Shown here: positions 1 through 64,000 of the stretch, piece by piece
How the letters are laid out: every line of letters begins with the position of its first letter
How positions within the stretch are numbered: position 1 is the first letter of the stretch
Virus record (IMG/VR): IMGVR_UViG_3300049043_000112
Location: 172,017 to 236,016 of that record
Strand: one strand, 5' to 3'
DNA length: 64,000 nucleotides
Position numbers and translations under genes: made by a program
Notes under the pieces: model-generated
What the model saw: only the letters and a program-made list of their open reading frames with translations
Told to the model about the DNA's origin: nothing
Database searches by the model: none

Positions 1-1145
1 CTGCCTGCAGCATAACCACCAAAGAAATTATGACTTCCTGTAGTATTAAAACGTCCTGCATAAAAACCAAAGAAATTATTACAACTTCCCGTGGTATTTT
101 CTTGTCCAGCACGACCACCAATAAAGTTATTAAAACCTCCTGTAGTATTACAACATCCAGCATTAACACCAAAGAAATTATTATAGCAACCAGTAGTGTT
201 AAACCTTCCTGCACTAAGACCAAAGAAGTTATTAAAAAATCCAGTAGTATTACACCATCCAGCACCACATCCAAAGAAATTATTATGACATCCAAAAGTA
301 TTAGAATATCCAGCACATTGCCCTATGAAGTTGTTGTTGGAACCGGTGGTGTTATAATATCCCGTAAGTTCTCCAAAAAAGTTATTGTCTGTACCAATAG
401 TATTAAAATATCCAGCACATTTTCCTATAAAGTTGTTATCGTTTCCTGTGGTGTTGCAACGACCTGCATTAAATCCTAAGAAGTTGTTAAAAGACCCTGT
501 AGTATTTTCACGTCCTGCAGTATTTCCTAAAAAGTTATTATGACATCCTCCAGTATTGCACTGTCCAGCATTTAAACCAATAAAATTATTTCTAGAACCA
601 GAAACATTATTTTGTCCAGCATAAGCACCAATAAAGTTATTAAATATTCCTATTGTATTGCAACGTCCAGCATAAGCACCAATAAAGTTATTAAAACAAC
701 CAGTTGTAACATTTGCACCGGTGAAACTATTACCAATGCTGATATTCGTGTCATTAAACCCAATGGTTCCACCGACTTGTAACTTAACCAGTGGATTTGT
801 GGTTCCTATACCGACAGAACCAGAAACATAAGCACCACCAACAACCTGTAAGTCTTGATTGGCAGTATTAGTACTTGAACCCGTACCAATCAATACAGGT
901 CCATTCACGAATGTACCTACACCAGTAACTTGTAGGTCTGCAAAAGTATTAGGACCAACTGATATAACACTCTCTATGGTCGCTGCAGTAACGGCATCAA
1001 GAGAAGCAATGTTTTGAAGTTCTCTGGCACCTGAAACAACTTGTGTCGAACCAACACTTAACGCAGAGATTGTGGTAACACCTGATAAAGAAATACCAGT
1101 TGCTATACCAAGACTTGTAATCTGAGTGAGACCTTCAAGTGCCAT
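1..1145 (-). CDS. Gly/Asn/Cys-rich 14-aa-repeat fibre protein, paralog A (3' end outside window)
   Basis: Manual translation from ATG at 1145 (MALEGLTQITSLGIATG...) is open to the window edge. Repeats NNFFGxxAGxxNTTGxx; N-terminus resembles the 6862 gene. Missing from the ORF track because it has no stop. Confidence 0.85.
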   Translation of the reverse strand, partial: MALEGLTQITSLGIATGISLSGVTTISALSVGSTQVVSGARELQNIASLDAVTAATIESVISVGPNTFADLQVTGVGTFVNGPVLIGTGSSTNTANQDLQVVGGAYVSGSVGIGTTNPLVKLQVGGTIGFNDTNISIGNSFTGANVTTGCFNNFIGAYAGRCNTIGIFNNFIGAYAGQNNVSGSRNNFIGLNAGQCNTGGCHNNFLGNTAGRENTTGSFNNFLGFNAGRCNTTGNDNNFIGKCAGYFNTIGTDNNFFGELTGYYNTTGSNNNFIGQCAGYSNTFGCHNNFFGCGAGWCNTTGFFNNFFGLSAGRFNTTGCYNNFFGVNAGCCNTTGGFNNFIGGRAGQENTTGSCNNFFGFYAGRFNTTGSHNFFGGYAAG

Positions 1146-1159
1146 TTTTGTTTTTTAAG

Positions 1160-1167
1160 TATTTATA
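1160..1167 (-). promoter_or_regulatory. T4-type late promoter TATAAATA
   Basis: Exact TATAAATA 15 nt upstream of the 1145 ATG. Confidence 0.75.
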
Positions 1168-1178
1168 GACGTGTTCTT

Positions 1179-4100
1179 TCAGTTTATTTTATTTTCTAAA
1201 GCTTCAATTCTGCTTCTTAAGTCTTGGTTTTCTTGTTTGACTTCTGTGAGTTCAGTGTCGAGTTCTTTGATTGCATTAATCAAGTACCAAGTTAGATTAG
1301 AAGTATCAACACTATAAACACCAGTGCTTTCTTGCTTAACAATTTCTGGTAATACTTCTAGTGCCTCTTGAGCGATTAGACCAATTTGTACTCCTTCTTT
1401 GTTGATTGCAGTGTGCTCTGGAAGTTCAGTAATTTCTTCTGGTTTTCTATATTCGAAATTACGAACTCGGAATGCATTAATGATTTCTAAACCAACAGTG
1501 TTATCTACAATGTTCTTTTTAATTCTTTCATCTGATGTAGTAGACCAAGTGGAACTATTATTACCTTGATAAATTCCACCACCACCAGCATTGATAAAAC
1601 CGGTTTGTGATCCCTTGCCCACTATCCAAGCGCCATTATGAGCAGCGATAACCATTTCACAATTCACACCTGTACCCGAAGCACAAGATGCATAACCTAT
1701 AAAAGTATTACCCTGTCCTGTTGAGGCAACCTGACCTGCTTGAAATCCTAAGAAAGTATTTTGAGCTCCAGTGGTAAGGTTTTGACCCGCTTGAGCACCT
1801 AAAAAGACATTATTACTTCCAGCGGTAAGGGAATATCCAGCATTACATCCTAAAGCTGTATTGCAAGTTCCAACTGTATTGTAACGTCCCGCATTACATC
1901 CTAAAAAGACATTATGAGATCCACATGTGTTTGTAACTCCTGCTTCTCTACCAATAAAAACGTTATGAGTTCCAACAGTATTGCTAAATCCTGCAGCATA
2001 ACCAATAAAGACATTGCAAGTACCTGTAGTATTTCTTTCTCCAGCAGAAGTTCCAAAAAATATATTATAAGATCCAGTGGTATTACAACGTCCAGCATTC
2101 TGTCCCATAAAGGCGTTGTTAGATCCTGTGGTGTTGTTAAGTCCAGCAAGAAAACCGAAGAAAGTGTTGTGGTTTCCTGTGGTATTTGCACATCCTGCAC
2201 GACATCCAAAGAAGTTATTGCTGTTTCCAGTGGTGTTGCAAAGCCCTGCAAGATATCCAAAGAAATTGTTGTAACATCCAGTGGTATTATAACGTCCTGC
2301 CTGAGAACCCATAAAGACATTATAGGAACCATAACTATTGCATTGACCTGCTCTTCTTCCTATAAAAGTATTATGACTTCCAGTGGAATTAAAGCATCCT
2401 GCATAGAAACCAAAGAAGTTGTTGTTGCCTCCTGTAGTGTTAGATTGTCCTGCACTCTGTCCAATAAAGTTATTATTTGCACCAAAAGTATTAGCGTATC
2501 CAGCACATTGCCCTATGAAGTTGTTGTTGTTTCCTGTGGTGTTTGAGTATCCAGTATAACGACCGAAGAAATTATTATTAGACCCTGTGGTATTTAATTG
2601 TCCTGCACGTACTCCAAAGAAGTTATTGCAACCTCCTGTGGTCGTGAAATATCCAGCATATTTTCCAAAGTAATTATTATAAGCACCAGTGGTGTTAGCA
2701 AGACCAGCAGCTCTACCTAAGAAGTTATTATATGCACCAAAGGTATTGCATCTACCTGCACTACTTCCAATAAAGTTATTAAATGAACCAGTCGTATTAC
2801 ACCATCCTGTAAGAGGACCAATGAAATTATTATTATCACCAAAAGTATTAGCAAATCCAGAACATTGCCCTATGAAGGTGTTGTTGGACCCTGTGGTGTT
2901 TGAGTATCCAGTATTAAATCCAAAGAAGTTATTATTACTACCAAAAGTATTAGCGTATCCAGCAAAAACACCAATAAAATTATTACTATTTCCAGTAGTA
3001 TTGAGCCAACCTGTACCACGACCAAAGAAGGTATTATAAGAACCAGTGGTGTTACAGTATCCGGCAAAACATCCAAAAAAGTTATTAGCAATTCCAGTCA
3101 GATTATAACGACCTGCAGCATAACCTATAAATTGATTATATCTACCAAAACTATTTGTTGTTCCTGTTAAAGCTCCGATAAAAGTATTAAAACCTCCTGT
3201 AGTATTAGAACGTCCAGCAGCCCATCCTAAGAAAGTATTATAGTTTCCAAAAGTATTATTACATCCTGCCCTATCACCAATAAAAATATTTCCATTTCCA
3301 GTTGTATTTTTATACCCACCTAAACAACCAGCAAAGAAATTACACCCACCAAAAGTATTAAACTGACCGGCAGCGTATCCAATAAAAGTATTATGATTTC
3401 CAGTGGTGTTGCAATATCCACTAGTGTACCCAAAGAAGTTGTTATGACATCCTGTAGTATTATTAATTCCAGCAAGAGGACCAAAGAAGTTATTGCAATT
3501 TCCAGTAGTATTACATCTACCTGCGGAAGAACCAAAGAAATTATTGGAAGTCCCTGTAGTGTTACAATACCCAGCAAGAGGACCAAAGAAGTTATTGTTT
3601 CCACCAAAAGTATTAGAAAATCCAGCACATTGCCCTATAAAAATATTATCGCTTCCTGTTGTGTTTGAATATCCAGCATTAACACCAAAAAAGTTGTTAG
3701 TATATCCAGTAGTATTGCTATAACCTGCTTGATATCCAAAGAAGTTATTATTACTTCCCGATGTATTTGCAATTCCAGAAAAACGACCTAAGAAGTTATT
3801 ATAAGCACCAAAAGTATTAGAATATCCAGCACATTGCCCTATGAAGTTGTTGTTGTTTCCTGTGGTGTTACTTGCACCTGCTTGATATCCACCGAAGAAA
3901 TTAAAACTTCCAGTAGTATTACATACACCTGCAACACGACCAAAGAAGTTGTTATGACATCCAAAAGTATTAGCAAATCCAGCAGAAGAACCAATAAAAT
4001 TATTACAACCTCCAGTGGTGTTATTACATCCTGAACGTTCACCAATAAAAATATTGCAACAACCAAAAGTATTACAAAATCCAGAACATCTTCCTATAAA

Positions 4101-6862
4101 GACATTATCGTTTCCTGTAGTATTACTTCTACCAGAACTTATACCAAAGAAGTTATTATTTGACCCTGTAGTATTATAACGTCCTGCAGCAAGACCAAAG
4201 AAGTTATTATAATTTCCAGTGGTATTACAACGACCTGCAAAACGACCAATGAAGTTATTATAACCACCAAAAGTATTAGCAAATCCCGCACAGGTACCTA
4301 TAAATGTGTTGTAGTTTCCTGTAGTATTACAACGTCCTGCCTGGTTTCCAAAGAAATTATTGTTACAACCAGTTGTATTTTCTCTTCCAGCATTAACTCC
4401 TAAGAAATTATTAGAACTACCAGTAGTAGTTTTATAACCACCATAACGTCCAAAGAAGTTATTATAACACCCAGTGGTGCTAAAATACCCAGCAAATTGC
4501 CCTAAGAAATTATTACAAGAACCAAAAGTATTGCAATAACCAGCCCAGAACCAATAAAATTATTATTACTTCCTGTGGTATTATAACGTCCTGCACCAGA
4601 ACCAAAGAAGTTATTGTATCCTCCAAAAGTATTGCATAGTCCTGCAGATACTCCTATAAAGTTATTACGAACGCCTGTTGTATTGCAGAAACCAGCACGT
4701 AATCCTAAGAAATTATTATATTGTCCAAAAGTATTAGAAAATCCAGCACATTGCCCTATGAAGTTGTTGTTGTTTCCTGTGGTGTTGTTTCTACCAGCAG
4801 AAGAACCAAAGAAGTTATTGTTGCTTCCAGTGGTATTACAAAGTCCAGAATTAAGACCAAAGAAATTATTATATGAACCTGTAGTATTATACCTACCTGC
4901 ACTACGACCCATCAAATTATTAAAACATCCTGTAGTATTACGATATCCAGCAGAGCATCCTATAAAATTGTTACTACTACCAAAAGTGTTGATACATCCA
5001 GCACATTGCCCTATAAAAGTGTTGTAGTTTCCTGTGGTGTTGCAGAAACCTGCAAAGTATCCAAAGAAATTATTAGATTGTCCAAAAGTATTAAAATACC
5101 CAGCACATTGCCCTATGAAGGTGTTGTTGGACCCTGTGGTGTTTGAGTAACCACCAGCAAATCCAATAAAGTTATTATAATTACCAAAAGTATTTCTGTA
5201 TCCTGCAGATACACCTATAAAGTTATTAGCATTTCCAGTTGTATTTAATTGCCCTGCAAACGCTCCAAAGAAGTTGTTGTATTTTCCTGTCGTATTAGAA
5301 TATCCAGCACATTGCCCTATAAAAATATTATTGGTTCCTGTAGTATTTTGATTTCCTGCAGCACTTCCGATGAAATTATTATTACAACCAATAGTATTAA
5401 AACGTCCAGCACCTCTTCCTATAAAGTTGTTATTAGACCCTGTGGTGTTGTTTCTACCTGCATAGAAACCAAAGAAGTTATTATAGCAACCAGTAGTATT
5501 AGAACATCCAGCAAATATACCAAAGAAGTTGTTATAAGTACCAAAGGTATTAGAAAATCCAGCACATTGCCCTATGAAGGTGTTGTGGTTTCCTGTGGTG
5601 TTGCAAAATCCAGCACGTGATCCAAAGAAATTATTGCAACTTCCATAAACATTAGAAAAACCTGCATAACGACCTATAAAATTATTATCATTTCCAGTAG
5701 TATTTTGACATCCAGCACCACGCCCAAAGAAATTATTACCAAATCCAGTGGTATTAAGAACTCCTGTAGCAACACCAAAGAAGTTATTAAAACAACCTGT
5801 AGTATTACATAATCCTGAACTTTGTCCAAAAAAGTTATTATAAGAACCAAAAGTATTATTTGCTCCAGCATTGGAACCTATAAAGGTGTTGTGGTTTCCT
5901 GTGGTGTTACAACGACCTGCATTAAACCCGAAGAAGTTATTATTTCCACCAAAAGTATTAGAATATCCAGCACATCTTCCTATGAAGTTGTTGTTGTTTC
6001 CTGTGGTATTAAATCTTCCACTGTAAGCACCAAAGAAGTTATTATAAGAACCACTAATATTACATAAACCAGCAGTTGTACTTAAAAAGATATTTCCATT
6101 TCCAATGGAATTATTTTTCCCTGCGTTTAAACCTATAAAAATATTTCTAATTCCAATTGTATTATAATATCCAGCACAGGTTCCTATGAAGGTGTTATCA
6201 GTTCCTGTGGTGTTACAAAATCCTGCACTAAATCCAAAGAAGTTATTAAAACAACCAGAAGTATTAAAAGCACCAGCACTATTTCCTACAAAGAAATTAC
6301 TACATCCAAATGTATTACAAACTCCAGCGGTACGACCAATAAAAGTATTATTAGACCCAGTAGTATTTGCTTGTCCAGCACCACTTCCTATAAAGACATT
6401 ACGGGTTCCAGTGGTATTACATTGTCCAGCATTTTGTCCAATAAAAGTATTATAAACTCCAATTGTATTAGAATATCCAGCACATTGTCCTATAAAAATA
6501 TTATGATTACCAGTCGTTGTGGAACTACCAGCACCAACACCAGCAAAGAAGTTATTTTGCCCACCACTTAAACTACTTCCAGTTGTGGTATCACCAATTC
6601 TTATATTCGCTGTAGAACCAAAAGATACCTGAGTAAACGTAGAAACACCAGTGATATTCAGGTCTGCAAACGTGTTAGGACCAGTTGATATAGCACTTTC
6701 AATTGTTGCCGCTGTTGTAGCGTCTAGCGACGTAATGTTTTGAAGTTGTCTTGCAGAACTGATAACTTGTGTTGAACCAATGGATAAGGTTCTTACGCTT
6801 GTAATACCAACACTAAAATTATCGTCTTGTACGTTATCTCCGCTAATTCTAGTTAGTGGCAT
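1179..6862 (-). CDS. Giant 14-aa-repeat tail fibre (about 1,894 aa) with C-terminal peptidase S74 intramolecular chaperone; one-base frameshift at about 4545
   Basis: ORF 4502..6862 loses frame at GGT TCT GG[.] GCT. The shifted frame is stop-free from 4544 into ORF 1179..2312, which ends SDERIKKNI...GLIAQE...coiled coil (S74 signature). Confidence 0.85.
1690..6560 (-). repeat. In-frame 42-nt / 14-aa tandem repeat array (roughly 115 units)
   Basis: Consensus N-N-F-[FI]-G-x-x-A-G-x-x-N-T-[TF]-G seen throughout; unit count estimated from length. Confidence 0.9.
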
Positions 6863-6863
6863 A

Positions 6864-7190
6864 TCAGGTCATCTCCAGAATTGATAAACTTGCGTCTAAA
6901 CTTGAATTTGTATCACTAATTGCAGTAATGCTATCATTCGCTTCCATAATAATTTTGTTCCCCTGCATTACTTCTAATGAGGAACCTTGTGGAATTGGAA
7001 CATTCTTAACTAAACTTACACTATCAGAACTCGTTCTTGAAATTCCAACCGTGACATTAATACTTCCACCAGAAATATTTGCTAATGTCAGACCAATCAC
7101 TGTGGTCATAGTAGCAGATGGAACTGTATAAATTCCAACGGTCGTAACACCGATGTTTGTTTTTGTGCGTAGCTTGAAAACGTTCGCCAT
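6864..7190 (-). CDS. Small virion structural protein (paralog of 15029..15370)
   Basis: 108 aa, beta-rich, shares NVFK...GIYT[VA]P...AN pattern with the paralog; fibre-gene context. Confidence 0.7.
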   Translation of the reverse strand: MANVFKLRTKTNIGVTTVGIYTVPSATMTTVIGLTLANISGGSINVTVGISRTSSDSVSLVKNVPIPQGSSLEVMQGNKIIMEANDSITAISDTNSSLDASLSILEMT

Positions 7191-7197
7191 TTATAGT

Positions 7198-10100
7198 TTA
7201 TCCAAATGCTATTGAGAGACGTAGTGCTTCATCAAGAATATTAACTCCACCCACTTTAAGCGCGGTTGAACTATTTATATCACCCACCACATCCAGTTTA
7301 TAATTTGGTACTGAGGTTCCTATACCGACGCTGCGAGTTTGAGTATCAAATACAAACGGGTCAGTGGATGTTGAAATACCGATAATGGAGGTTGTAGCAC
7401 TTCCAACAAACGCAATACTCTGATAACGTGGATTGGTGACTGTGGAGATACTTAAGGCACCAGCGGCAGCAGAGAGTTGTGTGAAATCAACAACAACTGT
7501 GCTTCCGTATCCAGCGATTGTAATTCCACTTCCAACAATATTAATGTCAGTGAACCCAACACCAATTCTGCGGTTGATAACACCAGATTGTGGATTAACA
7601 CTTGTGGAACCAATACCAATTCCAGAAGTGAATAACTGACCACTTTGATACAATGCACCACTGAAGTTAATGTTTCCACCAACGTCTAAGGTGTATCCAG
7701 GAGCAGTGGAATTAATACCAACTCTTGGTCCGTTGGTTGTGGTAAGAATTGTTCCACCAACACCAACGTTTAGAAGTCCCGTTGTTGTAGCAGCACTGAC
7801 ACTGAGATTGGTTGCGTTCAGTGCTGCAATTGTTCCAACACCAGTGTAGTTAAGATAAGTTCCAGAAATATATGGAAGTGATGCAGTTCCACTGACTGTT
7901 AGATTATTCAGTGTTCCAACAGAAGTCAGTGAAGAGTTTGTTACACCAGTCCCAAGTGATGTTGAAGATAAGACATCTATACCATTAATCTTATAAGTCT
8001 TACCTGTCGGAATATTTAAATTTTCACTAGATTTTAGTGAATTATTAACATAATCATAAGTGAAAGTCTTACGAATATTCGTAGAACCAATTCCAATTCC
8101 AGCACCATCAAGAAGAACATTGCTTGCAACACTTGTAGCAATACCAACAATAAAGTCCCCAAGAGCAATGGCAGTTGAATTAACTACAACCTGACTACCA
8201 TCAACATAAAGGTCACCCTTAATTCGAACTGCTCCACTATTGTCTCCAATGGCAGCAGGGTCGATAACAATACTTGAAGGTCCAGTGATTGTATCAGTGG
8301 TAATATTAATTCCAGTACCAATTGCACCCGTTGAAAGGCGAGTTGCAGTTACAATTCCCGTTAAGTTTAGATTTGTAATTGAAGCTGCAGTGCTATTGAA
8401 GTTGGTGATTGTACCAACTCCAGTGTAGTTCAGATTAGTACCACTGATTGTTGTAACGACACCAGTTACAAGATTGCCTCTATTTGCGTTAAGAGTAGAA
8501 GCATCTATGTTCGTATAATTTGCAGTTGTACCAGTGATTGAAGTTACAACACCAGAAGTAATATAAGCATTATCAAAGTCTGCAAATGTATAAGTAAGAT
8601 TTGTACCGCTTAAAGTATCAACCGTACCAATACCAGTGTAATTTAAGAAAATACCTGTTGCACTGGTTATAATACCAGTAACGATATTTGCACGATTAAA
8701 GTTACCAGTTGCATATGTTAAATTAGTTCCACTGAGAGTTGTAATTGAACCAGTAGTGCTATTCAGTGTTGCAATTGTACCAACACCAGTATAGTTAAGG
8801 TTTGTACCAGTTAAGTTGGTTGCGACACCAGTAACAATGTTTGCAGTTCCAAAGTTTCCAGTACCATACGTTAAGTTAGTACCACTAAGAGTTGCAATTG
8901 TACCGATACCAGTGTAATTCAGTGTTGTACCAGTGATTGAAGTTACAACACCAGTGACTACATTTGCGGTCCCAAAATTACCAGTGGTATAGGTTGCACT
9001 TGTACCACTAATCGTTGAGATACTTCCAGTGGTACTATTAAGTGTTGTAATCGTACCAACACCAGTGTAGTTAAGATTTGTACCACTAATGGTCGTAACT
9101 ACACCAGCAACAACGTTTGCTGTACCAAAATTACCAGTGGTGTATGTGGCATTAGTACCAGAAATCGTGGTAACAACACCAGTTACAATATTGCCAGTTG
9201 TAAGATTGCCAGTACCATAAGTCAGATTAGTACCACTAAGTGTCGTAACAACACCTGTTACAATATTACCAGTTCCTAAGTTACCTGTGGTATAAGTTAA
9301 GTTGGTTCCACTGAGAGTTGTAATTGAACCCGTAGTACTGTTAAGCGTTGTAATTGTACCAACACCAGTATAATTTAAATTACTACCTGAAATCGTGGTA
9401 ACAACGCCAGTAACGATATTACCAGTTGTAATGTTTGCAGTTCCAAGATTACCTGTGGTATAAGTAAGATTAGTACCACTAATTGTTGTGACGACACCAG
9501 TAACGATATTACCAGTTGTAAGATTACCAGTACCATAAGTCAGATTAGTACCACTAAGTGTCGTAACAACACCTGTAACTACATTAGCAGTGCCTAAGTT
9601 ACCTGTAGTATAGGTAAGATTAGTACCACTTAAAGTTACGATACTACCTGTAGTGCTATTCAGTGTTGCAATCGTACCAATACCACTATAAGTTAAGTTA
9701 GTACCACTAAGTGTCGTAACTACACCAGTAACAATATTACCAGTAGTAATATTTGCAGTTCCTAAGTTACCAGTCGTATAAGTTAAGTCAGTACCTGAAA
9801 TCGTGGTAACAACACCAGTAACGATATTTCCAGTTGTGAAGTTACCGTTACCATACGTTAAGTTAGTGCCACTAAGAGTAGTAACAACACCAGTTACAAT
9901 ATTTCCTGTAGCAGCATTGAGTGTTGTAAGAGTTCCTGTTGTACCAGTTAGATTGGTAATTGTACCAACACCAGTGTAATTCAGATAAGTACCACTGATA
10001 TTGGTAACAATACCAGTTACAACATTTGCATTTGTAATGTTTGCAGTTGTAATAATAGCAGTTGGTGCCGTGATAATACCAGAAGCATTGATATTTCTAA

Positions 10101-12207
10101 CAACTGCTAAATCTCTTTCAGTGAATTGAACACTTCCAGCAGCAAGTCTTGTACCAACTGGAAACTGAGTTGAACCAATACCAACAGCATAGTTTGTTAA
10201 CCAAGCATCAGTTCCTAAACCAGAGAAGGAACCTGCCTTAAACCACATAATTTTCTTATATGTGGCAGGAGTGGTTTCAATTCCAGCAATGAATAGTTGA
10301 GTTAATGGTGTTCCTTCTGTCGATGCAACTGCAATACCACCATGATTTGCTGTTGTATCTGTAGAAACATCATTATTATAAGCATCTGTAGTGAAACCAA
10401 GAACAATATCTGCGTCTTTAACTCTAAAGTCTTGTGCAACAATATAAGCACTTGTACCACCAATCGTGATATTGCCAGTTACATTCAGATTGTTATTAAC
10501 CTGTAAGTCATTTGCAATCGTGACATTTCCAGGTAACGTTGGATTGTTTGCAATTGCAACAACTGGTGTTGAGCTCTCTCCAGTTCCACCAGTAATTGTA
10601 ATTTGATTTGTAGTTCCAGAAATATTCTGAACATAATCACCAGTTGTATCAGAACCAAGTGCAACAGAGTTAGGTTGAATTGTTGCAGCAAGAGAAACAT
10701 TACCCGTTCCATCAAAGAAGATTGGTGAAGCAACAACATCACCAGTAATTTCAAATGTTCTTCTAGTTACAAGTTGAGTTGCAGATGCTGCAATACCTGT
10801 AAGAGCACCTACAAATCCACCAGTTGAAGTTGTAACACCAGATATTAATAGATTGCTTCCACTGATATTTCCTGCAACTGTTAGATTTCCAGTACCACCA
10901 AGTCGCATAACTTGAGTGGTGTTTCCATACCATTTAAATCCAACAGCATCAATATTATCATCAACTCCAAACCAAACATTATTTCCTTCAACACCAATTG
11001 CATAATTGGTTTTGGTGTTATTAGTAAAGTCATATAAACGAAGTCTTTCACCACTATAGTTACCAGCAGTTGGTGCTAAGAGTGATGTACTGGTCGAAAT
11101 AAAAGCGTTCCGAGTTGTTACAAACCCAAGAGCATTTAAATTATTTTGAACTGTAACTGTTGGAGTTGTGCTTCCAGTAAATTCAAGTGCCTTATATCCC
11201 CCAGCACTATTAATCTGCCCAACACCAATCGTTCCTTGGAAAGCAACGTTTCCAGTACCGCTATAAATGTAGAATGAATTAGTTCCGTCTGCTGCTTGAA
11301 TATATCCTGTGCTTGGACGGAATGTGGAACCAGTTACAATACCTGATGAATTAATACTCTGAGCAGTCAGGTGTGTTACAGAAGTAACTCCAAGAGTGCT
11401 AATTCCAGTATAATTTAAATATGTACCAGTTAAATTAGTTGCGATACCAGTTACAATGTTCGCAGTACCAAAATTACCAGTTGTGTAAGTTAAGTTACTA
11501 CCAGAAATCGTGGTAACGACACCTGTTACAGCGTTAGCGGTCGTGAAGTTACCATTACCATACGTCAGGTTAGTACCAGAAATCGTGGTAACAACTCCAG
11601 TAACGACATTTGCTGTTCCTAAGTTACCAGTAGTATAAGTGAGATTAGTACCACTTAGAGTTGCAATAGTACCAATGCCACTGTAATTCAGAGTGGTACC
11701 AGAAATCGTGGTGACGATACCTGCGACTACATTAGCAGTACCTAAGTTACCCGTAGTATAAGTGAGATTAGTACCACTTAATGTGTTAATCGTACCAATG
11801 CCACTATAATTTAAAGTAGTACCAGAAATTGTGGTTACAATACCACTAACAATGTTCGCGTTTGTATAATTAACTGTTGTACCATTGAGTGTTGCAATTG
11901 TACCAACACCAGTATAATTTAAGTTGGTACCTGAGATTGTGGTAACAACACCAGTTACAATATTCCCTGTTCCTAAATTACCAGTTGTATAGGTTAAATT
12001 GGTACCACTTAATGTTGCAACGGTACCAATGCCTGTGACATTTAAATTTGTGCCGGTAATATTTGTAAGAGTTGCAATACCAGCATTAATATTTCCGTTA
12101 AAAGTAGTGGCTGTAACTACACCAGTAACTAATACATCTCCAATTACGTGTAGAGCAGAAGTTGGATTTGTTGTCCCTATTCCAGTATTAGTCTTAAGTA
12201 GAGCCAT
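7198..12207 (-). CDS. Large Thr/Gly/Asn-rich repeat virion fibre protein (1,669 aa)
   Basis: Long ORF with GTNLTYTTGNLGTANIVTGVVTTIS-type repeats and GIGTTNP motifs typical of cyanophage fibres. Confidence 0.8.
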   Translation of the reverse strand: MALLKTNTGIGTTNPTSALHVIGDVLVTGVVTATTFNGNINAGIATLTNITGTNLNVTGIGTVATLSGTNLTYTTGNLGTGNIVTGVVTTISGTNLNYTGVGTIATLNGTTVNYTNANIVSGIVTTISGTTLNYSGIGTINTLSGTNLTYTTGNLGTANVVAGIVTTISGTTLNYSGIGTIATLSGTNLTYTTGNLGTANVVTGVVTTISGTNLTYGNGNFTTANAVTGVVTTISGSNLTYTTGNFGTANIVTGIATNLTGTYLNYTGISTLGVTSVTHLTAQSINSSGIVTGSTFRPSTGYIQAADGTNSFYIYSGTGNVAFQGTIGVGQINSAGGYKALEFTGSTTPTVTVQNNLNALGFVTTRNAFISTSTSLLAPTAGNYSGERLRLYDFTNNTKTNYAIGVEGNNVWFGVDDNIDAVGFKWYGNTTQVMRLGGTGNLTVAGNISGSNLLISGVTTSTGGFVGALTGIAASATQLVTRRTFEITGDVVASPIFFDGTGNVSLAATIQPNSVALGSDTTGDYVQNISGTTNQITITGGTGESSTPVVAIANNPTLPGNVTIANDLQVNNNLNVTGNITIGGTSAYIVAQDFRVKDADIVLGFTTDAYNNDVSTDTTANHGGIAVASTEGTPLTQLFIAGIETTPATYKKIMWFKAGSFSGLGTDAWLTNYAVGIGSTQFPVGTRLAAGSVQFTERDLAVVRNINASGIITAPTAIITTANITNANVVTGIVTNISGTYLNYTGVGTITNLTGTTGTLTTLNAATGNIVTGVVTTLSGTNLTYGNGNFTTGNIVTGVVTTISGTDLTYTTGNLGTANITTGNIVTGVVTTLSGTNLTYSGIGTIATLNSTTGSIVTLSGTNLTYTTGNLGTANVVTGVVTTLSGTNLTYGTGNLTTGNIVTGVVTTISGTNLTYTTGNLGTANITTGNIVTGVVTTISGSNLNYTGVGTITTLNSTTGSITTLSGTNLTYTTGNLGTGNIVTGVVTTLSGTNLTYGTGNLTTGNIVTGVVTTISGTNATYTTGNFGTANVVAGVVTTISGTNLNYTGVGTITTLNSTTGSISTISGTSATYTTGNFGTANVVTGVVTSITGTTLNYTGIGTIATLSGTNLTYGTGNFGTANIVTGVATNLTGTNLNYTGVGTIATLNSTTGSITTLSGTNLTYATGNFNRANIVTGIITSATGIFLNYTGIGTVDTLSGTNLTYTFADFDNAYITSGVVTSITGTTANYTNIDASTLNANRGNLVTGVVTTISGTNLNYTGVGTITNFNSTAASITNLNLTGIVTATRLSTGAIGTGINITTDTITGPSSIVIDPAAIGDNSGAVRIKGDLYVDGSQVVVNSTAIALGDFIVGIATSVASNVLLDGAGIGIGSTNIRKTFTYDYVNNSLKSSENLNIPTGKTYKINGIDVLSSTSLGTGVTNSSLTSVGTLNNLTVSGTASLPYISGTYLNYTGVGTIAALNATNLSVSAATTTGLLNVGVGGTILTTTNGPRVGINSTAPGYTLDVGGNINFSGALYQSGQLFTSGIGIGSTSVNPQSGVINRRIGVGFTDINIVGSGITIAGYGSTVVVDFTQLSAAAGALSISTVTNPRYQSIAFVGSATTSIIGISTSTDPFVFDTQTRSVGIGTSVPNYKLDVVGDINSSTALKVGGVNILDEALRLSIAFG

Positions 12208-12237
12208 CTTCTTCCTTTATATAAGGTTATTTATTTC

Positions 12238-13107
12238 CTAGTAATTAACATTATATCCAGTATAAATCGTCCAACTCGTACCATCACTATTTCCTTCAAA
12301 AACATAACTTTGATTTTGCGATAATGTATAAGTTGCATATTGTGTTGTAGCACTTGCAACCATTCTTGCACCAGTAATCCTAGAATGATTACCAACTAAT
12401 AATTCCAAGACATTTTTTCCACCCATAATGCTTGGATTGAATAATGTAATCTCCAGAACAATGTTAGGAGACCCAACAGTTCCTGAAGTCGCTGCAGTTC
12501 CTTCATAACGAATTCTCTGATAATTCGTTCCACTTGCAAATCTAGAAACTCTTTGGTATGAGTTATCAGCAGAACCAAAATGGAACTTAGGAACTGGTGG
12601 ACGAGTTGCACCCAGTGCTCCAAGATTTCCATATTCACTTGCACCTGCACTAAAAGTTAGATACGTATTAGAACCCATATAGGTTGTTGTATATCCACTT
12701 CCAGCAATATAGAATGTAAATGGAAGAGTAATCGTTAAGAAACTATCATCGACAGAAGCATTTTGAATACTTGTCCACCCAGAAGGTGGATGTGGAGATG
12801 CCGCTCCAGCACCATAAGTAGGTGCTTTTGTTCCTGATACAATCGAATAAGAACCAGCAGGTGGTGGAGGTGTTACATCACTTACACCAGTCAATTCATC
12901 AAAATAATTATAAACTCTTAAGTCCTTATTACTTACAATTCGCATTGGAACACTGCTGGTTAAGTCAGAAAACGTTCCTTCTTGCATTGTATTGGAGTAA
13001 AAAACTCCATACTGGTCTACACTTACATTTCTACTTGGTGCAGAAAATTCATCAAACAAGTTTGTAAATAAAACTCCATCTGAACGTAATCTTGCTACAG
13101 TATTCAT
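12238..13107 (-). CDS. Virion-associated protein with possible nidogen-like (NIDO) region
   Basis: 289 aa; DDSF..ITLPFTFY...MGSNTYLTF resembles the NIDO-like motif; ends in TAG. Confidence 0.55.
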   Translation of the reverse strand: MNTVARLRSDGVLFTNLFDEFSAPSRNVSVDQYGVFYSNTMQEGTFSDLTSSVPMRIVSNKDLRVYNYFDELTGVSDVTPPPPAGSYSIVSGTKAPTYGAGAASPHPPSGWTSIQNASVDDSFLTITLPFTFYIAGSGYTTTYMGSNTYLTFSAGASEYGNLGALGATRPPVPKFHFGSADNSYQRVSRFASGTNYQRIRYEGTAATSGTVGSPNIVLEITLFNPSIMGGKNVLELLVGNHSRITGARMVASATTQYATYTLSQNQSYVFEGNSDGTSWTIYTGYNVNY

Positions 13108-15026
13108 TAGATAAAGATAAAGTCTAAGGAATTTAATGTAGAATTATGTTGAATTTCAAAACGATTTGTTGAACCACTTGCCTGAACACCAACAGTACCA
13201 ATCACGTCCAAGGTTTCTCTTGGTACTGCTGTTCCAATTCCAACTTCACCACTTACGTAAGCACCACCAGTAACTTGCAATCTTTGACTTGCAGTTCCAG
13301 TGCTTGTACCACTACCAATGAGTACTGGTCCATTGGTGAATGTCGAAACACCAGTAACACGAAGTTGTGTAAGTGTTCCAACAGAAGTCAGTGAAGAGTT
13401 AACAACTCCAGCACCTAAAGTTGTTGCAGATAATACATCAGTACCATTAATCTTATAGGTCTTTCCGGAAGGAAGATTGAAGTTTTCACTAGACTTCAGA
13501 GCATCATTTGTGAAATCATAAGTGAAGGTCTTACGAATATTCGTAGAACCAATTCCAATTCCAGCACCATCAAGAAGAGTATTTGATGCAACTGTGGTCG
13601 CAATACCAACATTGAAGTCAGCAAGTTCAATTGTTGATGAATTAACAATAAACTGAGTACCGTCTACATAAAGGTCTCCCTTAATTCTAACTGCCCCAGT
13701 ATTATCACCAACTCCAGCAGGGTCGATGGTAATCGTTGATGGTCCAGTAATTGAACCACTTGTAATATTAATTCCAGTACCAGAAGCGCCAGTTGAAAAC
13801 TGAGTTGCAGTAATAATTCCTGATGAATTAATATAAGTAGCATTCAGATTGGTAATCGTACCGACACCAGTATAATTTAAGTTGGTACCACTGATTGTCG
13901 TAACAACACCAGTAACAATATTACCAGTTGTAAAATTGCCTGTTGTGTATGATACATTTACACCATTGAGAGTAGTGATACTTCCAAGAGTGCTATTCAG
14001 TGTTGCAATTGTACCAACACCAGTATAGTTTAAGTTAGTACCACTGATTGTGGTAACAACACCAGTGACGACATTTGCAGTTCCTAAGTTACCAGTCGTG
14101 TATGTTAAGTTAGTACCACTTAATGTGGCAATCGTACCAATACCACTGTAGTTCAGAGTGGTACCAGAAATTGTGGTAACAATACCAGTAACAATATTTG
14201 CAGTTCCTAAGTTACCAGTTGTATAAGTGAGATTGGTACCACTTAAAGTTGCGACAGTACCAATGCCACTATAACTAATATCAGTTCCTCTTAAGGTGGT
14301 AACAACACCAACTACAACGTTTGCTGTTCCTAAGTTGCCAGTTGTATACGTTAAGTTAGTACCACTTAATGTAGCAATCGTACCAATGCCACTATAATTT
14401 AAAGTAGTACCAGTAATACTTGTTACTAGACCACTAACAATATTAGCAGTGCCCAAGTTACCAGTGGTGTATGTTAAGTTAGTACCACCTACCGTAGCAA
14501 TCGTACCAATACCACTGTAGTTTAGATTAGTACCAGTAATACTTGTAACAACACCAGTTACAATATTTCCAGTTGTAAAATTACCATTGTTAAAGGTAAG
14601 ATTTGTACCACTGGCAGTAATCAGTACACTATTAACACTATTGAAGTTGGTAATACTACCAGTTCCAGTGTAGTTTAAATTAACACCTCTTACGGTGTCA
14701 ATCGTACCATCAGCATAAAAGAGTTCTGAACCATATAGAATTGCAATCGTACCAACACCAGAACTGACCTGTCCACTGAATGTTCTAGCAGTTACAACTC
14801 CAGTAAAAAGTCCATCACCAACAACAGACAATTTTGAAGTTGGAATTGTTGTACCAATTCCAAGATTGCGATCAATATAAACGTCACCAAAAACATCTAA
14901 AGAAGTGCTTGCATTTGTTGTTGCAATACCAACTCTTCCAGTTACATCAAGTACTGTCTGATTTTCGGTATAAGAACTAATACCAACTTTAATTTTTTGT
15001 TGTCTGCCGCTGGTATATTTTGCCAT
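13107..15026 (-). CDS. Thr/Gly/Asn-rich repeat fibre protein (639 aa), paralog of 7198..12207
   Basis: Same repeat type and a shared IDPAxxGDNxGAVRIKGDLYVDG block. Confidence 0.8.
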   Translation of the reverse strand: MAKYTSGRQQKIKVGISSYTENQTVLDVTGRVGIATTNASTSLDVFGDVYIDRNLGIGTTIPTSKLSVVGDGLFTGVVTARTFSGQVSSGVGTIAILYGSELFYADGTIDTVRGVNLNYTGTGSITNFNSVNSVLITASGTNLTFNNGNFTTGNIVTGVVTSITGTNLNYSGIGTIATVGGTNLTYTTGNLGTANIVSGLVTSITGTTLNYSGIGTIATLSGTNLTYTTGNLGTANVVVGVVTTLRGTDISYSGIGTVATLSGTNLTYTTGNLGTANIVTGIVTTISGTTLNYSGIGTIATLSGTNLTYTTGNLGTANVVTGVVTTISGTNLNYTGVGTIATLNSTLGSITTLNGVNVSYTTGNFTTGNIVTGVVTTISGTNLNYTGVGTITNLNATYINSSGIITATQFSTGASGTGINITSGSITGPSTITIDPAGVGDNTGAVRIKGDLYVDGTQFIVNSSTIELADFNVGIATTVASNTLLDGAGIGIGSTNIRKTFTYDFTNDALKSSENFNLPSGKTYKINGTDVLSATTLGAGVVNSSLTSVGTLTQLRVTGVSTFTNGPVLIGSGTSTGTASQRLQVTGGAYVSGEVGIGTAVPRETLDVIGTVGVQASGSTNRFEIQHNSTLNSLDFIFI

Positions 15027-15028
15027 TG

Positions 15029-15370
15029 TTAGTTAAGAGTTTCTAGAATACTTCCTAAGAACTTAATGTCTGTTGCGTTACTTGCAGAAAGAACAAGCAC
15101 GTCACCGGATTCAAGAACAAGTTTTCCTGCAAGAAGATTTGCAGTGTCACTTGAAGAAATTGGAAAGTTCTTTAAGATTTCTGTTGTAACTGCAATTCCA
15201 GAGGTTGTTCTCTTATGAGAAAATGAAATTGTTTGAGTATTGCTTCCAATGTTTGCTGCTTGTGCTAAAAGAACAACACCCGTGTATCCAACGGGTGCTG
15301 TATAAATTCCTACTGCACTTGTTGTTGCAACTTTTGTAACCGTCTTAAATACATTTAATGGTAATGCCAT
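15029..15370 (-). CDS. Small virion structural protein (paralog of 6864..7190)
   Basis: 113 aa; context and similarity to the paralog. Confidence 0.7.
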   Translation of the reverse strand: MALPLNVFKTVTKVATTSAVGIYTAPVGYTGVVLLAQAANIGSNTQTISFSHKRTTSGIAVTTEILKNFPISSSDTANLLAGKLVLESGDVLVLSASNATDIKFLGSILETLN

Positions 15371-15374
15371 TCTA

Positions 15375-17229
15375 TTAATCTCCTCCTAATGCTAGAATGA
15401 ATGGTGTCATTGTGGCGAACAAACTCTTCGAATAGAATGTTCCAGATATGGTTCCAGTGTTTTGATTAACTATGACACCATCACCAATTCTAAAGTTACC
15501 AGACTGGTCAGTACTTGTGAAAACAACAAGACCACCATTACGAGCATCAGTTTCATTATCTTGAATTGGAACTCCACCTTGAGCAGGAAGAGCAGAACCA
15601 ATGTTTGTTCCAGAACCAATGTATTCAAACGAATGCCCAGAAGCTAAAACTCTACTTTGCTTATAAAATGGAACTGTCGAACCAACACCAACTGCATAAG
15701 GTACATTTTCAGAAACTGTAATTGTAGAAATTCCAGCAGAAATTGGAGTTGCTTGAGTGATTGAATAATATGTTGGAAGTAATTCTAAAGTCGCTGTTGC
15801 TGTATTTATTCCAACATCAGGACCAGCGATTGTGATTGTTGGAGTTGTTGTATATCCTCTTCCACTTGAAACAATATCAATTGCAATCACACTTCCATTT
15901 CTAATTTCTGCGACTGCGGTTGCTTGAACACCCCAATCAGTACTTGGTGCTGAAGATTGTAACAGTTGGAGTTGAAGTATATCCAGTCCCTCCAGCACCA
16001 ACTGTAATCTTATTTACAGTACTATACAAACTATCAAAATAAACAACCTGCCCATCAAATGGACGAGTAACATTAATCTTAACTGTTCCTCCAGAAGAAT
16101 AAGTATGTGATAATGTTGAAGGACCTACATTGACCACCAATTGATTTGCTGCAGGAACTGATTTAACTTCAAAGATATAACCATAATTACCGCTTGGATA
16201 CGTTACAATTCCTGGACCAGAGGAACAAGTAAATCCAAGTCCAGCAAGTGTTACTCCCATTCCAACAGCAAAATTATGATTAGAGGAAGTTGTAATCGTT
16301 GCAACTCCGCTTACATTATCATACAGTGCGTTGGATACATTATACGTTGGAACATTTAAATCTAAAACAAAAGTATCACTATTTACTGCTGCTGCTTCTG
16401 TAATAATTCCAGTGTACTTTCTAGGTCCTACACCATCTGCAATCAATCCATAATTACCAAAAGAAGAGTTGCTGTTTGTTAGGTCGCAAGCAGCACCAGT
16501 TCCACAGTAAACAGCAGTATCAGGGCAAATTGTAAATAAAGAAACTAACTGTGCATATCCTTCATTTGTAATCGATACCCCAACACCAGAAGCATTGTAT
16601 TGTGTATAACTATCCAGAACCATCGACTTTGTAGGTCCAATTGAGTGCCTACCATCAATTTTCATTCCAATACTATTTGGAATAAAGTTGGTGCAATTCT
16701 GAATATAAGGTGATTGATTATTATAAACTGCTTTGTTTGGATTGAACGCTACAATTGCTCCAGTGTTTGCAGAACCAACAAAAGACATTTCTGCAATGTA
16801 GTTTCCATTCCCAACATAAAAGAGGTCTCCTTGATTTTGTGGAGATACAGAAACCTCTCTTAAACTTGAACCAACAATACTTACTTGGTCTGGTACTGCA
16901 ATTGGATTATTTTCTAGATAAGTCCCAGCACTAACTTTAATAACAGTTCCTGCTGTTGCTGTTGTGACTGCTGCTCCGATTGTTCTTTTTGCGTCTCCGA
17001 GTTTAAGTCCTGTATTGGTGTCTTTTCCATCTGGTGTTACGTAAATAATATTGGTAACTGTTGCACCTGCAGCAACACGTACCACTTCTGAACCGATACC
17101 CGCTCTATTTCTAACTGCATAGAGTTCAGCATCATTAAGGTTATAAGCTAATTCGCCGTATTGTAACGCTCCTTGTGCTGGAATTTTTCCAGGTACGGCA
17201 GAACGTTTGATCCGAATAGGAGTTGCCAT
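15375..17229 (-). CDS. Baseplate/tail-fibre protein (about 617 aa) with fibre-type N-terminus and beta-helix-like region; frameshift at about 15953
   Basis: ORFs 15937..17229 and 15375..16001 join by removing one T (…TISAPSTDWGVQ…); N-terminus IRIKRSAVPGK..GELAYN. Confidence 0.75.
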
Positions 17230-17285
17230 TTATAATATTCGGTATGTACCAGAAGAACAGTATATACTGCCTTTCATCTATTTAT

Positions 17286-17657
17286 TCAAGTACAATTATT
17301 CCTTCTAGGACGATAAGCAAATAGATTGGTTGGAGGGTCTGGTTTCATCCATTCTTCTATCTTATCAAATCGTTCTTCACTATAAAAATCTTGTTGAACG
17401 TACCATAACTTCCAGTGCTCGTGCCCCTTTGACTGGTTACAATCATGGCAGCAGCAGACTACGTTCTTTGTAAAGTCTGTTCCACCTTTTGCTTGAGGAA
17501 TAATATGGTCAATTGTAAGGTTCTCTTCTGACCCACAATAAGCACATTGATGTCCCCATTCTTCTTTTATATTTTGTCTCCACATTCGTTTCGCTTCTCC
17601 TGGACTTGTTGTTCGTAGATTGAACAAGTACTCTGAAGGCGAACGGAGGAGATCCAT
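17286..17657 (-). CDS. HNH endonuclease
   Basis: CAYCG...TIDHIIP..GG...N...C..CN motif. Confidence 0.9.
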   Translation of the reverse strand: MDLLRSPSEYLFNLRTTSPGEAKRMWRQNIKEEWGHQCAYCGSEENLTIDHIIPQAKGGTDFTKNVVCCCHDCNQSKGHEHWKLWYVQQDFYSEERFDKIEEWMKPDPPTNLFAYRPRRNNCT

Positions 17658-17675
17658 AAGCGACTGCGATTTGAA

Positions 17676-17867
17676 TTATTTAGTGTGTTTTACCTTACAA
17701 GCACCTCTCCCCCAAGCACGACTTAAACTATTGATATAGGAACAAATCTTTCCACTCTCCCCACAATAAGGACACTTAGCATCTGGTGGATCATTTGCAT
17801 AAGGATTATAAACTTCCTTCTTTGGTCTTCTGGCGTTTTCTGCTTGTTTGTGTTTACGGTGGTTCAT
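17676..17867 (-). CDS. Hypothetical protein with CPYC motif
   Basis: 63-aa ORF tightly packed in operon. Confidence 0.65.
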   Translation of the reverse strand: MNHRKHKQAENARRPKKEVYNPYANDPPDAKCPYCGESGKICSYINSLSRAWGRGACKVKHTK

Positions 17868-18154
17868 ACAATCACAGGTTCCCCTTGACCTTGTGGAAGT
17901 TTTTCCAGTTCACGAACTTCCCAAGAACCACCGACTCCACCATCCATATTCACAACGATTTCATTGGTCGGCAGTGCCTTTGGCATTTCAATATCAATCA
18001 CAGGACTCATCAGAAACTTATTACGAGTGATGGTCCTGTTATTGGAATCAAAGGAAACCAGATGAAGAGCATCAAGTTCATCACCACAGTCAGCAATCTT
18101 TCTTCCAGTTCTTTTATCAATCACCGAAAAATATTCATCTTGATACTTCTTCAT
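17864..18154 (-). CDS. Hypothetical protein
   Basis: Likely start MKKYQDEYF at 18154; packed operon. Confidence 0.65.
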   Translation of the reverse strand: MKKYQDEYFSVIDKRTGRKIADCGDELDALHLVSFDSNNRTITRNKFLMSPVIDIEMPKALPTNEIVVNMDGGVGGSWEVRELEKLPQGQGEPVIV

Positions 18155-18263
18155 CTTCTGATTTCTTTTCTTCATTATAAGACACTTGTGGTTTCCTGTA
18201 AAGACCAGGCCAAGTGTCTCTAATGATTTCTGCGAGTTTATAAGGTGTTTCCGAACTAATCAC
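18135..18263 (-). CDS. Small hypothetical protein (MISSETPYKLAEIIRDTWP...)
   Basis: Manual translation, 42 aa; GTG overlaps the upstream stop. Confidence 0.6.
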   Translation of the reverse strand: MISSETPYKLAEIIRDTWPGLYRKPQVSYNEEKKSEDEEVSR

Positions 18264-18394
18264 GGATTATGATTCTTATTTTCTTTAATTTTAGTATAAC
18301 CCCAGACTGCTAGGGTTCCGATTCCAATTCCAGCAAGGCAACAGAGAAACATATGAATTAAGTGAATACAAGTGTTATGGTCGTGAGAGTGCAT
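18260..18394 (-). CDS. Small membrane protein
   Basis: Manual translation, 44 aa, one hydrophobic segment; starts right after petE. Confidence 0.5.
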   Translation of the reverse strand: MHSHDHNTCIHLIHMFLCCLAGIGIGTLAVWGYTKIKENKNHNP

Positions 18395-18395
18395 A

Positions 18396-18719
18396 CTATG
18401 AAACGTGAATGTGTCCAATCATTCCTGCCCCTTTATGAGGAGCACACCAGAAAGTATAGTCCCCTGGTTCTGGAAAGGCGATATCAAAATTTTCTCCTGG
18501 AGCAAATGCAAGACCTTCGTGTGAGAGTTCTGGATGGTCTTCTACAACAACGTTATGTGGAGGTAACATATTGTTGACAAAGTGAACTGATTCACCAGCA
18601 GCAATACTAATGTCTGATGGTTCAAATACTAGGTTGCCATTGGAACCCATTTGAACATCTACTGCCCATGCAGGAAGGGCAAAGAAAAGTGTAGCAAAAA
18701 GTGCGAGAAGAAACTTCAT
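18396..18719 (-). CDS. petE: Plastocyanin
   Basis: Signal peptide; Cu ligands HN...C.PH.GAGM. Confidence 0.95.
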   Translation of the reverse strand: MKFLLALFATLFFALPAWAVDVQMGSNGNLVFEPSDISIAAGESVHFVNNMLPPHNVVVEDHPELSHEGLAFAPGENFDIAFPEPGDYTFWCAPHKGAGMIGHIHVS

Positions 18720-18737
18720 ATAAGTTTACGCAACTTC

Positions 18738-18776
18738 ATTATATATCTAAAAAAAGAAGGGGTCAAGCCCCTCCTT
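18738..18776 (-). promoter_or_regulatory. Terminator hairpin overlapping a sigma70-type promoter for petE
   Basis: TTGACC-17 nt-TATAAT, with the -35 inside a GC hairpin followed by a T-run. Confidence 0.7.
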
Positions 18777-18897
18777 GTGAATATACAGGTTGTAAGATTC
18801 CTCCATCTTGGTCATCATCGTCATCGTGATCTTCAGTGAAAATAACGATAAGTGCGAATGCGAAGATAACCAAGTATAGAAGATACTGTGCGGTCAT
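18763..18897 (-). CDS. Small membrane protein with acidic tail
   Basis: Manual translation MTAQYLLYLVIFAFALIVIFTEDHDDDDDQDGGILQPVYSQGGA. Confidence 0.55.
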   Translation of the reverse strand: MTAQYLLYLVIFAFALIVIFTEDHDDDDDQDGGILQPVYSQGGA

Positions 18898-18911
18898 AAT
18901 GGATTGCCTCT

Positions 18912-19478
18912 TTATGAATAAGATTTAAGATTTTCTACCAGTGTTTGGAGTTCTTGTAGGGATGCGTCACACTTTAACCAGTTTGCTCTTGATGATACTA
19001 CCCATATATTATCAGGAGTATATCCCTTTCCAGGTTCCTTTTGATCTAAACTTGGATTTCTTGCATCTCTTTTATTATTTGTAGATACAAGAGGTATTCC
19101 AAGCAAAGGACAAGTTTCTGGAATAACAATATCATCTATAGTTATAGTAAAAGGTATTCCCTTTCTTTTTGCTCTATGTTGAGCATTATGAAACATTTTA
19201 TATCTTCTATCGTCTTCTTTGCGAGTTCCTTTCGGTTTTCTTTTAGTTTTGTTAAAAGCAATAGTAGTTTCTTTTCTAACACATCCGCAACTTGTAGTTT
19301 TTCCAGATACAAGACCATATCTTTCACAAATTTTTTGACCTCCACACTCACATTTATTAGTTGTATACACTCTACTTTTACCACTTTTAAAAATAATTTC
19401 TTCTTTTAAGACAGTAAGTTTTCCAAATTTTTGCCCAACCAAAGCACCACAAGGTTTTGATTTACTATTTAATCCCAT
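18912..19478 (-). mobile_element. Free-standing homing endonuclease (His-Me-finger/HNH-like) downstream of psbD
   Basis: CECG/SCGC Zn motifs; SLD....GY..DN........N pattern; own late promoter TATAAATA at 19504..19511. Confidence 0.75.
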
Positions 19479-19540
19479 TACCCCAAGTTTGAATACCTAT
19501 TATTATTTATATTTTATCATACTTTGGGTCTTATGTAAAT

Positions 19541-19567
19541 AAAAAAGACCCCAATAATGAGGTCTTT
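19541..19567 (-). terminator. Intrinsic terminator after psbD
   Basis: AAAGACC-TCATTATTG-GGGTCTTTTTT. Confidence 0.75.
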
Positions 19568-19571
19568 ATAA

Positions 19572-20633
19572 TCAAAGAGCATTTCCACGAGGCAATACCT
19601 CTTCTGGAAAAACGAAATTTTCGTGTGGTTGATCTACTGTCGCCATCCACGCTCTTATGCCCTCATTAAGAAGAACATTTTTCGTTGTGAATGTTTCGTA
19701 TTCAGGATCTTCAGCGGCACGAATTTCTTGAGATACAAACTCATAAGCCCTCAAGTTCAAACCCAAACCAATAATGCCAATAGAACTAGTCCAGAGACCC
19801 ATAACGGGAACAAAAAGCATGAAAAAATGTAACCAACGCTTATTAGAAAAAGCAATTCCAAAAATCTGCGACCAGAAGCGGTTTGCAGTAACCATCGAAT
19901 AGGTTTCTTCTTCCTGAGTCGGTTCAAATGCTTTGAACGTATTTGCTTGATCACTGTCTTCAAATAGTGTGTTTTCTACAGTTGCTCCGTGAATCGCACA
20001 GAGCAGTGCTCCTCCCAGTATACCAGCAACTCCCATCATATGGAAGGGGTTGAGTGTCCAGTTGTGGAAACCCTGAAGAAACAGAAGGAACCTGAAGATA
20101 GCAGCAACACCAAACGATGGTGCGAAGAACCAACTGGACTGACCCAGTGGATACATCAGGAACACAGATACAAATACTGCAATAGGACCAGAGAATGCGA
20201 TTGCGTTATAGGGTCTGATACCTACAAGACGAGCAATCTCAAACTGACGAAGCATAAATCCAATCAGACTAAAGGCGCCGTGGAGCGCCACAAAAGTCCA
20301 GAGTCCCCCAAGTTGGAACCACCTGACGATATCCCCTTGAGCCTCAGGACCCCAGAGCAGAAGAAGAGAATGACCCATAGCGTCTGCTGGGGTACTCACC
20401 GCAGATGTTAAAAAATTACAACCTTCCAAATAACTGGAAGCAATACCGTGTGTATACCAACTTGTAACAAATGTCGTTCCAGTCAACCATCCACCAAGAG
20501 CAAGATAAGCAGTTGGAAAAAGCAGCAACCCACTCCATCCAACAAACACAAACCTATCCCTTTTCAACCAATCATCTAATAAATCAAACCAACCTTTTTG
20601 TTGATTTGGTAGTGAAAGTGTAGAAGAAGTCAT
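19572..20633 (-). CDS. psbD: Photosystem II D2 protein
   Basis: [14 protein letters not shown]...[10 protein letters not shown]; 353 aa, uninterrupted. Confidence 0.99.
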
Positions 20634-20696
20634 AACCTCCTATGTATTTCTCATATTTAGTTTACAATACTTTACAAAATAGGTCAATAGGGATTT

Positions 20697-21275
20697 CTAC
20701 TTATTGAACCTTTTATCAATAGGTTTATCTGGATCAAGTCCTTTTGCTTCTCTATATTTTCTCCATCTTTCTTTTGTTGCTTCACTTCTCCTCTTTCTTT
20801 CTTCCTTACTAACATTAGGATTTGAAGACCACCTTTTATTTCCTTCAAGTGATTTACTTATTTTTTTCTTTGTATCCTCACTTAACTTTTTACCAACCAT
20901 ATAAGTGTTACCTTCCAAACTTTTTGATATTTTTGCTTTATGTTCCTCACTTAACTTCATACCAGTTCTAAACTGTCTCAACTTCTCCTTACTCTCTTCT
21001 GTATGTTTTGATTTACCTTTATGAGATTGACTGATTTTCTGTTTGGTTTCTTCTGTATGAATTCTTCCAGTTGGGTCCATCAACAACTTTACAATCTCTT
21101 CTTTACCAATAGTTCCTTCTAAACCTTTCCAAGCACAGTAATCTTTGATATTACCATATTCCTCCCACAACTTTCTGTGTGCCTCTGCGTGTTCTTCCAC
21201 AGTCAGTTCAATAAGATTTGATGGGTCATCACTACCACCCATATGTCTTGGAATAATATGATGTTTATGTTTCAT
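20697..21275 (-). mobile_element. Free-standing HNH homing endonuclease with NUMOD3-like repeats between psbA and psbD
   Basis: HHIIPRHMGG.DD..N......EEH..AH plus HTEETKQKIS repeats; TATAAATA at 21302..21309. Confidence 0.9.
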
Positions 21276-21320
21276 TCTTACTGCTGCTGTGTCTACTACA
21301 TTATTTATACATTATAGCAT

Positions 21321-21347
21321 AAAAAAAGAGACCCGAAGGTCTCTTTT
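21321..21347 (-). terminator. Intrinsic terminator after psbA
   Basis: GAGACC-TTCG-GGTCTC followed by T7. Confidence 0.9.
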
Positions 21348-21371
21348 AAACAATATTCAGTTTTTACTTTA

Positions 21372-22451
21372 TCAACCGATGGCAGGAGCAGTGAGAGCAA
21401 CAGGAGTGCTTTCAGCGGCAGCAAGGTCCAACGGAAAGTTGTGGGCGTTACGTTCATGCATAACTTCCATCCCCAGTCCAGCACGGTTCAGGACATCAGC
21501 CCAGGTATTGATTACCTTGCCCTGACTATCAACAATAGACTGGTTGAAATTAAAACCATTGAGATTAAAAGCCATGGTGCTCACACCAAGAGCGGTGAAC
21601 CAAATACCGACAACGGGCCACGCCGCTAAAAAGAAGTGCAGCGAACGTGAGTTATTGAAGGAAGCGTATTGAAAAATAAGGCGTCCAAAGTAACCGTGTG
21701 CAGCAACAATGTTGTAGGTCTCTTCTTCTTGACCGAACTTGTAACCATAGTTCTGGGACTCGGACTCAGTGGTTTCACGAACCAGTGAGGAAGTAACCAG
21801 AGAACCGTGCATAGCACTGAACAGAGAACCACCGAAGACACCAGCAACTCCAAGCATGTGGAAGGGGTGCATCAGGATGTTGTGCTCTGCCTGGAACACA
21901 AGCATGTAGTTAAAAGTACCAGAGATACCCAGAGGCATCGCATCAGAGAAAGAACCTTGACCGAAAGGATAGACCAGGAACACTGCACTCGCAGCAGCAA
22001 CAGGTGCGCTATAAGCAACACAGATCCAAGGGCGCATACCCAGACGATAAGAGAGTTCCCACTCACGACCCATGTAGGCGTAGATACCAATCAGGAAGTG
22101 GAACACAACCAGTTGGAAAGGACCACCGTTGTATAGCCACTCATCTAGGGAAGCAGCTTCCCAGATGGGGTAAAAGTGCAGTCCAATAGCATTGGACGAA
22201 GGAATCACAGCACCAGAGATGATGTTGTTTCCGTACATGAGTGAACCAGCAACGGGTTCACGGATGCCATCGATGTCCACAGGAGGAGCAGCGATAAAGG
22301 CAACGATGAAGCAGATGGTAGCAGCAAGCAGGCAGGGAATCATCAGAACGCCGAACCAACCCACATAAAGGCGGTTATCGGTGCTGGTGACCCACTGGCA
22401 AAACTGTTCCCAAGTATTCGATTGTTTTTGACGTGAAAGTGTAGCAGTCAT
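21372..22451 (-). CDS. psbA: Photosystem II D1 protein
   Basis: Full-length 359-aa D1 ending [13 protein letters not shown] plus C-terminal extension; no intron. Confidence 0.99.
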
Positions 22452-22464
22452 TTTGATTAAAAGA

Positions 22465-22563
22465 GTAGTAAGACCATCAGGGAAATGGTGGAGTTACTAT
22501 GCTCCCCGCACCCTTAGCGGGGATATGAGAGACTGTGTTTAACCTCCCCATAGGTCTCGGTTA
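22465..22563 (-). ncRNA. PhotoRC-II-like structured 5' UTR of psbA
   Basis: GAGAC/GTCTC pairing, CCCCGC-TAAGGGT-GCGGGG hairpin and ACCAT-TTCCCTG-ATGGT hairpin before the ATG; matches my recollection of the cyanophage psbA leader motif. Confidence 0.7.
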
Positions 22564-22613
22564 GGAAGAGGAACTCGTTACAGAAAGTTAACGTTCCGTA
22601 ACATTTGTTTACC

Positions 22614-22647
22614 TATTTATCATACTACGGTCTGGTTCTGGTGTCAA
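22614..22647 (-). promoter_or_regulatory. psbA dual promoter (sigma70-type plus late)
   Basis: TTGACA-17-TATGAT immediately followed by ATAAATA. Confidence 0.75.
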
Positions 22648-22808
22648 GCCCTGTATTCTTCTATTTTATCCAAAACTTTATTAAGATACTGATGCGCCAA
22701 CCATTTTGGATTATACCCAGACTTATTCATCCACTCTTTGTCTAGGTCTGCCTTAATTCTAAGAACTTCATACTTCATAATATCTTTAGTCAATTGATTG
22801 CGTGGCAT
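22644..22808 (-). CDS. Hypothetical protein (MPRNQLTKD...)
   Basis: ORF; likely start at 22808. Confidence 0.6.
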   Translation of the reverse strand: MPRNQLTKDIMKYEVLRIKADLDKEWMNKSGYNPKWLAHQYLNKVLDKIEEYRA

Positions 22809-22866
22809 AATACAAAAAAACTCTGCCCTATATTTAGAGCAGAGTTTCATATTATGTCTTATTACT

Positions 22867-23394
22867 TCAAACAGTAGAACCAACTTTTACATTTGCTGAC
22901 ACATACTCTAGAACATTCTCAGGTGTCGATACTTCATATGGGTCTGTGTCCGCATTGTCACGCAAACCCTCTTCCAAGAAGAGTTTCTCGATGACTCCGT
23001 TATCCACGACCGCAGCATAACGCCAAGACCGATCACCGAAACCAAGGTTAGACTTGCTGACAAGCATTCCCATAGAACGTGTGAAGTAAGCATTTCCGTC
23101 TGGAATAAGTTTTACGTTCTCAATGTTCTGGTCCTGTGCCCAGGCATTCATAACAAAACCGTCATTAACAGAGATACAATAAATGTCATCAATACCAAGT
23201 CCAATAAAATCTTGATACTTCTCTTCAAATCCAGGCAACTGATAAGCACTGCAAGTAGGAGTGAATGCACCAGGCAGACTGAAAATAACCACACGCTTAC
23301 CATCAAAGAGATCGGCAACCGTGCGAGTAACAAACTCTCCATTCTCTCTAAAGGTAAATTGAACCTGTGGAACTTGATATCCTTCTCTACGCAT
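22867..23394 (-). CDS. Peroxiredoxin (Prx5/type II)
   Basis: FSLPGAFTPTCS and CISVND motifs; true start MRREGY after GGAGGT RBS. Confidence 0.92.
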   Translation of the reverse strand: MRREGYQVPQVQFTFRENGEFVTRTVADLFDGKRVVIFSLPGAFTPTCSAYQLPGFEEKYQDFIGLGIDDIYCISVNDGFVMNAWAQDQNIENVKLIPDGNAYFTRSMGMLVSKSNLGFGDRSWRYAAVVDNGVIEKLFLEEGLRDNADTDPYEVSTPENVLEYVSANVKVGSTV

Positions 23395-23407
23395 ACTTAC
23401 CTCCATC

Positions 23408-23516
23408 TCACCATACTCCAGGAATGATTTGTCCGGTGGCGGCATAGGAACCCATTGCTGCAATAATCCCAATCATTGCAGACCGAACCGTTAATACGTT
23501 CTGCTCTTTCGTTCAT
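23408..23516 (-). CDS. hli: High-light inducible protein (35 aa; frameshift at about 23485)
   Basis: Removing one base gives [35 protein letters not shown] (E..NG..AM motif). Confidence 0.85.
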
Positions 23517-23788
23517 TGTTTTTCTCCTTGATAAGGGTGTTGTTGTTTAAGTTCGGGGTTTGGTTGTGAGAAAACCATAGGACTTCTGGTTTTATTTTTG
23601 ATCACAATGAAAGCATCATTCTGATAAGTTACTGTTCCAAATGGTTTTGCCCACTTTGGATTTGCATCTGGATGAGTTGCAGTTCCAGTTACTGCTACAC
23701 CACCAATCTCAACAGAGAGTTCATCGTTGGTGTCCCATCCTAGTTTTTCAAGGGCAAGTGCAAACTGCCCAAGCATCCCAGCGGTCAC
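23513..23788 (-). CDS. Conserved hypothetical protein
   Basis: [25 protein letters not shown]; GTG overlaps the petF stop. Confidence 0.65.
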
Positions 23789-24078
23789 AGATTTTCCTCT
23801 TGTTCGGTGAGGATTACACAGTCGCTGGTAGGGTATGCCACACAGGTAAGCACCCAACCCTCAGCAAGTTGGTCATCATCAAGGAACGATTGCTCCTCGT
23901 TATCTACAGTGCCGCTGATCAATTTACCAGCGCAAGCGGAGCAAGCACCAGCTTTGCACGACGAAGGAAGGTCAACACCTGCCTCTTCTGCTGCTTCAAG
24001 AATGTATTGATCATCAGGACACTGAATAGTAGTCTCAGTACCATCAGGGGATTGAAGGGTAACGCTATAAACAGTCAT
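23785..24078 (-). CDS. petF: Plant-type [2Fe-2S] ferredoxin
   Basis: CKAGACSAC...C motif, 97 aa. Confidence 0.97.
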
Positions 24079-24164
24079 TAGTAAGTTTCGGAAAGTTGAT
24101 TTACGGAGTGTGCCAGTAAAACGAAAAAGGCAACACTAGTAATTGTAAAGATAATTGAAGTCAT
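24078..24164 (-). CDS. 28-aa single-TM peptide
   Basis: [28 protein letters not shown]; its TAA overlaps the petF ATG. Confidence 0.55.
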
Positions 24165-24173
24165 TGTCAAGTA

Positions 24174-24383
24174 TCAGAAGAGTCCGAAGAAGAGTTTTCC
24201 TGTTGCTGCGTAAGAGATAAAACCAGCCACAATCCCAAGCATAGCCCAGCGACCATTAGCGGATTCGGCGCGTTCAGCATAACTCTTCATCCCATACTTT
24301 TTTGCGTCTTCATCGGAAATATAAACGGGGGGTTCAATTGCCCACATATTCTGTTGTCCACGATCATTAGTCGTAACAGTCAT
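24174..24383 (-). CDS. hli: High-light inducible protein (69 aa)
   Basis: MTVTTNDRGQQNMWAIEP...AESANGRWAMLG; own promoter TTGACG-17-TATAAT upstream. Confidence 0.92.
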   Translation of the reverse strand: MTVTTNDRGQQNMWAIEPPVYISDEDAKKYGMKSYAERAESANGRWAMLGIVAGFISYAATGKLFFGLF

Positions 24384-24478
24384 TGTAGTTTTGTTAAGAA
24401 ACGTTACATAATTATATAGGAAATATAAAGAGGCGTCAAGCCCTTTATTGTAAGCATTTATACTTATTTTGTTAGGAT

Positions 24479-25274
24479 TTACTGACTTGGTTGCTGAGAT
24501 GCTTCGGTTACACGTCCCAAATAAGGATTCATAATTCATTAAATCATCAATCTTTATATCAGAACCCTGAAGTTCCCAAAACTGTAAAAGTCCATCGTGA
24601 TTGTTACGATGAAAAGCATCAATGTGTTCTGGGTGAATTGAAGACCCCAAGGCAATGCGATATAAGAATAATGGTATTGAAAAAGTATTACCAGAATTAT
24701 AGATTAAATCATCAGCAACTGCTCTTGGTTTTACGCCTTGATCCAACTTATACTTATCATCACGAATATGAAACTTCAACAACTTTTCTGCGTGATGGCG
24801 AGTAATCATATATGCAGCAGTAGAAAAATCATTTACAAATCTTTTATGAAGTTTTACGTGTAAATCTCCAGTACAAATGATTGCCATTTGAACTACATCA
24901 TAATCATATGGAACTTTTGCAACAAAATCCGCCCAAGTGAAATCCCAATACTTAACTAATTGCAAATCTACATCATCTTCCATAATGACCGCATAAGGAG
25001 AATCTGATGTCTCATACCAGTGCTTAATTGCTTTAAGGTGTGATGTGGTGCAACCTATTTCTCCAGAAGTCATCATTTCTGGATAACGTCCTTTGATAAT
25101 ATCACTCAAGTCATCTTCTCTACCATCATAAGCAGAAATGCGAGTATAGTTTTCAATTTCCCAGTACTTAAACTGCTCCTCCATATACTCACGCCTTTCG
25201 GGTTGCCCATCCAAATTAAGATAATAAATGGGACCAATTCCTTTCAGTTTATAAGCAGATTTATTTTTATCCAT
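24479..25274 (-). CDS. Glycosyltransferase family 25-like (frameshift at about 24528 near C-terminus)
   Basis: YYLNLD...R..RISAYDG...EIGC..SH...MEDD; removing one A gives ...NYDPYLGRVTEASQQPSQ-stop. Confidence 0.8.
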
Positions 25275-26068
25275 TATTCAATAATAATCCAATTTTCGGG
25301 AAGTAAATCTTTTGTGTCTTTATCAGCATTATTTGGACCAAACCATTTAGATGGTGAAATTACCTTATCACTTTCAGATAACCAGGCTCCCCACCAACTA
25401 AATGAACTGTTTGCAATAATATGAGATTTGCAAAAGGTCATCAAACATAAATCAACCTTATTATCATTAGACTCTGATACTAAGAATCTATCATCAGAAA
25501 ATAATGGTTGTTCTTTACACCATTCTGAATCGTCAGAGAATATAATTACTTGACGGTCAGGAAAATGTTCTAATGCTTTTTCATAATAATCTAATTGTAG
25601 ATTAAAATGATTTTGATGATTTGTCAAGTAATCTGTTCTACGAACGTGAAGAGAAACTGGATTATCAAAGTTTTCTGCAATTTCTTTACAAGGTTCTAGA
25701 ATATGAGACTTAAATGTGAAATCTTCTTTGATGCTTTCTTCTATATGTTTAAAGTATTTTTCCGATTGAAAGAACCCCAATAATGAAATATCGTTAGGAC
25801 ATTGATCAAATAATAGTTGATCAAAATGAAAATGCTTTTCATTCGCAATAGGAGCATAACCAACATCAAGATAACGAATATTTTGTTTTGGTAAATTATA
25901 CAATTCAAAAACTTCAAATAGTTGATGACTTCTCCATTCATCATCAAATTTAGAAGGAGGAATACCAAAGTCATATCCCCTACGAGAAGCAATACCTCTT
26001 AAAGAAGCATACTGAAACATTTGATTTCCAAGTCTTCCTAATTGCCCTAAATGATTAAACGCTAGCAT
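25274..26068 (-). CDS. Alpha-1,2-fucosyltransferase-like (GT11)
   Basis: GRLGNQMFQYA, HVRRTDY and IIANSSFSWWGAW motifs. Confidence 0.9.
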   Translation of the reverse strand: MLAFNHLGQLGRLGNQMFQYASLRGIASRRGYDFGIPPSKFDDEWRSHQLFEVFELYNLPKQNIRYLDVGYAPIANEKHFHFDQLLFDQCPNDISLLGFFQSEKYFKHIEESIKEDFTFKSHILEPCKEIAENFDNPVSLHVRRTDYLTNHQNHFNLQLDYYEKALEHFPDRQVIIFSDDSEWCKEQPLFSDDRFLVSESNDNKVDLCLMTFCKSHIIANSSFSWWGAWLSESDKVISPSKWFGPNNADKDTKDLLPENWIIIE

Positions 26069-26870
26069 CTTGGAACCTCTCTTTCAAATACTCTTGGATA
26101 TTCATATATTTTACTATATTTTCTTTCGGTTGATTGCGAATCCATTGCCATAAGTTATGATTATCCATAAACTTTGGATTATGATAATGAGAGTTATGAG
26201 TTCTTGAATGTTCAAAGTGCCATATCCAATCATTCACACGACCGACACGATATCCAAGAACATTAAATCGAAAATAAAACTCACAGTCTTCTGCACCCCA
26301 AGACAAAAAGTTTTCATTCCACATTCCACCTTTAATGACCTTTTCCCTATCGTAAAACTGAGTCCATCCAATTGTTGATGATTCAGTTCTACATCGTGGT
26401 TGTATGATACTCATATCAAATCCACTTTGAAGAAATGATTGAAAAACTTCTGCAGGATAATCAACTTGATATTGATAAACACCACACCCATAAGGATAAA
26501 TGACATCAAACTGATTTTCTTTAATTAACTGATAAGCGTATTGATGACTTGTAACAGGATAAATGACATCAACATCGTGACTACAAATAACCTTAGTTTT
26601 TGCCATCAAAATAAGGTCATTTAAAATTCTTGTTTTATGAAATAATTGGTCTGTGCTTTCTTCAAAAAAATACTGAAGATTATTGGTACTTACATACTTT
26701 TGAATTTCAGGAAGTGCTCTAAATTTAAAAGTCGCTCTTTCACTGACTTCTTTTATCAGAACTTTTGCTTCTGGAAAATTTTTAAGGAGATAAGTAACTG
26801 AAGTAATAATATTTTTTAATCTATCTTCAGATTCAATTCGCGTAGGAAGAATATAAGTTAAATCATTCAT
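26055..26870 (-). CDS. GT2/GT7C-like glycosyltransferase
   Basis: HDVD (DxD) and GGMWNENFLSWGAEDCEF motifs. Confidence 0.8.
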   Translation of the reverse strand: MNDLTYILPTRIESEDRLKNIITSVTYLLKNFPEAKVLIKEVSERATFKFRALPEIQKYVSTNNLQYFFEESTDQLFHKTRILNDLILMAKTKVICSHDVDVIYPVTSHQYAYQLIKENQFDVIYPYGCGVYQYQVDYPAEVFQSFLQSGFDMSIIQPRCRTESSTIGWTQFYDREKVIKGGMWNENFLSWGAEDCEFYFRFNVLGYRVGRVNDWIWHFEHSRTHNSHYHNPKFMDNHNLWQWIRNQPKENIVKYMNIQEYLKERFQDASV

Positions 26871-27724
26871 AGTTCAATCCACCCTTCAGGAATTAAATCG
26901 GACATAATATAATGATTGAACTGAGGACCAAACCAGTTCTTAGGTGCAACAACAGTTTTATCTGGATTGTTAATTAACCAAGCACCCCACCAACTAAATG
27001 AACTATTTGCGATAATTGCATCAGTGCATAAAGACATTAAACACAAATCTGTCCAGGGAACACGTTGTCCATCAGAAAACTCATCTTTTGTTTCTGAAAG
27101 AATAAATCGATCTGGTTTGAAAAAATCTTGCTCTTTACACCATTCAATCACGTCAGAAAACACAATCACAGGAACATCATCAGGAAAATGTTTTAATGCT
27201 GCCTCATAATATTCCCAAGTTTGAACGGGATGAGCGTTTTGCAGATTAACATATGCCCAAGGAAGTTTTGGATCTCCTCTGCGAATATGCAAAAATATTT
27301 TTCTACCTTCACCTAAACTATCAACCATTTCTTTACAAGGTTGATAAACATCATCTTGAAACTGAAAGTCTTCACGAATTTCTTTTTCAATATTTTTAAA
27401 ATATTTTTCAGTCTGAAAATATCCATCAAGATTTACGTTGTCTGGACAATTATTAAAAAGTTCTTCGTTGAAATGAAACTCTTTCCAAATCGCCCAAGGA
27501 AATTCCATTGAAACTCCTTGATGCTCTTTTGTTGCATAAGGAAGTTTAAATGTATCAAACATACAATAGTTGTTCTCACATCCAAACTCATCTACTCCTG
27601 AAGTTCCTGCAGGTGGTACAGCCCAATCAAAACCACGATTTGCAGAAATACCTCTTAGTGCAGCATACTGAAACATTTGATTTCCAAGTCTTCCAGACTT
27701 ACCAAGTTTATTAAATGTCAGCAT
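26867..27724 (-). CDS. Alpha-1,2-fucosyltransferase-like (GT11)
   Basis: GRLGNQMFQYA, HIRRGD and ANSSFSWWGAW. Confidence 0.9.
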   Translation of the reverse strand: MLTFNKLGKSGRLGNQMFQYAALRGISANRGFDWAVPPAGTSGVDEFGCENNYCMFDTFKLPYATKEHQGVSMEFPWAIWKEFHFNEELFNNCPDNVNLDGYFQTEKYFKNIEKEIREDFQFQDDVYQPCKEMVDSLGEGRKIFLHIRRGDPKLPWAYVNLQNAHPVQTWEYYEAALKHFPDDVPVIVFSDVIEWCKEQDFFKPDRFILSETKDEFSDGQRVPWTDLCLMSLCTDAIIANSSFSWWGAWLINNPDKTVVAPKNWFGPQFNHYIMSDLIPEGWIEL

Positions 27725-28572
27725 TAAATCTTCTCCCAAGTTTCAGGAATTAAATCATCCATAATATAATGTGAATATGCGCTGCCAAACCAAAGATTAG
27801 GAGCAATGACTTTTCCTGCTCCATTCTGTAACCAGGCACCCCACCAACTCATACTACTGTTAGCAATTATAGCACCTTTGCACATACTCATCAAGCACAA
27901 ATCCCAATAAGGAACCAGAGACTGCTGAATCAATCCATCACCAAGTTTAATTCTATTTGGATACTTGACGTGATTTTCAGAGATCAAAAATCTATCATCG
28001 TCAAATAACTTCTGTTCCTTTACCCAATCAAGAGAATCGGAAAATACTAAAATAGGAAAACTAGGATCAAACTTTGTAAGTGCCTGCTCATAGTATTCAA
28101 TAGGCAACGTAGGGTGATAATCTGGTGTTGCTACATAATCTCCACGGCGAATATGAATAAAAATAGCATCTCCCACCTCATTCATAATTTCCTTACAAGA
28201 CTCTATAATTTCATCATTAAAACTAAAATCTTCTCTGATTTGATTTTCAATATGTTTGAAATATTTCTCTGTCTGAAAATAAGAATTAAGATTTATATTA
28301 TCGGGACAGTTGGAAAATAACTCTCCATCAAAATGAAAGATTTTGCTATCAATTGTTTTCCAGTTAGAAAGTCCAAATCCTTTATTATGCTCTTTTACGT
28401 GAGTCATTTTAAAGCATTCAAATAATCCATAATTGCAGGTTGATTCAGCATCCTCTGGAGGAATCAACCATTCATATCCGCGATTTTCTGCAATACCACG
28501 AAAACCAGCATATTGAAACATCTGATTTCCAAGTCTACCATTTGAACCTAAACGATTATAAGAGATTGTCAT
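27724..28572 (-). CDS. Alpha-1,2-fucosyltransferase-like (GT11)
   Basis: GRLGNQMFQYA, HIRRGDY and ANSSMSWWGAW. Confidence 0.9.
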   Translation of the reverse strand: MTISYNRLGSNGRLGNQMFQYAGFRGIAENRGYEWLIPPEDAESTCNYGLFECFKMTHVKEHNKGFGLSNWKTIDSKIFHFDGELFSNCPDNINLNSYFQTEKYFKHIENQIREDFSFNDEIIESCKEIMNEVGDAIFIHIRRGDYVATPDYHPTLPIEYYEQALTKFDPSFPILVFSDSLDWVKEQKLFDDDRFLISENHVKYPNRIKLGDGLIQQSLVPYWDLCLMSMCKGAIIANSSMSWWGAWLQNGAGKVIAPNLWFGSAYSHYIMDDLIPETWEKI

Positions 28573-29413
28573 AATACTCTTTCATGTCATTGAAAACTTT
28601 TTTAATACCAACTTCAATAGTTGTTTTTGGTTGCCACCATTTTAGCAAATATGAATCTGCTTTATTTCTTTTATCCATTTGAACTGTATCTTTTTGTTCT
28701 GATGGAATTACTTTTACATCCTTACCAAGAATATTAAACTGCCCTAAAATAATGGAAGCAATATCTATAACCTTAGTTGAATTAAAACTTGTAATATGGA
28801 GATTGTCCTCTGGAGTGAAATCATTAAAGTTTTCCATAATCATTTCAAGTGCTTCACAACAATCTTCAGCATATAAGAATTCACGTTCTTCTTGACCATC
28901 TGTAAGCATATCAATGACACCTGTTTCAAATCCTTTACGAATAAAGTCAGTGATTACGTGTGCCTTATCATAATCCTTTTCAATCCCATAGACATTCCAA
29001 AACTTGACGATTAATCCATTCAATGACTTAGTATAAAGTTCTCCAACATTCTTAAGAACACCATATGGAGAATAACTCATATTACTCATCTGTGAAGATG
29101 CAAATATAAATCTCTTATTATACTTTTTAAGTAGTCCAAAAGCATTAGCCATCAAACGAGTATTGTTGTCAATGAATTGAAATGTATGTTGGTATTTTTT
29201 CAGATACCTTGAACCACCAACATCAAATGCAAGAAAATATACAAAATCTGACTCAGATATAACCCATTCCAATTTAGAATTTGGAATTGTAGTCATATCT
29301 TCATCGGGTCCATTTACAATATCAAATTGATATACAGTATGACCCCCTACACTGAGATACTCAGTAAGATAAGCACCAATCTGCCCGCTTGAACCAAGAA
29401 TTGCAATTTTCAT
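28556..29413 (-). CDS. NAD-dependent epimerase/dehydratase (extended SDR)
   Basis: GSSGQIG Rossmann motif; YGVLK (YxxxK). Confidence 0.85.
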   Translation of the reverse strand: MKIAILGSSGQIGAYLTEYLSVGGHTVYQFDIVNGPDEDMTTIPNSKLEWVISESDFVYFLAFDVGGSRYLKKYQHTFQFIDNNTRLMANAFGLLKKYNKRFIFASSQMSNMSYSPYGVLKNVGELYTKSLNGLIVKFWNVYGIEKDYDKAHVITDFIRKGFETGVIDMLTDGQEEREFLYAEDCCEALEMIMENFNDFTPEDNLHITSFNSTKVIDIASIILGQFNILGKDVKVIPSEQKDTVQMDKRNKADSYLLKWWQPKTTIEVGIKKVFNDMKEYYDNLL

Positions 29414-29769
29414 TAGTCGCCTCTAATAATCCTATAACTATCTTCATCAAAATGCTGAGTAGAAAATTCAAATAATTCAGTATCTTCCAGTGCAATCATT
29501 TGATGTCTTAATCCTGTGTAGATATGAAACTTATCCCCCCGAGATAAAATAACTTCTAAGGCATTAGCAATGTCATCTTCATCACTGTAAAGAAGTTTTA
29601 TTTTTCCAGATTGAATATAAAAAGTTTCATCTTTAAGTTTATGATAATGCCAGGAACATTTTCTGCCTTTTACAAAGTAAAGAAGTTTTCCACAGTATTC
29701 TTTACAATTTACAATCCACTTTTCAAATCCCCATCCTTTAGGAACAAACTTAATTTCCGAAGAATTCAT
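29413..29769 (-). CDS. Cupin-domain protein (sugar-phosphate isomerase-like)
   Basis: PKGWGFE...SWHYHKLKDETFY...H cupin motifs. Confidence 0.8.
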   Translation of the reverse strand: MNSSEIKFVPKGWGFEKWIVNCKEYCGKLLYFVKGRKCSWHYHKLKDETFYIQSGKIKLLYSDEDDIANALEVILSRGDKFHIYTGLRHQMIALEDTELFEFSTQHFDEDSYRIIRGD

Positions 29770-30073
29770 TTGAATTAATTCCTTTGTCGTCAATGTAGTA
29801 ATCACCAGATGGTTTTCCAAGCATTAATTTATGATACTTACATCCCCAACGATCTAATTGATGACGTGTAAGTTCATAAAACATTCTTGTTGCTAGATCC
29901 GAGTTATCTCCCGACCTACCCATACCTCTGGCGGTAAGATAAATGATTTGGTTTCCTTCATCATACAACTTATTTATTTTCTCTATGCGAGAGGCAATTG
30001 GAGTCGCATTCTCATACTTTCCATCAGAAACTGAATCACAGATTGTACCGTCAATGTCAATAACATATTTCAT
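29750..30073 (-). CDS. HAD-family (capsule-biosynthesis-type) phosphatase
   Basis: DIDGT...TARG...KP...YIDDK. Confidence 0.85.
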   Translation of the reverse strand: MKYVIDIDGTICDSVSDGKYENATPIASRIEKINKLYDEGNQIIYLTARGMGRSGDNSDLATRMFYELTRHQLDRWGCKYHKLMLGKPSGDYYIDDKGINSNEFFGN

Positions 30074-30982
30074 TCGAAACACCTCCGATAAGCATTCCAA
30101 TAATCAACAGTCTCCTTAGGAACAATCTCTTGCCATTCGGAAAGACCACGAATTAGATCAGTCGTGTATCGATATCCAATAATTTCTTTTTCAAGATTGG
30201 TCACAAGGTCCTGAACGTTCCTATCTTGAAACACAGATGCTTTATTATAAACAAGACTGTTTGGAAAATAATGTTGAAGAACATATCCACCCCAAATGTC
30301 ATCCATACGACCAACGTGTGGAAATACAGAATAATATGGAATCACTTCCCGAGCAAGAAATGTATTCTGACTATTAAATGGTGAAATAGATGTAGAACCA
30401 TAAGGACCTTGGATCTTATCATACTTAACAATAGGACGAATAGAAAGTCGTGCCATTGCGTCAATATCAGGATCACCATCCCAAAGATCTGCCTGTACCA
30501 GAACTCTACGTTTTAATTTTCCACCATAAAAAACTCTATCTCTATAAGGAACTAAGATCAATTGGATATCCACGGTGCCATACTTGATTGTGTTCTGTAA
30601 CTGAAAGAGGATCAAATACCCCAAGATCAGTATTATAAAAATCAATCTCTACAGTTTCACCAACAACAACATTTGTTCCCCAACTATCATACGGTATATT
30701 GTCATCATCAACAGTCGCTACAATATCAGCACCACGATTATATGCCTCAACAAACCCAATATTACGACGTTGAATAGATTTCCATCCAATCGTCTCACTC
30801 AATTCTGGGTACGTCTTTTCCTGATATTCTGGAGAAAGATAAATGCAGTTTAAATTTTCATAGTCGTAGTGTGGTGTTTTGGTATCACCAACCACGATCA
30901 AAGTCCAATCTTCCTTTCTTGAATACTTAATTGTAGCAAGAGTAGGGTGATTAATTGTTGTCGTTACAATATACTTATTCAC
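30070..30982 (-). CDS. STELLO/DUF288-like glycosyltransferase-related protein (frameshift at about 30555)
   Basis: VVGDTKTP, RRNIG, TVDDDN, DGDPDIDA and RMDDIW; the two ORFs join by removing one T. Confidence 0.7.
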
Positions 30983-31857
30983 ATCAAATACTTTTCAACG
31001 AAATGTTTAGTAGTGTAGTTGTTCACTGCCTTATTATAAGCGTTTTTTCTCATATAGTCAAATTCATTATAATGACTGATGATATGCGATAATTTTTTGT
31101 CCAAATCTGCCTCATCATCAAAATACATAAAATCTTTATTTGGTTCAAAGAAATACTCAATTGGATTCCAAGGATCTCTCTGACAAAGAATTACACATTT
31201 GGCAAAAGCTGCTTCAAACATTCTCGATTTGACTTGTGGCGCCATTCCTCTATCAAGATGTGTAAATGCGTTATTTTCTCTCCCTTTTGGAAAATTATAA
31301 TAGTTTTCAGCAGTAGGTGGGTCTATATTACAAAGACCGTGAACAACAGCAACCTTAGTCTCTGATAACATTTTTATTTTATCAGCATAGGAGCATCTAG
31401 GAACATTACCCATACTATAGTGACCAAATCTAAAGTTATATTTGGTAAACACATGTTCAATATAACTTTGCCAGGGAACTAATCTTGGAAGACTTCCAAA
31501 ATAAGAAACATCAATTGTCTTTTCTCTTTCTTCTGGAATCCAATCCTCACTGAAAGGAAAAAATACAAGAGTTCGATTATCAAACAATTCTGCAGTGTAA
31601 GGACAAAGTGTTAAGATTGTATCTGCCTTTTCGTGAAGAATTGATTTAGGACCTTGAACAACACAAAAGTTTGGTTCTTCTAATGTTAAAGCAACCTTTT
31701 CTTTATCATCATAATTTCCAGAATAAAGGTCATTATAAAAATCTGCCATAAAAAGATAACAATCCCTAGCAGTATTTTCATACTTTTCAAAATTCATGTA
31801 ATATAATGGATCTTCAGTAAGACCATTTTCTGGTCTTAAAAAATTTAAAACTTTCAT
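30979..31857 (-). CDS. Glycosyltransferase (CgeB/Glyco_trans_1_2-like)
   Basis: C-terminal SRMFEAAF...F....D...F.....L pattern. Confidence 0.7.
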   Translation of the reverse strand: MKVLNFLRPENGLTEDPLYYMNFEKYENTARDCYLFMADFYNDLYSGNYDDKEKVALTLEEPNFCVVQGPKSILHEKADTILTLCPYTAELFDNRTLVFFPFSEDWIPEEREKTIDVSYFGSLPRLVPWQSYIEHVFTKYNFRFGHYSMGNVPRCSYADKIKMLSETKVAVVHGLCNIDPPTAENYYNFPKGRENNAFTHLDRGMAPQVKSRMFEAAFAKCVILCQRDPWNPIEYFFEPNKDFMYFDDEADLDKKLSHIISHYNEFDYMRKNAYNKAVNNYTTKHFVEKYLM

Positions 31858-32618
31858 AGAACCTCATTAATGTCTTCTTGGGTAAGAATATAAACCCCCA
31901 TATGTTGAACCGATTTGGAAGCAAGATAAACTGCTTTTGGAATCGCAATATTTAAATCTCTAGTATGTAGATAAAAATAACAAAGAGTTGCTAGAAAAAC
32001 ATCTCCAGCGCCAGTTACATCAAATACATCAACCTGAGGAGACCGATAAACATTATCTCTCCACTTTGCCCCCATTTTACCCAGCGTAACAACTAATTCA
32101 CAATCATCTGGTAAACTTTTCATCTTATTCTCTTCATCATTATTAATTTTGATGATGGAGTTATTAAAATATTTTAGATCTGGATTTTTACTATCAACAA
32201 AAACTGGACCTCCAAACTTATTACATAACTCAGAAATTTTTTCAAAGTCAACTATTCCCTTACAATAATCAGATATGACTACAGCATCATATCGTTTACA
32301 ATCTGGGATTTCTACAGCATCAACTTGATGTCCAAGATCTTCTCTTAGAAGAAGCTGATTTGATTTGGTATCAACAAATCTTCTTTTAATTAACTGATCT
32401 GGATCATTGGTAATAAAATCAACATCCAACCCATAAGCAAGTAAGTTTTCTCTTACGTTTGCTGCCATTCCTGGACGGACTTCTTCTGCCCTGTAATCAA
32501 ATACAGGAACGGGTGCCTCCGCACATAACCTGTCGCAGACACCATAATGATAAATGTCTTTACAAGACTCACCGATAAGCAATACCTTGAATTGTTCTTG
32601 TTGTTGAATATTCTCCAA
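31854..32618 (-). CDS. PfkB-family sugar kinase (HldE/RfaE kinase-like domain)
   Basis: PGMAANV, ISDYCKG and DVTGAGD motifs; probable TTG start at 32618. Confidence 0.85.
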   Translation of the reverse strand: MENIQQQEQFKVLLIGESCKDIYHYGVCDRLCAEAPVPVFDYRAEEVRPGMAANVRENLLAYGLDVDFITNDPDQLIKRRFVDTKSNQLLLREDLGHQVDAVEIPDCKRYDAVVISDYCKGIVDFEKISELCNKFGGPVFVDSKNPDLKYFNNSIIKINNDEENKMKSLPDDCELVVTLGKMGAKWRDNVYRSPQVDVFDVTGAGDVFLATLCYFYLHTRDLNIAIPKAVYLASKSVQHMGVYILTQEDINEVL

Positions 32619-32967
32619 TTCTGTTAAAGAACTGAACTGATTTAGCATAATGCCCACCTACAACCTCTTTACCTTTCCAATCAGAACCAACAATCATTAT
32701 ATCAGGATTAATTGTTTTTATCAATTCTTCAAGTTCTTCTTTAGTATTAAAGATATGAACAACATCAATATAACGAATTGATTCTAAAACTGAAGAACGA
32801 TCTTTCTGATTAAAAATAGGTCTATCTGGACCTTTCATTCCTGCAACTTTTTCGTCAGAATCAATTGCAACAATTAGATAATCACCAAGAGACCTAGCAT
32901 ATTTAAATAATTCAATATGCCCAGGGTGAAGAACATCAAAACAACCATTTACAAAAATTACTTTCAT
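32569..32967 (-). CDS. Cytidylyl/adenylyltransferase (HldE/RfaE domain II-like)
   Basis: NGCFDVLHPGH (HxGH), KG..RPI and YSTT. Confidence 0.9.
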   Translation of the reverse strand: MKVIFVNGCFDVLHPGHIELFKYARSLGDYLIVAIDSDEKVAGMKGPDRPIFNQKDRSSVLESIRYIDVVHIFNTKEELEELIKTINPDIMIVGSDWKGKEVVGGHYAKSVQFFNRIGEYSTTRTIQGIAYR

Positions 32968-33455
32968 TTTTCCCCCATTGCCATAAAAGAATTGTTTAGA
33001 TCAATACCAGAAACAAATAGATTTTTATATCCACGATCGCTCATATAAGTACTAATTATTTCTGGAGTGAAAGAATGTTTATGCTTTCTGTTATTCCAGG
33101 GTCTCCAATACTTTTGACTAAAATCTGGAAGATACAAAAACAACACCCCACCATCCACAAGACAATCATACCAATAATTCATCGTATCAACCCAATCATC
33201 AACGTGTTCTAAACAATGACTGGAAAAAATATAATCTGGATCTTTTTCTGGAAGATGATTAGCATCCCAAGGATCATCAAAACTTAAATCAATTGGAGTT
33301 GAACCTGGTAAAGACCATTCTTGTTTCATACACCCAATATCATACCCAAAACCAAAACACACTTTCTTAGCAAAAGGAATAGCAAACTGAGATGCGTTTC
33401 CGATTGTTTGAAAGTGTGGATATTTAGTTCCTTGATAATGAATTGTTTTAATCAT
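32964..33455 (-). CDS. Class I SAM-dependent methyltransferase
   Basis: DIGC...D.IFSSHCLEH...L..GG.L. Confidence 0.75.
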   Translation of the reverse strand: MIKTIHYQGTKYPHFQTIGNASQFAIPFAKKVCFGFGYDIGCMKQEWSLPGSTPIDLSFDDPWDANHLPEKDPDYIFSSHCLEHVDDWVDTMNYWYDCLVDGGVLFLYLPDFSQKYWRPWNNRKHKHSFTPEIISTYMSDRGYKNLFVSGIDLNNSFMAMGEK

Positions 33456-34203
33456 TGATAATTCCAAGGTAAATTAAATAAGTATCTTGTTTGTGACCAA
33501 TCACCCCAACGATGATGAAGGAACATTGGTTTATCTTTTACTTTATCAAATAACTCAGAACTTTCAAAAAGATAATTCCAAGAAGTCTCTATAAAATTAT
33601 ATGCAGATGCATTTTCAATAACTTTACACCAATCAAATAATGAGTACCCTTCAATATGACTCACTTCAACAACTTTTGCTCCACCATAATCTGCAGGATT
33701 TACAGATATTCTATCACATATTTCAATTTGTGGTCTTGTACACCAATAGCGATTTACAAGAACATAAGTATCATCGTCTGTTAATCCAAGTACATCATAA
33801 AAAAGTTTATGCTCTTTTTCTTGATTACGAACAAACTTAATATAATCTCTCCAGTCTCTCCAATCTAGACCAATACTATCATACTTTCCTGCCATAATAG
33901 GATTTACTGATATGAATCCTTGAAAATAAAATAGTTTATCAGTAATTTCAGTTTGTTTTTCTGGAAGATAATACTCCACACCAGGGAAATTAACATGCTC
34001 TGGTAATGGTGGACGAGTTAATTTTGCTTGTTTATCATCCCAAGAAACAAAATTAAAATCTGGGATGTAATCATTTAACCATTCAAATTCATAAACAACT
34101 GGCAGTAAACTTCATAACCAAGATTTTTGATATGATATGCTAGTTTTTGAAGAAATAAAATATCTCCAAGACCACAAGGTTGATAAATTAATCCTGTTTT
34201 CAT
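33452..34203 (-). CDS. Putative glycosyltransferase, GLGD family paralog 1 (frameshift at about 34103)
   Basis: Manual N-terminus MKTGLIYQPCGLGDILFLQK joins ORF 33452..33979 by restoring one G (YWPVVYEFEWL). Confidence 0.7.
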
Positions 34204-34922
34204 TCTCCCTCCATTGGAGTCATTTCTTTCCATTCATCTCTAGTATATTGTATCCACTGCCAGGGTTTTTTCAAAATTCCATCATAAACTCTTTCAGCGT
34301 ATTTGTAATGTCTTGGATGAATTGTAAGTCTAGTTGCTTTAAGATTTAAAGTTTCTATTATATAATGTATTGAAGTATCTACTGAATGAATTTCTTCAGC
34401 ATTTTCAAATATCCAACACCAATCAAATACTTTACCATCTGGAACATTTGCATCCATTACAATAACTTTACCATCATATCCTTCTGGAACCTGTTTAAAG
34501 ACTCCATTCATTGGTTTATAAACACTATAGTAAGGATTGATAAAAATAAAAGGTTCTCCTTTTTCAATTCCCAGACTCTTTCTTAAATTTTCTTCTCTCT
34601 CTACATTTCTATTATACTTAAAATAATCTTGCCAGTCATCATAAGAAATTCCTAATCCCTCATATTTTGTTCCCATTACATCCCAATGTCCTCTAGGTTT
34701 AGGAAAGTTTGAAAGATTTACAACTCCAACATCATTAAAGGGAATTTGGAGATGACCTTGAGGACCAATGTAAGAATCAGTAATCATTTGATCAACTCCA
34801 GAAGTCCAACAAGAATAATTTACTGGATGATAAACTGTATGTTGCTAAGATAAAACTGAAACTATCTTTTGAATAAAAAAGATATCTCCCAATCCACCTG
34901 CTTGCTCAATGATAATATTCAT
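34200..34922 (-). CDS. Putative glycosyltransferase, GLGD family paralog 2 (in-frame TAG at 34845..34847)
   Basis: MNIIIEQAGGLGDIFFIQKIVSVLS*QHTVYHPV is in frame with ORF 34200..34787. Confidence 0.7.
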
Positions 34923-35902
34923 CAGTTAATCTTATCGTACCAATACTTAATAAGGTCATTCAGAGTGGTTTCAATATCATACTCTTCTTTAAATCCAGTC
35001 AGTTCTACAAGGTTTGTAGAATCTCCGTGTTGATAATAAATTTCGTGTGGACGCCAGAAAGGTTCGTGAATTTTCTGTTCAACATGATTCAATCCAGAAA
35101 GTTCAATCAATTTATCAGTGAAAAACTGCATCTTACGAGGAGTATCTCCACAGATATTAAAGATATGATTAGTCACTTCAGGATGAATCATTGCAAGATA
35201 ATATGCTCTTACAGTGTCACGAACATCCATTACAACACGAGTCGTACTTAGATTACCAACAAGAAGAACAGGATCTTGAAGACCTTTCATCATCCGTGCA
35301 ATCTGATAAGCATCCGATGAGATTGAAAAGATTTTACCTCTACGAGGTCCAGTGTGTGAAAAAGCACGAGTGATGAATCCTTTTACGAATCCATTTTGCA
35401 TACGTTCCTGAAGGTAAACATCAGTTGCTGCTTTAGAGGCGCCATAAGGATTTGCAGGAAGAATTATATCTTCCCAATGAATCTTACGACCATCCTGTCC
35501 TACGTTCCCATAAACTTCAGATGTGGAACAGAACATTAACTTACAATCTGACTGGTGATCTACAATCACTTGAATCAGATTTGCACTTCCCATCACATTT
35601 GTTTCCATTGTTCCAATTGGATCAATGAAACTAGAAGGTGGGTGAGACTGTGCTGCTAGATGAAAAACACCATCAAACTGATACTTTTCAAATACATTTC
35701 TCAGTGACCGATAATTGCAAAGATTTGCATAGAGAAAGGTAATTGAATTATAAACTTCATCAGGAACTACGTCACGAATATCGGTCTCCATTCCATTGGT
35801 ACGACGAATCAAACCATAAACTTCATGCCCTTCGGAATGAAGAAGATTTGCTAGGTGAGGACCAGCAAATCCAGTAATACCAGTAATTAAAAACTTTGCC
35901 AT
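34922..35902 (-). CDS. gmd: GDP-mannose 4,6-dehydratase-like
   Basis: ITGITGFAG, HLAAQSH, STSEVYG, PYGASK and FSHTGPRR. Confidence 0.8.
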   Translation of the reverse strand: MAKFLITGITGFAGPHLANLLHSEGHEVYGLIRRTNGMETDIRDVVPDEVYNSITFLYANLCNYRSLRNVFEKYQFDGVFHLAAQSHPPSSFIDPIGTMETNVMGSANLIQVIVDHQSDCKLMFCSTSEVYGNVGQDGRKIHWEDIILPANPYGASKAATDVYLQERMQNGFVKGFITRAFSHTGPRRGKIFSISSDAYQIARMMKGLQDPVLLVGNLSTTRVVMDVRDTVRAYYLAMIHPEVTNHIFNICGDTPRKMQFFTDKLIELSGLNHVEQKIHEPFWRPHEIYYQHGDSTNLVELTGFKEEYDIETTLNDLIKYWYDKIN

Positions 35903-35903
35903 A

Positions 35904-36602
35904 TCAGTTTGGAATAAATTTTGGATTTTTAGAGAAAGGTATGTATTGAACGTCTGAATGATGTAGACCTTGATACATATAATATTTTGTTGCTTTTAAA
36001 TTTAACTTATCAAGTATGTAATTAATGCCAGTATGTACTGTATGAATTTCTCTGGCATTTTCAAAAACTTTGCACCAATCAAATAATGTGAATCCTTCAA
36101 TAATTTTTAATTCAACTATAGAAGAATCAAAAGTAAGATTATCTAAAACATTAGAATATTTTGGGTCTACACTAGCCATTTTGTTAATAAAAACAAAATC
36201 AGTATTATCAGTTAATCCTAGTACATTATAATAAAGTTCATTCTCTTTGTCAATGTTTCTTTCGAAACAAAAATAATCGAACCAATCACTATCGCTACTA
36301 TCAATTAAAAGATACTTAGATTCCATAATTCTTTTTCCAGGAAGTTGAAATCCATCTGGAGATAAAAATAAAAAATTATCTTTTTCCATTGCAAACTGTC
36401 CACTATAATAATATTCTTTTCCAGGAAAATCATCACTTAATTTGCAAAAGGAAACACCCTTTACATAGTCACTTATCCAAAAAACATCATCGCGTAGTGG
36501 CAGAATAACTTGATATCCATTTTCTTTTAGAATGGAAGCAAACTTTTGGAGGTAAAAAACATCACCCAATCCTACAGGTTGTTTTATAAGTGCGGTCTTC
36601 AT
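35904..36602 (-). CDS. Putative glycosyltransferase, GLGD family paralog 3
   Basis: MKTALIKQPVGLGDVFYLQK...TLFDWCKVFENA.EIH. Confidence 0.7.
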   Translation of the reverse strand: MKTALIKQPVGLGDVFYLQKFASILKENGYQVILPLRDDVFWISDYVKGVSFCKLSDDFPGKEYYYSGQFAMEKDNFLFLSPDGFQLPGKRIMESKYLLIDSSDSDWFDYFCFERNIDKENELYYNVLGLTDNTDFVFINKMASVDPKYSNVLDNLTFDSSIVELKIIEGFTLFDWCKVFENAREIHTVHTGINYILDKLNLKATKYYMYQGLHHSDVQYIPFSKNPKFIPN

Positions 36603-37255
36603 TGTTCTTTTACAAAAACCGCATCTCCCCAATTTTTATCACCACTTAATTCAGTTTCAATATGTACAAAACTAAATGGTTTTAAATAATCATAAATCTC
36701 ATCAAATAGAGGATTATTATGATAAGGAGCATTGTATAAAGTTACTTCAGAATTAATGTACGAAACAGATTTGAGCAACTTAGACGCACCTTTGCAAATC
36801 ATAAGTTCCGCACCCTGAGTGTCCATATTCAAAAGATCAAAACCATATCCTAATTGATTTCTTTCAAGAAAAGTATCTAAAGTAAGTGAATTTAGTTTGA
36901 TTGTTCCACGATAACATTCAGAACCCCACCAAGAATTTTTAGCTTTAAGAATAGATGACATTCCTTTATTGCCAATAAGATGCCCAGCATCCCACCCATA
37001 ATAAAGATGAAAGTCTGTTTCAACATCATCTTTATCTGATACCAAACAATTAAATGGTAAACTCTTTACTTGATTGATATTCATAATTTTAAGATTCTCC
37101 AAAAGTTCTTCATAAACTTCTGGATTTGCTTCAACCCAAACAACTTCTTCTACACCCATTTCAAGATATTGTGGAAGTTCTCCACCTCTATCTGCACCAA
37201 CGTGAAGTACTTTTTTAATTGATTTAGATTTAAAATATTCAGATTTAAATGACAT
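36599..37255 (-). CDS. FkbM-family methyltransferase
   Basis: LHVGA..G, VEANP, TLDTF and NMDTQGAEL. Confidence 0.88.
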   Translation of the reverse strand: MSFKSEYFKSKSIKKVLHVGADRGGELPQYLEMGVEEVVWVEANPEVYEELLENLKIMNINQVKSLPFNCLVSDKDDVETDFHLYYGWDAGHLIGNKGMSSILKAKNSWWGSECYRGTIKLNSLTLDTFLERNQLGYGFDLLNMDTQGAELMICKGASKLLKSVSYINSEVTLYNAPYHNNPLFDEIYDYLKPFSFVHIETELSGDKNWGDAVFVKEQ

Positions 37256-37265
37256 TCAAAACTCC

Positions 37266-37895
37266 TTATTCGCCTATAATTGTAGAACGAATTTTAGATT
37301 CTTCGGAATCTATTGGATACGCAAGCATATAACCTTGGTCCGCATAATGTTCTACAAGAACGTGAGTTTTTCCAATTAATTCTTCAATGAAATCGCAGTT
37401 TTTTGCACCTGCAGTTGCTCTAAATTCCCAAGAACCAGCTTCATATGGACCATCTTTATAAACACGAAGATCGTCTATAACAAATACATCTTTAGATATA
37501 TCTCTATTCTCAGAAAGAATTTTTAATTCAACTTCTAAAGGAATTCTTTTAGAGTCATCTTTTTCTGCATCATATTTTTGCCCTTTGTAATCTGCTCCGG
37601 GAAAGTGAGCATCTAACCAGTATAAAGTAGGATGATTATTTAATTCATCAACTACTTTAAACATTTCATCTTTCGAATATCCATTATAAAATTTTACTTT
37701 ATTATCTAAAAATAGTTTTAAAAGTCGATTATAAAGTTCTTCATCTAATTCTATACCATACAGATCTTCAAACAAATTAGAATCAAGAGCAATTTTCATA
37801 CTCGATCCGTCACCTGTTCCAGTTTCAACAAAGTTTTTAATTTCATATTCTTGTACAAGAATATCTAATTTGATTGGATGATTAATGATTCCCAT
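37266..37895 (-). CDS. Methyltransferase-like hypothetical protein
   Basis: FVETGT..G, YWLDAH and IDD motifs. Confidence 0.65.
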   Translation of the reverse strand: MGIINHPIKLDILVQEYEIKNFVETGTGDGSSMKIALDSNLFEDLYGIELDEELYNRLLKLFLDNKVKFYNGYSKDEMFKVVDELNNHPTLYWLDAHFPGADYKGQKYDAEKDDSKRIPLEVELKILSENRDISKDVFVIDDLRVYKDGPYEAGSWEFRATAGAKNCDFIEELIGKTHVLVEHYADQGYMLAYPIDSEESKIRSTIIGE

Positions 37896-37896
37896 T

Positions 37897-38697
37897 TTAG
37901 TTAAAATAGTTAAGGTAAATAAAGTCTTCTAGGATTTCCATCTCCTTTGCTTTTTCAAGATTTTCTTGAATAGCATTCATTTTCGAATAATAAATTTTTT
38001 CAGAAACTTCAAATTCTTCCGATAAGTCTATTATACCATCTTTATTGAAGAGTTTACCAATATCAGGTGCTCCAAGATAAACTGGTATAGTTCCTGTAGC
38101 AAAACAATCTAAAAGTTTTTCAGTGAAGTAAGTTTCATACTGACCGTTTTCAATTGCAACTGAAAACATATAATCGCAGAGTCCTTCTTCCTTTAAATCA
38201 ATTTCTTTGAATCCACGACCATAAAGATCTACTTGGTCTCCAATTCTTTCAATCCATTCAAGTCTTTTGAGATGCCCCTCACACATTCTTTTGTTTGAAG
38301 AAATCATAGAAATCATTTTTGATTTCTCATAAATTTTTGGTTCTTGAATCCAAAATCCCTGTGCAGGTACCCACTTAAACTTATCACCCAAAGAAAGAAG
38401 TCTTTGGTCGTGAGTGAAAATAATTTCATAAGTATTTTCAACTAACTCACGATTTTCAATAATACTCTCAACAAGACCCTGTTTAATAAATTTTGATTCT
38501 AATAACCAAAGATATTTGGTTCCTGTTCTGGTATCATTGATTCCTTCTGCGATTGTATTATCAATATAGAAGGTGGCATCACCACCCCGCTTTACCCACT
38601 CTATGTACTTTGATACTTTTCCGTGAACAGAATAACCTTTGTTACCACCAGTTAAATGTGTGAAAGTATCTCCAACCAGATTAAACTTTTTTCGCAT
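37897..38697 (-). CDS. GT10 (alpha-1,3-fucosyltransferase)-like protein
   Basis: YMFSVAIEN...YFTEKLLDCF..GTIPVYLG. Confidence 0.85.
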   Translation of the reverse strand: MRKKFNLVGDTFTHLTGGNKGYSVHGKVSKYIEWVKRGGDATFYIDNTIAEGINDTRTGTKYLWLLESKFIKQGLVESIIENRELVENTYEIIFTHDQRLLSLGDKFKWVPAQGFWIQEPKIYEKSKMISMISSNKRMCEGHLKRLEWIERIGDQVDLYGRGFKEIDLKEEGLCDYMFSVAIENGQYETYFTEKLLDCFATGTIPVYLGAPDIGKLFNKDGIIDLSEEFEVSEKIYYSKMNAIQENLEKAKEMEILEDFIYLNYFN

Positions 38698-39736
38698 TGA
38701 TTTGCTCACTAATCCATGCATAAGTCTTGGCAATTCCTTCTTCAAGAGTTTGCGAATAATCCCAACCAAGTTCTCTACGAACTACATCATTATTAGAGTT
38801 ACGTCCACGAACTCCAAGAGGAGCATCAAGTTTATATTGTTTCTGTACTTCTTTACCTGCAACCTTAGCAGCGGTATCCACCAGTTGATTAATGGTTACC
38901 ATTTCTTCTGAACCAATATTTACTGGTCCGATAAACTCAGAATCCATCATACGACGGGTTGCTTCAATACACTCATCAATATAAAGGAATGAACGAGTCT
39001 GTTTTCCATCACCCCAAACTTCTATGGTCCCACCCTCTACGGGCAAATAGGCAACCTTACGGCAGATTGCTGCAGGGGCTTTCTCACGTCCCCCTTGCCA
39101 GGTTCCCTCAGGTCCAAAAATATTGTGATACCGAGCAACCCTAACAGGGATGCCATAATTACGGTGGTAAGCAAAGTATAGACGTTCAGAGAAGAGTTTT
39201 TCCCATCCATATTCAGAATCTGGGTTAGCAGGATAAGCGGATTCTTCACGACAATCAGGATTATCAGGATCTAGTTGATTATGCTCTGGATACATACAGG
39301 CAGAACCAGAATAGAAAATCTTGGTAGTGTTTTTACCATACTGTTCATTCATTTTATGCTGCATCTCAAGAACATTAAGATTGATGGTTGCAGAATTATG
39401 CATAATATCTGCATCATTTTCACCAGTAAAGACAAATCCTGCACCACCCATATCAGCGGCAAACTGATAGATTTCATCAAAGGTTTGAATATAACGATAG
39501 GGAACTGATTGATAGAAGTTACCTCTGTCACCCTTATATTCAAGGACACGACGAACGAAATTTACATCTCGAAGATCTCCAAGAATAAATTCATTTGCTT
39601 CGTGTTGAGAAAATTCTGGATACTTAAGGTCTACACCACGAACCCAATATCCTTCGGATCGTAATCTACGAACCATATGACTTCCAATGAAACCACCAGC
39701 ACCAAGTACAAGTGCTTTCTTAATATACTGACTCAT
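38681..39736 (-). CDS. GDP-mannose 3,5-epimerase-like / WcaG-type NAD-dependent epimerase
   Basis: GAGGFIG, QFAADMGGAGF, YGWEKLFSE and REKAPAA. Confidence 0.88.
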   Translation of the reverse strand: MSQYIKKALVLGAGGFIGSHMVRRLRSEGYWVRGVDLKYPEFSQHEANEFILGDLRDVNFVRRVLEYKGDRGNFYQSVPYRYIQTFDEIYQFAADMGGAGFVFTGENDADIMHNSATINLNVLEMQHKMNEQYGKNTTKIFYSGSACMYPEHNQLDPDNPDCREESAYPANPDSEYGWEKLFSERLYFAYHRNYGIPVRVARYHNIFGPEGTWQGGREKAPAAICRKVAYLPVEGGTIEVWGDGKQTRSFLYIDECIEATRRMMDSEFIGPVNIGSEEMVTINQLVDTAAKVAGKEVQKQYKLDAPLGVRGRNSNNDVVRRELGWDYSQTLEEGIAKTYAWISEQINAKKV

Positions 39737-39760
39737 AAAATCATAAACTCTATAGTATGT

Positions 39761-39797
39761 ATTATACTAAAAAAGGTGGGTTTATGCAACCCACCTT
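39761..39797 (-). promoter_or_regulatory. Terminator hairpin overlapping a sigma70-type promoter for the glycan cluster
   Basis: AAGGTGGG/CCCACCTT plus T-run, containing TTGCAT-17-TATAAT. Confidence 0.7.
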
Positions 39798-39808
39798 CCG
39801 TATTTTAG

Positions 39809-39935
39809 GTTCGCCATGCACGCCACCAATTCTTTAACTGGAAATTGGAAACCAGGCGGGAGAGAGTCCCATCCGCACCACTTGCTTTTAAGGGAAAGCA
39901 AGAAACCAAATAGGGTCATATTTGACTCCACCAGT
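39809..39935 (-). ncRNA. wcaG RNA motif-like structured RNA
   Basis: Several UGGYG elements, CCAAUU/AAUUGG and CUUGC/GCAAG stems, CUGG/CCAG pseudoknot potential; lies upstream of a WcaG-type epimerase. Confidence 0.65.
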
Positions 39936-39942
39936 ATAAGTT

Positions 39943-40179
39943 TTAAGTCATTCCAGGACTAATATAAAGTTGGATTAACTTTGATATTTCGGTAATACCA
40001 AAGAACGCACATAAAATTAGCACGTCCCAAAGTTTAAGTTTGATAGCAAAGGGAACTGTAAGTAGTCCACCAATAAGTTTTATTATCAAACCATATTTAA
40101 AATCTCCCCATAACATAGTTTGATAACCAATTATAAGGAGAAGGTTCCCAAGATATCTTAGGATACTTATTTTAGACAT
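39943..40179 (-). CDS. Small membrane protein
   Basis: 78 aa, three hydrophobic segments. Confidence 0.65.
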   Translation of the reverse strand: MSKISILRYLGNLLLIIGYQTMLWGDFKYGLIIKLIGGLLTVPFAIKLKLWDVLILCAFFGITEISKLIQLYISPGMT

Positions 40180-40205
40180 AAGGGGTTTGCTCCCGACCAG
40201 TGCTG

Positions 40206-40457
40206 TTATAGACCATCCGTGTCTTCTTCATCATCTCTTACGTAACAAGGAACTCGATCTGGATCTAACCATCTGCAATACTGATGATCTTCCATTGCAG
40301 TAGAACATTGTAGCACATTATCAAAAAGATAAATGTCATTCCAGCGTTTAGTATAGTAATTCTGCTTTTGTAGGCGGTAATCAGGTTTACCGTTAATTTC
40401 AAGAATACCTGCTTCAACAAAGCGATATCCCTCACGTTCCAGAAGAACCTTTGTCAC
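40206..40457 (-). CDS. Conserved cyanophage hypothetical protein
   Basis: 83-aa ORF, packed operon. Confidence 0.65.
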   Translation of the reverse strand: MTKVLLEREGYRFVEAGILEINGKPDYRLQKQNYYTKRWNDIYLFDNVLQCSTAMEDHQYCRWLDPDRVPCYVRDDEEDTDGL

Positions 40458-40665
40458 GCTTCAACAACCTCAAGATCACTGGCGATATACTCCATAAGCA
40501 TTTCGTAATCGTCAAGGGGTCACCAGAAAATACGACGCCTTCATTTTCATAGAAGCGGCGAACCTTTTTATAAAGTTTCGGACTCTTTACATCAAGGTAG
40601 ATTTCCCCGTTAGCAGCAAGACGAAGAGTGCTAACATCTTTCTTGAATTTTTGGATCAGAGACAT
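40454..40665 (-). CDS. Hypothetical protein (frameshift at about 40518)
   Basis: MSLIQKFKKDV...; restoring one C gives ...GDPLDDYEMLMEYIASDLEVVEA-stop, abutting the next GTG. Confidence 0.65.
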
Positions 40666-40719
40666 TGTTTTGTTTGTTGACCTAGTTATTATAAGTGGTT
40701 TAGACTTGTGTGTCAAGTG

Positions 40720-40739
40720 TGCCAGTGAAGTAACTGGCA
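40720..40739. promoter_or_regulatory. Palindromic operator-like site TGCCAGT-N6-ACTGGCA next to a -35 box
   Basis: Perfect 7-bp arms; 3 nt from TTGACA (minus strand), with TATAAT 17 nt further. Confidence 0.55.
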
Positions 40740-40740
40740 A

Positions 40741-40816
40741 TCGGAGTACCCGGATTTGAACCGAGATTATTCCTGCTCCCAAAGCAGGTGCCATGACCAA
40801 GTTAGGCGATACTCCG
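40741..40816 (-). tRNA. tRNA-Pro(UGG)
   Basis: Cloverleaf; CCTGC-TT TGG GA-GCAGG. Confidence 0.93.
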
Positions 40817-40819
40817 TTG

Positions 40820-40875
40820 AAGGCAGGTGCGGTATCCCCTTTCGGTTCCCATGCTCCTTTTGCTTTCCTTACCTT
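40820..40875 (-). ncRNA. Unnamed structured RNA candidate, copy 1
   Basis: Near-identical to 47472..47551; starts just after TTGACA-17-TATAAT and ends 3 nt before tRNA-Pro. Confidence 0.65.
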
Positions 40876-40889
40876 ACCTACTAATTATA

Positions 40890-41051
40890 CTACTTCTTGT
40901 GCCCCCTGTCAAACGGCGCCCAGTGTTGCCAGTTGTATTTGTGAATTGCCCAGATACCCATAATAGGCAGAACAATCAGAATGTATCCAAGAAACCCAAG
41001 TGTAACTGGATTTTCCAATATCCAGCGTGAAAAATGTGATAGTTGTTGCAT
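40890..41051 (-). CDS. Small membrane protein (53 aa)
   Basis: Manual translation MQQLSHF...LIVLPIMGIWAIHKYNWQHWAPF; TGATG coupling with the upstream gene. Confidence 0.6.
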   Translation of the reverse strand: MQQLSHFSRWILENPVTLGFLGYILIVLPIMGIWAIHKYNWQHWAPFDRGHKK

Positions 41052-41268
41052 CAATATCCTCTCCAAGTCTTAAACTCATAGTAAAAGTATTGATCCACAT
41101 CACCACTCAAGGGGCATTATCTTCTCTATGTGCCCACACCTCACAAAACTCTACAATACGATAATCGTGTAATGAACTGTGCCCCCACATTCTTACAAAT
41201 GCTGATGCGACAAAATGATACCGCTGTCTAATGTGCGGTTCCGTTGCCTTTGTAATCTTCTGAATCAT
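41051..41268 (-). CDS. Hypothetical protein (frameshift at about 41112)
   Basis: MIQKITKATEPHIRQRYHF...; restoring one C gives ...APLSGDVDQYFYYEFKTWRGY-stop. Confidence 0.6.
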
Positions 41269-41350
41269 AGTATCCTCCTCTTGTACCGAAATATAAGGTT
41301 GTTAATACGAAAGGAACTGAAACAAATAAAAGTGCTTTTGCTAATAACAT
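41228..41350 (-). CDS. ndhP: NDH-1L small subunit NdhP homolog (40 aa)
   Basis: MLLAKALLFVSVPFVLTTLYFGTRGGYYDSEDYKGNGTAH matches the remembered NdhP C-terminus FGTRNGFYDTDQYHGNGSAH. Confidence 0.85.
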   Translation of the reverse strand: MLLAKALLFVSVPFVLTTLYFGTRGGYYDSEDYKGNGTAH

Positions 41351-41355
41351 AAGGT

Positions 41356-41445
41356 TTATTGTGGATAGGCATTGTGAAGTCCCCAATAAACAAAGGACCC
41401 AATAGAACTAAAAAGTAAAAGTGAGGATATAAGTGTTCTAGTCAT
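41356..41445 (-). CDS. NdhQ-like single-TM peptide (29 aa)
   Basis: MTRTLISSLLLFSSIGSFVYWGLHNAYPQ; ungapped match to the remembered NdhQ helix ending W-x-L-H-x-A-Y. Confidence 0.55.
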   Translation of the reverse strand: MTRTLISSLLLFSSIGSFVYWGLHNAYPQ

Positions 41446-41548
41446 TTTCATCCTCATAAGTAGATGGTTCTTCAAATAACTCATTCATCTTTTGTCTTAA
41501 AACTATTTCTTGTAGTTCTTGTAAGTCTTCTTCTGTGATTGTTATCAT
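41438..41548 (-). CDS. Small acidic hypothetical protein (36 aa)
   Basis: MITITEEDLQELQEIVLRQKMNELFEEPSTYEDEND; overlapping start/stop junctions. Confidence 0.55.
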   Translation of the reverse strand: MITITEEDLQELQEIVLRQKMNELFEEPSTYEDEND

Positions 41549-41734
41549 TTGTCCTTAAGTAGGTCTTCTATTCGTTTACGCATATTTGAACTGTCTTGTT
41601 TCATGTAGTCACATGTAGTCACGTAAAGAATAACCACGTTGATTTCTCATAATACAAGTGCCTTGATAAAACATTGTTGCGGCAAATACCAACAACAATG
41701 CAATCCCAATTATTTCAGGGTAATGTTGAGCCAC
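41545..41734 (-). pseudogene. Small membrane protein interrupted by a 10-bp tandem duplication
   Basis: Removing one CATGTAGTCA unit (41602..41621) restores a 59-aa ORF ending KRIEDLLKDK. Confidence 0.55.
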
Positions 41735-41913
41735 GGTAATACTGGTGGAATAACGCCTATTAATCGGAGGAGTCCTTCAGCAAATAAAGCCAGAACCACC
41801 CAACCGACGCACATACTAATGATAGAAGCATTACGGTTGTGTTGTCGTATTGCTGCATCAATCATCTCCTGAACTTCGGAACGGGTAATAAACTCGTCTT
41901 GTGGTTCCATCAC
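41710..41913 (-). CDS. Small membrane protein
   Basis: 67 aa, one to two TM segments. Confidence 0.65.
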   Translation of the reverse strand: MMEPQDEFITRSEVQEMIDAAIRQHNRNASIISMCVGWVVLALFAEGLLRLIGVIPPVLPWLNITLK

Positions 41914-42059
41914 TTTTCATCTCCAAGAAACTTCGCCAAAGGATCTTTGCGGGTTTTAGATATTTCAACTGCTCTCTTATAGAACATATTATCTGTGTTC
42001 CCAGAGGCTTCAAACGTTTCCTTAATCTTCACCCAGTTTTCGTAGGTGTGTTGATCCAT
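41910..42059 (-). CDS. Conserved cyanobacterial/cyanophage hypothetical protein (49 aa)
   Basis: MDQHTYENWVKIKETFEASGNTDNMFYKRA..., manual translation. Confidence 0.65.
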   Translation of the reverse strand: MDQHTYENWVKIKETFEASGNTDNMFYKRAVEISKTRKDPLAKFLGDEK

Positions 42060-42173
42060 AAGGTTTTAGGTTGAATACTACTAATTATATTAATCAGTAT
42101 TTTAAAAACGTCAAGTTTGTGTTGATACACAAATATAGATTAAGACAATCTTAAATTTTGCAATTTATGTAAA

Positions 42174-42260
42174 CGGAAGCGACTGGATTCGAACCAGTGG
42201 AGGTCTTACCCTCATTTGTTTTCAAGACAAACGCAATAAACCGGACTCTGCCACGCTTCC
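42174..42260 (-). tRNA. tRNA-Ser(UGA)
   Basis: Long variable arm; TTTGT-CT TGA AA-ACAAA. Confidence 0.93.
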
Positions 42261-42270
42261 AAATAAGTCC

Positions 42271-42528
42271 TCAACGGACTTCAAAGTCTAAACGTCTAAC
42301 TTTACGCTGACGCCTTGCTTCCTGAAAAGCAAGATCTTCATTCGTAAGAACACCAGACTTTGATTTATTATGATAAGAGTTTAACATAATAATAGAGGAT
42401 AAGTCAACTGCCGAAATCTTATCCCCACGAATAGTCGCCATATTTGGACAACCACACGTCACCATTTTACTTTGATGCCCCTCTAACTCCTTACCACAGG
42501 AGCGGCATCTGATTCTTAAATTTTCCAT
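42271..42528 (-). CDS. Zn-ribbon hypothetical protein
   Basis: CRSC...CGC. Confidence 0.7.
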   Translation of the reverse strand: MENLRIRCRSCGKELEGHQSKMVTCGCPNMATIRGDKISAVDLSSIIMLNSYHNKSKSGVLTNEDLAFQEARRQRKVRRLDFEVR

Positions 42529-42542
42529 TTCTCATTACCAGT

Positions 42543-42986
42543 TTATTCTAATACAGAACGAAGCATCCAATGGAACTTACCATGTGTTTCCATTATAGTT
42601 TGAACAAGATTTGAAGTTGCAAATTGTTTTTGTGCATCTGCTTCTTCAGAAACATCAGCAAATAGTTCAACGATTTTTTTATTATCGTCTCTTAACTGTT
42701 TAACCATCTCTTTTGCATCAATATCTTGTGCGCTATTGGATGCCTGGTCAATGTGTGATACTTCTGTGATTCTTGAAAGAGTACTTACGGGTTTCATATC
42801 CAAGTATCTCATATGTTCAGTCAGAGTATCAATCTCTTCAAACATTGTTTCATACTGCCCACCAAAAAGAGTATGCAGTTGCTGAAAATCAGGACCAACT
42901 ACATCCCAGTGATAAATCCAAGTTTTTTGGAATAGAACAAAAAGTGACGCCTGGGCATCACTCAATAGTTTAAAGAGCTTTTCCAT
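42543..42986 (-). CDS. dps: Dps / ferritin-like DNA-protection protein
   Basis: HWDVVG..F..LH..F..QY......D...E. Confidence 0.9.
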   Translation of the reverse strand: MEKLFKLLSDAQASLFVLFQKTWIYHWDVVGPDFQQLHTLFGGQYETMFEEIDTLTEHMRYLDMKPVSTLSRITEVSHIDQASNSAQDIDAKEMVKQLRDDNKKIVELFADVSEEADAQKQFATSNLVQTIMETHGKFHWMLRSVLE

Positions 42987-43012
42987 TATACCAGTTTTTT
43001 AGGTATTTATAA

Positions 43013-43084
43013 TGGGCAATATCGGATTCGAACCAATGACCGTCTGCGTGTAAAGCAGCTGCGCTACCGCTGCGCCAATCGCCC
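43013..43084 (-). tRNA. tRNA-Val(UAC)
   Basis: Cloverleaf; anticodon loop TT TAC AC. Confidence 0.93.
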
Positions 43085-43091
43085 GTTCAAT

Positions 43092-43256
43092 TTAATGTTT
43101 TTCCATTAAATATTCTACGGTATTTGCTACATCATTCATAGCATCTCGCAAATAAGTTTGTTGTCCAGATTCTTGACGAACAATCGGGCGATGGTCATCG
43201 GTAAGTGTCCACCGCCAAAGGTTCATATCTTTACAATACCAAAGATTAATTTTCAT
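43092..43256 (-). CDS. Conserved cyanophage hypothetical protein (54 aa)
   Basis: MKINLWYCKDMNLWRWTL..., manual translation. Confidence 0.6.
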   Translation of the reverse strand: MKINLWYCKDMNLWRWTLTDDHRPIVRQESGQQTYLRDAMNDVANTVEYLMEKH

Positions 43257-43457
43257 TCTTATACTGCTCCAAACGTACCCAGTTGATAAGTGTATTCAGT
43301 TCATACAACTCTTGTTTGTATGTAGCATATCTGGATAGTTCGGGTCATCAACTAGTTGCGAATCTTCAATAAAAGAAATTTCACTTTTCAGAAAATCAGC
43401 ATAATGCTCAAAGGCAGTAATGGCAAGTTGCCTGTCTAGTTGGGAAAGAAGGGACAT
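43246..43457 (-). CDS. Hypothetical protein (frameshift at about 43330)
   Basis: MSLLSQLDRQLAI...; restoring one A gives ...YELNTLINWVRLEQYKNEN-stop. Confidence 0.55.
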
Positions 43458-43478
43458 AAAACCTTTAACTCGTTACCT

Positions 43479-43512
43479 AGTATAGACTAAAAAGGGGGTT
43501 GTGTCAACCCCC
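43479..43512 (-). promoter_or_regulatory. pstS terminator overlapping a sigma70-type promoter
   Basis: GGGG-TTGACACAA-CCCCC-TTTTT; TTGACA-17-TATACT. Confidence 0.7.
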
Positions 43513-43518
43513 TGTATA

Positions 43519-44497
43519 TCAATTCTCTCCTAGACCAACTTGCTTGACCTTCAGGCGGGCACGGTTCAGAACTGAACCAGCAAGAGGAACATAACCCAGG
43601 TCATCAGCGATAGACTGCGCTTTGCCACTCAGAGCATAGTTCAGAGCATCACGGACTGCCTGTGCCTTACCAGGAGCATAACCACTCTTATAGGCAATAA
43701 TCCAGGTCAGAGTGGAGATAGGATATGCCTGAAGCACCTGCGGGGTTAGGGTCTTCACCAGCAAGAGTTACGGGATCCAGTTTGATTCCGTTCAGAGCAG
43801 CGGCACCAGTCACGGCAGAAGGTCCAACGAACTTACCTGCCTTGTTCTGAATAACTGCTGCTTGGAGTTTGTTGGCACGGACAAATCCAGTGTTCACATA
43901 ACCAATACCACCAACAGTGTTCTTAATGGTTCCAGCAACACCTTCATTGCCCTTAGAACCAACACCAGTAGGCCAGTTGATAGACTTACCTACACCAGGA
44001 GCCCAACCACCAAAAGCATCCAGAGAGTTGGTGAAGGCAAAGGTGGTTCCAGAACCATCAGAACGATGAACAACCATCATCTTACCAGCAGCACAACCAA
44101 CTTGCTTGTAATCGTTAATGCGACCAGAGAAAATATCAACAACTTGTTTCTGCGTCAGTTTCAGTTTGCAACCAGGCTTGTTATAAGCAATCGCAATCGT
44201 TCCACCGACCATAGGAATCTGAACGACACCACGCTTTACCTTTGCCGCTTCCTTTGCCTTGATAGGTTCATCAGAAGCACCGAAGTCAACGGTTCCAGCA
44301 ACGAACTGACGGATACCAGCACCAGAACCAACGGACTGATAGTTTACACGGTCACCAGAAGACACAGAGTAGTCTTGGAACCAGCGTTGGTAGATAGGTG
44401 CGGGGAAGGTGGCACCAGCACCATTAATGACAGGTCCAGCAAGTGCGGTAGTGGGAGCAAGGGCAAGACCGATTGTAGCAATGTGTTTAAGTTTCAT
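43519..44497 (-). CDS. pstS: Phosphate-binding protein PstS (frameshift at about 43733)
   Basis: GAGATFPAP, YQSVGSGAG, DFGASD, RSDGSGTT and AYPISTLTW; the two ORFs join by removing one T. Confidence 0.95.
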
Positions 44498-44522
44498 AAA
44501 AATTAAAAACTTCGTAGTAATT

Positions 44523-44552
44523 TTACTTGATTTAGATTAAGAGAAGGTTAAA
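44523..44552 (-). promoter_or_regulatory. Pho box upstream of pstS
   Basis: TTTAACCT-tct-CTTAATCT-aaa-(TCAAGTAA): 11-bp period, matching the cyanobacterial YTTAAYYW consensus. Confidence 0.75.
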
Positions 44553-44566
44553 TATGTCCAAACACC

Positions 44567-44591
44567 AAAAAACCTCCCCGAAAGGAGGTTT
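44567..44591 (-). terminator. Intrinsic terminator after the porin gene
   Basis: AAACCTCC-TTTCG-GGGAGGTTTTTT. Confidence 0.8.
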
Positions 44592-44610
44592 AGAGGTATC
44601 TAAGATATTA

Positions 44611-46098
44611 TCAGAAACGGAAGGTAGTCTGAATCACACCACCATAGTTAGAAGAAGCATTCTTCAGACCTTGGTTGTTGGACACATAGAACACCGCAGG
44701 GGTGATGCTGATGTTATCGCTAACCTTGTAACGATAGAAGGTTTCCCACATAATAGCATCCTTACACAGAGTCTCTGCGTTACCAGGAGCACCGATGGCA
44801 AAACCAGCAGCATTACCCTTAGCAAAAACATCGCTCCACTGAACACCGGCCATCCAAGTCTGCGAATTGGTAGCAGCATTAGGAGTTGCGGGACCACTTA
44901 CATAGTTCCAACCGTAAGCAGCACTCACAGAAGGAATGATACCAGAGGTCTTAGGCTGCCAGTAAGCATTCAGAGCATAACCGTTAGAGGTTTGGTTAGC
45001 AGCAAGAGTACCAGCATTACCAGCAACACCGTTAAAGGTGCGAATACGGGTTCCTTCAGTACCATTACGATAACCGAAAGCAATGCCATACTGAGGAGCA
45101 CGATAACCAAATTGTGCCAGAGTATTCAGAGCACCAGAGGCATCAAATTCACCTTTGGTTGAATCGTTACCATTCTGAGCAACATAGTTGATACCAGCAA
45201 CGAATCCACCCTTACCTTTCTTGGTAGGTTGTGACCATTGAGCACCGAAACCAGCACCAGTTGCCTTGTTATAGACACCAGGAGCACCAGCAACTTGGAA
45301 GAAGTCAAGAATATCCGACTTATATGCAGAAGGAATCCAAGCGATTTCAGTGTTACGAACCTGAGCACCGGCGGTAAGCATTACACCCTTTGCAAGTCCA
45401 GGGAAGGTGTAATACAAACGATCCAGAGTCATCGTGTTCGCATAGGTTTCTGCCTTGTCCAGTTTGAACAGGGAAGAAGAGGAACCGAATGGTTGACTGG
45501 AGAAGTTACCAGAACGCAAACGGGTCTTGAGCAAATCCTTACCTGTGAAGGAAGTATCAAAACTCAGGCGGAGGTCATAGTTGAAAGCGGTATTTCCGAC
45601 ATTGCTGCTGTTAGCAAGACGAGCACCGTCTACACCACCAAGAACGAAAGTTGCTTCACCCTTAAGTTTGGTAGTCGTGGAGAACTGTTGTGCTTGAAGA
45701 GTACCAACTTGAGTTTCAAGTTTAGCAACACGACCTTTGATGACTGCAAGTTCCTTAGCAAACTCATTCGCAAGACGATTGAGTTCATCGGTAACTTCAG
45801 TCACGCGATCTAGACAAGCATTCAGAAGTGCAGCTGCTTCAAAACGGGTCATTGCCTGACCACCACGGAAGGTTCCGTTTTCATAACCAGCAACACAACC
45901 ATAACGCTCAACAAGATTGCTGAGTGCCTGATAAGCCCAGTCAGTGGGTTTTACATCAGACAGTTGGTTGATGCTCGTGACTTGTTCCGTGCTGGCATAT
46001 TGGTTGACTGCTGCCATATTAAGATCTGCGGCATTCGCAGCAACAGGAGCAACCATTCCCAGAGCAACAGGTGCAAGCATCAGTTGTTTGAGTTTCAT
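44611..46098 (-). CDS. Cyanobacterial Som/OprB-type outer-membrane porin with SLH domain
   Basis: Signal peptide, SDVKPTDWAYQALSNLVERYGC SLH motif, FSTTTKLKGE, C-terminal TTFRF. Confidence 0.92.
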   Translation of the reverse strand: MKLKQLMLAPVALGMVAPVAANAADLNMAAVNQYASTEQVTSINQLSDVKPTDWAYQALSNLVERYGCVAGYENGTFRGGQAMTRFEAAALLNACLDRVTEVTDELNRLANEFAKELAVIKGRVAKLETQVGTLQAQQFSTTTKLKGEATFVLGGVDGARLANSSNVGNTAFNYDLRLSFDTSFTGKDLLKTRLRSGNFSSQPFGSSSSLFKLDKAETYANTMTLDRLYYTFPGLAKGVMLTAGAQVRNTEIAWIPSAYKSDILDFFQVAGAPGVYNKATGAGFGAQWSQPTKKGKGGFVAGINYVAQNGNDSTKGEFDASGALNTLAQFGYRAPQYGIAFGYRNGTEGTRIRTFNGVAGNAGTLAANQTSNGYALNAYWQPKTSGIIPSVSAAYGWNYVSGPATPNAATNSQTWMAGVQWSDVFAKGNAAGFAIGAPGNAETLCKDAIMWETFYRYKVSDNISITPAVFYVSNNQGLKNASSNYGGVIQTTFRF

Positions 46099-46153
46099 AA
46101 AAAGTTTTTTGTATGTACTAAACGACAAATAAAGGGTTTTAAAGAAAACCGCA

Positions 46154-46248
46154 ATATTTAGAGCGACTTAACCAATTCTTAAAAGAATATTAAGTCAACG
46201 GTATCATAGCATAACCGTATCTGTTGTGTCAATTAAGACTAGGTTAAG
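46154..46248 (-). promoter_or_regulatory. Porin promoter with Pho-box-like arrays
   Basis: CTTAACCT/CTTAATTG pair at the -35 (TTGACA-18-TATGAT) and four more 11-bp-period repeats at 46154..46194. Confidence 0.65.
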
Positions 46249-46249
46249 A

Positions 46250-46321
46250 AGCGGAGTATCGGATTCGAACCGACGACATCTAACTTGGAAGGATAGCGTT
46301 CTACCACTGAACTAACTCCGC
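46250..46321 (-). tRNA. tRNA-Gly(UCC)
   Basis: Cloverleaf; loop CT TCC AA. Confidence 0.93.
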
Positions 46322-46323
46322 AA

Positions 46324-46396
46324 TGGTGGGGATTTACCCGACCTCAGGTTTCCCTTCATAGGCACGGAACCCCACGCACTTCACTTCACACGGACA
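46324..46396 (-). ncRNA. Kink-turn-containing hairpin RNA candidate ending in CCA
   Basis: GUGGGG/CCCCAC stem enclosing CC-UAU-GA-AGG-GAAA-CCU-GA-GG; follows TTGACA-18-TATACT. Confidence 0.55.
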
Positions 46397-46432
46397 TATG
46401 AAGTATAAGACATAATCGAGTATTATGTCAAG

Positions 46433-46503
46433 AGCCCCGACAAGATTCGAACTTGCGACCAGCGGTTTACAAAACCGCTGCTCTACCACTGAGCTACAGA
46501 GGC
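46433..46503 (-). tRNA. tRNA-Thr(UGU)
   Basis: GCGGT-TT TGT AA-ACCGC; acceptor 3' strand one G short (probable homopolymer error). Confidence 0.9.
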
Positions 46504-46593
46504 GAAACAGGGAGGCCATCCCCCTGACCTAAAAATATTCTAGGTTTTAGTTGGAAGGAGTGCTCTTGAAGGTTATCGCAGGATCACTTCCAA

Positions 46594-46667
46594 CTCCCCC
46601 ACCTGGACTCGAACCAGGAACCCCAGAGTTAACAGCTCCGTGCTCTGCCAATTAAGACTATAAGGGA
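46594..46667 (-). tRNA. tRNA-Asn(GUU)
   Basis: CGGAG-CT GTT AA-CTCTG. Confidence 0.92.
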
Positions 46668-46669
46668 AT

Positions 46670-46812
46670 GATGGTAGGAGGGATTTCTATGTGCAGACAG
46701 AATCACCTTTCACATCATCCAGTCTAAACCAGCGAGAGGTGTTGCACTTCCTACATTTGATGGATTAAGTGTGATATACCTCAGAGAGTATAACAGGGAC
46801 TTAACCTCCAAC
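46670..46812 (-). ncRNA. Multi-stem structured RNA, manA-motif-like
   Basis: GUAGGA/UCCUAC, GUGCA/UGCAC, CACCU/AGGUG and UUAAGU/ACUUAA stems; begins after TTGACA-17-TACTAT and abuts tRNA-Asn. Confidence 0.55.
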
Positions 46813-46849
46813 AATTTATATAGTAACAAACTTTTGTAAGTTTGTCAAG

Positions 46850-46923
46850 CGTCCTCTGAGAGATTCGAACTCCCGACACATAGGTTCGTAACCTACTGCT
46901 CTGTTCCGCTGAGCTAAAAGGAC
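46850..46923 (-). tRNA. tRNA-Arg(ACG)
   Basis: GTAGG-TT ACG AA-CCTAT. Confidence 0.92.
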
Positions 46924-46927
46924 AAGG

Positions 46928-46999
46928 CGAAGGGCAAGAGACTTGAACTCTGAACTTTGGTTTTGGAGACCAAGATGTTACCAATTACACCAACCCGAC
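46928..46999 (-). tRNA. tRNA-Trp(CCA)
   Basis: TTGGT-CT CCA AA-ACCAA; two acceptor-stem mismatches. Confidence 0.85.
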
Positions 47000-47000
47000 A

Positions 47001-47075
47001 TGGTTCTGAGAGTAGGATTCGAACCCACGAATGGCGGGACCAAAACCCGCTGCCTTACCGCTTGGCGACCTCAGA
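47001..47075 (-). tRNA. tRNA-Gln(UUG)
   Basis: GCGGG-TT TTG GT-CCCGC; encoded CCA. Confidence 0.92.
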
Positions 47076-47076
47076 G

Positions 47077-47150
47077 TGGGGTGACGTATGGGAATTGAAC
47101 CCATCTAGGTGGTTCCACAAACCACTGCCTTACCACTAGGCTAACGTCAC
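47077..47150 (-). tRNA. tRNA-His(GUG)
   Basis: GTGGT-TT GTG GA-ACCAC; C73 and encoded CCA. Confidence 0.92.
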
Positions 47151-47151
47151 A

Positions 47152-47225
47152 TAGCAGTAGGTAGATTTGAACTACCGACCATAGGCGTATGAAACCCGTG
47201 CTCTGCCAGACTGAGCTATACTGCT
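47152..47225 (-). tRNA. tRNA with CAU anticodon (elongator Met or Ile2)
   Basis: Loop TT CAT AC; weak anticodon stem. Confidence 0.8.
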
Positions 47226-47229
47226 AAGG

Positions 47230-47312
47230 CGGAAGATGTTGGGATCGAACCAACGGAGGTGTTACCCTCACGGTTTAGCAAACCGCTGCATTAACCACTC
47301 TGCCAATCTTCC
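47230..47312 (-). tRNA. tRNA-Ser(GCU)
   Basis: Long variable arm; loop TT GCT AA. Confidence 0.93.
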
Positions 47313-47315
47313 AAA

Positions 47316-47388
47316 TGGAAACAACTGGACTTGAACCAGTGGTCTTTCGATTATCAGTCGAATGCTTTACCAACTAAGCTATGTTTCC
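47316..47388 (-). tRNA. tRNA-Ile(GAU)
   Basis: TTCGA-CT GAT AA-TCGAA. Confidence 0.93.
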
Positions 47389-47391
47389 AAA

Positions 47392-47463
47392 TAGTCTCAA
47401 CGGGACTTGAACCCGTGTCTACACTGTGAAAGAGTGTTGTCCTAACCACTAGACGATAAGACC
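47392..47463 (-). tRNA. tRNA-Glu(UUC)
   Basis: ACACT-CT TTC AC-AGTGT. Confidence 0.93.
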
Positions 47464-47471
47464 ATAAGATG

Positions 47472-47551
47472 AAGGCAGGTGCGGTATCTCCTCCCAATAG
47501 TACAAAACTAATATTGGAAGGTTCCCATGCTCCTTTTACTTTCCTTACCTT
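47472..47551 (-). ncRNA. Unnamed structured RNA candidate, copy 2 (expanded hairpin)
   Basis: Same 32-nt and 20-nt flanks as 40820..40875; GAAA loop replaced by a 28-nt insert extending the stem; between tRNA-Asp and tRNA-Glu. Confidence 0.65.
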
Positions 47552-47554
47552 CAA

Positions 47555-47628
47555 CGACCCATACGGGATTTGAACCCGTGATCTCCACCGTGACAGGGTG
47601 GCGTGATAGACCGCTACACTAATGGGTC
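47555..47628 (-). tRNA. tRNA-Asp(GUC)
   Basis: CCACC-CT GTC AC-GGTGG. Confidence 0.93.
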
Positions 47629-47632
47629 AAGG

Positions 47633-47714
47633 TGGGAGGAACAGGATTCGAACCTGTGAAGGCAGAGCCGTCTGATTTACAGTCAGATTCCTTTAACCAC
47701 TCGGAAATCCTCCC
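47633..47714 (-). tRNA. tRNA-Tyr(GUA)
   Basis: TCTGA-CT GTA AA-TCAGA; long variable arm. Confidence 0.93.
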
Positions 47715-47718
47715 ACGA

Positions 47719-47790
47719 TGGGTCTGGTCGGGTTCGAACCGACGACTTACAGGTTAAAAGCCGCTACTCTACCAACTGAGTTACAGACCC
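47719..47790 (-). tRNA. tRNA-Lys(UUU)
   Basis: Loop CT TTT AA; imperfect anticodon stem. Confidence 0.85.
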
Positions 47791-47909
47791 ACATAATATG
47801 GATAAATATTCGGTTGTCTAGGTTCTGGTCTCTCGACCACTTGATTAGAATACCACCGTTTGGTCTCTGGGGAGGGACTGGTGGACACTTAGGAAACCGT
47901 CACAGGCAA

Positions 47910-47945
47910 CAAAAAAGGGGAGGAAACTTTTGGTTTCTCTCCCCT
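47910..47945 (-). terminator. Intrinsic terminator
   Basis: AAGGGGAGAGAAAC...GTTTCCTCCCCTTTTTT. Confidence 0.75.
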
Positions 47946-47969
47946 TCTTTTGCTTTTATGGATTACATC

Positions 47970-48068
47970 TTACATATGTCTTTCCATATTTGCAAACAGG
48001 GGAGTACCCTCAATATGCCAATAACGGCAATCGAGAATACTAAACTGTTTGTTCATTTGGTTAGACAT
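47970..48068 (-). CDS. 32-aa hypothetical peptide
   Basis: MSNQMNKQFSILDCRYWHIEGTPLFANMERHM; sits between TATAAATA (48090..48097) and a terminator. Confidence 0.45.
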   Translation of the reverse strand: MSNQMNKQFSILDCRYWHIEGTPLFANMERHM

Positions 48069-48127
48069 TGTTTTCGACCTAAGTGTGTTTATTTATAAAC
48101 GTAATATAGCATTTTTTATTTTAGTTG

Positions 48128-48586
48128 TCAAGTCCAAAGATTATGGTCATATTCCCAATGGCAGTTTGGACATAACGGCATTATATTTTCTTTTGAGTTT
48201 ATAATGCTAATCATAACATCTTCACTAAAAGAAGAAATAGGTTTTATATGTGCAACTTCGATATGTTTATCGTATCCGCATCTAACACATTCAATAAAAC
48301 CAAGTTTTTTAGCAACTACTCTTGCGCGAGTTCTTACTAAAGCAAAGGCGGAAGACTTATGATGTTTTTCGTAAATTGCTTCTTTAAGTGTCATATCACC
48401 TAAAAACCCAGAACAGTTTATACATCTTTTGCTTCTATAATCAATTTCTTTATCACATAATTCACAATTATTTGGAAAATTAATTTTTTTTCTTTTTGGG
48501 TGATGAGTATTAGTCCATTTAGCAGAGCAACTTCTACTACAAAATTTAGGATTATTATGTTGTTTTCCGCAGGTTACACATTCCAT
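48128..48586 (-). mobile_element. HNH endonuclease with Zn-binding N-terminus, inserted in the tRNA array
   Basis: C..CGY...IEVAHIKP.......N...LCPNCHWE; late promoter at 48610..48617. Confidence 0.85.
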
Positions 48587-48641
48587 ATTATTAATGGATA
48601 TTACATTACTATTTATATTTTTTAGTTGTTTTATTCGAAAA

Positions 48642-48714
48642 CACCCCGTGTAGGATTCGCACCCACGACCGATTCTTTAGAAGAGAATTGCTCTGTCTCC
48701 TGAGCTAACGGGGC
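48642..48714 (-). tRNA. tRNA-Arg(UCU)
   Basis: ATTCT-CT TCT AA-AGAAT perfect stem; T-loop GTGCGAAT variant. Confidence 0.9.
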
Positions 48715-48806
48715 ATAAGGGACCTCCCATCTTTATCGACCCAGTGGGCAGGGAGGGGCAGGACTTACACAAGGTTTGGACCCCCGCTGCCTATGAGAGT
48801 ATTATA

Positions 48807-49211
48807 CTACTCCTTAGGGCAGTCGTCAACCCACACAGCACAGATTCTCATTTCTCCACCAAGCAGTCTCTGCGCCTCACTACCGTCTGGTGCTTTCTCA
48901 ACATAACGTGGTTTGTATTTCTTATTAGATTCTTCAATGATGCGATTATACTCTGGAGTTACTTGGTCGATTGCACGACTTACATCACGCTTGACTCTAC
49001 GCTCTACTTTGTGAGGATCTTGAAGTATAACTTGCCCAGCAATAGTACCTGGGAAATACTTTCTCTGAATCTCATCAAATAAGTCCCAAAGTCCATCTTC
49101 TGATGCTCCAGTACATTGTGAGAGTGCTGCGATAATAGAAGATAATACAATACTGATTATTATGAGTTGTTTTTTATCTGGTTTTTTATTTCCAAAATTA
49201 AAGTTAATCAT
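48807..49211 (-). CDS. Conserved cyanophage protein with N-terminal TM/lipoprotein-like segment
   Basis: 134-aa ORF; LIIISIVLSSIIAALSQC. Confidence 0.7.
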   Translation of the reverse strand: MINFNFGNKKPDKKQLIIISIVLSSIIAALSQCTGASEDGLWDLFDEIQRKYFPGTIAGQVILQDPHKVERRVKRDVSRAIDQVTPEYNRIIEESNKKYKPRYVEKAPDGSEAQRLLGGEMRICAVWVDDCPKE

Positions 49212-49246
49212 AAGAAAGGGGAGGTCTGCAGCACTCCCCTTATATA

Positions 49247-49864
49247 TTAAACTTCTACCGTGATCAGTTTGGAAGCATACTCATGTGCATAAGATGTACG
49301 AGCACCATGATGCCCCCATCCAATCCAATCATACGCATAGACCATATAACGTCCGATTGATTTACCAGGAGTTTTCATCTTCTCCTCAATCTTTTGCCAC
49401 TGGACCTCGTTTGTAAGATAACGAAGTTGCGTATCAAGTGATGATGGTGAACCACCATACTTTCTAGCAAAATCACCCAATCCATAATAACGGTTGGCAG
49501 ATGTCCACTGAATCAGTCCATACCCACCCCAACAGGATGAATAAGACCTTCTACTACCACCTTCACAAATGTTAGGAACAAAAGTTGATTCCTGACGAAT
49601 ATTACCCATGATGGTAGCAAGGGCGTTTCTGTCTTTAATACCAAGACCCTGAAAATATGCCAGGGTAGCATTTTCATTTTCATTACACCCTTTACAAATT
49701 AACCTTGTCTCTTTAGGTTTTACGGGAGCAACCTCTCTGGTCGCTGTCTCTTCAACTACGGGCGGAGGAGGACCGTCCATCGTGTAGTTTACGAATGGCA
49801 GTGTTGCCGTCGATGTTGTAACCGATGCCAGAAGAGGCAGGGCTACTGTAAAGAAATTTTGCAT
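49247..49864 (-). CDS. Phage tail lysozyme (Phage_lysozyme2)-like cell-wall hydrolase with signal peptide
   Basis: ATIMGNIRQES...GYGLIQWT. Confidence 0.8.
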   Translation of the reverse strand: MQNFFTVALPLLASVTTSTATLPFVNYTMDGPPPPVVEETATREVAPVKPKETRLICKGCNENENATLAYFQGLGIKDRNALATIMGNIRQESTFVPNICEGGSRRSYSSCWGGYGLIQWTSANRYYGLGDFARKYGGSPSSLDTQLRYLTNEVQWQKIEEKMKTPGKSIGRYMVYAYDWIGWGHHGARTSYAHEYASKLITVEV

Positions 49865-50079
49865 TAAATTTGATTGAACTCTACATCCGTATAGGGAAAG
49901 CGCACTTCCCTCTTCTCAGAGGGCAGACCCCACGGCTCTAATTTTCACATCAATGACTCATAGTGAAAAACCCATCTTTTGAATGGGTCTCTTCATAATA
50001 AGTTAATATTTATGATTTGTCAAGATGACAGTTGAAGAAGTGTCTCGCTAAATACAAATATAGTTCATCCACCAGAACA

Positions 50080-50541
50080 ATGAAAAGATTAGCATTTATC
50101 TTTTCGTTATTCCTTACTACCCCAACTTTTGCAGGTGAAATCACAAACAAAATCGTTGACTCCGTACAACTAGGTGTTCAGGGTGCAGCGGTACAATCAA
50201 CTAGAGTCGGGGGTCAATACTCCGTCTCAGGTACAAATATTAACGTTACAACTCTTGGAGGAGTTGGAACTGCTGGTTCTTATGATATCAATACGAATGG
50301 TGCAGCATTTAGTTTTTCTGAAACATCAGTCACTGCAGATACTGTTGTCACCAATCAGTCGGCAGCTTCTGGAACAATTGCTTCTCCCAACCTTTATAGC
50401 GACTCTACTACTCAATTAGGTGGTTCGGCAGGATCCCTTGCTGGTACACTTTCTCCAACTGGTGTTCCTACCATCACTGCTGGTGGTCCTGGAAGCACAG
50501 GAACCGCTCAAAGAACCGTTGAGTTAAGCGTATTCAAGTGA
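50080..50541 (+). CDS. Secreted hypothetical protein (module gene 1)
   Basis: Signal peptide MKRLAFIFSLFLTTPTFA; Gly/Thr/Ser-rich beta protein. Confidence 0.75.
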   Translation: MKRLAFIFSLFLTTPTFAGEITNKIVDSVQLGVQGAAVQSTRVGGQYSVSGTNINVTTLGGVGTAGSYDINTNGAAFSFSETSVTADTVVTNQSAASGTIASPNLYSDSTTQLGGSAGSLAGTLSPTGVPTITAGGPGSTGTAQRTVELSVFK

Positions 50542-50900
50542 AACACATAACTCCCGTTCTGCTAGCAGCAGCGGGACTTATATCTCCCTGCTATGCTGGC
50601 CCTGTCACTCCCAACTTCACAAGTGGCACAATTACTTCTGAAACTAAAACTAGAACTGAAGTGGTTGAAGTTATCAAACAAATAGAATATTCAACTGGGA
50701 CATCTTATACTGTCACTGGTACTAATATTAACATCCCTGCCAATCCAGGTCCAGGAGCGAACTATACAATTCAGACGCAAGGTGCTCCGTTCCAGTTTAG
50801 TGAGACCTATCTGACTCCTGGTATTGCGAAAGAAACATGGATAGATCGCAAAACGGTAGAAGAATCTACCACAAATTCATTATCGGTCTTTACACAATAA
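50538..50900 (+). CDS. Secreted hypothetical protein (module gene 2)
   Basis: Signal peptide; GTGA overlap with gene 1. Confidence 0.75.
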   Translation: MKHITPVLLAAAGLISPCYAGPVTPNFTSGTITSETKTRTEVVEVIKQIEYSTGTSYTVTGTNINIPANPGPGANYTIQTQGAPFQFSETYLTPGIAKETWIDRKTVEESTTNSLSVFTQ

Positions 50901-51430
50901 GTGCCGTACTTTGTGGATCCGCAGTCGCTCAAACTGCTCCGTCAAACACTAACATCGCTGGTCCTAGCGCCAGTGCTACTGGTAATGTTACAAACCAGGC
51001 TGTACAGGTATTACAAGGTCCTTTTGCCGTCAACACCTACGGTTCTGGAGTATCCTGCCAAGGTCCAACGCTGAACCTTCAGACCTTCGGATATAACAAC
51101 TTGAATTTAAATAAAGACCCAGAGAGTTATCAATCTGGTTCAATTAATGCAGGAGTCTCTGCAGGATTCTCTGTGCCTCTTGATGGTTCTTTTCAGGAAC
51201 TTTGTAAGGCAAGAGTTCGTACTGAAATCACAAGGCAACAGGCAGAGGCAGATAAGGCACGACTTGACTTTGAATTGGTAAGACTCTTGAAATGTGGTGA
51301 AGCACTGAAGAGTGGAATATCATTTCACCCAGAAAGTCCTTATGCAAAGATATGTGCTGATGTGGTTGTGAAGTATCCAAAAGTTCAGGATGTAGCAAAT
51401 GGAAATCAAACCAATTCAAATAAGAAGTGA
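50837..51430 (+). CDS. Secreted hypothetical protein with four Cys (module gene 3)
   Basis: Hydrophobic N-terminus; SCQGPT, ELCK, LKC and ICAD. Confidence 0.75.
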   Translation: MDRSQNGRRIYHKFIIGLYTISAVLCGSAVAQTAPSNTNIAGPSASATGNVTNQAVQVLQGPFAVNTYGSGVSCQGPTLNLQTFGYNNLNLNKDPESYQSGSINAGVSAGFSVPLDGSFQELCKARVRTEITRQQAEADKARLDFELVRLLKCGEALKSGISFHPESPYAKICADVVVKYPKVQDVANGNQTNSNKK

Positions 51431-52070
51431 AGCACCGCCTATCATTCCAACGATAGAACCTCCTGTAACTCGTAGAGCAGAAAGAACTGCGGTTTATGGA
51501 TTGGAACTTCCGATTGTGAATATTCCTAACCCAACTCTGAACTATCCAGTCATTGATGTTCCAACTCAAGAAGAGTTTGATGCTGCAGTTAGAGCAGAAC
51601 AACAAAAGAAACAAGAAGAGAAAGAAGAAAAGACCAGAGGACTTCCAGATTCTCAACCAGTCTTACCACAAGTTCAGGTTCCTCAAGAGTCAGTTCAGGA
51701 CAAAATACTTAAGGAAACCAATCAACCAACAAACTTAGGAGTGCCCGTCATTGAAGTACCAATCGTCGGGGAGGTTCCAGTTCCTCCAAAAGAACAGGTT
51801 ATTCTTGCTGGGACTACTGCTACTGCCTCCGTTGCTGCGGCTCTTGTTGGCAAATCTCTGGTGGAATGGATGGTAGGTAAAATGAAACCTATCGTACAAC
51901 AGATATTTGTAAGGGGTAAGAAACTCTTGAGTAGAGATCTTACCCCATATGAACTTCAAATTTATTTTGCCTTTGAGAAAAGTCAGTCTCTTAAGAAAGT
52001 TAATAAGTTATTGAAGAAAGAACACAAAAACGAAAAGAAAGAACAATACAAGAAGTTTCACTCAAAGTGA
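51399..52070 (+). CDS. Pro-rich protein with C-terminal hydrophobic helix (module gene 4)
   Basis: AGTTATASVAAALVG segment followed by a basic tail. Confidence 0.7.
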   Translation: MEIKPIQIRSEAPPIIPTIEPPVTRRAERTAVYGLELPIVNIPNPTLNYPVIDVPTQEEFDAAVRAEQQKKQEEKEEKTRGLPDSQPVLPQVQVPQESVQDKILKETNQPTNLGVPVIEVPIVGEVPVPPKEQVILAGTTATASVAAALVGKSLVEWMVGKMKPIVQQIFVRGKKLLSRDLTPYELQIYFAFEKSQSLKKVNKLLKKEHKNEKKEQYKKFHSK

Positions 52071-52484
52071 TTACTTCTTACGCTTCGCATCCAGTTCAGC
52101 AAAGTTCTTAACTTTTGTGCCCCCTTGATACTCCCAAGCCATGCCTTCGGCAATCATCTGGTCATTCAATGAAGTTGCCTCACCATTAATAAACAGGTGC
52201 CCGATAATACGACCATACTTCTCTGTGCTGTCTGGAAGTTCGGTCTTGATTAGAATGTCTTTAGCACCTTCACAACGATGCTTTAACCATTCTTTTGATT
52301 CAAGTCCGTACTTCTTTTCATTCGCATCAGAAGTGCGACTTTCAGGAGTGTCCACCCCAGCAAGGCGAATGCGTTTAGTGAGACTAATATCAAACCCTAA
52401 ATCTATTGCCGCATCTATCGTATCACCATCAACTACTTTATAAATTTCTTTAATTCTATAAATGTATGGGTCTCTGTCCGCCAT
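52071..52484 (-). CDS. Staphylococcal-nuclease (thermonuclease)-like protein
   Basis: VVDGDTI...IRLAGVDTPE...KYGR. Confidence 0.9.
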   Translation of the reverse strand: MADRDPYIYRIKEIYKVVDGDTIDAAIDLGFDISLTKRIRLAGVDTPESRTSDANEKKYGLESKEWLKHRCEGAKDILIKTELPDSTEKYGRIIGHLFINGEATSLNDQMIAEGMAWEYQGGTKVKNFAELDAKRKK

Positions 52485-52494
52485 TTATTTAATT

Positions 52495-53079
52495 TTATAT
52501 ACTCTTACTATATATTCTTCCCAACACCCACTCTGGACTTAGAGTTTCTTGATTACCAAACAACTTTTCTTCTTTACCATTATTCCACCACTTTCTTCCA
52601 GTCATATATTCTCTTCTTTTTTCCTTAAAGTCTTGCGAACGAATTGCTCCTTTTTTATTTTGTGGTAAGTTCTCTATATGTTCTTTTGACTTTTTCTTTC
52701 CAGATAAAGCATTACTTATATTTTGTTTATGTGATTTGGAGGCAGGTTTTCCATAAAATGGGTGATTTTCTCCACTCATCTTTAAACTTTGAATTTCTTT
52801 TTGTTCTTCACTTACAATCCTACCAGAAGTTCCTTCACCACCATCGGTAAGATTTCTCAAAATTCCAGTTCCATTATCTTTTCTACCAAGAACAGCAATC
52901 ATATAAACTTCGTGCTTGATTGCTTCTTGTTCTGTTAAATTTCTTTTTAGATATATTATTCTATCTTTACTTGGTAAAGGAACAATTCTTTTCTTCACAT
53001 ACAATCTATATCCTTTACCTTTACCAATATAGTAGGGTGTTCCATCTTCACGCAAATATGCGTAGGTGTAGTATTCCAT
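52495..53079 (-). mobile_element. GIY-YIG-type homing endonuclease with NUMOD3-like region
   Basis: YTYAY......PYYIGKG..R; late promoter at 53102..53109. Confidence 0.85.
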
Positions 53080-53180
53080 CTGCTTTGTTTGTGGTTATAG
53101 TTATTTATACAAGAAAGGAGCATTTCTGCTCCCAATCTCTTTGCTTGAATAACCACAAACAAGCACTAATATTTAGTTAT

Positions 53181-53387
53181 TCAATAAGACAAATCACTTC
53201 TCTTTACTCTATCTTTCATAGCCCTTTGTCTTTGATCGTGTCTTGCTGCTGCATCAAAATCACCCTTTTTAGATGCTTCTTTTGATGACTTTTTAGCAGC
53301 AGTCATTTGTTTTTTGATACGACTTTCTTTCTCTTTACTGATTGCCTGATAAGACATTCCCTCAACAAACTCTTGAAAGGTTTTCAT
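53181..53387 (-). CDS. Hypothetical protein (MKTFQEFVE...)
   Basis: 68-aa ORF. Confidence 0.6.
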   Translation of the reverse strand: MKTFQEFVEGMSYQAISKEKESRIKKQMTAAKKSSKEASKKGDFDAAARHDQRQRAMKDRVKRSDLSY

Positions 53388-53389
53388 TT

Positions 53390-53602
53390 TTAAAATGGAA
53401 GTTTGAAGTTATTAGTATTTAGTTTCGGAATGGGTAATTTTTCAATAGCTTTGTTGACTTGATTCTCTACAACTCTACCAACAAACTCTTCTGGATTATC
53501 TAGAATCTTTTGTGCTTTTTGGTAAGTTACATAAGCACCATAACAAAGCACAGCACTAATGCTCAGACTTGCTGCTGACAGAATGATCGCTAGGTTCTTC
53601 AT
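53390..53602 (-). CDS. Small membrane-anchored protein
   Basis: N-terminal TM segment. Confidence 0.65.
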   Translation of the reverse strand: MKNLAIILSAASLSISAVLCYGAYVTYQKAQKILDNPEEFVGRVVENQVNKAIEKLPIPKLNTNNFKLPF

Positions 53603-53711
53603 CTTTCATTTCCTCAAATGCTAACTTCATTATGTAGTAAATTACATAAGCAGTAAATGCAAGACCACAACCAAGAATTATTATTACACCCCAGGGAAAA
53701 TCTTGTGGCAT
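53556..53711 (-). CDS. Small membrane protein (51 aa)
   Basis: MPQDFPWGVIIILGCGLAFTAYVIYYIM..., manual translation; TGATG coupling. Confidence 0.55.
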   Translation of the reverse strand: MPQDFPWGVIIILGCGLAFTAYVIYYIMKLAFEEMKDEEPSDHSVSSKSEH

Positions 53712-54457
53712 CAGTATTTACCTTCTACACAATAATCTGCTTTCTTATTTGGATTATATTCTTTATATCCTTCCTGTGGTTTCATCCATCCACAACCAAT
53801 CAACCATTCCATTGTTAATGGTGTTGGACGAATCTGTTCCCATAAGGGTCCCTTTGCACACATTTCAAGTTTTTGTGCTGTTACATTAGATTGTTCTTCT
53901 GCCCAGTTAGCATCTGCCTCCCATGGTACAGCACGACCCTGACCCATACTCTCATAAGAAAGTTTAGTCATCTTCATTACCCAGGCAGGTATTTCTGAAT
54001 CCTGGTGGACTTGTGCCATGAAAGCAGTTTTTACTCCACCACCCATACAATCTTGAACAACATGCCAACCTTCATGACGCATCGTTCCTAGAAACTCTCT
54101 GGGATCTTTGAGTAGTTCTTCATTCACAAAAAAGCGATTATATTCTGGTTTGTATAAACCTACCGTTCTTGGTGTAAAGTATCTTGAAGGTCCAACATAA
54201 ACTGGTACATTGAGTTTGTTGAGACCTGTTAAAATAGATTTAATTTCTTCTCGAAATGCTTCAAACTCTTTACCAGATATTAGTATAGACTCTGGTGTAA
54301 GTTGTTCTACTCCTTCTGTACATTCTCTGAGTATCATACAACCCATTGCTGCTAAACTATAAGCAGGTACAGTGGGTTGTTTTTTCTCTATAGAATTGGC
54401 AATTGCTGGAAATACTAGTGTTAATGATAAACTAAATGCTGTAAGAAGTTTTTTCAT
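53711..54457 (-). CDS. Secreted zincin-like (HExxH) protein
   Basis: Signal peptide; MRHEGWHVVQDC...E.DA. Confidence 0.7.
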   Translation of the reverse strand: MKKLLTAFSLSLTLVFPAIANSIEKKQPTVPAYSLAAMGCMILRECTEGVEQLTPESILISGKEFEAFREEIKSILTGLNKLNVPVYVGPSRYFTPRTVGLYKPEYNRFFVNEELLKDPREFLGTMRHEGWHVVQDCMGGGVKTAFMAQVHQDSEIPAWVMKMTKLSYESMGQGRAVPWEADANWAEEQSNVTAQKLEMCAKGPLWEQIRPTPLTMEWLIGCGWMKPQEGYKEYNPNKKADYCVEGKY

Positions 54458-54648
54458 TCGCGTCCCTCTTGTTTATGAATCCAGGTTTTCAACGTTCTTA
54501 CATAATTTCTTAATATTTTTGCTTGTGTAGAATGCCACTCATCTCCTGTTTCAAGATACATTCGCGTGTGTAAATCCACCGCATTGAGACATTTTTTAAT
54601 TACAGGATTCCAAGGTTCCCTGATAGGAGTATTCCATTCGCGTGGCAT
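54454..54648 (-). CDS. Hypothetical protein
   Basis: 64-aa ORF, packed operon. Confidence 0.6.
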   Translation of the reverse strand: MPREWNTPIREPWNPVIKKCLNAVDLHTRMYLETGDEWHSTQAKILRNYVRTLKTWIHKQEGRE

Positions 54649-54654
54649 AATGCC

Positions 54655-54762
54655 TCACTTTTTCTTACCGCCGTTCTTTGCTTTCTTAGCAGTTGCATTA
54701 CCTTGGTTTTGCTTTTTATTATTAGAAGAACCTTTTTTACCTTTGTTAGCAGACTTTGCCAT
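54655..54762 (-). CDS. Small Lys-rich peptide (35 aa)
   Basis: MAKSANKGKKGSSNNKKQNQGNATAKKAKNGGKKK. Confidence 0.5.
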   Translation of the reverse strand: MAKSANKGKKGSSNNKKQNQGNATAKKAKNGGKKK

Positions 54763-54769
54763 TGTACCC

Positions 54770-55093
54770 TCAGGTGCGTGGTTGAACTTGACCTTCTAGA
54801 ACTTCAACTCTTGCCTCAAGAGAAGTTGCCTCTGCTTCAGGAGCAGGTGGTTCTGGTGGAGCCTCCACAACGACCTCTTCTCTCTTAGGTTCTTCCTTAT
54901 GCTCCTCGTCACCACCTTTTTTCATGGTATTAATCCCAAAAGTAGCAGCAGAGGCAGTAAAAACAGTAGCGATAAAGGTTGGGTCCATCTTAGCAAGCAT
55001 ACCAGCATATGATGCAGTCAGAAGAGCGGCAGACCAACTCAGAATAGCAATACGAATCACTTGTCCCATAGCTTTTTCCTTAGTGTTTCCCAT
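54770..55093 (-). CDS. Two-TM membrane protein, holin candidate
   Basis: Two hydrophobic helices plus an acidic/Pro tail; near the endolysins. Confidence 0.45.
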   Translation of the reverse strand: MGNTKEKAMGQVIRIAILSWSAALLTASYAGMLAKMDPTFIATVFTASAATFGINTMKKGGDEEHKEEPKREEVVVEAPPEPPAPEAEATSLEARVEVLEGQVQPRT

Positions 55094-55120
55094 CAGTCCG
55101 TGTGATGAAGTCTGTTATAT

Positions 55121-55636
55121 TTAGTTGAAGATATATTTTATTCCCATTCCAAAACGACCATTTGAAAAATCATCAGCAGCAGTAATATACTCACCAAATA
55201 CCTTTACATTTTTACCACCAGTCTCTCCACCCAATATAACAATTGGATTGTTCATTTTAGTTCTTGTAGAATCTAAATCTGGGTGATGCAAAGAAAGACC
55301 GGCATATAAATTACTTGTTTTATCTACGGGAAAAAGAAACTTAACTCCAGTGTGATTAAATCCAAGTCCATCATCTTTCTCAGGAATACTACTTTGATGT
55401 TCCACAAATAATCGCACATTTTTAGTCACATCATATTGGACACCAAAAACTCCAATAGGTTCTTTCAGATTAATTTGTTTTTTGGTCGTCTTTCTATTTT
55501 CACTTGCATTCCACATTGGATTATTAAAATTTGGATTTATACTAAATCCAACATATGACTGCAAAGGAGTTGTTATTCCTATTAAAGGAGTTATAAGAGA
55601 AACTGCAATCGCTGCTGGAGTAATGCCTATTTCCAC
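55121..55636 (-). CDS. Small outer-membrane beta-barrel-like protein
   Basis: Alternating hydrophobic strands; C-terminal GRFGMGIKYIFN. Confidence 0.55.
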   Translation of the reverse strand: MEIGITPAAIAVSLITPLIGITTPLQSYVGFSINPNFNNPMWNASENRKTTKKQINLKEPIGVFGVQYDVTKNVRLFVEHQSSIPEKDDGLGFNHTGVKFLFPVDKTSNLYAGLSLHHPDLDSTRTKMNNPIVILGGETGGKNVKVFGEYITAADDFSNGRFGMGIKYIFN

Positions 55637-55639
55637 TAG

Positions 55640-57256
55640 TTAGAATCTAAATTTTACTTTACCCGCAATAGAATTGTTGGTAACGCCACTATTTACACCG
55701 TGGGATGCTTCTACGATTAACATTTCTTTATAATCTAACGAACCCCCCACAGAATAAGAACCGTCAGTCCCATAAGAACCATCAACACTGATACCAAAGA
55801 TATCATGTTTCTTGCCTCCAAATCTAGTTTCTAACTTAAGTCCTGCTTCACCAACATGAGATGTTTTACTATATGCATCAACTGTTCTTATTGATTCCGA
55901 TGAACCGGTTTCGGTATATGCGTTTCTAGTTACGTTAGAAACAGTATAACCTAAAAATGGTTTAAACCATCCAGAGTTGTTGGCATATAATCTGTTGGAA
56001 ATCCACCACTGTTGCCCCTCAGTTTTACCCCAATTACCAAACTGATACTCAAGTGTTCTAGCATAATCATAATTATCTTGCGATGCACCAGCATTAGTTA
56101 CAAGTGCTAAATCTCTGCCATGGAAACTATTGAATACACCAACATGCTGTCTCTTTAGATGTGAAATACTATCTACACCTTTCATTTCAGTATAAAGATC
56201 ATTATAATGTGCTCCAGCGGTCCATCCTTTTGTCAAATCATATTCAAATCCACCGCCAAGTATTGTTGTAGAAGATTCATATCCATCAGCATTATAAGAA
56301 TGAGCAAATCTGGTATTTTCAAATACTCTAAATCTTTTCTTGTGATTAGTGATTGGTTCGTGATTAAGAAGACCATTAATACCATCACTAATACTATCAA
56401 AAACTTCTAGTTGGTCAATACGACCAGAATAATTTGCATATTCGTGTGAGACTGCATCTTGATTTGCAGAACTTGTAGTAATGACTGGTGTTCCGTTAGT
56501 TACAACAGTTGAGTTATCACTATAAGTATCAGTTGTGACTGGTGTAGTTGTGGTGGTTGTTACGGTTGTGGCAGTAACAGTTGTGGCAGAATCAAAGTTC
56601 AGAGTCTGCTTTCCACCACTCTCAGAAGTTGTATGAGTAACAACAGTATTTGAGGTGTAAGTAGGATTTGCGACACTTACACTTACATTGTTTACAGTGC
56701 TTGAACTTACCAGAGTTGGTGGTGGTGGAGTTCCGCCAGTTTCGTAAATATCAAGAATACCATTCTGGTTAGCATCACCAGAGAGTGCTGCAGCAGAAAG
56801 ACTCACTGTGCTGGAAAGGATAACACTATCCATAGGCATCCAGTTTACAGTTGGAGAACCAGCAGCATTATAGGTAAACTGATAATCACCAGCGGCAAGT
56901 CCAGTAAAGGTTACACCCTGCCAAGTGGATGATACCTGACTATTACTTCCATAAGGAACTAGTGTTGAACCATTAGAAGTAAAATAGTTTGTTCCATCAA
57001 TCAATCCATCAGGTTTAGTTGCTGAAAGTAAAGTCCAGTTGACAGTTGTTGCTGAAAAGTTAGTTCCGTTGATACCTTGTAGAGTTAAAGTACCTTCATT
57101 AAACGTAGTTCCAGGGTGCCAGTTACCATACCAGAATGTAACTGATCCACCCCCGCCACCAACATATCCAATAGAGTTGGTGTGAGATAATGCTGCTGTT
57201 GGCACTCCAAGAAGAAGCGCAGACGCTGCAGCCAGCGCCTTTTGCGTGTTAGACAT
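55640..57256 (-). CDS. Autotransporter-like protein (signal peptide, passenger, Thr-rich linker, C-terminal beta-barrel)
   Basis: MSNTQKALAAASALLLG...; GGGFEYDL, KPFLGY, YTETG and C-terminal KVKFRF. Confidence 0.7.
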   Translation of the reverse strand: MSNTQKALAAASALLLGVPTAALSHTNSIGYVGGGGGSVTFWYGNWHPGTTFNEGTLTLQGINGTNFSATTVNWTLLSATKPDGLIDGTNYFTSNGSTLVPYGSNSQVSSTWQGVTFTGLAAGDYQFTYNAAGSPTVNWMPMDSVILSSTVSLSAAALSGDANQNGILDIYETGGTPPPPTLVSSSTVNNVSVSVANPTYTSNTVVTHTTSESGGKQTLNFDSATTVTATTVTTTTTTPVTTDTYSDNSTVVTNGTPVITTSSANQDAVSHEYANYSGRIDQLEVFDSISDGINGLLNHEPITNHKKRFRVFENTRFAHSYNADGYESSTTILGGGFEYDLTKGWTAGAHYNDLYTEMKGVDSISHLKRQHVGVFNSFHGRDLALVTNAGASQDNYDYARTLEYQFGNWGKTEGQQWWISNRLYANNSGWFKPFLGYTVSNVTRNAYTETGSSESIRTVDAYSKTSHVGEAGLKLETRFGGKKHDIFGISVDGSYGTDGSYSVGGSLDYKEMLIVEASHGVNSGVTNNSIAGKVKFRF

Positions 57257-57355
57257 AAAAATAAGGTGAGTTGGTGGTGTAAGATTCTCTAGAACCTACA
57301 AAACCAACTCACCTTATAGTGAAGTTGCGTCAACTCAATGGTTGAAACTATTTAG

Positions 57356-58023
57356 TTATCCTTTCTTCCACGCTTCGCCTTCTGCCTTACGGCGTCTAGC
57401 GAGTCCTGCTTCTACATTTGAACCAGGATTACGATAAAGGAATAAAGCATCGGGCACCAAGTCCCACTCCTTATTCTTTAGGCGTTTAGTAATAGTATTA
57501 AAGTTATCACCACCGTAAAAACCGGCACCAAGATTATAAGCAAAGCTGAGCAGAGCTCCTCTTTTTCCATCTGACATTTCACTCCAATGTGGGATTTTGC
57601 GTAGTGCTGGAAGGAACATATGTTTGCACTCTTCAATCAGAAGTTCATCTGCTTCTGCTTGAGTGATCTTATCACCCATCTTAAATGGTGATCCATCTTT
57701 CTTACGGGTGCATCCCCAACCGATTGTGATTGGAAGATTGCCAGAAAGAGGGTCAGGATAAGCATTCAATCTGCATCCTTCAAACTCTTTAATTAACTTG
57801 ATGCCCATCATTGGAACATCATCACCACTTGTTACAGGAGCTGCAGCAGCGGCAGGGCTGGTGCAGCACTAGTCTTTTTTCCTCTGAAAATCTCCGCCCA
57901 ATCAACATTATCTTCTAGATACTTGACTGGTAAATTATCTTCTAACCACTGAACTGCCTTAACGTGATTGGGATTTCTTTCATCATAAAACTGAAAGAAA
58001 TTATGAAGGTCGATTTTTGCCAT
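57356..58023 (-). CDS. GH24 lysozyme/endolysin with N-terminal accessory domain (frameshift at about 57856)
   Basis: IKEFEGC....YPD.....TIGWG catalytic triad; ORF 57832..58023 joins by restoring one C. Confidence 0.85.
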
Positions 58024-58150
58024 TGTTGTCTCCGAAATAAACTTGATAAAGTTGTTGTGCTTCTACATGCTTACCATGATTTGTCAAATCTTTAATTCTT
58101 TGTAAGATTTTTCTCTTAAAATTAATCGAAGATTCTTCCCCATCCATCAT
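58001..58150 (-). CDS. Hypothetical protein
   Basis: About 49 aa, MMDGEESSINFKRKIL... Confidence 0.5.
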   Translation of the reverse strand: MMDGEESSINFKRKILQRIKDLTNHGKHVEAQQLYQVYFGDNNGKNRPS

Positions 58151-58793
58151 TTCCTCCTGGACACCAGCGGTGCTTAAGCATTGCTTTGGTATAAATGGTC
58201 TTATTACCATTTGTTACTGGTCCAGTGTAGTTATCATTACATGAGCCATATGGATCATTGCAATAATATCCCTTACCATCTGGAGTCTTACCAATCACTA
58301 CAACCATGTGCCCACCAGTAGGAGCAGATAAAGGGCCACGGTGCAGGATACCAATAACGACAGGCTTCCCAGCATCAAGACTTTTATCAACATCAGCAAA
58401 AGAAAGATTGTAACTAAAGTGTGACTTAACTCCATAACCTGCCAGAACTTTTGTCTGAACTGCGTGGTCGGTTGTGTCGCCAATTGCAAATACTTTCTTA
58501 ACATACTCATCATCACCTTTAATACTTCCTGGCTTGAGGAAAGCAAGACACATAGCACACGATGAAGAGTTACAAGTTCTATGTGCATCTCTGTAGTTAT
58601 CTACTTGGTTAAAGTATGGAACTGCAAGAACTTCTGGAGTTGGTGGTTTTGTTCTAAAGATACCAATCCAGTCGGTCTCTGCGTCATCTAGAAAATTAGC
58701 AGGAAGGTTGTCTTCTAACCATTGAACTGCTGCTACGTGATTTGAATTCTTTTCGTCGTAAAACTTGAAAAAGTTGTGTAGATCAAGTGTCAT
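58122..58793 (-). CDS. Peptidase C39-like cysteine peptidase with the same N-terminal domain as the lysozyme
   Basis: VPYFNQ, TCNSSSCAM, GGHMVVVIG and NDPYG. Confidence 0.85.
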   Translation of the reverse strand: MTLDLHNFFKFYDEKNSNHVAAVQWLEDNLPANFLDDAETDWIGIFRTKPPTPEVLAVPYFNQVDNYRDAHRTCNSSSCAMCLAFLKPGSIKGDDEYVKKVFAIGDTTDHAVQTKVLAGYGVKSHFSYNLSFADVDKSLDAGKPVVIGILHRGPLSAPTGGHMVVVIGKTPDGKGYYCNDPYGSCNDNYTGPVTNGNKTIYTKAMLKHRWCPGGNDGWGRIFD

Positions 58794-58974
58794 CTTCTTC
58801 TCCTATGAACTCTAATGAAAATACATCATGCTCTAGAATATCTGGATTCAACCATTCACCAAATTCGGATTGAATCGCATGGGCATTTTCAATACATTCT
58901 TTCTCACATAGGATATGAATACGATCAACTGCCCAGTCATGTGAGTGTTTTAAGGTCTTTTCCAAAGTTTCCAT
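58783..58974 (-). CDS. Hypothetical protein
   Basis: 63-aa ORF. Confidence 0.55.
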   Translation of the reverse strand: METLEKTLKHSHDWAVDRIHILCEKECIENAHAIQSEFGEWLNPDILEHDVFSLEFIGEEDDT

Positions 58975-59386
58975 AATCTTTTCGCATATAACGTCCTAAG
59001 ATATTACTATTGTAATATGCTGGACTTCCATCGTCAAGTGACTCTATCAACACATTATTTAGAAAAAGTTGTTTCGTTTCTTCATAATTACACTCACCTT
59101 TGGTCTTATGAAGACTTAAAATTACTCTACTAAATCTTTCCTTCCCCCAAAGGTTAACGTCCCGTTTAAGTTCTGGGCATGATCCGTAGTACTTTTTCCA
59201 GTCAGATTCCATCTTAGTTCGTCTACTCTTTCCTCCTTGCTTGCGGAAAGACCAGAAATATTTTCTACCAATATAACTGCGATTAGTTTCGTTGCAGTGA
59301 ATATGATAAACAAAACCAAAATAATCTTGAATATCAGAAGACTTAAAAATTTCCCCATTGAATCTCCAAGGGTTTTCATAACTCAT
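58937..59386 (-). CDS. GIY-YIG (Seg-like) endonuclease
   Basis: GFVY.......R.YIGRK...Y.GS...E....YN. Confidence 0.85.
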   Translation of the reverse strand: MSYENPWRFNGEIFKSSDIQDYFGFVYHIHCNETNRSYIGRKYFWSFRKQGGKSRRTKMESDWKKYYGSCPELKRDVNLWGKERFSRVILSLHKTKGECNYEETKQLFLNNVLIESLDDGSPAYYNSNILGRYMRKDYGNFGKDLKTLT

Positions 59387-59434
59387 ACTAAGAATCTTTA
59401 TGAGCTATTATTTATCTTCAACCCTAGCAAAGCG

Positions 59435-59468
59435 ATTCTAGCAATAAAAAGGGGGTTTGTCAACCCCC
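59435..59468 (-). promoter_or_regulatory. Terminator hairpin overlapping a sigma70-type promoter
   Basis: GGGGG-TTGACAAA-CCCCC-TTTTT; TTGACA-17-TAGAAT. Confidence 0.7.
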
Positions 59469-59489
59469 GAGTGTTATGTTAAACTGTTA

Positions 59490-61252
59490 TCAACCAGAAT
59501 AATCTCCTTTATTCATTCTCCCCTGTCTTTCAACTTGTCCAACGCTTATTCCAGTTTTTAATTTTGCCTTTCCACCACCAGCACCAAAATCAGTTAGTTT
59601 TCCACTATCATCTTTTGAAGGAGGAACAGCAGGTGGTCTATTAGGTCCTGTTTGTCTTGTTGGAACGTTTACTCTACCTGTAGGAAGATTTCCACTGAAC
59701 ACTGCACGTGCGGCGCCAGCAAGAGGTCCTACTGTGCGACCGTCGCCAACAGCAGTGCGTCCAGATTCACCCTCAACAATACTTTGTACACATTCAACAT
59801 TCATCTCCATCATTACATAAAGAGCCTCTTCTAAGGTATCTACGTGCCCCTAGAGAGGAGATACTCAAGAACGATATCATATGCCTCTTTTCTTGTACCT
59901 AAAATGTTTCTAGTTCTTTGTGACATTTGAGCGGTTGCAGCGGGAGAATAATCACCACCAGGAAGTTTTGAAATTGCTTGAGGACCAGTTCCTGGTGACA
60001 TATCTGTTTTTAATTTTTGCCCCAACTGTCTCAATTCGTCAGATTGTTTCGCCATAGTGCTCTGACCAGTGCCTTTCTGTGTACCTGCCGAAGTTACTCT
60101 AGCAGCAAGTTGTGGGTTTGCTTTTGCCCACGTTGCCATATCTGCTGCCTTATTACCAGTTTGTGCTGCTGGTACTGGGCGTGCAGGTGCTGGTTTTGTA
60201 GTAGCAGGTGGTCTTGTATCAGGAGTTCTTGTTGGAGGAGTAGGAGGTCTATAAAATTCAGGATCTTTACCAGGTGGAGTTGTTGCAATTTGTCTGTTCA
60301 TAGCAGCAACGTCTTTGTTTAACTGAATATCAGTCTTAATTTGTTCAGCACCTCTTGTTGTTTTGTATCTCTGTACCTCTGCTTGAGTCCAAGCTCTTGG
60401 TTTAAATCCTTTACCAACACCTGTTCCAGTTCTACCACCAGATACAGTTAATGCAGGTTGTGCTTTTTCATAAAGTTTTGATGTTGTCGATGCATCTGGG
60501 GTTGCTGGTGAAGGTGTTTGTTTATCTTTAACTTGCTGAGTTAGTTTTTTTGCGAGTGCTTGAGACTTCTCCCATTTTGCCGTTCTTGCCTGAAGTGCTT
60601 GAGCAGTTTCTCCTGTTTGTGCAGTTGGTTTTGGCATTTTGGAAACAAAACCTGCTTGACCACCTTGTACAACTTGAAGATCTTTTCTTTCTTGTGTTGG
60701 ATTATATGGTTTTGGTGTAGATGGTGCATTTGTAGCAGTTGCTGGTTTTTGTTGAGAAGAATTATTGCCATATGCAGTTTGAATTGCTTTTTGTCCTTGT
60801 TGAGCAATCCAAGAAGTACCTTGACGAACTTTTGACTTTTCTCCAGCAAGACCTGCCTCTAATCCAGCAAGAGTTGCTACAGTAGCTCCAGCTTTTGTCC
60901 TTAAAGGTGCTAATGCACCCTTAACAATTGTCTTTGCTCCCGTAACTGGAATTTCACCAACTGCTTTAAGACCTTTTTTACCAAGTTCAAGTGCTTTTCC
61001 ACCATATTTTGTTGCAGTCTTAAGTGCATATTGTCCTAATTTTTCTTTCCAACCTTCATTTACATAATACTCATAAAGATCTTCATAAGTACATTCGCTT
61101 AAGTCATAACCTTCATCAATTAAAAAATTGATGAAGTTATTAAACTCATTTATTTCTTTTTCTTCTTCCAGTTTAGTTCTAATGTCAGTATCATAAACAG
61201 CATTATATGCTTCGATTAAAGATTTACACATACTTCCTGTAAGTTTTTCCAT
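59490..61252 (-). CDS. Low-complexity Ala/Lys/Pro/Thr-rich protein (about 587 aa), putative head/internal protein; frameshift at about 59851
   Basis: ORFs join as ...EYLLS-GHVDTLEEALYVMMEM...; N-terminal EAYNAVY. Confidence 0.7.
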
Positions 61253-61295
61253 TTTAATTTTTTTTATTTTAGATACTAAACTAATCTTATATTAT

Positions 61296-62450
61296 TTATC
61301 TGCCTGGAAGTTTTTGTGCGGTCGCTTGTTTTGAAGTAATTCCAAGTTGTTTTTGATATGTTTGAGTATTCTTAAGGGCAGTTCTATATTCTTGTTTTGC
61401 TGCTTGTTGCTTAGACCCCTTAGAATATCTACCAATATTAAGTGCTCTTCCAAGTCTTGCTGCAAGACTTGTATCTCTTGATGCTACTGAAGGTCTTGCA
61501 AGATAAACTGCTTTACCACCCTTATAAGCAAGATCTCCAACTCTTTGTTGACCAGATTTAGGGTCACGAACCAATTGAGTTGAGGCAAGATTTGCAGTTC
61601 TTCCTTGCGAAGTTACAGTTGCTGCTTTTTGATTAAAAGATGTTCTAGGTCCAATACCAGTAATTGCAGATCCCTGTCTAGCACCATAGGTTCCAGATTG
61701 TGCTGCAACTTGTCTTCCACCTCTTGTATCAACGGTCTGTTGCGCTCTTCTAATTCCAGATAATCCAGAACCAGGTTTAATTAATACATTTTTCTGTTGA
61801 AACTTATCAAATCCAGTCGCTTTAGAAACTGCCTGTCTTGCTGGACGACTTTTATCCGCTGCATAATCGTATACTTGCTGCGCTTTCTGCGCTCCTAACA
61901 TACCTCCTCCAAGTGCAGCAACTCCTTTAACAATAGGTGGTCCAGGAACCATAGCACCAAATTTTGCTCCAGCAGCAAATCCGGCAAGAGAACTTGCAGC
62001 ACCACCTGCTGCCCTTGGTCTAGATTGACCCGCTGCTCTTCTTTCTTTATAATCCATAGCAGCACTAGCAACATTTGCTGCTGGACCCAAAACTCTCCCC
62101 AAACCACTACGAAGACCAGAACCTTTTGGTGCAGGTGGTTTTACTGATGTTGAAGGAACATTTCTTGACGGTGTACTTGGGGGTGGTGGAGTAGAAGCAG
62201 AAGGTGGTTTCGGTGCTGCTGGCGATGTTTGTCCAGGTGGAGTTTGAGTTCTTACTGAAGATTGTTTAGGTTTAGGTGCTTGTGCAGATGTTTTTGCACT
62301 TTCAACGTCTTTTGTAAATTGTGCCCATTCTGGAGGTTTTCCAGTTTTCATATAAGTTTTCATAAACTCTTTAGAGGCTTGGGCTGTTTTTAAGCTGCCT
62401 CCTCTCTCATAAAATTTTCCACCTTTAGAAAATTCTTTCAGGATTGGCAT
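61296..62450 (-). CDS. Basic Ala/Gly/Pro-rich hypothetical protein
   Basis: 384-aa ORF with a GAKFGAM..G...GG..GA glycine-zipper-like segment. Confidence 0.7.
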   Translation of the reverse strand: MPILKEFSKGGKFYERGGSLKTAQASKEFMKTYMKTGKPPEWAQFTKDVESAKTSAQAPKPKQSSVRTQTPPGQTSPAAPKPPSASTPPPPSTPSRNVPSTSVKPPAPKGSGLRSGLGRVLGPAANVASAAMDYKERRAAGQSRPRAAGGAASSLAGFAAGAKFGAMVPGPPIVKGVAALGGGMLGAQKAQQVYDYAADKSRPARQAVSKATGFDKFQQKNVLIKPGSGLSGIRRAQQTVDTRGGRQVAAQSGTYGARQGSAITGIGPRTSFNQKAATVTSQGRTANLASTQLVRDPKSGQQRVGDLAYKGGKAVYLARPSVASRDTSLAARLGRALNIGRYSKGSKQQAAKQEYRTALKNTQTYQKQLGITSKQATAQKLPGR

Positions 62451-62550
62451 TCATCCAATCTTGCCACGCTTTTTGTGCTTTTACTGCGTCTTCATTAAGA
62501 AATTCTCTAAAGGTTTTCATTATCTACAAATTCTTTTTAGATATTTATGA

Positions 62551-63056
62551 TTACAAAGGCATTCTTGATCCAGGCTTCCCTTTTTGTTTCCGGCAGGTTG
62601 ACTACGGGCAGGAGGAAGTGGAGTAGTTCTCTTCATGCCATATTTAAGTTCATCTGCTCTTCTTTGTTCTGGTGTAACAAGAGTATTAGATTGTTCAATA
62701 ATACTTTTCTTCCAATCTTCACTCATATTTGCCATAATGACAAGAGCTGCTTCTTCGGTGTCAGCATAACCCTCACCAATAAGATGACCTTTTACAAGAT
62801 CAAATAAATCTACACTTTGATTTTGTTGAATTCTCTTTTCCTGTTCTGCCTTGGTTACAGTTCCACGACCCTTACCAACAGGAGCAATAACACTACCAAT
62901 TGCTTTGATAACTGGATTTTTGGCGGCAGCATCAAGTGCTTGACCTACTTTTTGCTGAAGATCTTCTGAAATAACTTCTTCTTCTTGTTGAGGAGCATAA
63001 ACAGCATTATATGCTTCCATCAAATTCGCAGCATCAGTGCCTGTAAGTCTAAACAT
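62551..63056 (-). CDS. EAYNAVY-family hypothetical protein (probable frameshift at about 62579)
   Basis: Restoring one G gives ...GNKKGKPGSRMPL-stop just before a late-promoter-like CATAAATA. Confidence 0.65.
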
Positions 63057-63090
63057 TTTTTACTTTTCGTTTCTTTATAATTTTATTTAT

Positions 63091-63112
63091 AAAAAAAGGG
63101 TCCGAAGACCCT
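63091..63112 (-). terminator. Intrinsic terminator after the nrdB region
   Basis: AGGGTC-TTCG-GACCCTTTTTTT, directly followed by TATAAATA. Confidence 0.85.
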
Positions 63113-63273
63113 CACTTTACATCGTCATTACATTTACCTAACCACTCTTTTGAATAGTCATAGTCTCCAAAGAGAAACTCATCACACTCTGCAGCATCTT
63201 GATATGCGTTCAGGATTTCCTGTTCGCACCATTCATCATAGTTGGAATCCTGAGAAAGTATCTTTGGTAACAT
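63112..63273 (-). CDS. Small acidic protein overlapping the nrdB 3' end
   Basis: MLPKILSQDSNYDEWCEQEIL... Confidence 0.5.
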   Translation of the reverse strand: MLPKILSQDSNYDEWCEQEILNAYQDAAECDEFLFGDYDYSKEWLGKCNDDVK

Positions 63274-64000
63274 CTTGTTTGATTCCTCCAACAATGTACG
63301 ATTCTACTTCGGTTTCTTGTGGGGCAACTTGAAGACCCTTAGAACTAATCCAATGCTCAGTCCAAGGAAGTGGATTATTCTTTGCAGAAATATCATAAAG
63401 TGGTTTGAGACCAATCGCTTTCATTCTACGGTTTGCAATCCATTCGACATACTGCTGTAATAGTTTGTCATTCAGACCAATCATCGAACCATCCTTGAAC
63501 AAATACTCTGCCCAAAGTTTTTCCTGATTCACAGCGTTCTCAAAGGTCTTGTAGAACCATTGTTCTTCTTCTTTAGAGATACGTGCCATATCAGGATCAT
63601 CACCTTCTTTCCATTTGTTCAAGATATTTTGAGTAATTACAAGATGCTGATTCTCATCACGAGCAATTAGAGAGATGATTTTTGCACTTCCTTCCATAAG
63701 TTTGAGCTCGCCAAATGCAAAACTACAAGCGAAGCTGACGTAAAAGCGAATACCTTCAAGAATATTAACGTTTGCAACTGCTCTGAATAGTTTTCTCTTA
63801 AGTTCATACCTTGCCTCTTGTGCGTATGGTACTTGTTCTAATGCATGAATCCATTCATTAGTTGAACCATAATGCTAAGCACTATTGATGAAGTCATTGT
63901 ATGCCTCAGTCACACTGACAGCACGTTCCATAATACGATCCTCTTTCAGAATCGTATCAAAAATCTCAGATGGGTCCGAATAAACATTTTTGATAATATA
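63236..64000 (-). CDS. nrdB: Ribonucleotide reductase class Ia beta subunit (5' part outside window; in-frame TAG at 63875..63877)
   Basis: LEGIRFYVSFAC, IARDENQH and QETEVESY; the frame is continuous apart from one TAG. Confidence 0.95.

What the first reader, a model, noticed from the sequence alone, without database searches (positions are those of the whole stretch)
19572..20633. psbD is recoded at both ends and has unusual substitutions beside the chloride/proton channel, between two homing endonucleases
Seen: the first 70 or so and last 100 or so codons use TTA/TTG/AGG/AGA/ATA/TTT, whereas the middle favours CTT/CTC/TTC/AAC-type codons. The C-terminus reads [11 protein letters not shown] and [14 protein letters not shown] instead of the usual GLALNLRAYDF and DPEFETFYTKN[IL]LL. 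Y-to-T (ACA, 19686-19688) needs several base changes, so it is not a simple read error. Known: D2-E312 and D2-K317 line the Cl-1/proton-exit path (numbering from memory), and free-standing endonucleases co-convert flanking alleles that resist cleavage. Inferred: each flanking nuclease targets psbD of competing phages and has driven an immune allele, even at the cost of changing near-invariant residues next to the water-oxidation channel.
Basis: partly seen in the sequence, partly recalled or inferred. Interest (0 to 1): 0.65.

Follow-up and report, generated by a model that had tools for sequence, protein, structure and literature searches.

The report
Nuclease genes recode cyanophage psbD ends
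In this cyanophage the photosystem gene psbD has a common core with two foreign, recoded ends, each beside a selfish nuclease gene always found at that spot, so nuclease-driven gene conversion appears to be rewriting even near-invariant residues of a photosynthesis protein.

Summary
Window PsbD (19572-20633, minus strand) carries A291G, D298E, F312Y, Y316T, I320V, L326I and P332T. All its rare residues lie in codons 291-332. Y316T was in none of 200 other PsbD sequences.

The gene is a mosaic. Codons about 81-290 match many phage populations. Codons 1-80 and 291-353 do not.

- Homologues of the downstream ORF (dnuc, HNH-like fold) lie directly 3' of psbD in 75 of 75 informative loci and in isolate S-SKS1.
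- Close homologues of the upstream HNH-NUMOD3 ORF (unuc) lie directly 5' of psbD in 23 of 23 informative loci.
- dnuc-bearing alleles diverge only in codons 286-353 (4.6 versus 0.9 replacements, p=1.5e-9). F312 is replaced in 9/21 of them versus 0/64 alleles without dnuc.
- unuc-bearing alleles diverge only in codons 1-90.
- Displaced psbD ends remain beyond the nuclease genes in several loci. In the window an 18-nt remnant sits at 18894-18911.
- Contigs from three other studies show the empty site.

Most likely these are two free-standing homing endonuclease cassettes, each carrying its own psbD end. Cleavage and immunity are untested. I rate this a new member of a known kind, with moderately high interest.

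The parts
21372..22451 (-). psbA (D1), 359 aa. It is the upstream neighbour, and its 3' end is not recoded.
   Evidence: Pfam Photo_RC, 302 bits. The psbA 3' end is no more divergent in loci that carry the upstream nuclease.
21302..21309 (-). TATAAATA, the T4-type late-promoter motif, 26 nt before the start of the upstream nuclease gene.
   Evidence: only 9 matches in the 64 kb, and two of them lie just before the two nuclease genes.
20697..21275 (-). 'unuc': a free-standing HNH + 3x NUMOD3 homing-endonuclease-like gene, 192 aa.
   Evidence: Pfam HNH 22.0 bits (cut-off 21.4) and NUMOD3 60 bits. PHROG 655 'homing endonuclease', 1.8e-19. Homologues of 67% identity or more lie directly 5' of psbD in all 23 loci that extend past the nuclease gene (L161-L184; L163 is cut about 20 codons into psbD).
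20659..20687 (-). Sigma-70-like promoter in front of psbD (TTGACC, 17 nt, TAAACT).
   Evidence: This is a consensus match only.
20394..20633 (-). psbD 5' divergent, AT-recoded segment, codons 1 to about 80.
   Evidence: GC3 is 0.26, against 0.36 in nuclease-free alleles and 0.27 in unuc-bearing alleles. Contigs from three other studies diverge from the window at 20390-20394. unuc-bearing alleles show excess divergence only in codons 1-90.
19764..20393 (-). psbD conserved core, codons about 81-290, shared with many phage populations.
   Evidence: The best match to some locus is 92-99% identical in each 90-nt window across the core. Contig depth in other metagenomes is high only over this part. 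Codons 250-290 match nuclease-free L070 apart from one synonymous change.
19572..19763 (-). psbD 3' divergent segment, codons 291-353 plus the stop. It carries A291G, D298E, F312Y, Y316T, I320V, L326I and P332T.
   Evidence: Contigs from other studies run on unlike the window from 19763 and read the canonical A-L-N-L-R-A. There are 6-10 mismatches per 45 nt to the nearest nuclease-free allele, against a baseline of 2-3.
19544..19567 (-). Intrinsic terminator-like hairpin after psbD.
19504..19539 (-). Promoter region of the downstream nuclease. It holds a sigma-70-like site (19511-19539) and TATAAATA (19504-19511), 25 nt before the ATG.
   Evidence: TATAAATA also precedes the homologous gene in all seven related loci inspected and in S-SKS1.
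18912..19478 (-). 'dnuc': a 188-aa free-standing nuclease-like gene. It has an N-terminal Cys4 beta-barrel domain and a C-terminal beta-beta-alpha domain that resembles HNH nucleases.
   Evidence: PHROG 3322 'endonuclease' 3.3e-31, PHROG 1035 'endonuclease VII', PHROG 374 'HNH endonuclease'. AlphaFold model pLDDT 86.5. Best fold matches for residues 84-188 are PacI (Z 6.7), Hpy99I (Z 5.2) and Gme HNH (Z 4.7). The gene lies directly 3' of psbD in 75/75 loci that have upstream DNA.
18894..18911 (-). Scar: an 18-nt remnant of a displaced psbD end (codons for R-G-N-P-L plus the stop), immediately after the dnuc stop codon.
   Evidence: It aligns to the last five codons and stop of psbD in nuclease-free L027, L070, L071 and L064, and the downstream DNA continues to match. 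Contigs from three other studies join 18896 directly to a canonical psbD end.
18763..18897 (-). 44-aa hydrophobic/acidic small ORF. In nuclease-free relatives it follows psbD directly.
   Evidence: In relatives its start overlaps the psbD stop codon.

Best explanation
psbD in this T4-like cyanophage sits between two free-standing homing-endonuclease cassettes, and each cassette has brought its own copy of the adjacent end of psbD.

Proposed mechanism, by analogy with intronless homing (T4 SegF, SegG, MobE; cyanophage F-CphI):
1. During co-infection the nuclease cuts the psbD end of a phage that lacks the nuclease gene.
2. The break is repaired from the nuclease-bearing genome.
3. Repair copies the nuclease gene together with a flanking tract of psbD. 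That tract differs at many synonymous and some non-synonymous sites, and so is presumably not cut.

The result is a mosaic psbD. It has a common core (codons about 81-290), a 5' tract linked to the HNH-NUMOD3 gene, and a 3' tract (codons 291-353) linked to the downstream HNH-like gene.

The unusual D2 residues (F311Y and Y315T in Thermosynechococcus numbering, beside the E312 proton gate and the K317 chloride ligand) belong to the 3' tract. They persist because they travel with, and probably protect against, the nuclease.

What is shown: the position specificity, the sporadic distribution, the localised divergence, the breakpoints, the scars and the empty sites. What is inferred: the nuclease activity of the downstream protein, the location of the cut sites (roughly codons 291-326 for the downstream nuclease and 46-90 for the upstream one), and immunity of the recoded alleles.
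For: Position specificity
- dnuc homologues of 41-100% identity lie 20-170 nt after psbD in all 75 fetched loci that have upstream DNA. The same holds in isolate S-SKS1.
- unuc homologues of 67% identity or more lie directly before psbD in all 23 loci that extend past the nuclease gene. More distant ones lie elsewhere.

Sporadic distribution
- Only 7/80 psbD-anchored loci have dnuc and 7/80 have a unuc relative. The same slots hold other genes elsewhere, including F-CphI-like endonuclease VII in 22 loci.

Double dissociation on 85 unique alleles
- Alleles with dnuc only exceed the baseline only in codons 271-353 (8.1 and 13.3 versus 4.4 and 6.6 mismatches per 90 nt).
- Alleles with unuc only do so mainly in codons 1-90 (9.1, 12.9, 12.1 versus 5.6, 3.3, 2.9), with only a slight excess in codons 271-353 (6.9 and 8.7 versus 4.4 and 6.6).
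- Alleles with both exceed it in codons 1-90 and 301-353.
- The psbA 3' end is unaffected.

Amino-acid replacements
- Codons 286-353: 4.6 with dnuc versus 0.9 without (p=1.5e-9). Codons 91-285 show no difference.
- F312 is replaced in 9/21 alleles with dnuc versus 0/64 without (Fisher 7e-7). The replacements are spread over several dnuc clades.
- Codons 1-90: 11.3 with unuc versus 4.7 without (p=1e-4).

Breakpoints
- The window matches nuclease-free L070 over codons 250-290 apart from one synonymous change, then diverges abruptly at codon 291.
- Thirteen of 21 dnuc-bearing alleles break at codons 291-309.

Scars
- Canonical psbD 3' remnants lie after dnuc in L033, L113, L065/L158/L160, L145/L175 and L146, and in the window at 18894-18911.
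- Canonical psbD 5' remnants lie before the unuc cassette in L175, L170-172 and L054.

Empty site
- Contigs from three other studies join the window's DNA downstream of dnuc directly to a canonical psbD end. They also diverge from the window exactly at codon 291 and near codon 80.

Other
- TATAAATA lies 25-26 nt before both nuclease genes.
- The recoded allele is still constrained. Window versus L082 in codons 291-353 shows about 20 synonymous and 2 non-synonymous codon differences.
Against: - No cleavage data exist for either protein.
- dnuc has no Pfam or NCBIfam match. It lacks the canonical catalytic His: the invariant residues are D145, Y153, N157 and N166. Its fold matches to HNH nucleases are only Z 4.7-6.7.
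- The window's 5' haplotype also occurs in some loci without unuc.
- The alleles are related by descent, so the p-values overstate independence.
- Synonymous sites are saturated (dS above 1). A threefold higher dN in the 3' tract therefore cannot separate selection for resistance from relaxed constraint or an old foreign origin.
- Only the best 80 of about 350 relatives of each nuclease were fetched.
Confidence: 0.72

Rival explanations
1. Drive without immunity. The nuclease cassettes are real mobile elements and the recoded psbD ends are simply foreign DNA that came along with them from a distant phage lineage. The amino-acid changes are neutral or slightly harmful passengers. They do not block cleavage, and the true target may lie in the intergenic DNA.
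For: The scars and breakpoints show that whole segments were imported. dN/dS stays far below 1. Some dnuc-bearing alleles have only one replacement (the L033 and L136 groups).
Against: No dnuc-bearing allele has the consensus C-terminus, while 37/73 alleles without dnuc do. The same few codons (291, 308-317, 326, 336-342) are hit again and again with different residues (Y or W at 312; T or V at 316; S or L at 317) in different dnuc clades. That pattern looks like repeated change at a recognition site rather than one inherited haplotype.
Confidence: 0.17
2. Generic hypervariable region. psbD lies in a hyperplastic part of cyanomyovirus genomes where recombination with diverse phages and hosts makes gene ends mosaic. 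The nuclease genes are just frequent cargo and play no causal role.
For: The psbA-psbD spacer and the region after psbD hold many unrelated genes in different loci. Patchy G+C and intragenic recombination in psbD are already known (PMC1484495).
Against: Loci with other cargo in the same slots do not show the extra divergence or the odd residues. The effect is side-specific for each nuclease. The nuclease families are position-specific across 41-100% sequence identity.
Confidence: 0.06
3. Functional tuning of D2. The C-terminal replacements near the chloride and proton channel were selected for an altered PSII property during infection, and their link to the nuclease is coincidental.
For: The changes flank the preserved E312 and K317 (Thermosynechococcus numbering), which form the Cl-1 site and the proton gate (PMC10684718). 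The allele remains under purifying selection.
Against: No nuclease-free allele has these changes (0/64). The changes differ from clade to clade with no common direction. They come with dense synonymous recoding, which has no protein-level effect.
Confidence: 0.04
4. Assembly or sequencing artefact, or a decaying pseudogene.
For: The window comes from a metagenome-assembled contig (L081).
Against: The frame is intact and full length. The same allele is in a second metagenome (L082). An independent run holds the stretch with 0 differences across the junctions, although it may be the source sample. Differences from L082 are mostly synonymous.
Confidence: 0.01

Closest known systems
F-CphI of cyanophage S-PM2 (Zeng, Bonocora and Shub 2009, cited in PMC3037559)
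   Same: It is a free-standing homing endonuclease gene in the psbA-psbD spacer of a T4-like cyanophage, and it cuts a photosystem gene of phages that lack the element. Homologues (Pfam Endonuclease_7) occupy that spacer in 22 of the 80 related loci.
   Different: F-CphI is endonuclease-VII-like and targets psbA at an intron insertion site. The two genes here belong to other families (HNH-NUMOD3 and a family with no Pfam model). The divergence they associate with lies in psbD, not psbA.
T4 intronless homing: SegF, SegG and MobE (PMC2988022, PMC2790892; Belle et al. 2002)
   Same: These are free-standing nuclease genes between conserved genes, often with late or middle promoters. They cut a neighbouring gene in a related phage, and flanking markers are co-converted (localised marker exclusion). 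The window's upstream gene is about 35% identical to proteins annotated as homing endonucleases in T-even coliphages.
   Different: The target here is a host-derived photosynthesis gene. Two elements bracket a single gene. The co-converted tracts include replacements at near-invariant protein residues. Displaced gene ends remain as scars.
Mitochondrial endonuclease ORFs that carry a replacement 3' gene end (for example Allomyces atp6; recalled from memory, not checked here)
   Same: The element brings a foreign copy of the host gene's C-terminal coding part. The original end is left as a downstream remnant.
   Different: Those cases are in fungal mitochondria, with GIY-YIG or LAGLIDADG enzymes, often fused in frame. 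Here the gene is separate, has its own promoter and sits in a phage. Only L033 and L113 show an in-frame fusion to the remnant.
Nuclease genes at boundaries of genetic exchange in ICP1 phages (PMC10448857)
   Same: Homing endonuclease genes mark the recombination breakpoints between otherwise similar phage genomes.
   Different: That is a different phage group with different genes. I did not read that paper for protein-level recoding of an essential conserved protein.
Mosaic, patchy-G+C psbD of Synechococcus myoviruses (Sullivan et al. 2006, PMC1484495)
   Same: It is the same phenomenon at gene level: clumped G+C and intragenic recombination in cyanomyovirus psbD.
   Different: That paper does not mention endonucleases at all. 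The present data tie the end segments to the flanking nuclease genes.

Membership tests
Free-standing homing endonuclease gene (intronless homing) | Encodes a site-specific DNA endonuclease domain | tested here: inconclusive
   Upstream gene: met. Pfam HNH scores 22.0 bits (cut-off 21.4), there are 3 NUMOD3 repeats, and the HH...N...H motif is canonical. Downstream gene: PHROG endonuclease families match at 3e-31 and a beta-beta-alpha model resembles PacI, Hpy99I and Gme HNH (Z 4.7-6.7). It has no Pfam or NCBIfam hit and no canonical catalytic His.
Free-standing homing endonuclease gene (intronless homing) | Sporadic presence among otherwise collinear relatives | tested here: met
   The downstream gene is in 7/80 psbD-anchored loci and a relative of the upstream gene is in 7/80. 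Contigs from three other studies show the empty site.
Free-standing homing endonuclease gene (intronless homing) | Same insertion site in divergent genomes | tested here: met
   75/75 informative loci have the downstream gene directly after psbD. All 23 informative loci have close upstream-gene homologues directly before psbD.
Free-standing homing endonuclease gene (intronless homing) | Flanking markers co-converted, with divergence falling off with distance from the element | tested here: met
   Seen as a population pattern only. The excess divergence is confined to the adjacent 60-90 codons, with clustered breakpoints.
Free-standing homing endonuclease gene (intronless homing) | Cuts the allele that lacks the element near the insertion site, while its own allele is resistant | not testable with these tools
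   This needs a cleavage assay or phage crosses.
HNH / His-Me finger nucleases (downstream protein) | Beta-beta-alpha-metal fold | tested here: met
   The model has strands 142-146 and 158-162 followed by helix 163-171. The top structural matches for this domain are HNH nucleases, with modest Z.
HNH / His-Me finger nucleases (downstream protein) | Catalytic histidine at the end of the first strand | tested here: not met
   Across 49 homologues the position after invariant D145 is not conserved (Q in the window, R or K in relatives). The invariant residues are D145, Y153, N157 and N166. A variant active site is possible but unproven.
Endonuclease VII / F-CphI family | Match to Pfam PF02945 | tested here: not met
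   Neither window nuclease matches PF02945. The F-CphI-like genes of related loci do, at 3.4e-22.
Photosystem II D2 (PsbD) | Full-length Photo_RC domain with the key lumenal residues kept | tested here: met
   Photo_RC scores 246 bits over 353 aa. E313 and K318 (E312 and K317 in Thermosynechococcus numbering) are preserved. Function of the variant protein was not tested.

The most novel reading that the evidence does not exclude
The two nucleases and psbD are in an ongoing arms race. Different clades of the downstream nuclease have shifted their recognition site along the psbD 3' end (clade I alleles change mostly in codons 335-342, the window's clade mostly in codons 303-322). Each shift forces fresh escape changes, including non-synonymous ones at residues conserved across oxygenic phototrophs next to the water-oxidation proton gate. 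Selfish nuclease drive, not photosynthetic function, would then be the main force shaping D2 sequence diversity in cyanophages, and it could feed variant D2 segments back to hosts.
Probability: 0.3. Interest if true: 0.8.

Novelty: new member of a known kind. Interest (0 to 1): 0.66.

Why it matters
Cyanophage psbA and psbD are among the most studied auxiliary metabolic genes. Their mosaic, patchy-G+C structure has been attributed to host-phage and phage-phage recombination without a known driver.

These data point to a concrete driver for psbD: two position-specific selfish nuclease cassettes that each overwrite one end of the gene.

They also give a natural example of selfish-element conflict pushing amino-acid change into a protein segment that is almost invariant from cyanobacteria to plants. 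That segment lies directly beside the D2-E312 proton gate and the D2-K317 chloride ligand.

The natural variants (F311Y/W, Y315T/V, P309S, E310S in Thermosynechococcus numbering) are ready-made probes for PSII channel function.

The downstream protein defines a widespread phage nuclease-like family that has no Pfam model. An isolate that carries the arrangement (S-SKS1 on Synechococcus WH7803) makes the idea testable.

Tried and rejected
- Pfam and NCBIfam gave nothing for the downstream ORF.
- A profile search of solved structures gave only insignificant zinc-ribbon (Kti11/Dph3) matches, E about 1.
- Foldseek against the PDB had no match at E of 0.001 or better. PacI ranked second at E 0.13.
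- I considered that the codon pattern might be family-wide and so uninformative. Mean GC3 across the 80 loci does follow a similar profile. Against nuclease-free alleles, however, the window's ends are still AT-shifted, and the 5' shift is shared by alleles that carry the upstream nuclease.
- I considered psbA as the target of the upstream nuclease, as for F-CphI. I rejected this because the psbA 3' end shows no excess divergence.
- Nei-Gojobori dN/dS is of limited use because dS is saturated. Only the relative threefold rise in dN is cited.
- The mismatch counts for the intact copies in L175 and L171 are inflated by a one-codon length difference, so I do not use them.
- Literature searches found no paper linking psbD to a homing endonuclease. 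They found nothing on D2-F311 or D2-Y315.
- The reads tool showed no RNA evidence worth reporting, because the RNA runs held 8% or less of the words.
Full report
**What is there.** The window comes from a T4-like cyanomyovirus. Its best nucleotide matches to sequenced phages are only about 80-83% identical. It is part of a 236-kb IMG/VR contig (L081). Related sequence occurs in lake, freshwater and other aquatic metagenomes. On the minus strand the gene order is:
- psbA (21372-22451)
- an HNH + NUMOD3 gene, here called unuc (20697-21275)
- psbD (19572-20633)
- a 188-aa ORF, here called dnuc (18912-19478)
- a 44-aa ORF (18763-18897)
- petE

These assignments rest.

**Checking the observation.**
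- I compared it with 80 viral loci whose PsbD is 92-97% identical and with 120 cluster representatives spanning cyanobacteria, algae and plants.
- The window's rare residues are A291G, D298E, F312Y, Y316T, L326I and P332T. All fall in codons 291-332.
- Y316T occurs in none of the 200 sequences. Its ACA codon at 19686-19688 is three changes from TAY.
- Window numbering is Thermosynechococcus D2 numbering plus one. The changed residues are therefore D2-F311 and D2-Y315. They flank the preserved E312, part of the E65/E312 proton gate, and K317, the Cl-1 ligand (PMC10684718).
- The codon claim also holds. GC3 is 0.26 / 0.42 / 0.32 for codons 1-70 / 71-253 / 254-353, against 0.36 / 0.40 / 0.38 in nuclease-free alleles.

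**Mosaic structure.**
- In sliding windows, the core of the gene finds 92-99% identical partners among the 80 loci. The last 220 nt find nothing better than 76-83%.
- Against nuclease-free locus L070, the window matches over codons 250-290 apart from one synonymous change, then diverges abruptly from codon 291.
- Contigs from three other studies cover the core at high depth but run on unlike the window at two places. At 19763 (codon 291) they read the canonical A-L-N-L-R-A. At 20390-20394 (about codon 80) they read the canonical ANFLTAAVST.
- The gene is therefore a shared core with two foreign ends.
- A second metagenome (L082) has the same 3' allele. In codons 291-353 it differs from the window at about 20 synonymous and 2 non-synonymous codons, so the allele is real and still constrained.

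**The flanking genes.**
- unuc has a canonical HNH motif and three NUMOD3 repeats. It matches PHROG 'homing endonuclease' families. It is about 35% identical to proteins annotated as homing endonucleases in T-even coliphages.
- dnuc has no Pfam or NCBIfam match. It matches PHROG 3322 'endonuclease' at 3e-31, and also families labelled endonuclease VII and HNH.
- An AlphaFold model of dnuc built on 49 homologues (pLDDT 86.5) has two domains. The N-terminal domain is a small beta-barrel carrying four invariant cysteines. The C-terminal domain is beta-beta-alpha.
- The best structural matches for the C-terminal domain are the HNH nucleases PacI (Z 6.7), Hpy99I (Z 5.2) and Gme HNH (Z 4.7).
- The canonical catalytic histidine is missing. 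The invariant residues are D145, Y153, N157 and N166. Nuclease activity is therefore likely but unproven.
- Both genes are preceded at about 26 nt by TATAAATA, the T4-type late-promoter motif. That motif occurs only nine times in the 64 kb.

**Position specificity.**
- A scan of viral contigs with a dnuc alignment returned 80 loci. In all 75 with upstream DNA, the homologue (41-100% identical) lies directly after psbD.
- The cultured phage S-SKS1 has the same arrangement. Its PsbD C-terminus is also aberrant (P310G, E311S, F312Y and more).
- More distant relatives occur in unrelated phages beside other genes such as DNA polymerase. That is typical of a homing-endonuclease family that has spread to different targets.
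- For unuc, every homologue of 67% identity or more whose locus extends past the gene (23 of 24) lies directly before psbD. Relatives of 57% identity or less lie elsewhere.
- Among the 80 psbD-anchored loci, only 7 carry dnuc and 7 carry a unuc relative. The same slots hold other cargo elsewhere, including F-CphI-like endonuclease VII genes in 22 loci.

**Association with recoding.** I analysed 85 unique full-length alleles.
- Alleles with dnuc only diverge from the nearest nuclease-free allele more than baseline only in codons 271-353.
- Alleles with unuc only do so mainly in codons 1-90.
- Alleles with both do so at both ends.
- The psbA 3' end is not affected by unuc.
- Amino-acid replacements in codons 286-353 average 4.6 with dnuc and 0.9 without (p=1.5e-9). 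Codons 91-285 show no difference.
- Replacements in codons 1-90 average 11.3 with unuc and 4.7 without (p=1e-4).
- None of 49 unique dnuc-linked C-termini equals the consensus. Thirty-seven of 73 dnuc-free loci do.
- F312 is replaced by Y or W in 9/21 full-length dnuc-linked alleles and in 0/64 others (Fisher 7e-7). The replacements are spread over several clades of the dnuc tree.
- Other recurrent sites are 291, 308, 310, 311, 314, 316, 317, 320, 326 and 336-342.
- Different dnuc clades peak in different zones. Clade I peaks at codons 335-342 and the window's clade at 303-322.
- In the 3' tract, dN is 3.5-fold higher among dnuc-linked alleles while dS is similar. dS is saturated, however.
- These alleles share ancestry, so the p-values are not strictly independent.

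**Scars and empty sites.**
- Several loci keep the displaced psbD end beyond the nuclease gene. L033 and L113 have the last ten codons fused to the dnuc reading frame. L065/L158/L160 and L145/L175 have the last ten codons plus the terminator. L146 has codons 326-353.
- Mirror-image 5' remnants with a canonical sequence lie upstream of the unuc cassette in L175 (codons 1-46), L170-172 (codons 1-22) and L054 (codons 1-26).
- The window has its own scar. The 18 nt right after the dnuc stop codon (18911-18894) align to the last five codons and stop of psbD in nuclease-free loci, and the downstream DNA continues to match.
- Contigs from three other studies join position 18896 directly to a canonical psbD end. 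The inserted or replaced block in the window therefore runs from 19763 to 18912.

**Interpretation.** The simplest account is intronless homing.
- Each nuclease cuts the psbD end of phages that lack it. Repair then copies the nuclease gene plus a resistant psbD tract.
- When downstream homology is missing, the far junction is made illegitimately and leaves a scar.
- The positions of the remnants bound the cut sites to roughly codons 291-326 for dnuc and 46-90 for unuc. This is inference.
- The main rival is that the changes are passengers rather than protective. The present data cannot exclude it. The repeated, varied hits at the same few codons argue for selection at a recognition site.
- Generic hypervariability, functional tuning of D2 and artefact all fit the data poorly.

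**Comparison with what is known.**
- F-CphI of S-PM2 shows that free-standing nucleases target cyanophage psbA (cited in PMC3037559).
- T4 SegF, SegG and MobE define the mechanism (PMC2988022, PMC2790892).
- ICP1 phages show nuclease genes at recombination boundaries (PMC10448857).
- Sullivan et al. 2006 saw clumped G+C and intragenic recombination in psbD, and that paper does not mention endonucleases (PMC1484495).
- I found no report of psbD-targeting nucleases.

I therefore file this as a new member of a known kind. Its unusual feature is that the drive reaches near-invariant residues beside the water-oxidation proton and chloride site.

Noticed in passing
L098, L110, L118, L119, L126-L129, L147 (psbA region): psbA matches are split by an insertion of about 210-260 nt after codon 336/337, and in L126-129 also by one of about 220 nt near codon 298. 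This looks like the group I intron known from S-PM2 psbA. The window's psbA is uninterrupted.
   Followed up: no
window 17286-17657 (minus strand): A third HNH gene (123 aa; Pfam HNH_5, 1e-14) lies 1.3 kb downstream of dnuc. Homologues occur in 28 of 80 psbD loci, at varying distances after psbD. It may be another mobile nuclease in this region.
   Followed up: partly
window 18763-18897 (minus strand): A 44-aa ORF with a hydrophobic N-terminal part and an acidic tail (DHDDDDDQD). In nuclease-free relatives it follows psbD directly and starts with a GTG that overlaps the psbD stop codon, which suggests translational coupling to psbD.
   Followed up: partly
L241 (Synechococcus phage S-SKS1, NC_020851.1) 4367-5422: RefSeq labels this psbD gene 'photosystem II D1'. 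It is D2. Its C-terminus is strongly aberrant (…EDGSYETF…REWMMTID…NFPVIEEIL…), and a dnuc homologue lies 60 nt downstream.
   Followed up: partly
L133 about 2033-2890: psbD next to a dnuc homologue appears disrupted or rearranged. Residues 1-73 match at only 74%, and the match then restarts at residue 117 with overlapping coordinates.
   Followed up: no
L130 about 1597-2241: After an intact dnuc homologue there is a fragment resembling unuc (residues 70-168) and a second dnuc fragment (residues 144-184). This looks like piled-up nuclease debris.
   Followed up: no
L175 2544-2939: A 131-aa ORF with no family match lies between the psbD 5' remnant and the unuc gene, so it seems to travel inside that cassette.
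   Followed up: no
L034, L040, L056, L073, L076 (psbA-psbD spacer): A 192-203-aa ORF family with no convincing domain match (weak CapR hit, E 0.007) occupies the psbA-psbD spacer. Two of these five loci (L034, L040) also carry dnuc.
   Followed up: no

What the first reader, a model, noticed from the sequence alone, without database searches (positions are those of the whole stretch)
40820..47551. Unnamed structured RNA present twice in the tRNA region, with a swap-in variable hairpin
Seen: copy 1 (56 nt) is AAGGUAAGGAAAGCAAAAGGAGCAUGGGAACC-GAAA-GGGGAUACCGCACCUGCCUU. Copy 2 (80 nt) differs at one base in each flank, but GAAA is replaced by a 28-nt insert that extends the same CC/GG stem to 10 bp (CCUUCCAAUA/UAUUGGGAGG). 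Terminal AAGGU/GCCUU, AGG/CCU and GGAGC/GCACC pairings, an A-rich bulge and a GAA/(G,A)GAUA loop-E-like internal loop are kept. Copy 1 starts at the predicted +1 of a consensus promoter and ends 3 nt before tRNA-Pro; copy 2 fills the gap between tRNA-Asp and tRNA-Glu, so tRNA processing would release it. The ATG inside gives unrelated peptides in the two copies, so it is not coding. Inferred: a phage small RNA class matured with the tRNAs, for example a protein sponge or a decoy for host anti-phage RNases. I cannot match it to a family I know.
Basis: partly seen in the sequence, partly recalled or inferred. Interest (0 to 1): 0.8.

Follow-up and report, generated by a model that had tools for sequence, protein, structure and literature searches.

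The report
New small RNA in phage tRNA arrays
The two look-alike stretches are real copies of a previously undescribed, strongly conserved small structured RNA that sits inside the tRNA gene clusters of many large phages. Its function is still unknown.

Summary
The window (a freshwater T4-like cyanophage) holds exactly two copies on the tRNA strand: 40820-40875 and 47470-47553. They have identical cores and a 4-nt versus 32-nt hairpin cap.

The element belongs to a large family. Three cultured phages also carry it, unannotated: Vibrio 1.121.O, Cobetia Carin-5 and Ralstonia RSP15.

No Rfam 15 family matches, and no paper in the held library describes it. Among one genome for each of 185,579 bacterial and archaeal species there were 2 hits, both on metagenome-bin contigs. 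The one examined is a misbinned phage.

Covariation supports this fold:
- a terminal helix P1 of 7-8 bp;
- an invariant 12-nt purine strand;
- helix P2, N-GGAG-N over N'-CACC-N', with a fixed A.A mismatch;
- an AU bulge, a GG/CC step and a G/GAUA loop;
- a hairpin P3 of free length.

Larger relatives carry two extra hairpins with palindromic loops. Members lie in tRNA arrays, always on the tRNA strand, usually 0-9 nt from a neighbouring tRNA, and often directly after tRNA-Asp.

The most likely reading is a stable, trans-acting RNA cut out by tRNA-processing enzymes. Its target is unknown. A ribozyme or an aptamer is not excluded.

The parts
40820..40875 (-). Copy 1, minimal form (56 nt). P1 pairs 40871-40875 with 40820-40824 (5 bp). 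Purine strand J1/2 is 40859-40870. P2 pairs 40853-40858 with 40825-40830. AU bulge is 40851-40852. GG/CC pairs 40849-40850 with 40831-40832. P3 is CC-GAAA-GG, 40838-40845.
   Evidence: 76.0 bits; pair model
47470..47553 (-). Copy 2, long-hairpin form (84 nt). P1 pairs 47547-47553 with 47470-47476 (7 bp). J1/2 is 47535-47546. P2 pairs 47529-47534 with 47477-47482. AU bulge is 47527-47528. GG/CC pairs 47525-47526 with 47483-47484. P3 is a 10-bp stem, 47512-47521 with 47490-47499, and a 12-nt loop, 47500-47511.
   Evidence: 77.4 bits. The minimum-free-energy fold equals the covariation model, z = -2.3.
40884..40912 (-). Consensus sigma-70-type promoter (TTGACA, 17 nt, TATAAT) driving copy 1 plus tRNA-Pro.
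   Evidence: 12 of 12 matches
40741..40816 (-). tRNA-Pro(UGG), 3 nt downstream of copy 1. RNase P cleavage at its 5' end would set the 3' end of copy 1 (inferred).
47554..47629 (-). tRNA-Asp(GUC), which ends exactly where P1 of copy 2 begins.
   Evidence: The Asp adjacency recurs in 24 of 58 members that have an upstream tRNA.
47391..47464 (-). tRNA-Glu(UUC), 5 nt downstream of P1 of copy 2.
47793..47820 (-). Promoter-like site in front of tRNA-Lys. It is the likely start of the array Lys-Tyr-Asp-[copy 2]-Glu-Ile-Ser-Met-His-Gln-Trp-Arg.
   Evidence: 10 of 12 matches

Best explanation
The element is a gene for a small, highly structured, stable non-coding RNA. It is 55-85 nt in this phage and up to about 140 nt in relatives, and it rides in phage tRNA operons.

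Shown here:
- It is a family of at least 166 distinct members, found in phage sequence only.
- It always lies on the tRNA strand.
- Its fold is proven by covariation. A terminal helix P1 of 7-8 bp stacks, with no linker on the 3' strand, on helix P2 (N-GGAG-N over N'-CACC-N', with an invariant A.A mismatch). A near-invariant 12-nt purine strand (AAGGAAAG-N-AAA) bridges P1 and P2 on the 5' side. An AU bulge, a GG/CC step and a G/GAUA internal loop follow. The cap is a hairpin of free length.

Inferred:
- It is transcribed with the tRNAs, or from its own consensus promoter as for copy 1.
- It is cut out by the enzymes that mature its neighbours. 3'-end processing of the upstream tRNA, or the transcription start, sets its 5' end. 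RNase P cleavage at the next tRNA sets its 3' end.
- P1 then protects both ends, as an acceptor stem does.
- The released RNA acts in trans. Its invariant, asymmetric core forms a specific surface for a partner that is the same in very different hosts, most plausibly a component of the tRNA or translation machinery. The hairpin and the optional extra arms only stabilise or multimerise the core.

Confidence by step:
- About 0.9 that it is a real structured RNA family linked to tRNA operons.
- About 0.6 that it is released as a discrete stable RNA.
- About 0.35-0.4 that it works by binding a conserved macromolecule.
For: Family and fold:
- One search left one partner base free: A-U 77, G-C 21, U-G 1, and only one true member unpaired.
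-, for the base before GGAG against the base after CACC: A-U 54, C-G 42, U-A 2, C.C 2.
- 93.7% of cells paired against 36-53% slid; 241 cells with double changes against 82.5 expected from shuffles.
- P1 positions 3-6 are paired in 83-97% of members against about 45% when shuffled, and pairing falls to chance at position 8.
- The U.G pair at the inner end of P1 (82 of 100) fits only the tRNA-sense strand.

Context:
- 133 of 166 members have a same-strand tRNA within 1 kb, and none has an opposite-strand tRNA. 55 have a tRNA no more than 15 nt upstream and 46 no more than 15 nt downstream.
- Copy 1 has a perfect promoter.
- In Cobetia phage Carin-5 the RNA is followed by an intrinsic terminator and has no annotated tRNA in the 3-kb stretch. 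This argues for a stand-alone product.

Host range:
- Hosts of carriers span cyanobacteria (this window), Enterovibrio, Cobetia and Ralstonia.
- Only 2 hits occur among the genomes of 185,579 species, both on metagenome-bin contigs. The 132-kb one carries phage genes.

Folding: the minimal form folds no better than shuffles (z = +0.57). It therefore needs tertiary contacts or a partner.

RNA libraries: a metatranscriptome contig covers exactly 40820-40875, with unlike flanks.
Against: - No direct evidence of a discrete transcript. The runs served were assembled contigs without ends, and RNA libraries can contain DNA. No RNA run was listed for copy 2 itself.
- No partner was identified. No protein family recurs within 3 kb in more than 15 of 166 loci.
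- Promoter-proximal members are few (7 of 161).
- Terminator-like sites downstream are no more frequent than at random positions (8 of 165 against 39 of 830). The stand-alone arrangement is therefore the exception.
- About 35 near-invariant bases in a 50-nt core is more typical of ribozymes and aptamers than of protein-binding RNAs.
Confidence: 0.5

Rival explanations
1. A new class of small self-cleaving or self-processing ribozyme. It would cut at or near its own P1 boundary and so help to dice tRNA-array transcripts independently of host RNases.
For: - The conservation pattern is ribozyme-like: a core of about 50 nt with about 35 near-invariant bases, an invariant A.A mismatch and AU bulge, and freely variable peripheral stems and optional arms.
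- Conservation does not depend on the host.
- P1 begins 0-4 nt after the upstream tRNA.
- Nearest-neighbour stability of the minimal form is weak, which implies a tertiary fold.
Against: - No match to any known ribozyme class in Rfam.
- Some members start at a promoter, or stand alone with a terminator, where cleavage would serve nothing obvious.
- A cut that leaves a 2',3'-cyclic phosphate on a tRNA 3' end would hinder aminoacylation (general knowledge).
- No cleavage data exist.
Confidence: 0.12
2. A ligand-binding aptamer made at tRNA-like levels. It would sense or soak up a small molecule, for example a nucleotide signal or a metabolite common to all hosts.
For: - Same conservation argument as for the ribozyme.
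- The invariant purine strand next to a helix with a fixed mismatch could form a pocket.
- It is absent from cellular genomes, which suggests a phage-specific need.
Against: - There is no expression platform. Copy 1 is 3 nt from tRNA-Pro and copy 2 lies between two tRNAs, so it is not a conventional riboswitch.
- No riboswitch family matches.
- There is no gene association that would point to a ligand.
Confidence: 0.1
3. A cis-acting element of tRNA operons. It could be a structured spacer that guides or insulates processing of the flanking tRNAs, or a put-like RNA that makes RNA polymerase resistant to termination across the untranslated array.
For: - It is strictly co-oriented with tRNAs and embedded in arrays.
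- Copy 1 lies at the very start of a transcription unit.
- The tRNA-Asp/tRNA-Glu slot of the related phage S-PM2 holds an unrelated double hairpin of similar length. This suggests the slot tolerates or needs structure.
Against: - A mere spacer would not keep about 35 bases fixed across phages of different phyla.
- Position in the array varies: first, middle, last, or more than 1 kb from any tRNA in 33 of 166 members.
- In Carin-5 a terminator follows directly, which fits neither antitermination nor tRNA processing.
Confidence: 0.15
4. A decayed tRNA gene, a mobile-element remnant, a DNA-level site or a tiny protein-coding gene.
For: - The large forms have a four-arm, cloverleaf-like topology with no linker between the last arm and the 3' strand of P1.
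- Distribution among close relatives is patchy. The closest cultured relative, S-SRM01, showed no BLAST match to either copy. S-PM2, read directly, has no copy in the tRNA-Asp/tRNA-Glu slot.
Against: - ARAGORN and the Rfam tRNA model do not call it, and it has no T-loop consensus.
- The interior is conserved and the terminal helix varies, the reverse of a transposon with inverted repeats.
- G.U pairs fit only one strand.
- The internal ATG gives 16 and 6 unrelated codons.
Confidence: 0.03

Closest known systems
Phage T4 small stable RNAs rnaC and rnaD (species 1 and 2 RNAs)
   Same: They are encoded inside a phage tRNA cluster on the tRNA strand, directly after a tRNA. The record annotates them as small stable RNAs. 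From general knowledge, their function is still unknown.
   Different: They are unrelated in sequence and fold. The covariance model finds nothing in the T4 tRNA region with filters off (best 9.4 bits, E 0.31). T4 rnaC contains a tRNA-like T arm, which this RNA lacks. The T4 RNAs are 119-139 nt and, as far as I know, restricted to T4-like coliphages. This family spans phages of several bacterial phyla.
GOLLD and ROOL RNAs
   Same: They are phage and prophage non-coding RNAs of unknown function, often found near tRNA islands. They form homo-oligomers (PMC12286853). The large forms of this family carry palindromic apical loops that could mediate self-association.
   Different: GOLLD and ROOL are 500-800 nt or longer and are Rfam families, and neither matches here. 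This RNA is 55-140 nt. Its minimal form lacks the palindromic loops. Oligomerisation is only inferred.
sRNAs derived from tRNA-precursor spacers in E. coli (3'ETS-leuZ and the metZWV spacer, which act as sponges for sRNAs; from my own knowledge, not checked here)
   Same: They are functional RNAs excised from tRNA operon transcripts by the tRNA-processing RNases, and they act in trans.
   Different: Those act through a short base-pairing region with Hfq and are poorly structured. This RNA has a rigid, covariation-supported fold, and its single-stranded purine strand is not kept as a free seed for any target I could identify.
tRNA (acceptor/T-arm coaxial stack)
   Same: The terminal helix is 7-8 bp and closes both ends. 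It abuts the next helix with no linker on the 3' strand. The large forms are four-way junctions. Maturation is presumably by the same enzymes.
   Different: There is no T loop, D loop or anticodon arm. Neither ARAGORN nor RF00005 recognises it. A 12-nt purine strand replaces the D and anticodon arms in the minimal form.
Phage HK022 put RNA (from my own knowledge)
   Same: It is a small structured phage RNA near a promoter that acts on the transcribing polymerase. Copy 1 sits at the start of its transcript.
   Different: Most members are in mid-array or after a tRNA, not next to a promoter (7 of 161). One is followed directly by a terminator. No sequence relation was tested, because put is not among the Rfam hits.

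Membership tests
Any Rfam 15 family (4227 models, including all riboswitch and self-cleaving ribozyme classes, GOLLD, ROOL, 6S, SRP, tmRNA, RNase P) | Covariance-model score at or above the family's gathering threshold | tested here: not met
   No hit at either copy at gathering thresholds. There was no meaningful hit at E up to 10 on 10 kb or on each copy alone. The best were a snoRNA model at 14 bits against a threshold of 70, and a Tymo tRNA-like hit at 21 bits that is carried by tRNA-Asp. The large forms also gave none.
tRNA | Cloverleaf with T loop and anticodon arm, recognised by ARAGORN and RF00005 | tested here: not met
   The 18 tRNAs called all lie outside the two copies.
T4 species 1/2 RNAs (rnaC, rnaD) | Sequence and structure similarity to the T4 genes | tested here: not met
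   Model R1 with filters off on T4 69000-75000 gave a best score of 9.4 bits, and that hit is not at rnaC or rnaD.
T4 species 1/2 RNAs (as a kind: stable RNA encoded in a phage tRNA cluster) | Encoded in the tRNA cluster on the tRNA strand | tested here: met
   (690 same-strand tRNAs against 0 opposite-strand within 1 kb).
T4 species 1/2 RNAs (as a kind) | Accumulates as a discrete stable RNA released by tRNA-processing enzymes | not testable with these tools
   Only assembled contigs of metatranscriptomes were available. One covers exactly the motif, but it gives no ends and does not prove transcription.
Mimic of the 16S rRNA 3' end or Shine-Dalgarno decoy | Conserved complementarity or similarity to the 16S 3' terminal region | tested here: not met
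   The model found no significant match on the E. coli rrnH operon (best 9 bits, E 0.4, on the antisense strand). The A before GGAG changes to C or U together with its pairing partner in 44 of 100 members. The Shine-Dalgarno-like stretch is therefore structural and not kept as such.
Protein-coding small ORF | Open frame conserved between copies | tested here: not met
   16 codons in copy 1 against 6 in copy 2, and the peptides differ after 3 residues.
Kissing-loop self-associating RNAs | Self-complementary apical loops kept despite sequence change | tested here: inconclusive
   In the large forms, loops carry palindromes of 6 nt or more in 17 of 42 cases, against about 10% in shuffles. The motifs differ between members: GAUC, UGAUCA, UAAUUA, GGCC, GUGCAC. 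This does not apply to the two window copies, and no physical test was possible.

The most novel reading that the evidence does not exclude
The RNA is a new class of functional core, either catalytic or ligand- or tRNA-binding, that large virulent phages of many bacterial phyla make at tRNA-like levels. Three versions fit the data:
- a new small self-cleaving ribozyme that dices tRNA arrays;
- an RNA 'sponge' for a universal small molecule or signalling nucleotide;
- an RNA that grips particular tRNAs.

For the third version, the core shows GAU-A and GAA-A, which are Asp and Glu codons followed by a purine as in T-box specifier loops. Copy 2 lies between tRNA-Asp and tRNA-Glu, and tRNA-Asp is the upstream neighbour in 41% of the members that have one.
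Probability: 0.2. Interest if true: 0.92.

Novelty: categorically new. Interest (0 to 1): 0.78.

Why it matters
Phage tRNA arrays are now studied as counter-measures to host shut-off and to tRNA-targeting defences. Their non-tRNA passengers are almost unexplored. T4's species 1 and 2 RNAs have had no function for fifty years, and GOLLD and ROOL only recently gained structures.

This is a third, much smaller and much more widespread passenger. Its core of about 50 nt is kept almost base for base in phages of cyanobacteria and proteobacteria, and it is absent from cells. That points to an interaction with something universal, or to chemistry done by the RNA itself.

Its small size makes it easy to study by probing, crystallography or NMR, pull-down and deletion. 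Three cultured phages that carry it make the question directly testable. At the least it deserves an Rfam family, so that phage genomes stop leaving it unannotated.

Tried and rejected
1. Known RNA families. Four Rfam searches at two thresholds found nothing on the window copies, and two more found nothing on the large forms.
2. Literature. Full-text searches for core sequence strings and for topic terms found no description. A 2026 preprint mapping prokaryotic non-coding space does not cover phages.
3. RNase P RNA resemblance. The string AGGAAAGUC plus AUAGGCA occurs in some large forms. I rejected the link because the second type of large form lacks it, Rfam RNase P models give no hit even at E 10, and the stretch pairs locally as a hairpin.
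4. 16S 3'-end, anti-Shine-Dalgarno or A-site mimicry. Rejected.
5. Kink-turn reading of the G/GAUA loop. The bulge is on the wrong side of the tandem G.A position, so I did not adopt it. A loop-E or S-turn remains possible for members with A at the second loop position, but not for those with C.
6. Homology to T4 rnaC and rnaD. None found.
7. A conserved partner gene. All-against-all BLAST of 1,792 ORFs within 3 kb of members gave no family in more than 15 loci. The window neighbours are ordinary cyanophage genes: porin, PstS, ferritin, HNH.
8. Transcript evidence. RNA runs hold only short parts. One contig spans exactly the motif in another context. No RNA run was listed for copy 2.
9. Plasmids and cells. 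No plasmid match. The 2 genome hits are metagenome-bin contigs, and the one examined is a phage contig.
10. Stand-alone gene architecture as the rule. Not supported. Downstream terminators are at background frequency, and Carin-5 is an exception.
11. Large forms in cultured phages. None found by BLAST.

Full report
**What is in the window**

The window is a freshwater T4-like cyanophage.
- It carries wcaG and PhotoRC-II RNAs.
- It has 18 tRNA genes on the minus strand between 40741 and 48715.
- Its closest cultured relative is Synechococcus phage S-SRM01.
- Lake and freshwater metagenomes hold the stretch.

- Copy 1 is 40820-40875.
- Copy 2 is 47472-47551, or 47470-47553 with its full terminal helix.
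- The flanks differ at one base each.
- A GAAA cap in copy 1 is replaced in copy 2 by a 28-nt insert that lengthens the same stem to 10 bp.
- Chance expectation for the shared core is zero.
- Copy 1 follows a perfect TTGACA-17-TATAAT promoter at 40912-40884 and ends 3 nt before tRNA-Pro.
- Copy 2 fills the gap between tRNA-Asp and tRNA-Glu in a tightly packed array.
- The internal ATG opens 16 codons in copy 1 and 6 in copy 2, with unrelated peptides.

**It is one of a large family**

An exact 16-mer from the 5' core found 49 viral contigs. About 38 of them carry the whole element with a different hairpin.

After removing duplicates I had 166 distinct instances. Lengths run from 51 to about 190 nt, with a median of 68. 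There are three grades:
- minimal forms, with a GNRA-capped 2-3-bp hairpin, like copy 1;
- forms with a longer hairpin, like copy 2;
- forms of about 115-140 nt, in which two extra hairpins are inserted at the single variable base of the purine strand.

Three cultured phages carry divergent members that are not annotated in GenBank:
- Vibrio phage 1.121.O;
- Cobetia phage Carin-5;
- Ralstonia phage RSP15.

A model built from other phages' copies finds exactly two sites in the window, at 77 and 76 bits.

**It is not a known family**

Rfam 15 gives no hit at gathering thresholds. It gives nothing meaningful at E up to 10, whether on 10 kb, on each copy alone, or on a large form. Full-text searches for core strings and for topic terms found no description. 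The T4 small stable RNAs rnaC and rnaD occupy the analogous place in T4 and are unrelated.

**It belongs to phages only**

A specific pattern found 2 loci among one genome for each of 185,579 bacterial and archaeal species. Both are on contigs of metagenome bins. The 132-kb one encodes a phage DNA polymerase, an endolysin, Hsp20 and an HNH endonuclease. Plasmids gave nothing.

**The fold**

- *First model-free test.* I scanned for members in which the base after GGAG is not C and left its presumed partner free. The partner was U with A in 77 cases and C with G in 21. It was G with U once, and only one true member was unpaired.
- *Second model-free test.* In the same loci, the base before GGAG and the base after CACC, neither fixed by the pattern, are A-U 54, C-G 42, U-A 2 and C.C 2.
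- *Terminal helix.* Anchored on the invariant cores, positions 3-6 are paired in 83-97% of 100 members, against about 45% after shuffling. Pairing fades to chance at position 8, so P1 is 7-8 bp.
- *Model-based count.* On the alignment fitted to the model, 93.7% of cells pair against 36-53% when the partner is slid. Nine of 16 pairs show changes on both sides.
- *Strand.* The inner U.G pair of P1 fits only the tRNA-sense strand.

The resulting model, 5' to 3', is:
- P1;
- a purine strand, AAGGAAAG-N-AAA, conserved at 83-100% per position among the divergent members aligned in A2, although no search pattern used for those loci fixed it;
- P2, made of N-GGAG-N with N'-CACC-N' and an A.A mismatch that never varies;
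- an AU bulge;
- a GG/CC step;
- an internal loop of G plus 1-3 bases opposite 0-3 bases plus GAUA;
- the variable hairpin P3;
- the 3' strand of P2 runs directly into that of P1.

AGG/CCU and GGAGC/GCACC cannot both form, and covariation selects the second, extended by the A-U pair.

Thermodynamic folding reproduces the model for copy 2, for Carin-5 and for a large form. It does not for the 56-nt copy 1, which folds no better than shuffles. The minimal RNA must therefore rely on tertiary contacts or on a partner.

A few members keep P1, the purine strand and P2 but have a different distal arm. One of them lies 1.2 kb from a canonical copy in the same phage. The P1/purine-strand/P2 module therefore looks like the essential part.

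**Context**

- Within 1 kb of the 166 members there are 690 tRNAs on the same strand and none on the other.
- Fifty-five members have a tRNA no more than 15 nt upstream and 46 have one no more than 15 nt downstream.
- Allowing for the outer part of P1, the RNA starts 0-4 nt after the preceding tRNA and ends about 3-9 nt before the next.
- The upstream tRNA is tRNA-Asp in 24 of 58 cases, although Asp is only 3.9% of the tRNAs in these loci. The Asp genes concerned belong to at least three very different lineages.
- Seven of 161 members follow a promoter-like site at the right distance.
- Terminator-like sites downstream are at background frequency.
- In Carin-5 the RNA has no annotated tRNA in the 3-kb stretch fetched and is followed by a clear intrinsic terminator.
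- No protein family recurs near the RNA.
- In S-PM2 the same Asp/Glu slot holds an unrelated double hairpin.
- BLAST found neither copy in S-SRM01. Presence is therefore patchy even among cyanomyoviruses.

**What it most likely does**

Shown: it is a phage-specific, tRNA-operon-linked RNA with a defined fold and an unusually invariant core.

Inferred:
- It is released by the tRNA-processing enzymes, or starts at its own promoter.
- It is protected by P1.
- It acts in trans through the surface made by the purine strand, the mismatched P2, the AU bulge and the GAUA loop.

The same core is kept in phages of cyanobacteria, of a beta-proteobacterium and of two gamma-proteobacteria. The partner should therefore be common to all of them, and the tRNA or translation apparatus is the obvious candidate.

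I give about 0.9 to 'real structured RNA family of tRNA operons'. I give about 0.6 to 'discrete stable RNA' and about 0.35-0.4 to 'binds a conserved macromolecule'.

The conservation pattern is equally what one sees in small ribozymes and aptamers. Those rivals, together about 0.2, cannot be excluded without bench work. A purely cis role in processing or antitermination (0.15) fits the strict co-orientation. It fits poorly with the variable position in arrays and with the Carin-5 gene.

**Relatives' extras**

In the large forms the apical loops of the inserted hairpins are palindromic. The sequences differ from member to member: GAUC, UGAUCA, UAAUUA, GGCC, GUGCAC, CUGCAG. Palindromes of 6 nt or more occur in 17 of 42 cases, against about 10% in shuffles.

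Different palindromes in the two loops of one molecule suggest pairing between molecules. This recalls GOLLD and ROOL, the large phage RNAs of tRNA islands that form homo-oligomeric cages (PMC12286853). It is an inference, and it does not apply to the two window copies.

**Transcript evidence is thin**

Four metatranscriptome runs were available only as assembled contigs. In one, a 275-nt contig matches exactly 40820-40875 with unlike flanks, which is a relative's copy in an RNA library. Another run shows breaks at 40842 and 40876. This is compatible with expression but does not prove it. No RNA run was listed for copy 2.

**Verdict**

The interpretation as an unnamed structured phage RNA class tied to tRNA maturation is supported, and the proposed function is untested. 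As far as Rfam 15 and the searchable literature go, this is a new RNA family. It is compact, abundant in environmental phages and experimentally approachable.

Noticed in passing
window 39812-39910 (-) and 38681-39736 (-): A full-length wcaG RNA (RF01761, 100 bits) lies directly upstream of an ORF with NAD-dependent epimerase and GDP-mannose 4,6-dehydratase domains. This is the classic association of that cyanophage motif.
   Followed up: partly
window 22489-22580 (-): PhotoRC-II RNA (RF01717, 71.6 bits), another cyanophage motif. It helps to identify the window as a cyanomyovirus.
   Followed up: no
window 42543-46128 and 48128-48586 (-): Host-like genes are interspersed with the tRNAs: a ferritin/Dps-like protein, a PstS-like phosphate-binding protein and an OprB/SLH porin. 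An HNH endonuclease lies between two tRNA groups.
   Followed up: partly
window 40688-40716 and 40884-40912 (-): Two perfect TTGACA-17-TATAAT promoters bracket a very short unit made only of copy 1 plus tRNA-Pro.
   Followed up: partly
L335:1774-1829 (Synechococcus phage S-PM2, LN828717 109381-109436): The same tRNA-Asp/tRNA-Glu slot in S-PM2 holds an unrelated 56-nt spacer that folds into two hairpins. The slot seems to host different structured inserts in different cyanomyoviruses.
   Followed up: partly
L223:2695-2786 (-) and L223:3936-4013 (-); also L295, L318, L333, L306, L028: One phage has a canonical copy and, 1.2 kb away, a second copy with the same P1, purine strand and P2 but a different distal arm. 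A few other contigs show further distal-arm variants.
   Followed up: partly
Related loci, e.g. L083, L086, L088, L093, L103, L115, L131, L182, L189: Forms of about 115-140 nt have two extra hairpins whose apical loops are palindromic (GAUC, UGAUCA, UAAUUA, GGCC, GUGCAC, CUGCAG). This suggests kissing-loop self-association.
   Followed up: partly
Related loci, and window 47554-47629: tRNA-Asp is the immediate upstream neighbour in 24 of 58 members that have an upstream tRNA. This holds across at least three divergent tRNA-Asp lineages, although Asp is only 3.9% of the tRNAs in these loci. Shared ancestry is not excluded.
   Followed up: partly
L088:12914-13298 and L103:8103-8446: Two phage contigs that carry large forms also encode two-piece (alpha-type, permuted) tmRNA genes in the same tRNA-rich region.
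   Followed up: no
L148 (CAIWHI010000271.1, 132-kb contig of a 'Bacteroidetes' MAG): The contig carries a phage DNA polymerase, an endolysin, Hsp20, an HNH endonuclease and tRNAs. It looks like a phage genome binned into a bacterial MAG.
   Followed up: partly
L144:1578-2534 (Vibrio phage 1.121.O): About 960 nt after the RNA carry no annotated feature. I did not examine them for further non-coding RNAs.
   Followed up: no

Follow-up and report, generated by a model that had tools for sequence, protein, structure and literature searches.

A phage-encoded NdhQ homologue next to NdhP in a 236-kb virus genome

NdhP and NdhQ are single-helix subunits found in the cyanobacterial NDH-1L complex, which serves respiration and cyclic electron flow, but not in NDH-1MS, the CO2-uptake form. 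They sandwich NdhD1, contact NdhF1, lipids and carotenoids, and act as molecular glue; loss of either disassembles about half of NDH-1L into NDH-1M, and loss of both nearly all of it (PMC6992706, PMC7021789, PMC11794437, PMC4131877). Cyanophages carry copies of several NDH-1 genes, including ndhI (P-TIM40) and ndhD (S-SCSM2R), presumed to sustain electron flow in infected cells, and ndhP, which is annotated in S-SCSM2R, is reported for P-TIM68 and is mentioned for phages in reviews. By contrast, we found no paper in the literature library searched that links NdhQ with cyanophages, other than through a reference title. Here we show that a 29-codon open reading frame (ORF) lying directly upstream of a phage ndhP is a selected phage gene whose product is homologous to NdhQ at the profile level, belonging to a family carried by more than 150 phage contigs. 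Its incorporation into NDH-1L is inferred, with only weak support from a complex prediction.

The locus lies in a 64,000-nucleotide stretch (the window; positions 172,017 to 236,016) of the 236,016-bp virus record IMGVR_UViG_3300049043_000112, DNA of which is found mainly in lake and freshwater metagenomes and whose nearest isolates are Synechococcus myoviruses. An earlier note, made from the sequence alone, had described adjacent NdhQ-like and NdhP genes below the ORF cut-off, separated by 5 nt, and direct reading of the sequence confirms this observation. Both genes are on the minus strand. The ndhP gene (41228–41350; 40 codons plus stop) starts with an ATG at 41350–41348 and stops at 41230–41228. 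The small ORF (41356–41445; 29 codons plus a TAA stop at 41358–41356) precedes it with a spacer of exactly 5 nt (41351–41355). Its frame is open up to 41484 (42 amino acids), with in-frame ATGs at 41484, 41457, 41451 and 41445, of which the last, giving the 29-residue peptide of the earlier note, is the likely start, as an ATG lies 28–31 codons before the stop in all relatives (33 in a few members with longer C-terminal tails). The start overlaps by 8 nt an upstream 36-residue ORF (41438–41548, minus strand), which is conserved next to the ndhQ-like gene in phage DSL-LC03 and gives a weak match to phrog_2505. A promoter and terminator scan showed nothing specific in front of the pair.

The identity of ndhP is certain and represents known biology. 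Its product matches the NdhP chains of the NDH-1L cryo-EM structures (phmmer, E = 8.4e-9 and 1e-7), with one helix and the whole C-terminal motif F-G-T-[RK]-x-G-x-Y-D...Y-x-G-N-G-x-A-H aligned, and it matches phrog_2173, a family labelled ‘unknown function’. It has 122 database homologues, including Cyanobium and Synechococcus proteins, with 13 invariant columns in the alignment with cyanobacterial NdhP, and tblastn finds ndhP in 370 phage records.

To ask whether the 29-residue ORF is a gene, we first searched viral contigs with a DNA pattern for W-G-L-H-N-A-Y-P, which found 87 contigs. In every one, the motif ends a short ORF with a hydrophobic stretch and a stop 0–1 codons later, apart from one with a 5-residue tail, giving 42 distinct peptides of 28–33 residues. 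As this search fixes the motif and so biases its apparent conservation, we re-derived the family from the 80 viral contigs closest in NdhP, of which 74 carry a family member upstream of ndhP on the same strand, adding 43 distinct peptides. Motif variants are WGLTHAYP, WGLNNAYP, WGLNHAYP, WGLTNAYP, WGITHAYP and WSLTHAYP; W, A and Y are invariant, and G and L nearly so, in 56–57 phage sequences. In the ndhP-anchored relatives, dN/dS is 0.11 on the seven motif codons at a dS of 0.65, indicating purifying selection, and 0.57 on the helix, the sequence of which varies but stays hydrophobic. In the window peptide, the conserved motif W21-G-L-H-N-A-Y-P28 (41362–41385), followed by Q, is preceded by a hydrophobic stretch (residues about 4–20; 41386–41436), the predicted single transmembrane helix, which aligns with the NdhQ helix. 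A chance ORF, or an untranslated part of the regulatory region of the overlapping upstream gene, might be invoked, as the ORF is below the default cut-off of every gene caller, is unannotated in three isolate genomes and has thin RNA evidence: in one of four lake metatranscriptomes, contigs cover ndhP and the 3′ part of the ndhQ-like gene at a depth of only 5–9, where DNA carry-over cannot be excluded, which does not show expression. However, the ORF is intact in 87 of 87 and 74 of 80 independent contigs with constant length and a conserved ATG, and this conservation pattern effectively rules out the chance reading, which we regard as very improbable.

Homology to NdhQ was examined in both directions. 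The ungapped alignment with residues 22–44 of the 45-residue Thermosynechococcus NdhQ chain is as the earlier note had it, with 9 of 23 residues identical, including W-x-L-H-x-A-Y. Single-sequence E values are marginal (0.19 and 0.27), but NdhQ chains are the only PDB sequences reaching E < 10 with the peptide. A six-frame search of 201 cyanobacterial genomes with the phage-family profile retrieved true NdhQ as the best matches inspected, including a sequence identical over the aligned region to the Thermosynechococcus chain, the MSDLNRGIMKF type of many filamentous and unicellular genera and picocyanobacterial sequences with E values down to 3.9e-6 per genome. The Cyanobium usitatum hit is itself NdhQ by PDB match (E = 2.8e-4, with only NdhQ chains hit). 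In reverse, a profile built from 21 canonical cyanobacterial NdhQ sequences, with no phage or picocyanobacterial sequence in it, finds exactly one place in the 236-kb phage genome, this ORF (E = 1.1e-4); a direct hmmsearch of all six-frame ORFs ranks it first at 22 bits, with the next ORF at 13 bits, and adding four picocyanobacterial NdhQ sequences improves the match to E = 3.5e-8. Profile–profile alignment (hhalign) of the phage family against the 21 canonical sequences gives a probability of 96.6% (E = 6.3e-10), and 96.4% with a broader phage set.

As the homology rests on about 25 aligned residues, although from several independent directions, we considered whether a convergent one-helix membrane peptide could match NdhQ through hydrophobic composition and a short aromatic motif. 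Against 35,633 six-frame ORFs from 1.2 Mb of phage DNA, the top 159 hits of the canonical NdhQ profile are all family members and the first outsider scores 13.1 bits. Among 2,850 shuffles of the phage peptides, the maximum is 12.1 bits and the 99th percentile 5.8 bits, compared with a real median of 22 bits and 22–23 bits for the window peptide; reversed peptides also do not reach the real scores. An hmmsearch of 1.84 billion representative proteins with the phage profile gives 49 clusters at E ≤ 1e-3, most of them phage-type peptides of 29–33 residues, with one repetitive 1,540-residue protein; of the 17 fetched, seven were Cyanobiaceae NdhQ, the only cellular proteins identified among the matches, and the rest were short or longer uncharacterized ORFs with the same C-terminal motif. 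Sequences moreover grade from canonical NdhQ, to arm-bearing Cyanobiaceae NdhQ with the WGLTNAYP ending, to arm-less host NdhQ, to phage. Convergence is therefore considered unlikely. Pfam, NCBIfam and PHROGs gave no family, the only match being a spurious antiporter hit far below its cut-off; a word-indexed protein search with the 42-residue ORF found nothing; and tblastn of the peptide against phage records found nothing even though DSL-LC03 has a close copy, showing that this method is blind to the peptide.

The earlier note had remarked that the peptide lacks the N-terminal DFNRGIMKF arm of NdhQ. This is not a phage peculiarity. NdhQ is found in 58 of 61 genomes of the host family (Cyanobiaceae), and of 30 sequences read, 15 end in WGLTHAYP and 8 in WGLTNAYP, the same endings as the phage peptides, while only three keep a recognizable DFNRGIM-type arm; the others have a variable N terminus with D-S/N-P just before the helix. 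The arm thus does not define NdhQ across cyanobacteria. Both the arm and the G-A-D-S-P segment are absent in all phage members, and a search with [ND]RGIMKF found no viral contig encoding the arm. The window peptide is 54% identical to Cyanobium NdhQ over 24 residues, and phage peptides are on average closer to Cyanobiaceae than to canonical NdhQ. The phage gene is therefore best read as a host-family ndhQ trimmed to helix plus motif. It nevertheless lacks the pre-helix part, at least a G/S-D-S/N-P segment, that all cellular NdhQ keep, being present in all 30 host-family sequences examined and in canonical NdhQ, such that binding or function could differ. This raises the possibility of a decoy or dominant-negative form that competes with the host subunit for the NdhD1 site but fails to glue the module, lowering NDH-1L or shifting NdhD1/NdhF1 use, a reading to which the two complete genomes with an ndhQ-like gene but no ndhP also lend some weight. 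We consider this unlikely, as the gene is usually linked to an untruncated ndhP, occurs in one isolate with a full NdhD1, which suggests building the module rather than breaking it, and retains the C-terminal motif that is both selected and predicted to make contacts, and as the arm is evolutionarily dispensable in hosts.

Linkage to ndhP is common but not obligatory. In the 74 of 80 ndhP-anchored contigs that carry both genes, the two often bracket talC, gnd or PTOX. Nine related contigs show the same tight arrangement as the window (127–128 nt from the ndhQ-like end to the ndhP end), and other relatives hold gnd, PTOX and/or talC in the interval, for example in the order ndhQ-like, gnd, PTOX, ndhP. 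However, only 10 of the 87 WGLHNAYP loci have ndhP in reach, leading us to reject adjacency as a rule. DSL-LC03 and a 247-kb complete viral genome have an ndhQ-like gene but no ndhP (with positive controls), and many classic marine phages have ndhP but no ndhQ-like gene (Syn9, P-TIM40, S-RIM2, S-H35, S-RIM8, S-SCSM1 and S-WAM2). In S-SCSM2R, an unannotated ndhQ-like ORF precedes talC...zwf...gnd...ndhP, and the same phage encodes an ndhD that is 79% identical to Cyanobium NdhD1; its describing paper reports ndhD and ndhP but not ndhQ. Neighbours in the window genome include ndhP, ferritin, PstS and a porin, and, with Cyanobiaceae NdhQ the only cellular proteins identified among its matches, the gene qualifies as a host-derived cyanophage auxiliary metabolic gene. 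The genome has petE, petF and cp12 but no gnd, zwf, talC, PTOX, ndhI or ndhD. The earlier note had invoked petE and petF; both are in the window as it said, on the minus strand at 18396–18668 and 23785–24069, but lie 17–23 kb away and are weak support for the flux argument.

A complex prediction of Cyanobium NdhD1 with the window peptide, from an alignment without one peptide of an isolate record, gave only weak support, with a score of 0.46 against a best control of 0.00; that mark was reached by 58 of 80 solved complexes and 2 of 110 mismatches, but at 0.60 or under only 7 of those 80 solved complexes reached it, as did both mismatches that passed, and the calibration set held no protein under 30 residues. 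The predicted contacts are peptide residues 15, 18–19, 22–23 and 25–29 against NdhD1 residues 277–286, 409–418 and 506, the confident ones being the conserved C-terminal residues, which shows likeness rather than binding.

Collectively, these data support the main interpretation of the earlier note, that the phage supplies both an NdhQ and an NdhP; of the points set beforehand as able to overturn it, profile-level similarity to NdhQ and conservation of the motif among phage homologues not selected on it both came out in favour. That the 29-codon ORF is a real, translated gene we hold with very high confidence on the conservation evidence, and that it is a homologue of NdhQ with high confidence. 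Its translation, its presence in NDH-1L and its effect there are inferred, and that the peptide binds NDH-1L at the NdhQ site and stabilizes it is only somewhat more likely than not. We propose, as the most likely explanation overall, that the gene encodes a minimal NdhQ, most likely acquired from a picocyanobacterial (Cyanobiaceae) host and since stripped of the short cytoplasmic N-terminal segment, and that it is probably co-transcribed with ndhP. During infection, both peptides would insert into the thylakoid membrane and occupy the NdhQ and NdhP sites on opposite faces of host NdhD1 (or phage NdhD1 in S-SCSM2R) within the NdhD1/NdhF1 module, keeping NDH-1L assembled when host protein supply fails and sustaining ferredoxin-to-plastoquinone electron flow, proton pumping and ATP supply for phage replication. 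The bracketing of talC, gnd and PTOX in related phages, and the NdhD1 of one isolate, fit a cassette that feeds and drains the plastoquinone pool. The bias towards cyclic flow proposed in the earlier note remains inference. Alternatively, an NdhQ-derived peptide may now serve a different partner, such as another NdhD isoform, PTOX, another thylakoid complex or the partner of a second NdhQ-like small ORF of unknown role. Such paralogous ORFs, with a similar ending, exist in ordinary chromosomal contexts in four host genomes, showing that the motif is not exclusive to bona fide NdhQ, and the phage gene lies directly next to gnd, talC or PTOX in many phages. We regard this as unlikely, as phage peptides are closer to true Cyanobiaceae NdhQ than to those paralogues (median best identity of 54% compared with 38%) and co-occurrence with ndhP and NdhD1 points to NDH-1L.

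More tentatively, and at somewhat less than even odds, some cyanomyoviruses may carry a portable kit for the NDH-1L-specific module, comprising NdhQ and NdhP with NdhD1 added in S-SCSM2R, with which the phage would actively rebuild or re-stoichiometrize host NDH-1L during infection. The 29-residue form would then define the minimal functional NdhQ, helix plus W-G-L-x-x-A-Y-P, and would show that the N-terminal arm seen in the cryo-EM structures is dispensable for docking on NdhD1. More generally, a cyanophage ndhQ completes the phage set of NDH-1L micro-subunits, adds to the catalogue of phage photosynthesis genes a family that annotation pipelines miss and, alongside phage PPP genes, PTOX, petE and petF, strengthens the case that NDH-1-dependent cyclic or respiratory flow matters for phage replication. 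It also provides a natural minimal NdhQ for structure–function work, in a system testable in culture, as S-SCSM2R (on WH7803), S-SRM01 and DSL-LC03 all carry the gene. The finding that NdhQ is unannotated and mostly arm-less in Prochlorococcus, Synechococcus and Cyanobium, with host proteins labelled hypothetical or mislabelled in public databases, is relevant to models of NDH-1 evolution that score NdhQ presence by homology.

Compared with the approximately 45-residue NdhQ of the NDH-1L structures (PDB 6KHI, 6L7O, 6NBY and 6HUM, chain Q), the phage peptide shares one transmembrane helix followed by a C-terminal W-[GA]-L-x-x-A-Y, the same columns being conserved in NdhQ, but is phage-encoded, has 28–33 residues rather than 38–50 (about 40–46 being typical of NdhQ) and has neither the D-[FL]-N-R-G-I-M-K-F arm nor the G-A-D-S-P segment. 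Cyanobiaceae NdhQ (about 37–50 residues), which in the two genomes inspected is unannotated and lies between a thiamine-phosphate-synthase-like gene and ribF, shares the ending WGL-[TSA]-[HN]-AYP and mostly lacks the arm, but keeps 10–25 residues before the helix, including a conserved D-S/N-P, where the phage form starts at the helix. Cyanophage ndhP is the same kind of auxiliary gene, a host-derived, one-helix, NDH-1L-specific subunit carried by T4-like cyanophages, but is full length and widespread, whereas the ndhQ-like gene is narrower, found, unannotated in each, in 3 of 12 isolates tested (S-SCSM2R, S-SRM01 and DSL-LC03) in a non-random sample of 10 chosen as ndhP carriers and two as the closest DNA matches to this region. 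The phage ndhI and ndhD genes are likewise copies of NDH-1 subunits, but encode core subunits of normal size that annotation pipelines recognize.

In four lake metatranscriptomes, the part of this region that is by far the most abundant lies not over the ndhQ-like and ndhP genes but at window positions 40432-40800 on the minus strand, mainly 40470-40737, where a 77-aa ORF (ATG at 40665; phrog_552, unknown function) reaches a word depth of up to about 14,900, compared with 0-10 over ndhP and ndhQ-like. Two perfect sigma-70 consensus promoters (TTGACA, 17 nt, TATAAT) lie on the same strand, at 40912-40884 and 40716-40688.

Just upstream of the pair are three host-like genes on the minus strand, encoding a ferritin/Dps-like protein (42543-42986), a PstS-type phosphate-binding protein (43688-44497) and a 505-aa porin with SLH and OprB domains (44611-46128), the last of which is an unusual cargo for a phage. 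Downstream of the pair, at 36599-39736 (minus strand), is a sugar-modification cluster comprising a GDP-mannose 4,6-dehydratase/epimerase, a family-10 fucosyltransferase-like protein and an FkbM methyltransferase; phage DSL-LC03 has GDP-mannose dehydratase and GDP-fucose synthase at the equivalent place.

Elsewhere in the same genome, the second-best hit of the NdhQ profile (13 bits, E 0.02-0.11) is a small ORF at window 55738-55830 on the minus strand, ending in ...LILWGVR, which is probably just another one-helix peptide. A conserved small ORF of unknown function with a cysteine-rich helix (…HLIHM-LCC-AG-GIGTLAVWGY…) follows petE both in phage S-RIM8 (locus L001, 3173-3307, minus strand) and in this genome (G000, contig C1, 190279-190434, minus strand; window about 18263-18418).

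On the host side, NdhQ of Prochlorococcus, Synechococcus and Cyanobium mostly lacks the canonical DFNRGIMKF arm across the cyanobacterial loci L172 (1447-1581, plus strand), L171 (1474-1584, plus strand) and 30 further loci (L311-L340). In the two genomes inspected, the gene lies between a thiamine-phosphate-synthase-like gene and ribF. In public databases, NdhQ homologues are mostly entered as 'hypothetical protein' and some are labelled 'RNA polymerase subunit sigma'. Four picocyanobacterial genomes hold a second small ORF with an NdhQ-like helix and a WG[LV]-x-x-AYP ending (loci L341, 1926-2087, plus strand; L342, 1923-2084, plus strand; L343, 1995-2183, minus strand; and L344, 1995-2120, minus strand). 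These ORFs sit in ordinary chromosomal contexts, with PAP_fibrillin, DUF2808, MAPEG and DUF3288 neighbours, and may represent an undescribed NdhQ paralogue.

Among cultured phages, S-SCSM2R, which infects WH7803, encodes an NdhD1-type ndhD (L358; PQ898602.1, 137035-138543), ndhP and, in the gap before talC, an unannotated ndhQ-like ORF (L310, about 950-1050; PQ898602.1, about 182750-182850), bringing together three parts of the NDH-1L-specific module in one isolate. In relatives, represented by the ndhP-anchored viral contigs (L224-L303), ndhQ-like and ndhP bracket a variable cassette of talC, gnd and PTOX, with gnd within 2.5 kb of ndhP in 51 of 80 contigs and PTOX in 24 of 80, whereas in this window the cassette is absent and the two genes abut.

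What the first reader, a model, noticed from the sequence alone, without database searches (positions are those of the whole stretch)
46324..46396. Textbook kink-turn hairpin RNA ending in CCA, ahead of tRNA-Gly
Seen: CC-UAU-GA-AGG-GAAA-CCU-GA-GG (46342-46362) has a canonical stem, 3-nt bulge, tandem G-A/A-G pairs and a GNRA loop. It is nested in CCG/CGG and GUGGGG/CCCCAC stems followed by CA (…CCCCACCA), 2 nt before tRNA-Gly. It has its own promoter, whose spacer is a perfect palindrome (GACATAAT-N5-ATTATGTC). Known: K-turns bind L7Ae-family proteins and occur in riboswitches and T-boxes. Inferred: an independent small RNA or tRNA-end mimic.
Basis: partly seen in the sequence, partly recalled or inferred. 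Interest (0 to 1): 0.6.

Follow-up and report, generated by a model that had tools for sequence, protein, structure and literature searches.

The report
Conserved kinked hairpin before phage tRNA
A 50-base RNA hairpin with a kink-turn-like core sits just upstream of a tRNA gene in a family of uncultured freshwater cyanobacterial viruses; it is real, strongly conserved and undescribed, but it is not a tRNA-end mimic and its function is still unknown.

Summary

As a bare pattern, a K-turn hairpin is not unusual: 14 matches in the window against 15 in shuffles. Comparison with other phages makes it real:
- 74 further viral contigs carry the same 50–52-nt hairpin.
- All six genomes checked carry one copy.
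- It is absent from 185,579 cellular species genomes and has no Rfam match.

The closing and tip helices covary. The middle helix, the internal loop, the GAAA loop and the G·A/A·G tandem hardly change. The hairpin is 95% identical across haplotypes whose flanking tRNAs are only about 80% identical. It nearly always ends 3–5 nt before a tRNA (Gly, Leu or Met/Ile2), usually behind a conserved σ70-type promoter and a purine-rich 5′ motif.

The "CCA" end is not conserved. The 3b:3n pair is Watson-Crick, so the kink should need a partner, yet neither the phage nor a cyanobacterial control genome encodes an L7Ae-family protein. Sister phages carry a plain GNRA hairpin or a tRNA-like cloverleaf in the same slot.

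Best reading: a portable structured module of a pre-tRNA 5′ leader, released by RNase P. Whether it acts in cis or in trans is open.

The parts
46432..46503 (-). tRNA-Thr(UGU), upstream neighbour
   Evidence: ARAGORN; Rfam tRNA, 59.4 bits
46402..46431 (-). Sigma-70-type promoter: TTGACA (46431-46426), 18-nt spacer, TATACT (46407-46402)
   Evidence: Consensus scan, 11 of 12. Both hexamers are kept in about 60 distinct homologous promoter variants, and in unrelated contexts whose spacers differ.
46409..46429 (-). Palindromic hairpin GACAUAAU-N5-AUUAUGUC, overlapping the -35 hexamer and the spacer
   Evidence: Unique in the window. Across loci it is kept by compensatory double changes and by changes that are G.U-compatible only on this strand.
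46376..46395 (-). Predicted 5' single-stranded leader: inferred TSS near G46395, conserved purine-rich motif GUGUGAAGUGAAGUGC at 46391-46376
   Evidence: The motif is kept in front of all three insert types and in front of tRNA-Gly and tRNA-Leu. It is unique in the genome. An RNA-library contig ends at 46395. The TSS is inferred from its spacing to the -10 hexamer only.
46326..46375 (-). The conserved 50-nt hairpin module (whole element)
   Evidence: Covariance model R1 scores it 73.7 bits, E = 1e-18, and it is the only copy in the genome. 74 homologues score 68-81 bits.
46370..46375 (-). Closing helix, 5' strand GUGGGG, paired with 46331-46326 CCCCAC
   Evidence: 4 of its 6 pairs show changes on both sides across the family.
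46332..46337 (-). Internal loop, 3' side GUAAAU, opposite UU at 46369-46368
   Evidence: Nearly invariant; only UU/GUAAAU or CA/GUAAGU are seen.
46361..46367 (-). Middle (C) helix, 5' strand CCG-U-GCC, paired with 46343-46338 GGUCGG
   Evidence: 100% paired and nearly invariant. The only changes are G-C to G.U switches on one side: two in this window's own copy and one in L041.
46344..46360 (-). K-turn consensus core and tip: bulge UAU (46360-46358), G.A/A.G (46357-46356 with 46345-46344), NC helix AGG/CCU (46355-46353 with 46348-46346), GAAA loop (46352-46349)
   Evidence: In scans that left these positions free, the GA/GA tandem is kept in 72 of 74 loci (L186 and L187 have A at 1b). The NC helix covaries (AGG/CCU, AGAG/CUCU, AGA/UCU, AGGA/UCCU). 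The GAAA loop is invariant and the bulge is U-R-U.
46322..46325 (-). Linker CAUU between the hairpin and the mature tRNA 5' end; the inferred RNase P cleavage falls between 46322 and 46321
   Evidence: Its length is 3-5 nt and its sequence varies across loci. Cleavage is inferred from the universal role of RNase P.
46250..46321 (-). tRNA-Gly(UCC), the downstream tRNA
   Evidence: ARAGORN; Rfam tRNA, 68.9 bits

Best explanation
The hairpin at 46375-46326 (minus strand) is a conserved, virus-restricted structured RNA module. It forms the 3' part of the 5' leader of a phage pre-tRNA. Transcription starts at the sigma-70-type promoter at 46431-46402, with an inferred start near 46395. This gives a leader of about 74 nt: a purine-rich single-stranded 5' motif followed by the hairpin. 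RNase P cleavage at the tRNA-Gly 5' end (46322/46321) then separates the leader from the tRNA. The hairpin has three helices. A covarying closing helix and an invariant middle helix are separated by an invariant asymmetric internal loop. A K-turn-consensus loop then leads to a short covarying helix capped by an invariant GAAA loop. Because its 3b:3n pair is Watson-Crick, the K-turn should kink only when held by a partner, either a protein other than L7Ae or an RNA contact of the GAAA loop. I think the module most likely acts in cis as a leader or processing domain that sets how the first tRNA of the unit is matured or stabilised. As a by-product it would be released as a discrete small RNA. 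Shown here: existence, conservation, secondary structure, position relative to tRNAs, promoter conservation, and absence of a conserved CCA. Inferred: the transcription start, RNase P release, the kinked geometry, and the cis role.
For: Family and distribution: 74 viral contigs plus this window carry the hairpin; model R1 scores them 68-81 bits and nothing falls between those scores and noise. All six genomes checked carry one copy. None of 185,579 cellular species genomes holds it.
Structure: 97.5% of cells are paired, no shuffle out of 500 reaches the observed covariation score, and 6 pairs change on both sides. RNAalifold finds the same helices independently. G.U pairs fit only the minus strand.
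Constraint: the hairpin is 95% identical across 31 haplotypes whose flanking tRNA-Thr and tRNA-Gly are 80-83% identical.
Position: it lies 10-14 nt (core end to tRNA start) upstream of tRNA-Gly(UCC) in 59 loci, tRNA-Met/Ile2(CAU) in 10 and tRNA-Leu(UAA) in 8.
Promoter: the hexamers are conserved across different spacers and contexts.
Slot: sister phages have a plain GNRA hairpin or a cloverleaf at the same place behind the same leader motif. Other long leaders in the window also end in a hairpin 3-4 nt before the tRNA.
Expression: contigs from three RNA libraries of three studies span the spacer, and one ends at the predicted start.
Precedent: leader structure can control RNase P cleavage (abstract of PMC8925977), and RNase III takes part in maturing T4 tRNAs (PMC4810235).
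Against: No experiment shows a transcript end, RNase P cleavage or a stable product. The RNA-library evidence comes from assembled contigs, which may derive from DNA. Nothing obvious links the three tRNA species served. Only one tRNA per genome has the module, which is odd for a general maturation device. The conserved 5' motif and the tight sequence conservation would suit a trans-acting RNA or a protein-binding RNA at least as well. In five loci a second hairpin separates the module from the tRNA. In one RNA contig the sequence after the hairpin is not a tRNA. The K-turn itself cannot be told apart from an extended form with a U-A pair and a 4x1 loop, because those columns never vary. A tip helix of either 3 or 4 bp, with no compensating change elsewhere, argues against a precise intramolecular docking of the tetraloop.
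Confidence: 0.5

Rival explanations
1. The functional product is the excised RNA itself. On this view the module is a non-tRNA 'cargo' placed in a tRNA array so that tRNA-processing enzymes cut it out: RNase P at its 3' side, and the upstream tRNA's 3' processing or the promoter start at its 5' side. The released RNA of about 55-75 nt then acts in trans. It would do so either through the conserved purine-rich 5' motif (pairing with a target) or by binding and sequestering a host or phage protein through the K-turn and internal loop.
For: The 5' motif is conserved independently of the insert type and of the downstream tRNA. In context 4 the hairpin occupies a tRNA-like position in an array, with spacers of 2 nt and 4 nt on either side. 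There is one copy per genome. The core sequence is more conserved than the neighbouring tRNAs. The T4 small RNAs RNAC and RNAD are expressed and have no known function (PMC9697503); from my own knowledge they lie in the T4 tRNA region.
Against: The phage genome holds no complementary site better than chance: the best non-self score is 13.5 against 13.55 +/- 0.44 for shuffled seeds. Context 4 lacks the 5' motif. No partner protein has been identified, and the phage has no L7Ae or Nop domain. No evidence shows that the RNA is stable.
Confidence: 0.27
2. The hairpin is a double-strand-specific processing site (RNase III type), like those of T7 early RNAs and the T4 tRNA precursor. Cleavage in or near the internal loop would trim the leader so that RNase P can then act.
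For: RNase III is reported to take part in maturing T4-encoded tRNAs (PMC4810235). The element has two stacked helices separated by a conserved asymmetric internal loop, an architecture that, from my own knowledge, resembles phage RNase III sites. The leader's 3' end can extend the closing helix by 4 bp (AGUG/CAUU).
Against: The total helical length is short and is interrupted by a bulged U, the K-turn loop and the internal loop. The type B inserts in the same slot are only 6-8 bp plus a tetraloop, too short for a classical RNase III site. This model gives no reason for the conserved G.A tandem and GAAA loop.
Confidence: 0.1
3. The element is a decaying remnant of a former tRNA gene or a selfish insertion in the leader slot. 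It would have no function of its own, and its uniformity would reflect recent spread by recombination among closely related phages.
For: The same slot holds a tRNA-like cloverleaf in some phages and, in others, a short hairpin whose stem (commonly 7 bp) matches the length of a tRNA acceptor stem. The family shows very little sequence diversity and has no distant members.
Against: It is far more conserved than the flanking tRNA genes in the same haplotypes. It occurs in four different genomic contexts with different promoters and different tRNAs, yet its core is unchanged. Where it does vary, the changes are compensatory. A decaying relic should drift.
Confidence: 0.08

Closest known systems
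Simple K-turn hairpins bound by L7Ae-family proteins (U4 snRNA 5' stem-loop, box C/D and C'/D' motifs, archaeal RNase P K-turns)
   Same: C helix with -1b:-1n = C:G, a 3-nt bulge, tandem G.A/A.G, a short NC helix closed by a loop, and a CUGA (box-D-like) 3' strand. Like box C/D K-turns, its sequence predicts no folding in metal ions alone. The published rule is that a Watson-Crick 3b:3n pair prevents ion-induced folding (PMC8191799, PMC4382518, PMC5689011).
   Different: It is bacterial and viral. No L7Ae or Nop protein is found in the phage or in the cyanobacterial control genome. It has no box C (RUGAUGA) and no guide region. It sits in a pre-tRNA leader.
Bacteriophage T4 small RNAs RNAC and RNAD (species 1 and 2)
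   Same: Small non-tRNA RNAs of a T4-like phage with no known function (PMC9697503). From my own knowledge they lie in the T4 tRNA region.
   Different: No sequence similarity was found: blastn of the spacer against 50,697 phage records hit only S-SRM01. The sizes and structures differ, and a stable product has not been shown here.
Structured 5' leader of the T4 tRNA precursor processed by RNase III before RNase P
   Same: A base-paired leader directly upstream of the first tRNA after a promoter in a T4-like phage. Host RNases act on it (PMC4810235 for the involvement of RNase III; the details are from my own knowledge).
   Different: The helices here are short and interrupted. The conserved K-turn consensus and GAAA loop are not features of RNase III sites.
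T-box leader Stem I
   Same: A bacterial leader RNA with a K-turn that deals with tRNA.
   Different: T-boxes precede aminoacyl-tRNA synthetase and amino-acid genes and end in a terminator/antiterminator switch. This element precedes a tRNA gene, has no specifier or T-box sequence, and gives no Rfam T-box match.
Dicistronic tRNA-snoRNA genes of plants and tRNA-intron box C/D RNAs of archaea (from my own knowledge)
   Same: A K-turn RNA co-transcribed with a tRNA and released by tRNA-processing enzymes.
   Different: Those are true box C/D guide RNAs with L7Ae-family partners. This element has no guide region and no such partners.

Membership tests
Standard simple kink-turn | 3-nt bulge followed on its 3' side by tandem G.A and A.G pairs (G1b.A1n, A2b.G2n) | tested here: met
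   Present at 46360-46356 with 46345-46344. In scans that left these positions free, 72 of 74 homologues keep it; L186 and L187 have A at 1b.
Standard simple kink-turn | Watson-Crick C helix 5' of the bulge, commonly with -1b:-1n = C:G | tested here: met
   GCC/GGY helix with C:G at the -1 position; 100% paired and invariant.
Standard simple kink-turn | NC helix continues beyond the G.A pairs | tested here: met
   3-4 bp with compensatory changes: AGG/CCU, AGAG/CUCU, AGA/UCU, AGGA/UCCU.
Standard simple kink-turn | Tightly kinked geometry with cross-strand A-minor contacts | not testable with these tools
   No RNA 3D tool or probing data were available. RNAalifold prefers an extended form with U(L1)-A(1n) paired, and both columns are invariant.
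Standard simple kink-turn | Ability to fold: 3b:3n not Watson-Crick for ion-induced folding, otherwise a protein or tertiary partner is needed | tested here: inconclusive
   3b:3n is A:U in 73 of 74 homologues and in the window, and A.A in L170. The published rule predicts poor or no folding in Mg2+ alone (PMC8191799). No L7Ae-family protein is found in the phage or in Synechococcus elongatus, so the partner is unknown.
tRNA or tRNA 3'-end mimic (acceptor helix plus NCCA) | Conserved single-stranded NCCA after the terminal helix | tested here: not met
   The tails are CAUU, CAUUU, CUU, CCAU, GUUU, AUUU, UCU, ACCU and ACUU.
tRNA or tRNA 3'-end mimic (acceptor helix plus NCCA) | Recognised by tRNA or tmRNA detectors, or has a T-arm | tested here: not met
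   ARAGORN and the Rfam tRNA model find nothing at 46322-46431. No T-loop is present.
Any Rfam 15 family (including T-box, riboswitches, ribozymes, cyanobacterial and cyanophage motifs) | Covariance-model match | tested here: not met
   No match over the spacer, even at E up to 10. wcaG and PhotoRC-II elsewhere in the window show that the search works.
Box C/D RNA | Box C RUGAUGA and box D CUGA, a guide region, and L7Ae/Nop5/fibrillarin partners | tested here: not met
   CUGA is present, but the 5' strand reads UAUGAAG in the window and UGUGAAG in most homologues. There is no PF01248 or PF01798 protein in the phage.
Sigma-70-type promoter | -35 TTGACA and -10 TATAAT-like hexamers 16-18 nt apart | tested here: met
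   11 of 12 matches with an 18-nt spacer. The hexamers are conserved across about 60 promoter variants and across contexts. Transcription initiation itself was not tested.
Protein-coding mini-ORF (GTG..TAA read through the hairpin) | Reading frame preserved among homologues | tested here: not met
   Core variants of 34 and 36 nt differ by 2 nt, which breaks the frame, and substitutions are compensatory in stems.

The most novel reading that the evidence does not exclude
Phage tRNA arrays carry a portable non-tRNA cargo. This would be a K-turn/GNRA hairpin cut out by the tRNA-processing machinery and acting in trans during infection. For example, it could be a decoy or scaffold for a host RNA-binding or RNA-processing factor, or a handle that docks on RNase P. 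The plain hairpin and the cloverleaf found in sister phages would be alternative cargos for the same slot.
Probability: 0.2. Interest if true: 0.7.

Novelty: new variant of a known kind. Interest (0 to 1): 0.45.

Why it matters
Phage tRNA clusters are usually read simply as codon-supply devices. A leader module that is better conserved than the tRNAs it accompanies, and that moves between different tRNAs, suggests that tRNA expression or processing is regulated during cyanophage infection, or that the arrays also deliver small non-tRNA RNAs. It would also be a rare bacterial-virus K-turn whose sequence predicts dependence on a partner, in a system without any L7Ae-family protein. That points to an unknown K-turn-binding factor or tertiary contact. 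Three alternative structured inserts behind one conserved leader also make a natural swap experiment.

Tried and rejected
- Rfam at gathering and at E up to 10 gave no family for the spacer or for the type C cloverleaf.
- tRNA-end/CCA mimic: rejected, because the tail is not conserved.
- Peptide ORF through the hairpin: rejected, because 2-nt indels break the frame.
- Repeated or mobile element within a genome: rejected, with one copy in each of six genomes.
- Host origin: the core was not found in 185,579 species genomes. The only hit is a chance match inside a coding sequence of a Dehalococcoidia MAG with no tRNA nearby.
- Cultured phages: blastn found only S-SRM01, and that phage lacks the K-turn insert.
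- L7Ae or Nop partner encoded by the phage: none found.
- Trans target in the phage genome for the 5' motif: nothing better than chance. A first attempt with duplex folding timed out.
- Leader-trailer pairing suggested by a single-sequence fold: rejected, because the trailers differ between loci.
- T-box-like specifier: a GGA codon is present in the leader motif, but the same motif precedes tRNA-Leu, so this was rejected.
- Intramolecular GAAA-receptor docking on the UU/GUAAAU loop: considered. The loop is not the canonical 11-nt receptor, and tip helices of 3 or 4 bp with no compensation argue against a precise fit. It was left as speculation.
- Two further scans that left the C stem and the K-turn free found no new variants, only chance hits L185 and L198.
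- Neighbouring genes are a porin, PstS, Dps/ferritin and an HNH endonuclease. None is a candidate RNA partner.

Full report
**Setting.** The window is the last 64 kb of a 236-kb IMG/VR virus record that CheckV rates as complete. It carries wcaG and PhotoRC-II RNAs and 18 tRNA genes, all on the minus strand. Its nearest named relative is the freshwater Synechococcus phage S-SRM01 (Kyanoviridae). The public runs that share its words are mostly lake and freshwater metagenomes. The finding lies on the minus strand, in the 110-nt spacer (46431-46322) between tRNA-Thr(UGU) and tRNA-Gly(UCC).

**The observation.**
- the C stem, the UAU bulge, the GA/GA tandem, the AGG/CCU helix and the GAAA loop (46362-46342);
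- the CCG/CGG and GUGGGG/CCCCAC helices;
- CA followed by UU, then tRNA-Gly;
- a TTGACA-N18-TATACT site;
- the perfect palindrome in its spacer.

As a pattern alone this is weak. A generic K-turn-hairpin descriptor matches 14 times in the window, against 14.9 +/- 4.7 in dinucleotide shuffles. Requiring a GNRA loop leaves one match against 0.09 expected. The 52-nt hairpin on its own folds no better than shuffles. The case therefore rests on comparison with other phages.

**Homologues.** S-SRM01 shares the promoter and the next 21 nt, but it has only a 7-bp GAAA hairpin where the K-turn hairpin should be. Pattern scans of IMG/VR then showed three alternative inserts in one slot, all behind the same leader motif:
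- Type A is the K-turn hairpin.
- Type B is a plain hairpin of 6-8 bp, usually capped by GNRA (about 30 loci).
- Type C is a 71-nt cloverleaf with a T-loop-like arm (17 loci). Neither ARAGORN nor Rfam recognises it.

Scans that forced only parts of the element recovered 74 type A loci in total, apart from chance hits (L155, L156, L185, L198). A covariance model built from 21 distinct sequences scores all of them 68-81 bits, with nothing between those scores and noise. The window's genome and five other large contigs each hold exactly one copy. A scan of one genome per prokaryote species found only a chance match inside a coding sequence of a Dehalococcoidia MAG. No isolate in the phage collection has type A.

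**Structure.** On the alignment, 97.5% of cells form standard pairs, and no shuffle out of 500 reaches the observed covariation score.
- The closing helix has four pairs with changes on both sides, for example GUGGGG/CCCCAC, UGGAGG/CCUCCA and AGAGG/CCUCU.
- The tip helix covaries and changes length: AGG/CCU, AGAG/CUCU, AGA/UCU, AGGA/UCCU.
- The middle helix (CCG-U-GCC with GGCUGG), the internal loop (UU opposite GUAAAU, or CA opposite GUAAGU), the GAAA loop, the U-R-U bulge and the G.A/A.G tandem hardly change. One lineage has A at 1b, and one locus has A.A at 3b:3n.
- G.U pairs make sense only on the minus strand.
- RNAalifold finds the same helices but pairs L1 (U) with A1n. Both columns are invariant, so comparison cannot separate a kinked K-turn from an extended loop.

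The invariance is not just recent ancestry. Among 31 distinct haplotypes the hairpin is 95% identical, while the flanking tRNA-Thr and tRNA-Gly genes are 80% and 83% identical.

**Is it a working K-turn?** The sequence meets the consensus, including -1b:-1n = C:G. However, 3b:3n is A:U. The published rules say that a Watson-Crick pair at that position gives poor or no folding in metal ions alone (PMC8191799, PMC4382518). That behaviour is typical of K-turns that depend on L7Ae-family proteins (PMC5689011). Neither the complete phage genome nor the Synechococcus elongatus control genome shows a PF01248 protein, and the phage has no Nop domain. If it kinks in vivo, it needs another protein or a tertiary contact. 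Docking of its own GAAA loop onto the internal loop is geometrically conceivable. But tip helices of both 3 and 4 bp occur without any compensating change, and that argues against a precise fit.

**Context.** The hairpin sits upstream of tRNA-Gly(UCC) in 59 loci, tRNA-Met/Ile2(CAU) in 10 and tRNA-Leu(UAA) in 8. It ends 3-5 nt before the mature 5' end, except in five loci where a second hairpin intervenes. Four contexts are seen:
1. tRNA-Thr, then the promoter and leader motif (this window and most loci);
2. the end of a coding sequence, then a different promoter and the leader motif;
3. another promoter and the leader motif;
4. directly between two tRNAs, with spacers of 2 nt and 4 nt and neither promoter nor motif.

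The tail is CAUU, CUU, CCAU, GUUU, AUUU, UCU and others, so the CCA is not conserved. The promoter hexamers are kept across about 60 variants. The palindrome in the spacer is kept by compensatory double changes (GACAGAA/UUCUGUC, GACGAAA/UUUCGUC, GACAAAAU/AUUUUGUC, GACAAUCUU/AAGGUUGUC) and by changes that are G.U-compatible only on the sense strand. This points to an RNA hairpin at the end of the tRNA-Thr transcript rather than a protein operator. The purine-rich motif GUGUGAAGGAAGUGC (GUGUGAAGUGAAGUGC in this window) begins within a few nucleotides of the predicted start. It is unique in the genome and has no better-than-chance complement in the phage. Other long leaders in the window also end in a hairpin 3-4 nt before the tRNA.

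**Expression.** Contigs from three metatranscriptome libraries of three different studies cover the spacer and hairpin, carrying the family's majority variant. One 111-nt contig runs from 46395, the predicted start, into tRNA-Gly. Another spans tRNA-Thr to tRNA-Gly. Contigs cannot show ends or exclude DNA, so this is consistent with transcription but does not prove it.

**Explanation.** I commit to a portable structured module of a pre-tRNA 5' leader. It would be transcribed from its own early-type promoter and separated from the tRNA by RNase P. Most likely it acts in cis on the maturation or stability of the first tRNA of the unit (confidence 0.5). Three rivals remain:
- The excised RNA is the product and acts in trans or as a protein decoy (0.27).
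- It is an RNase III-type processing site, by analogy with T4, where RNase III takes part in tRNA maturation (PMC4810235) (0.1).
- It is a functionless relic (0.08). The conservation figures count against this one.

The closest precedents in concept are T4 RNAC and RNAD, small T4 RNAs of unknown function (PMC9697503). From my own knowledge they lie in the T4 tRNA region.

**Verdict.** The 'CCA/tRNA-end mimic' and 'L7Ae binding' ideas are not supported.

Noticed in passing
L008:10125-10195 (+); also L004, L011, L059, L081, L089, L097, L098, L132: In sister phages the same slot (behind the same leader motif and before tRNA-Gly) holds a 71-nt cloverleaf. It has an 8-bp closing stem, a D-like arm, a stunted anticodon-like arm and a T-like arm whose loop, UGCGAAA, resembles a T-loop. 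ARAGORN and Rfam do not call it. It may be a degenerate tRNA or a tRNA-like RNA.
   Followed up: partly
window 40817-40886 (-) and 47465-47553 (-); also L072, L094, L098 upstream of tRNA-Gly: A second conserved leader motif precedes tRNA-Pro and tRNA-Glu: GGAGCAUGGGAACC, then a variable hairpin, then GGAGAUACCGCACCUGCCUU. It has conserved flanks around a variable insert and no Rfam match at gathering score.
   Followed up: no
window 46409-46429 (-): The palindrome inside the promoter spacer is a conserved sense-strand hairpin. It starts 3 nt after the tRNA-Thr 3' end and is kept by compensatory and G.U-compatible changes across loci. In context 2 a different 10-13-bp inverted repeat spans from the -35 hexamer to beyond the -10 hexamer. 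Its role is unknown; termination or 3' processing of the upstream transcript are possibilities.
   Followed up: partly
L143:3440-3475 (+) compared with window 46376-46391 (-): The leader motif GGUGUGAAGGAAGUGC matches 13 of 16 positions of GGUGUGAACGGAGUUC. That sequence is the variable-loop and T-stem region of the tRNA-Ile(UAU) that directly precedes the hairpin in context 4. The motif could be a relic of that tRNA. This was noticed after the fact and could be chance.
   Followed up: no
window 46324-46434, RNA run X21 (record 20): One 523-nt metatranscriptome contig matches the promoter-to-hairpin stretch. Beyond 46324 it continues into unlike sequence instead of tRNA-Gly, and it carries an Illumina adapter at the 46434 end. 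It is either a fifth context or a chimeric contig.
   Followed up: no
window 46504-46527 (-) and 42262-42284 (-); L133:585-610 (S-CAM3): Plain hairpins ending 3-5 nt before the mature 5' end also precede tRNA-Thr and tRNA-Ser(UGA) in this window, and tRNA-Gly in the marine phage S-CAM3. A 'hairpin, short U-rich linker, tRNA' layout may be general in cyanophage tRNA leaders.
   Followed up: partly
window 42543-46128 (-) and 48128-48586 (-): Host-like auxiliary genes lie directly downstream of the tRNA-Gly unit: an OprB/SLH porin (44611-46128), the phosphate-binding protein PstS (43688-44497) and a Dps/ferritin-like protein (42543-42986). An HNH endonuclease ORF (48128-48586) lies between tRNA-Arg(UCU) and the main tRNA array.
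   Followed up: partly
window 39812-39910 (-) and 22489-22580 (-): There are strong matches to the known cyanophage RNA motifs wcaG (100 bits) and PhotoRC-II (71.6 bits).
   Followed up: no
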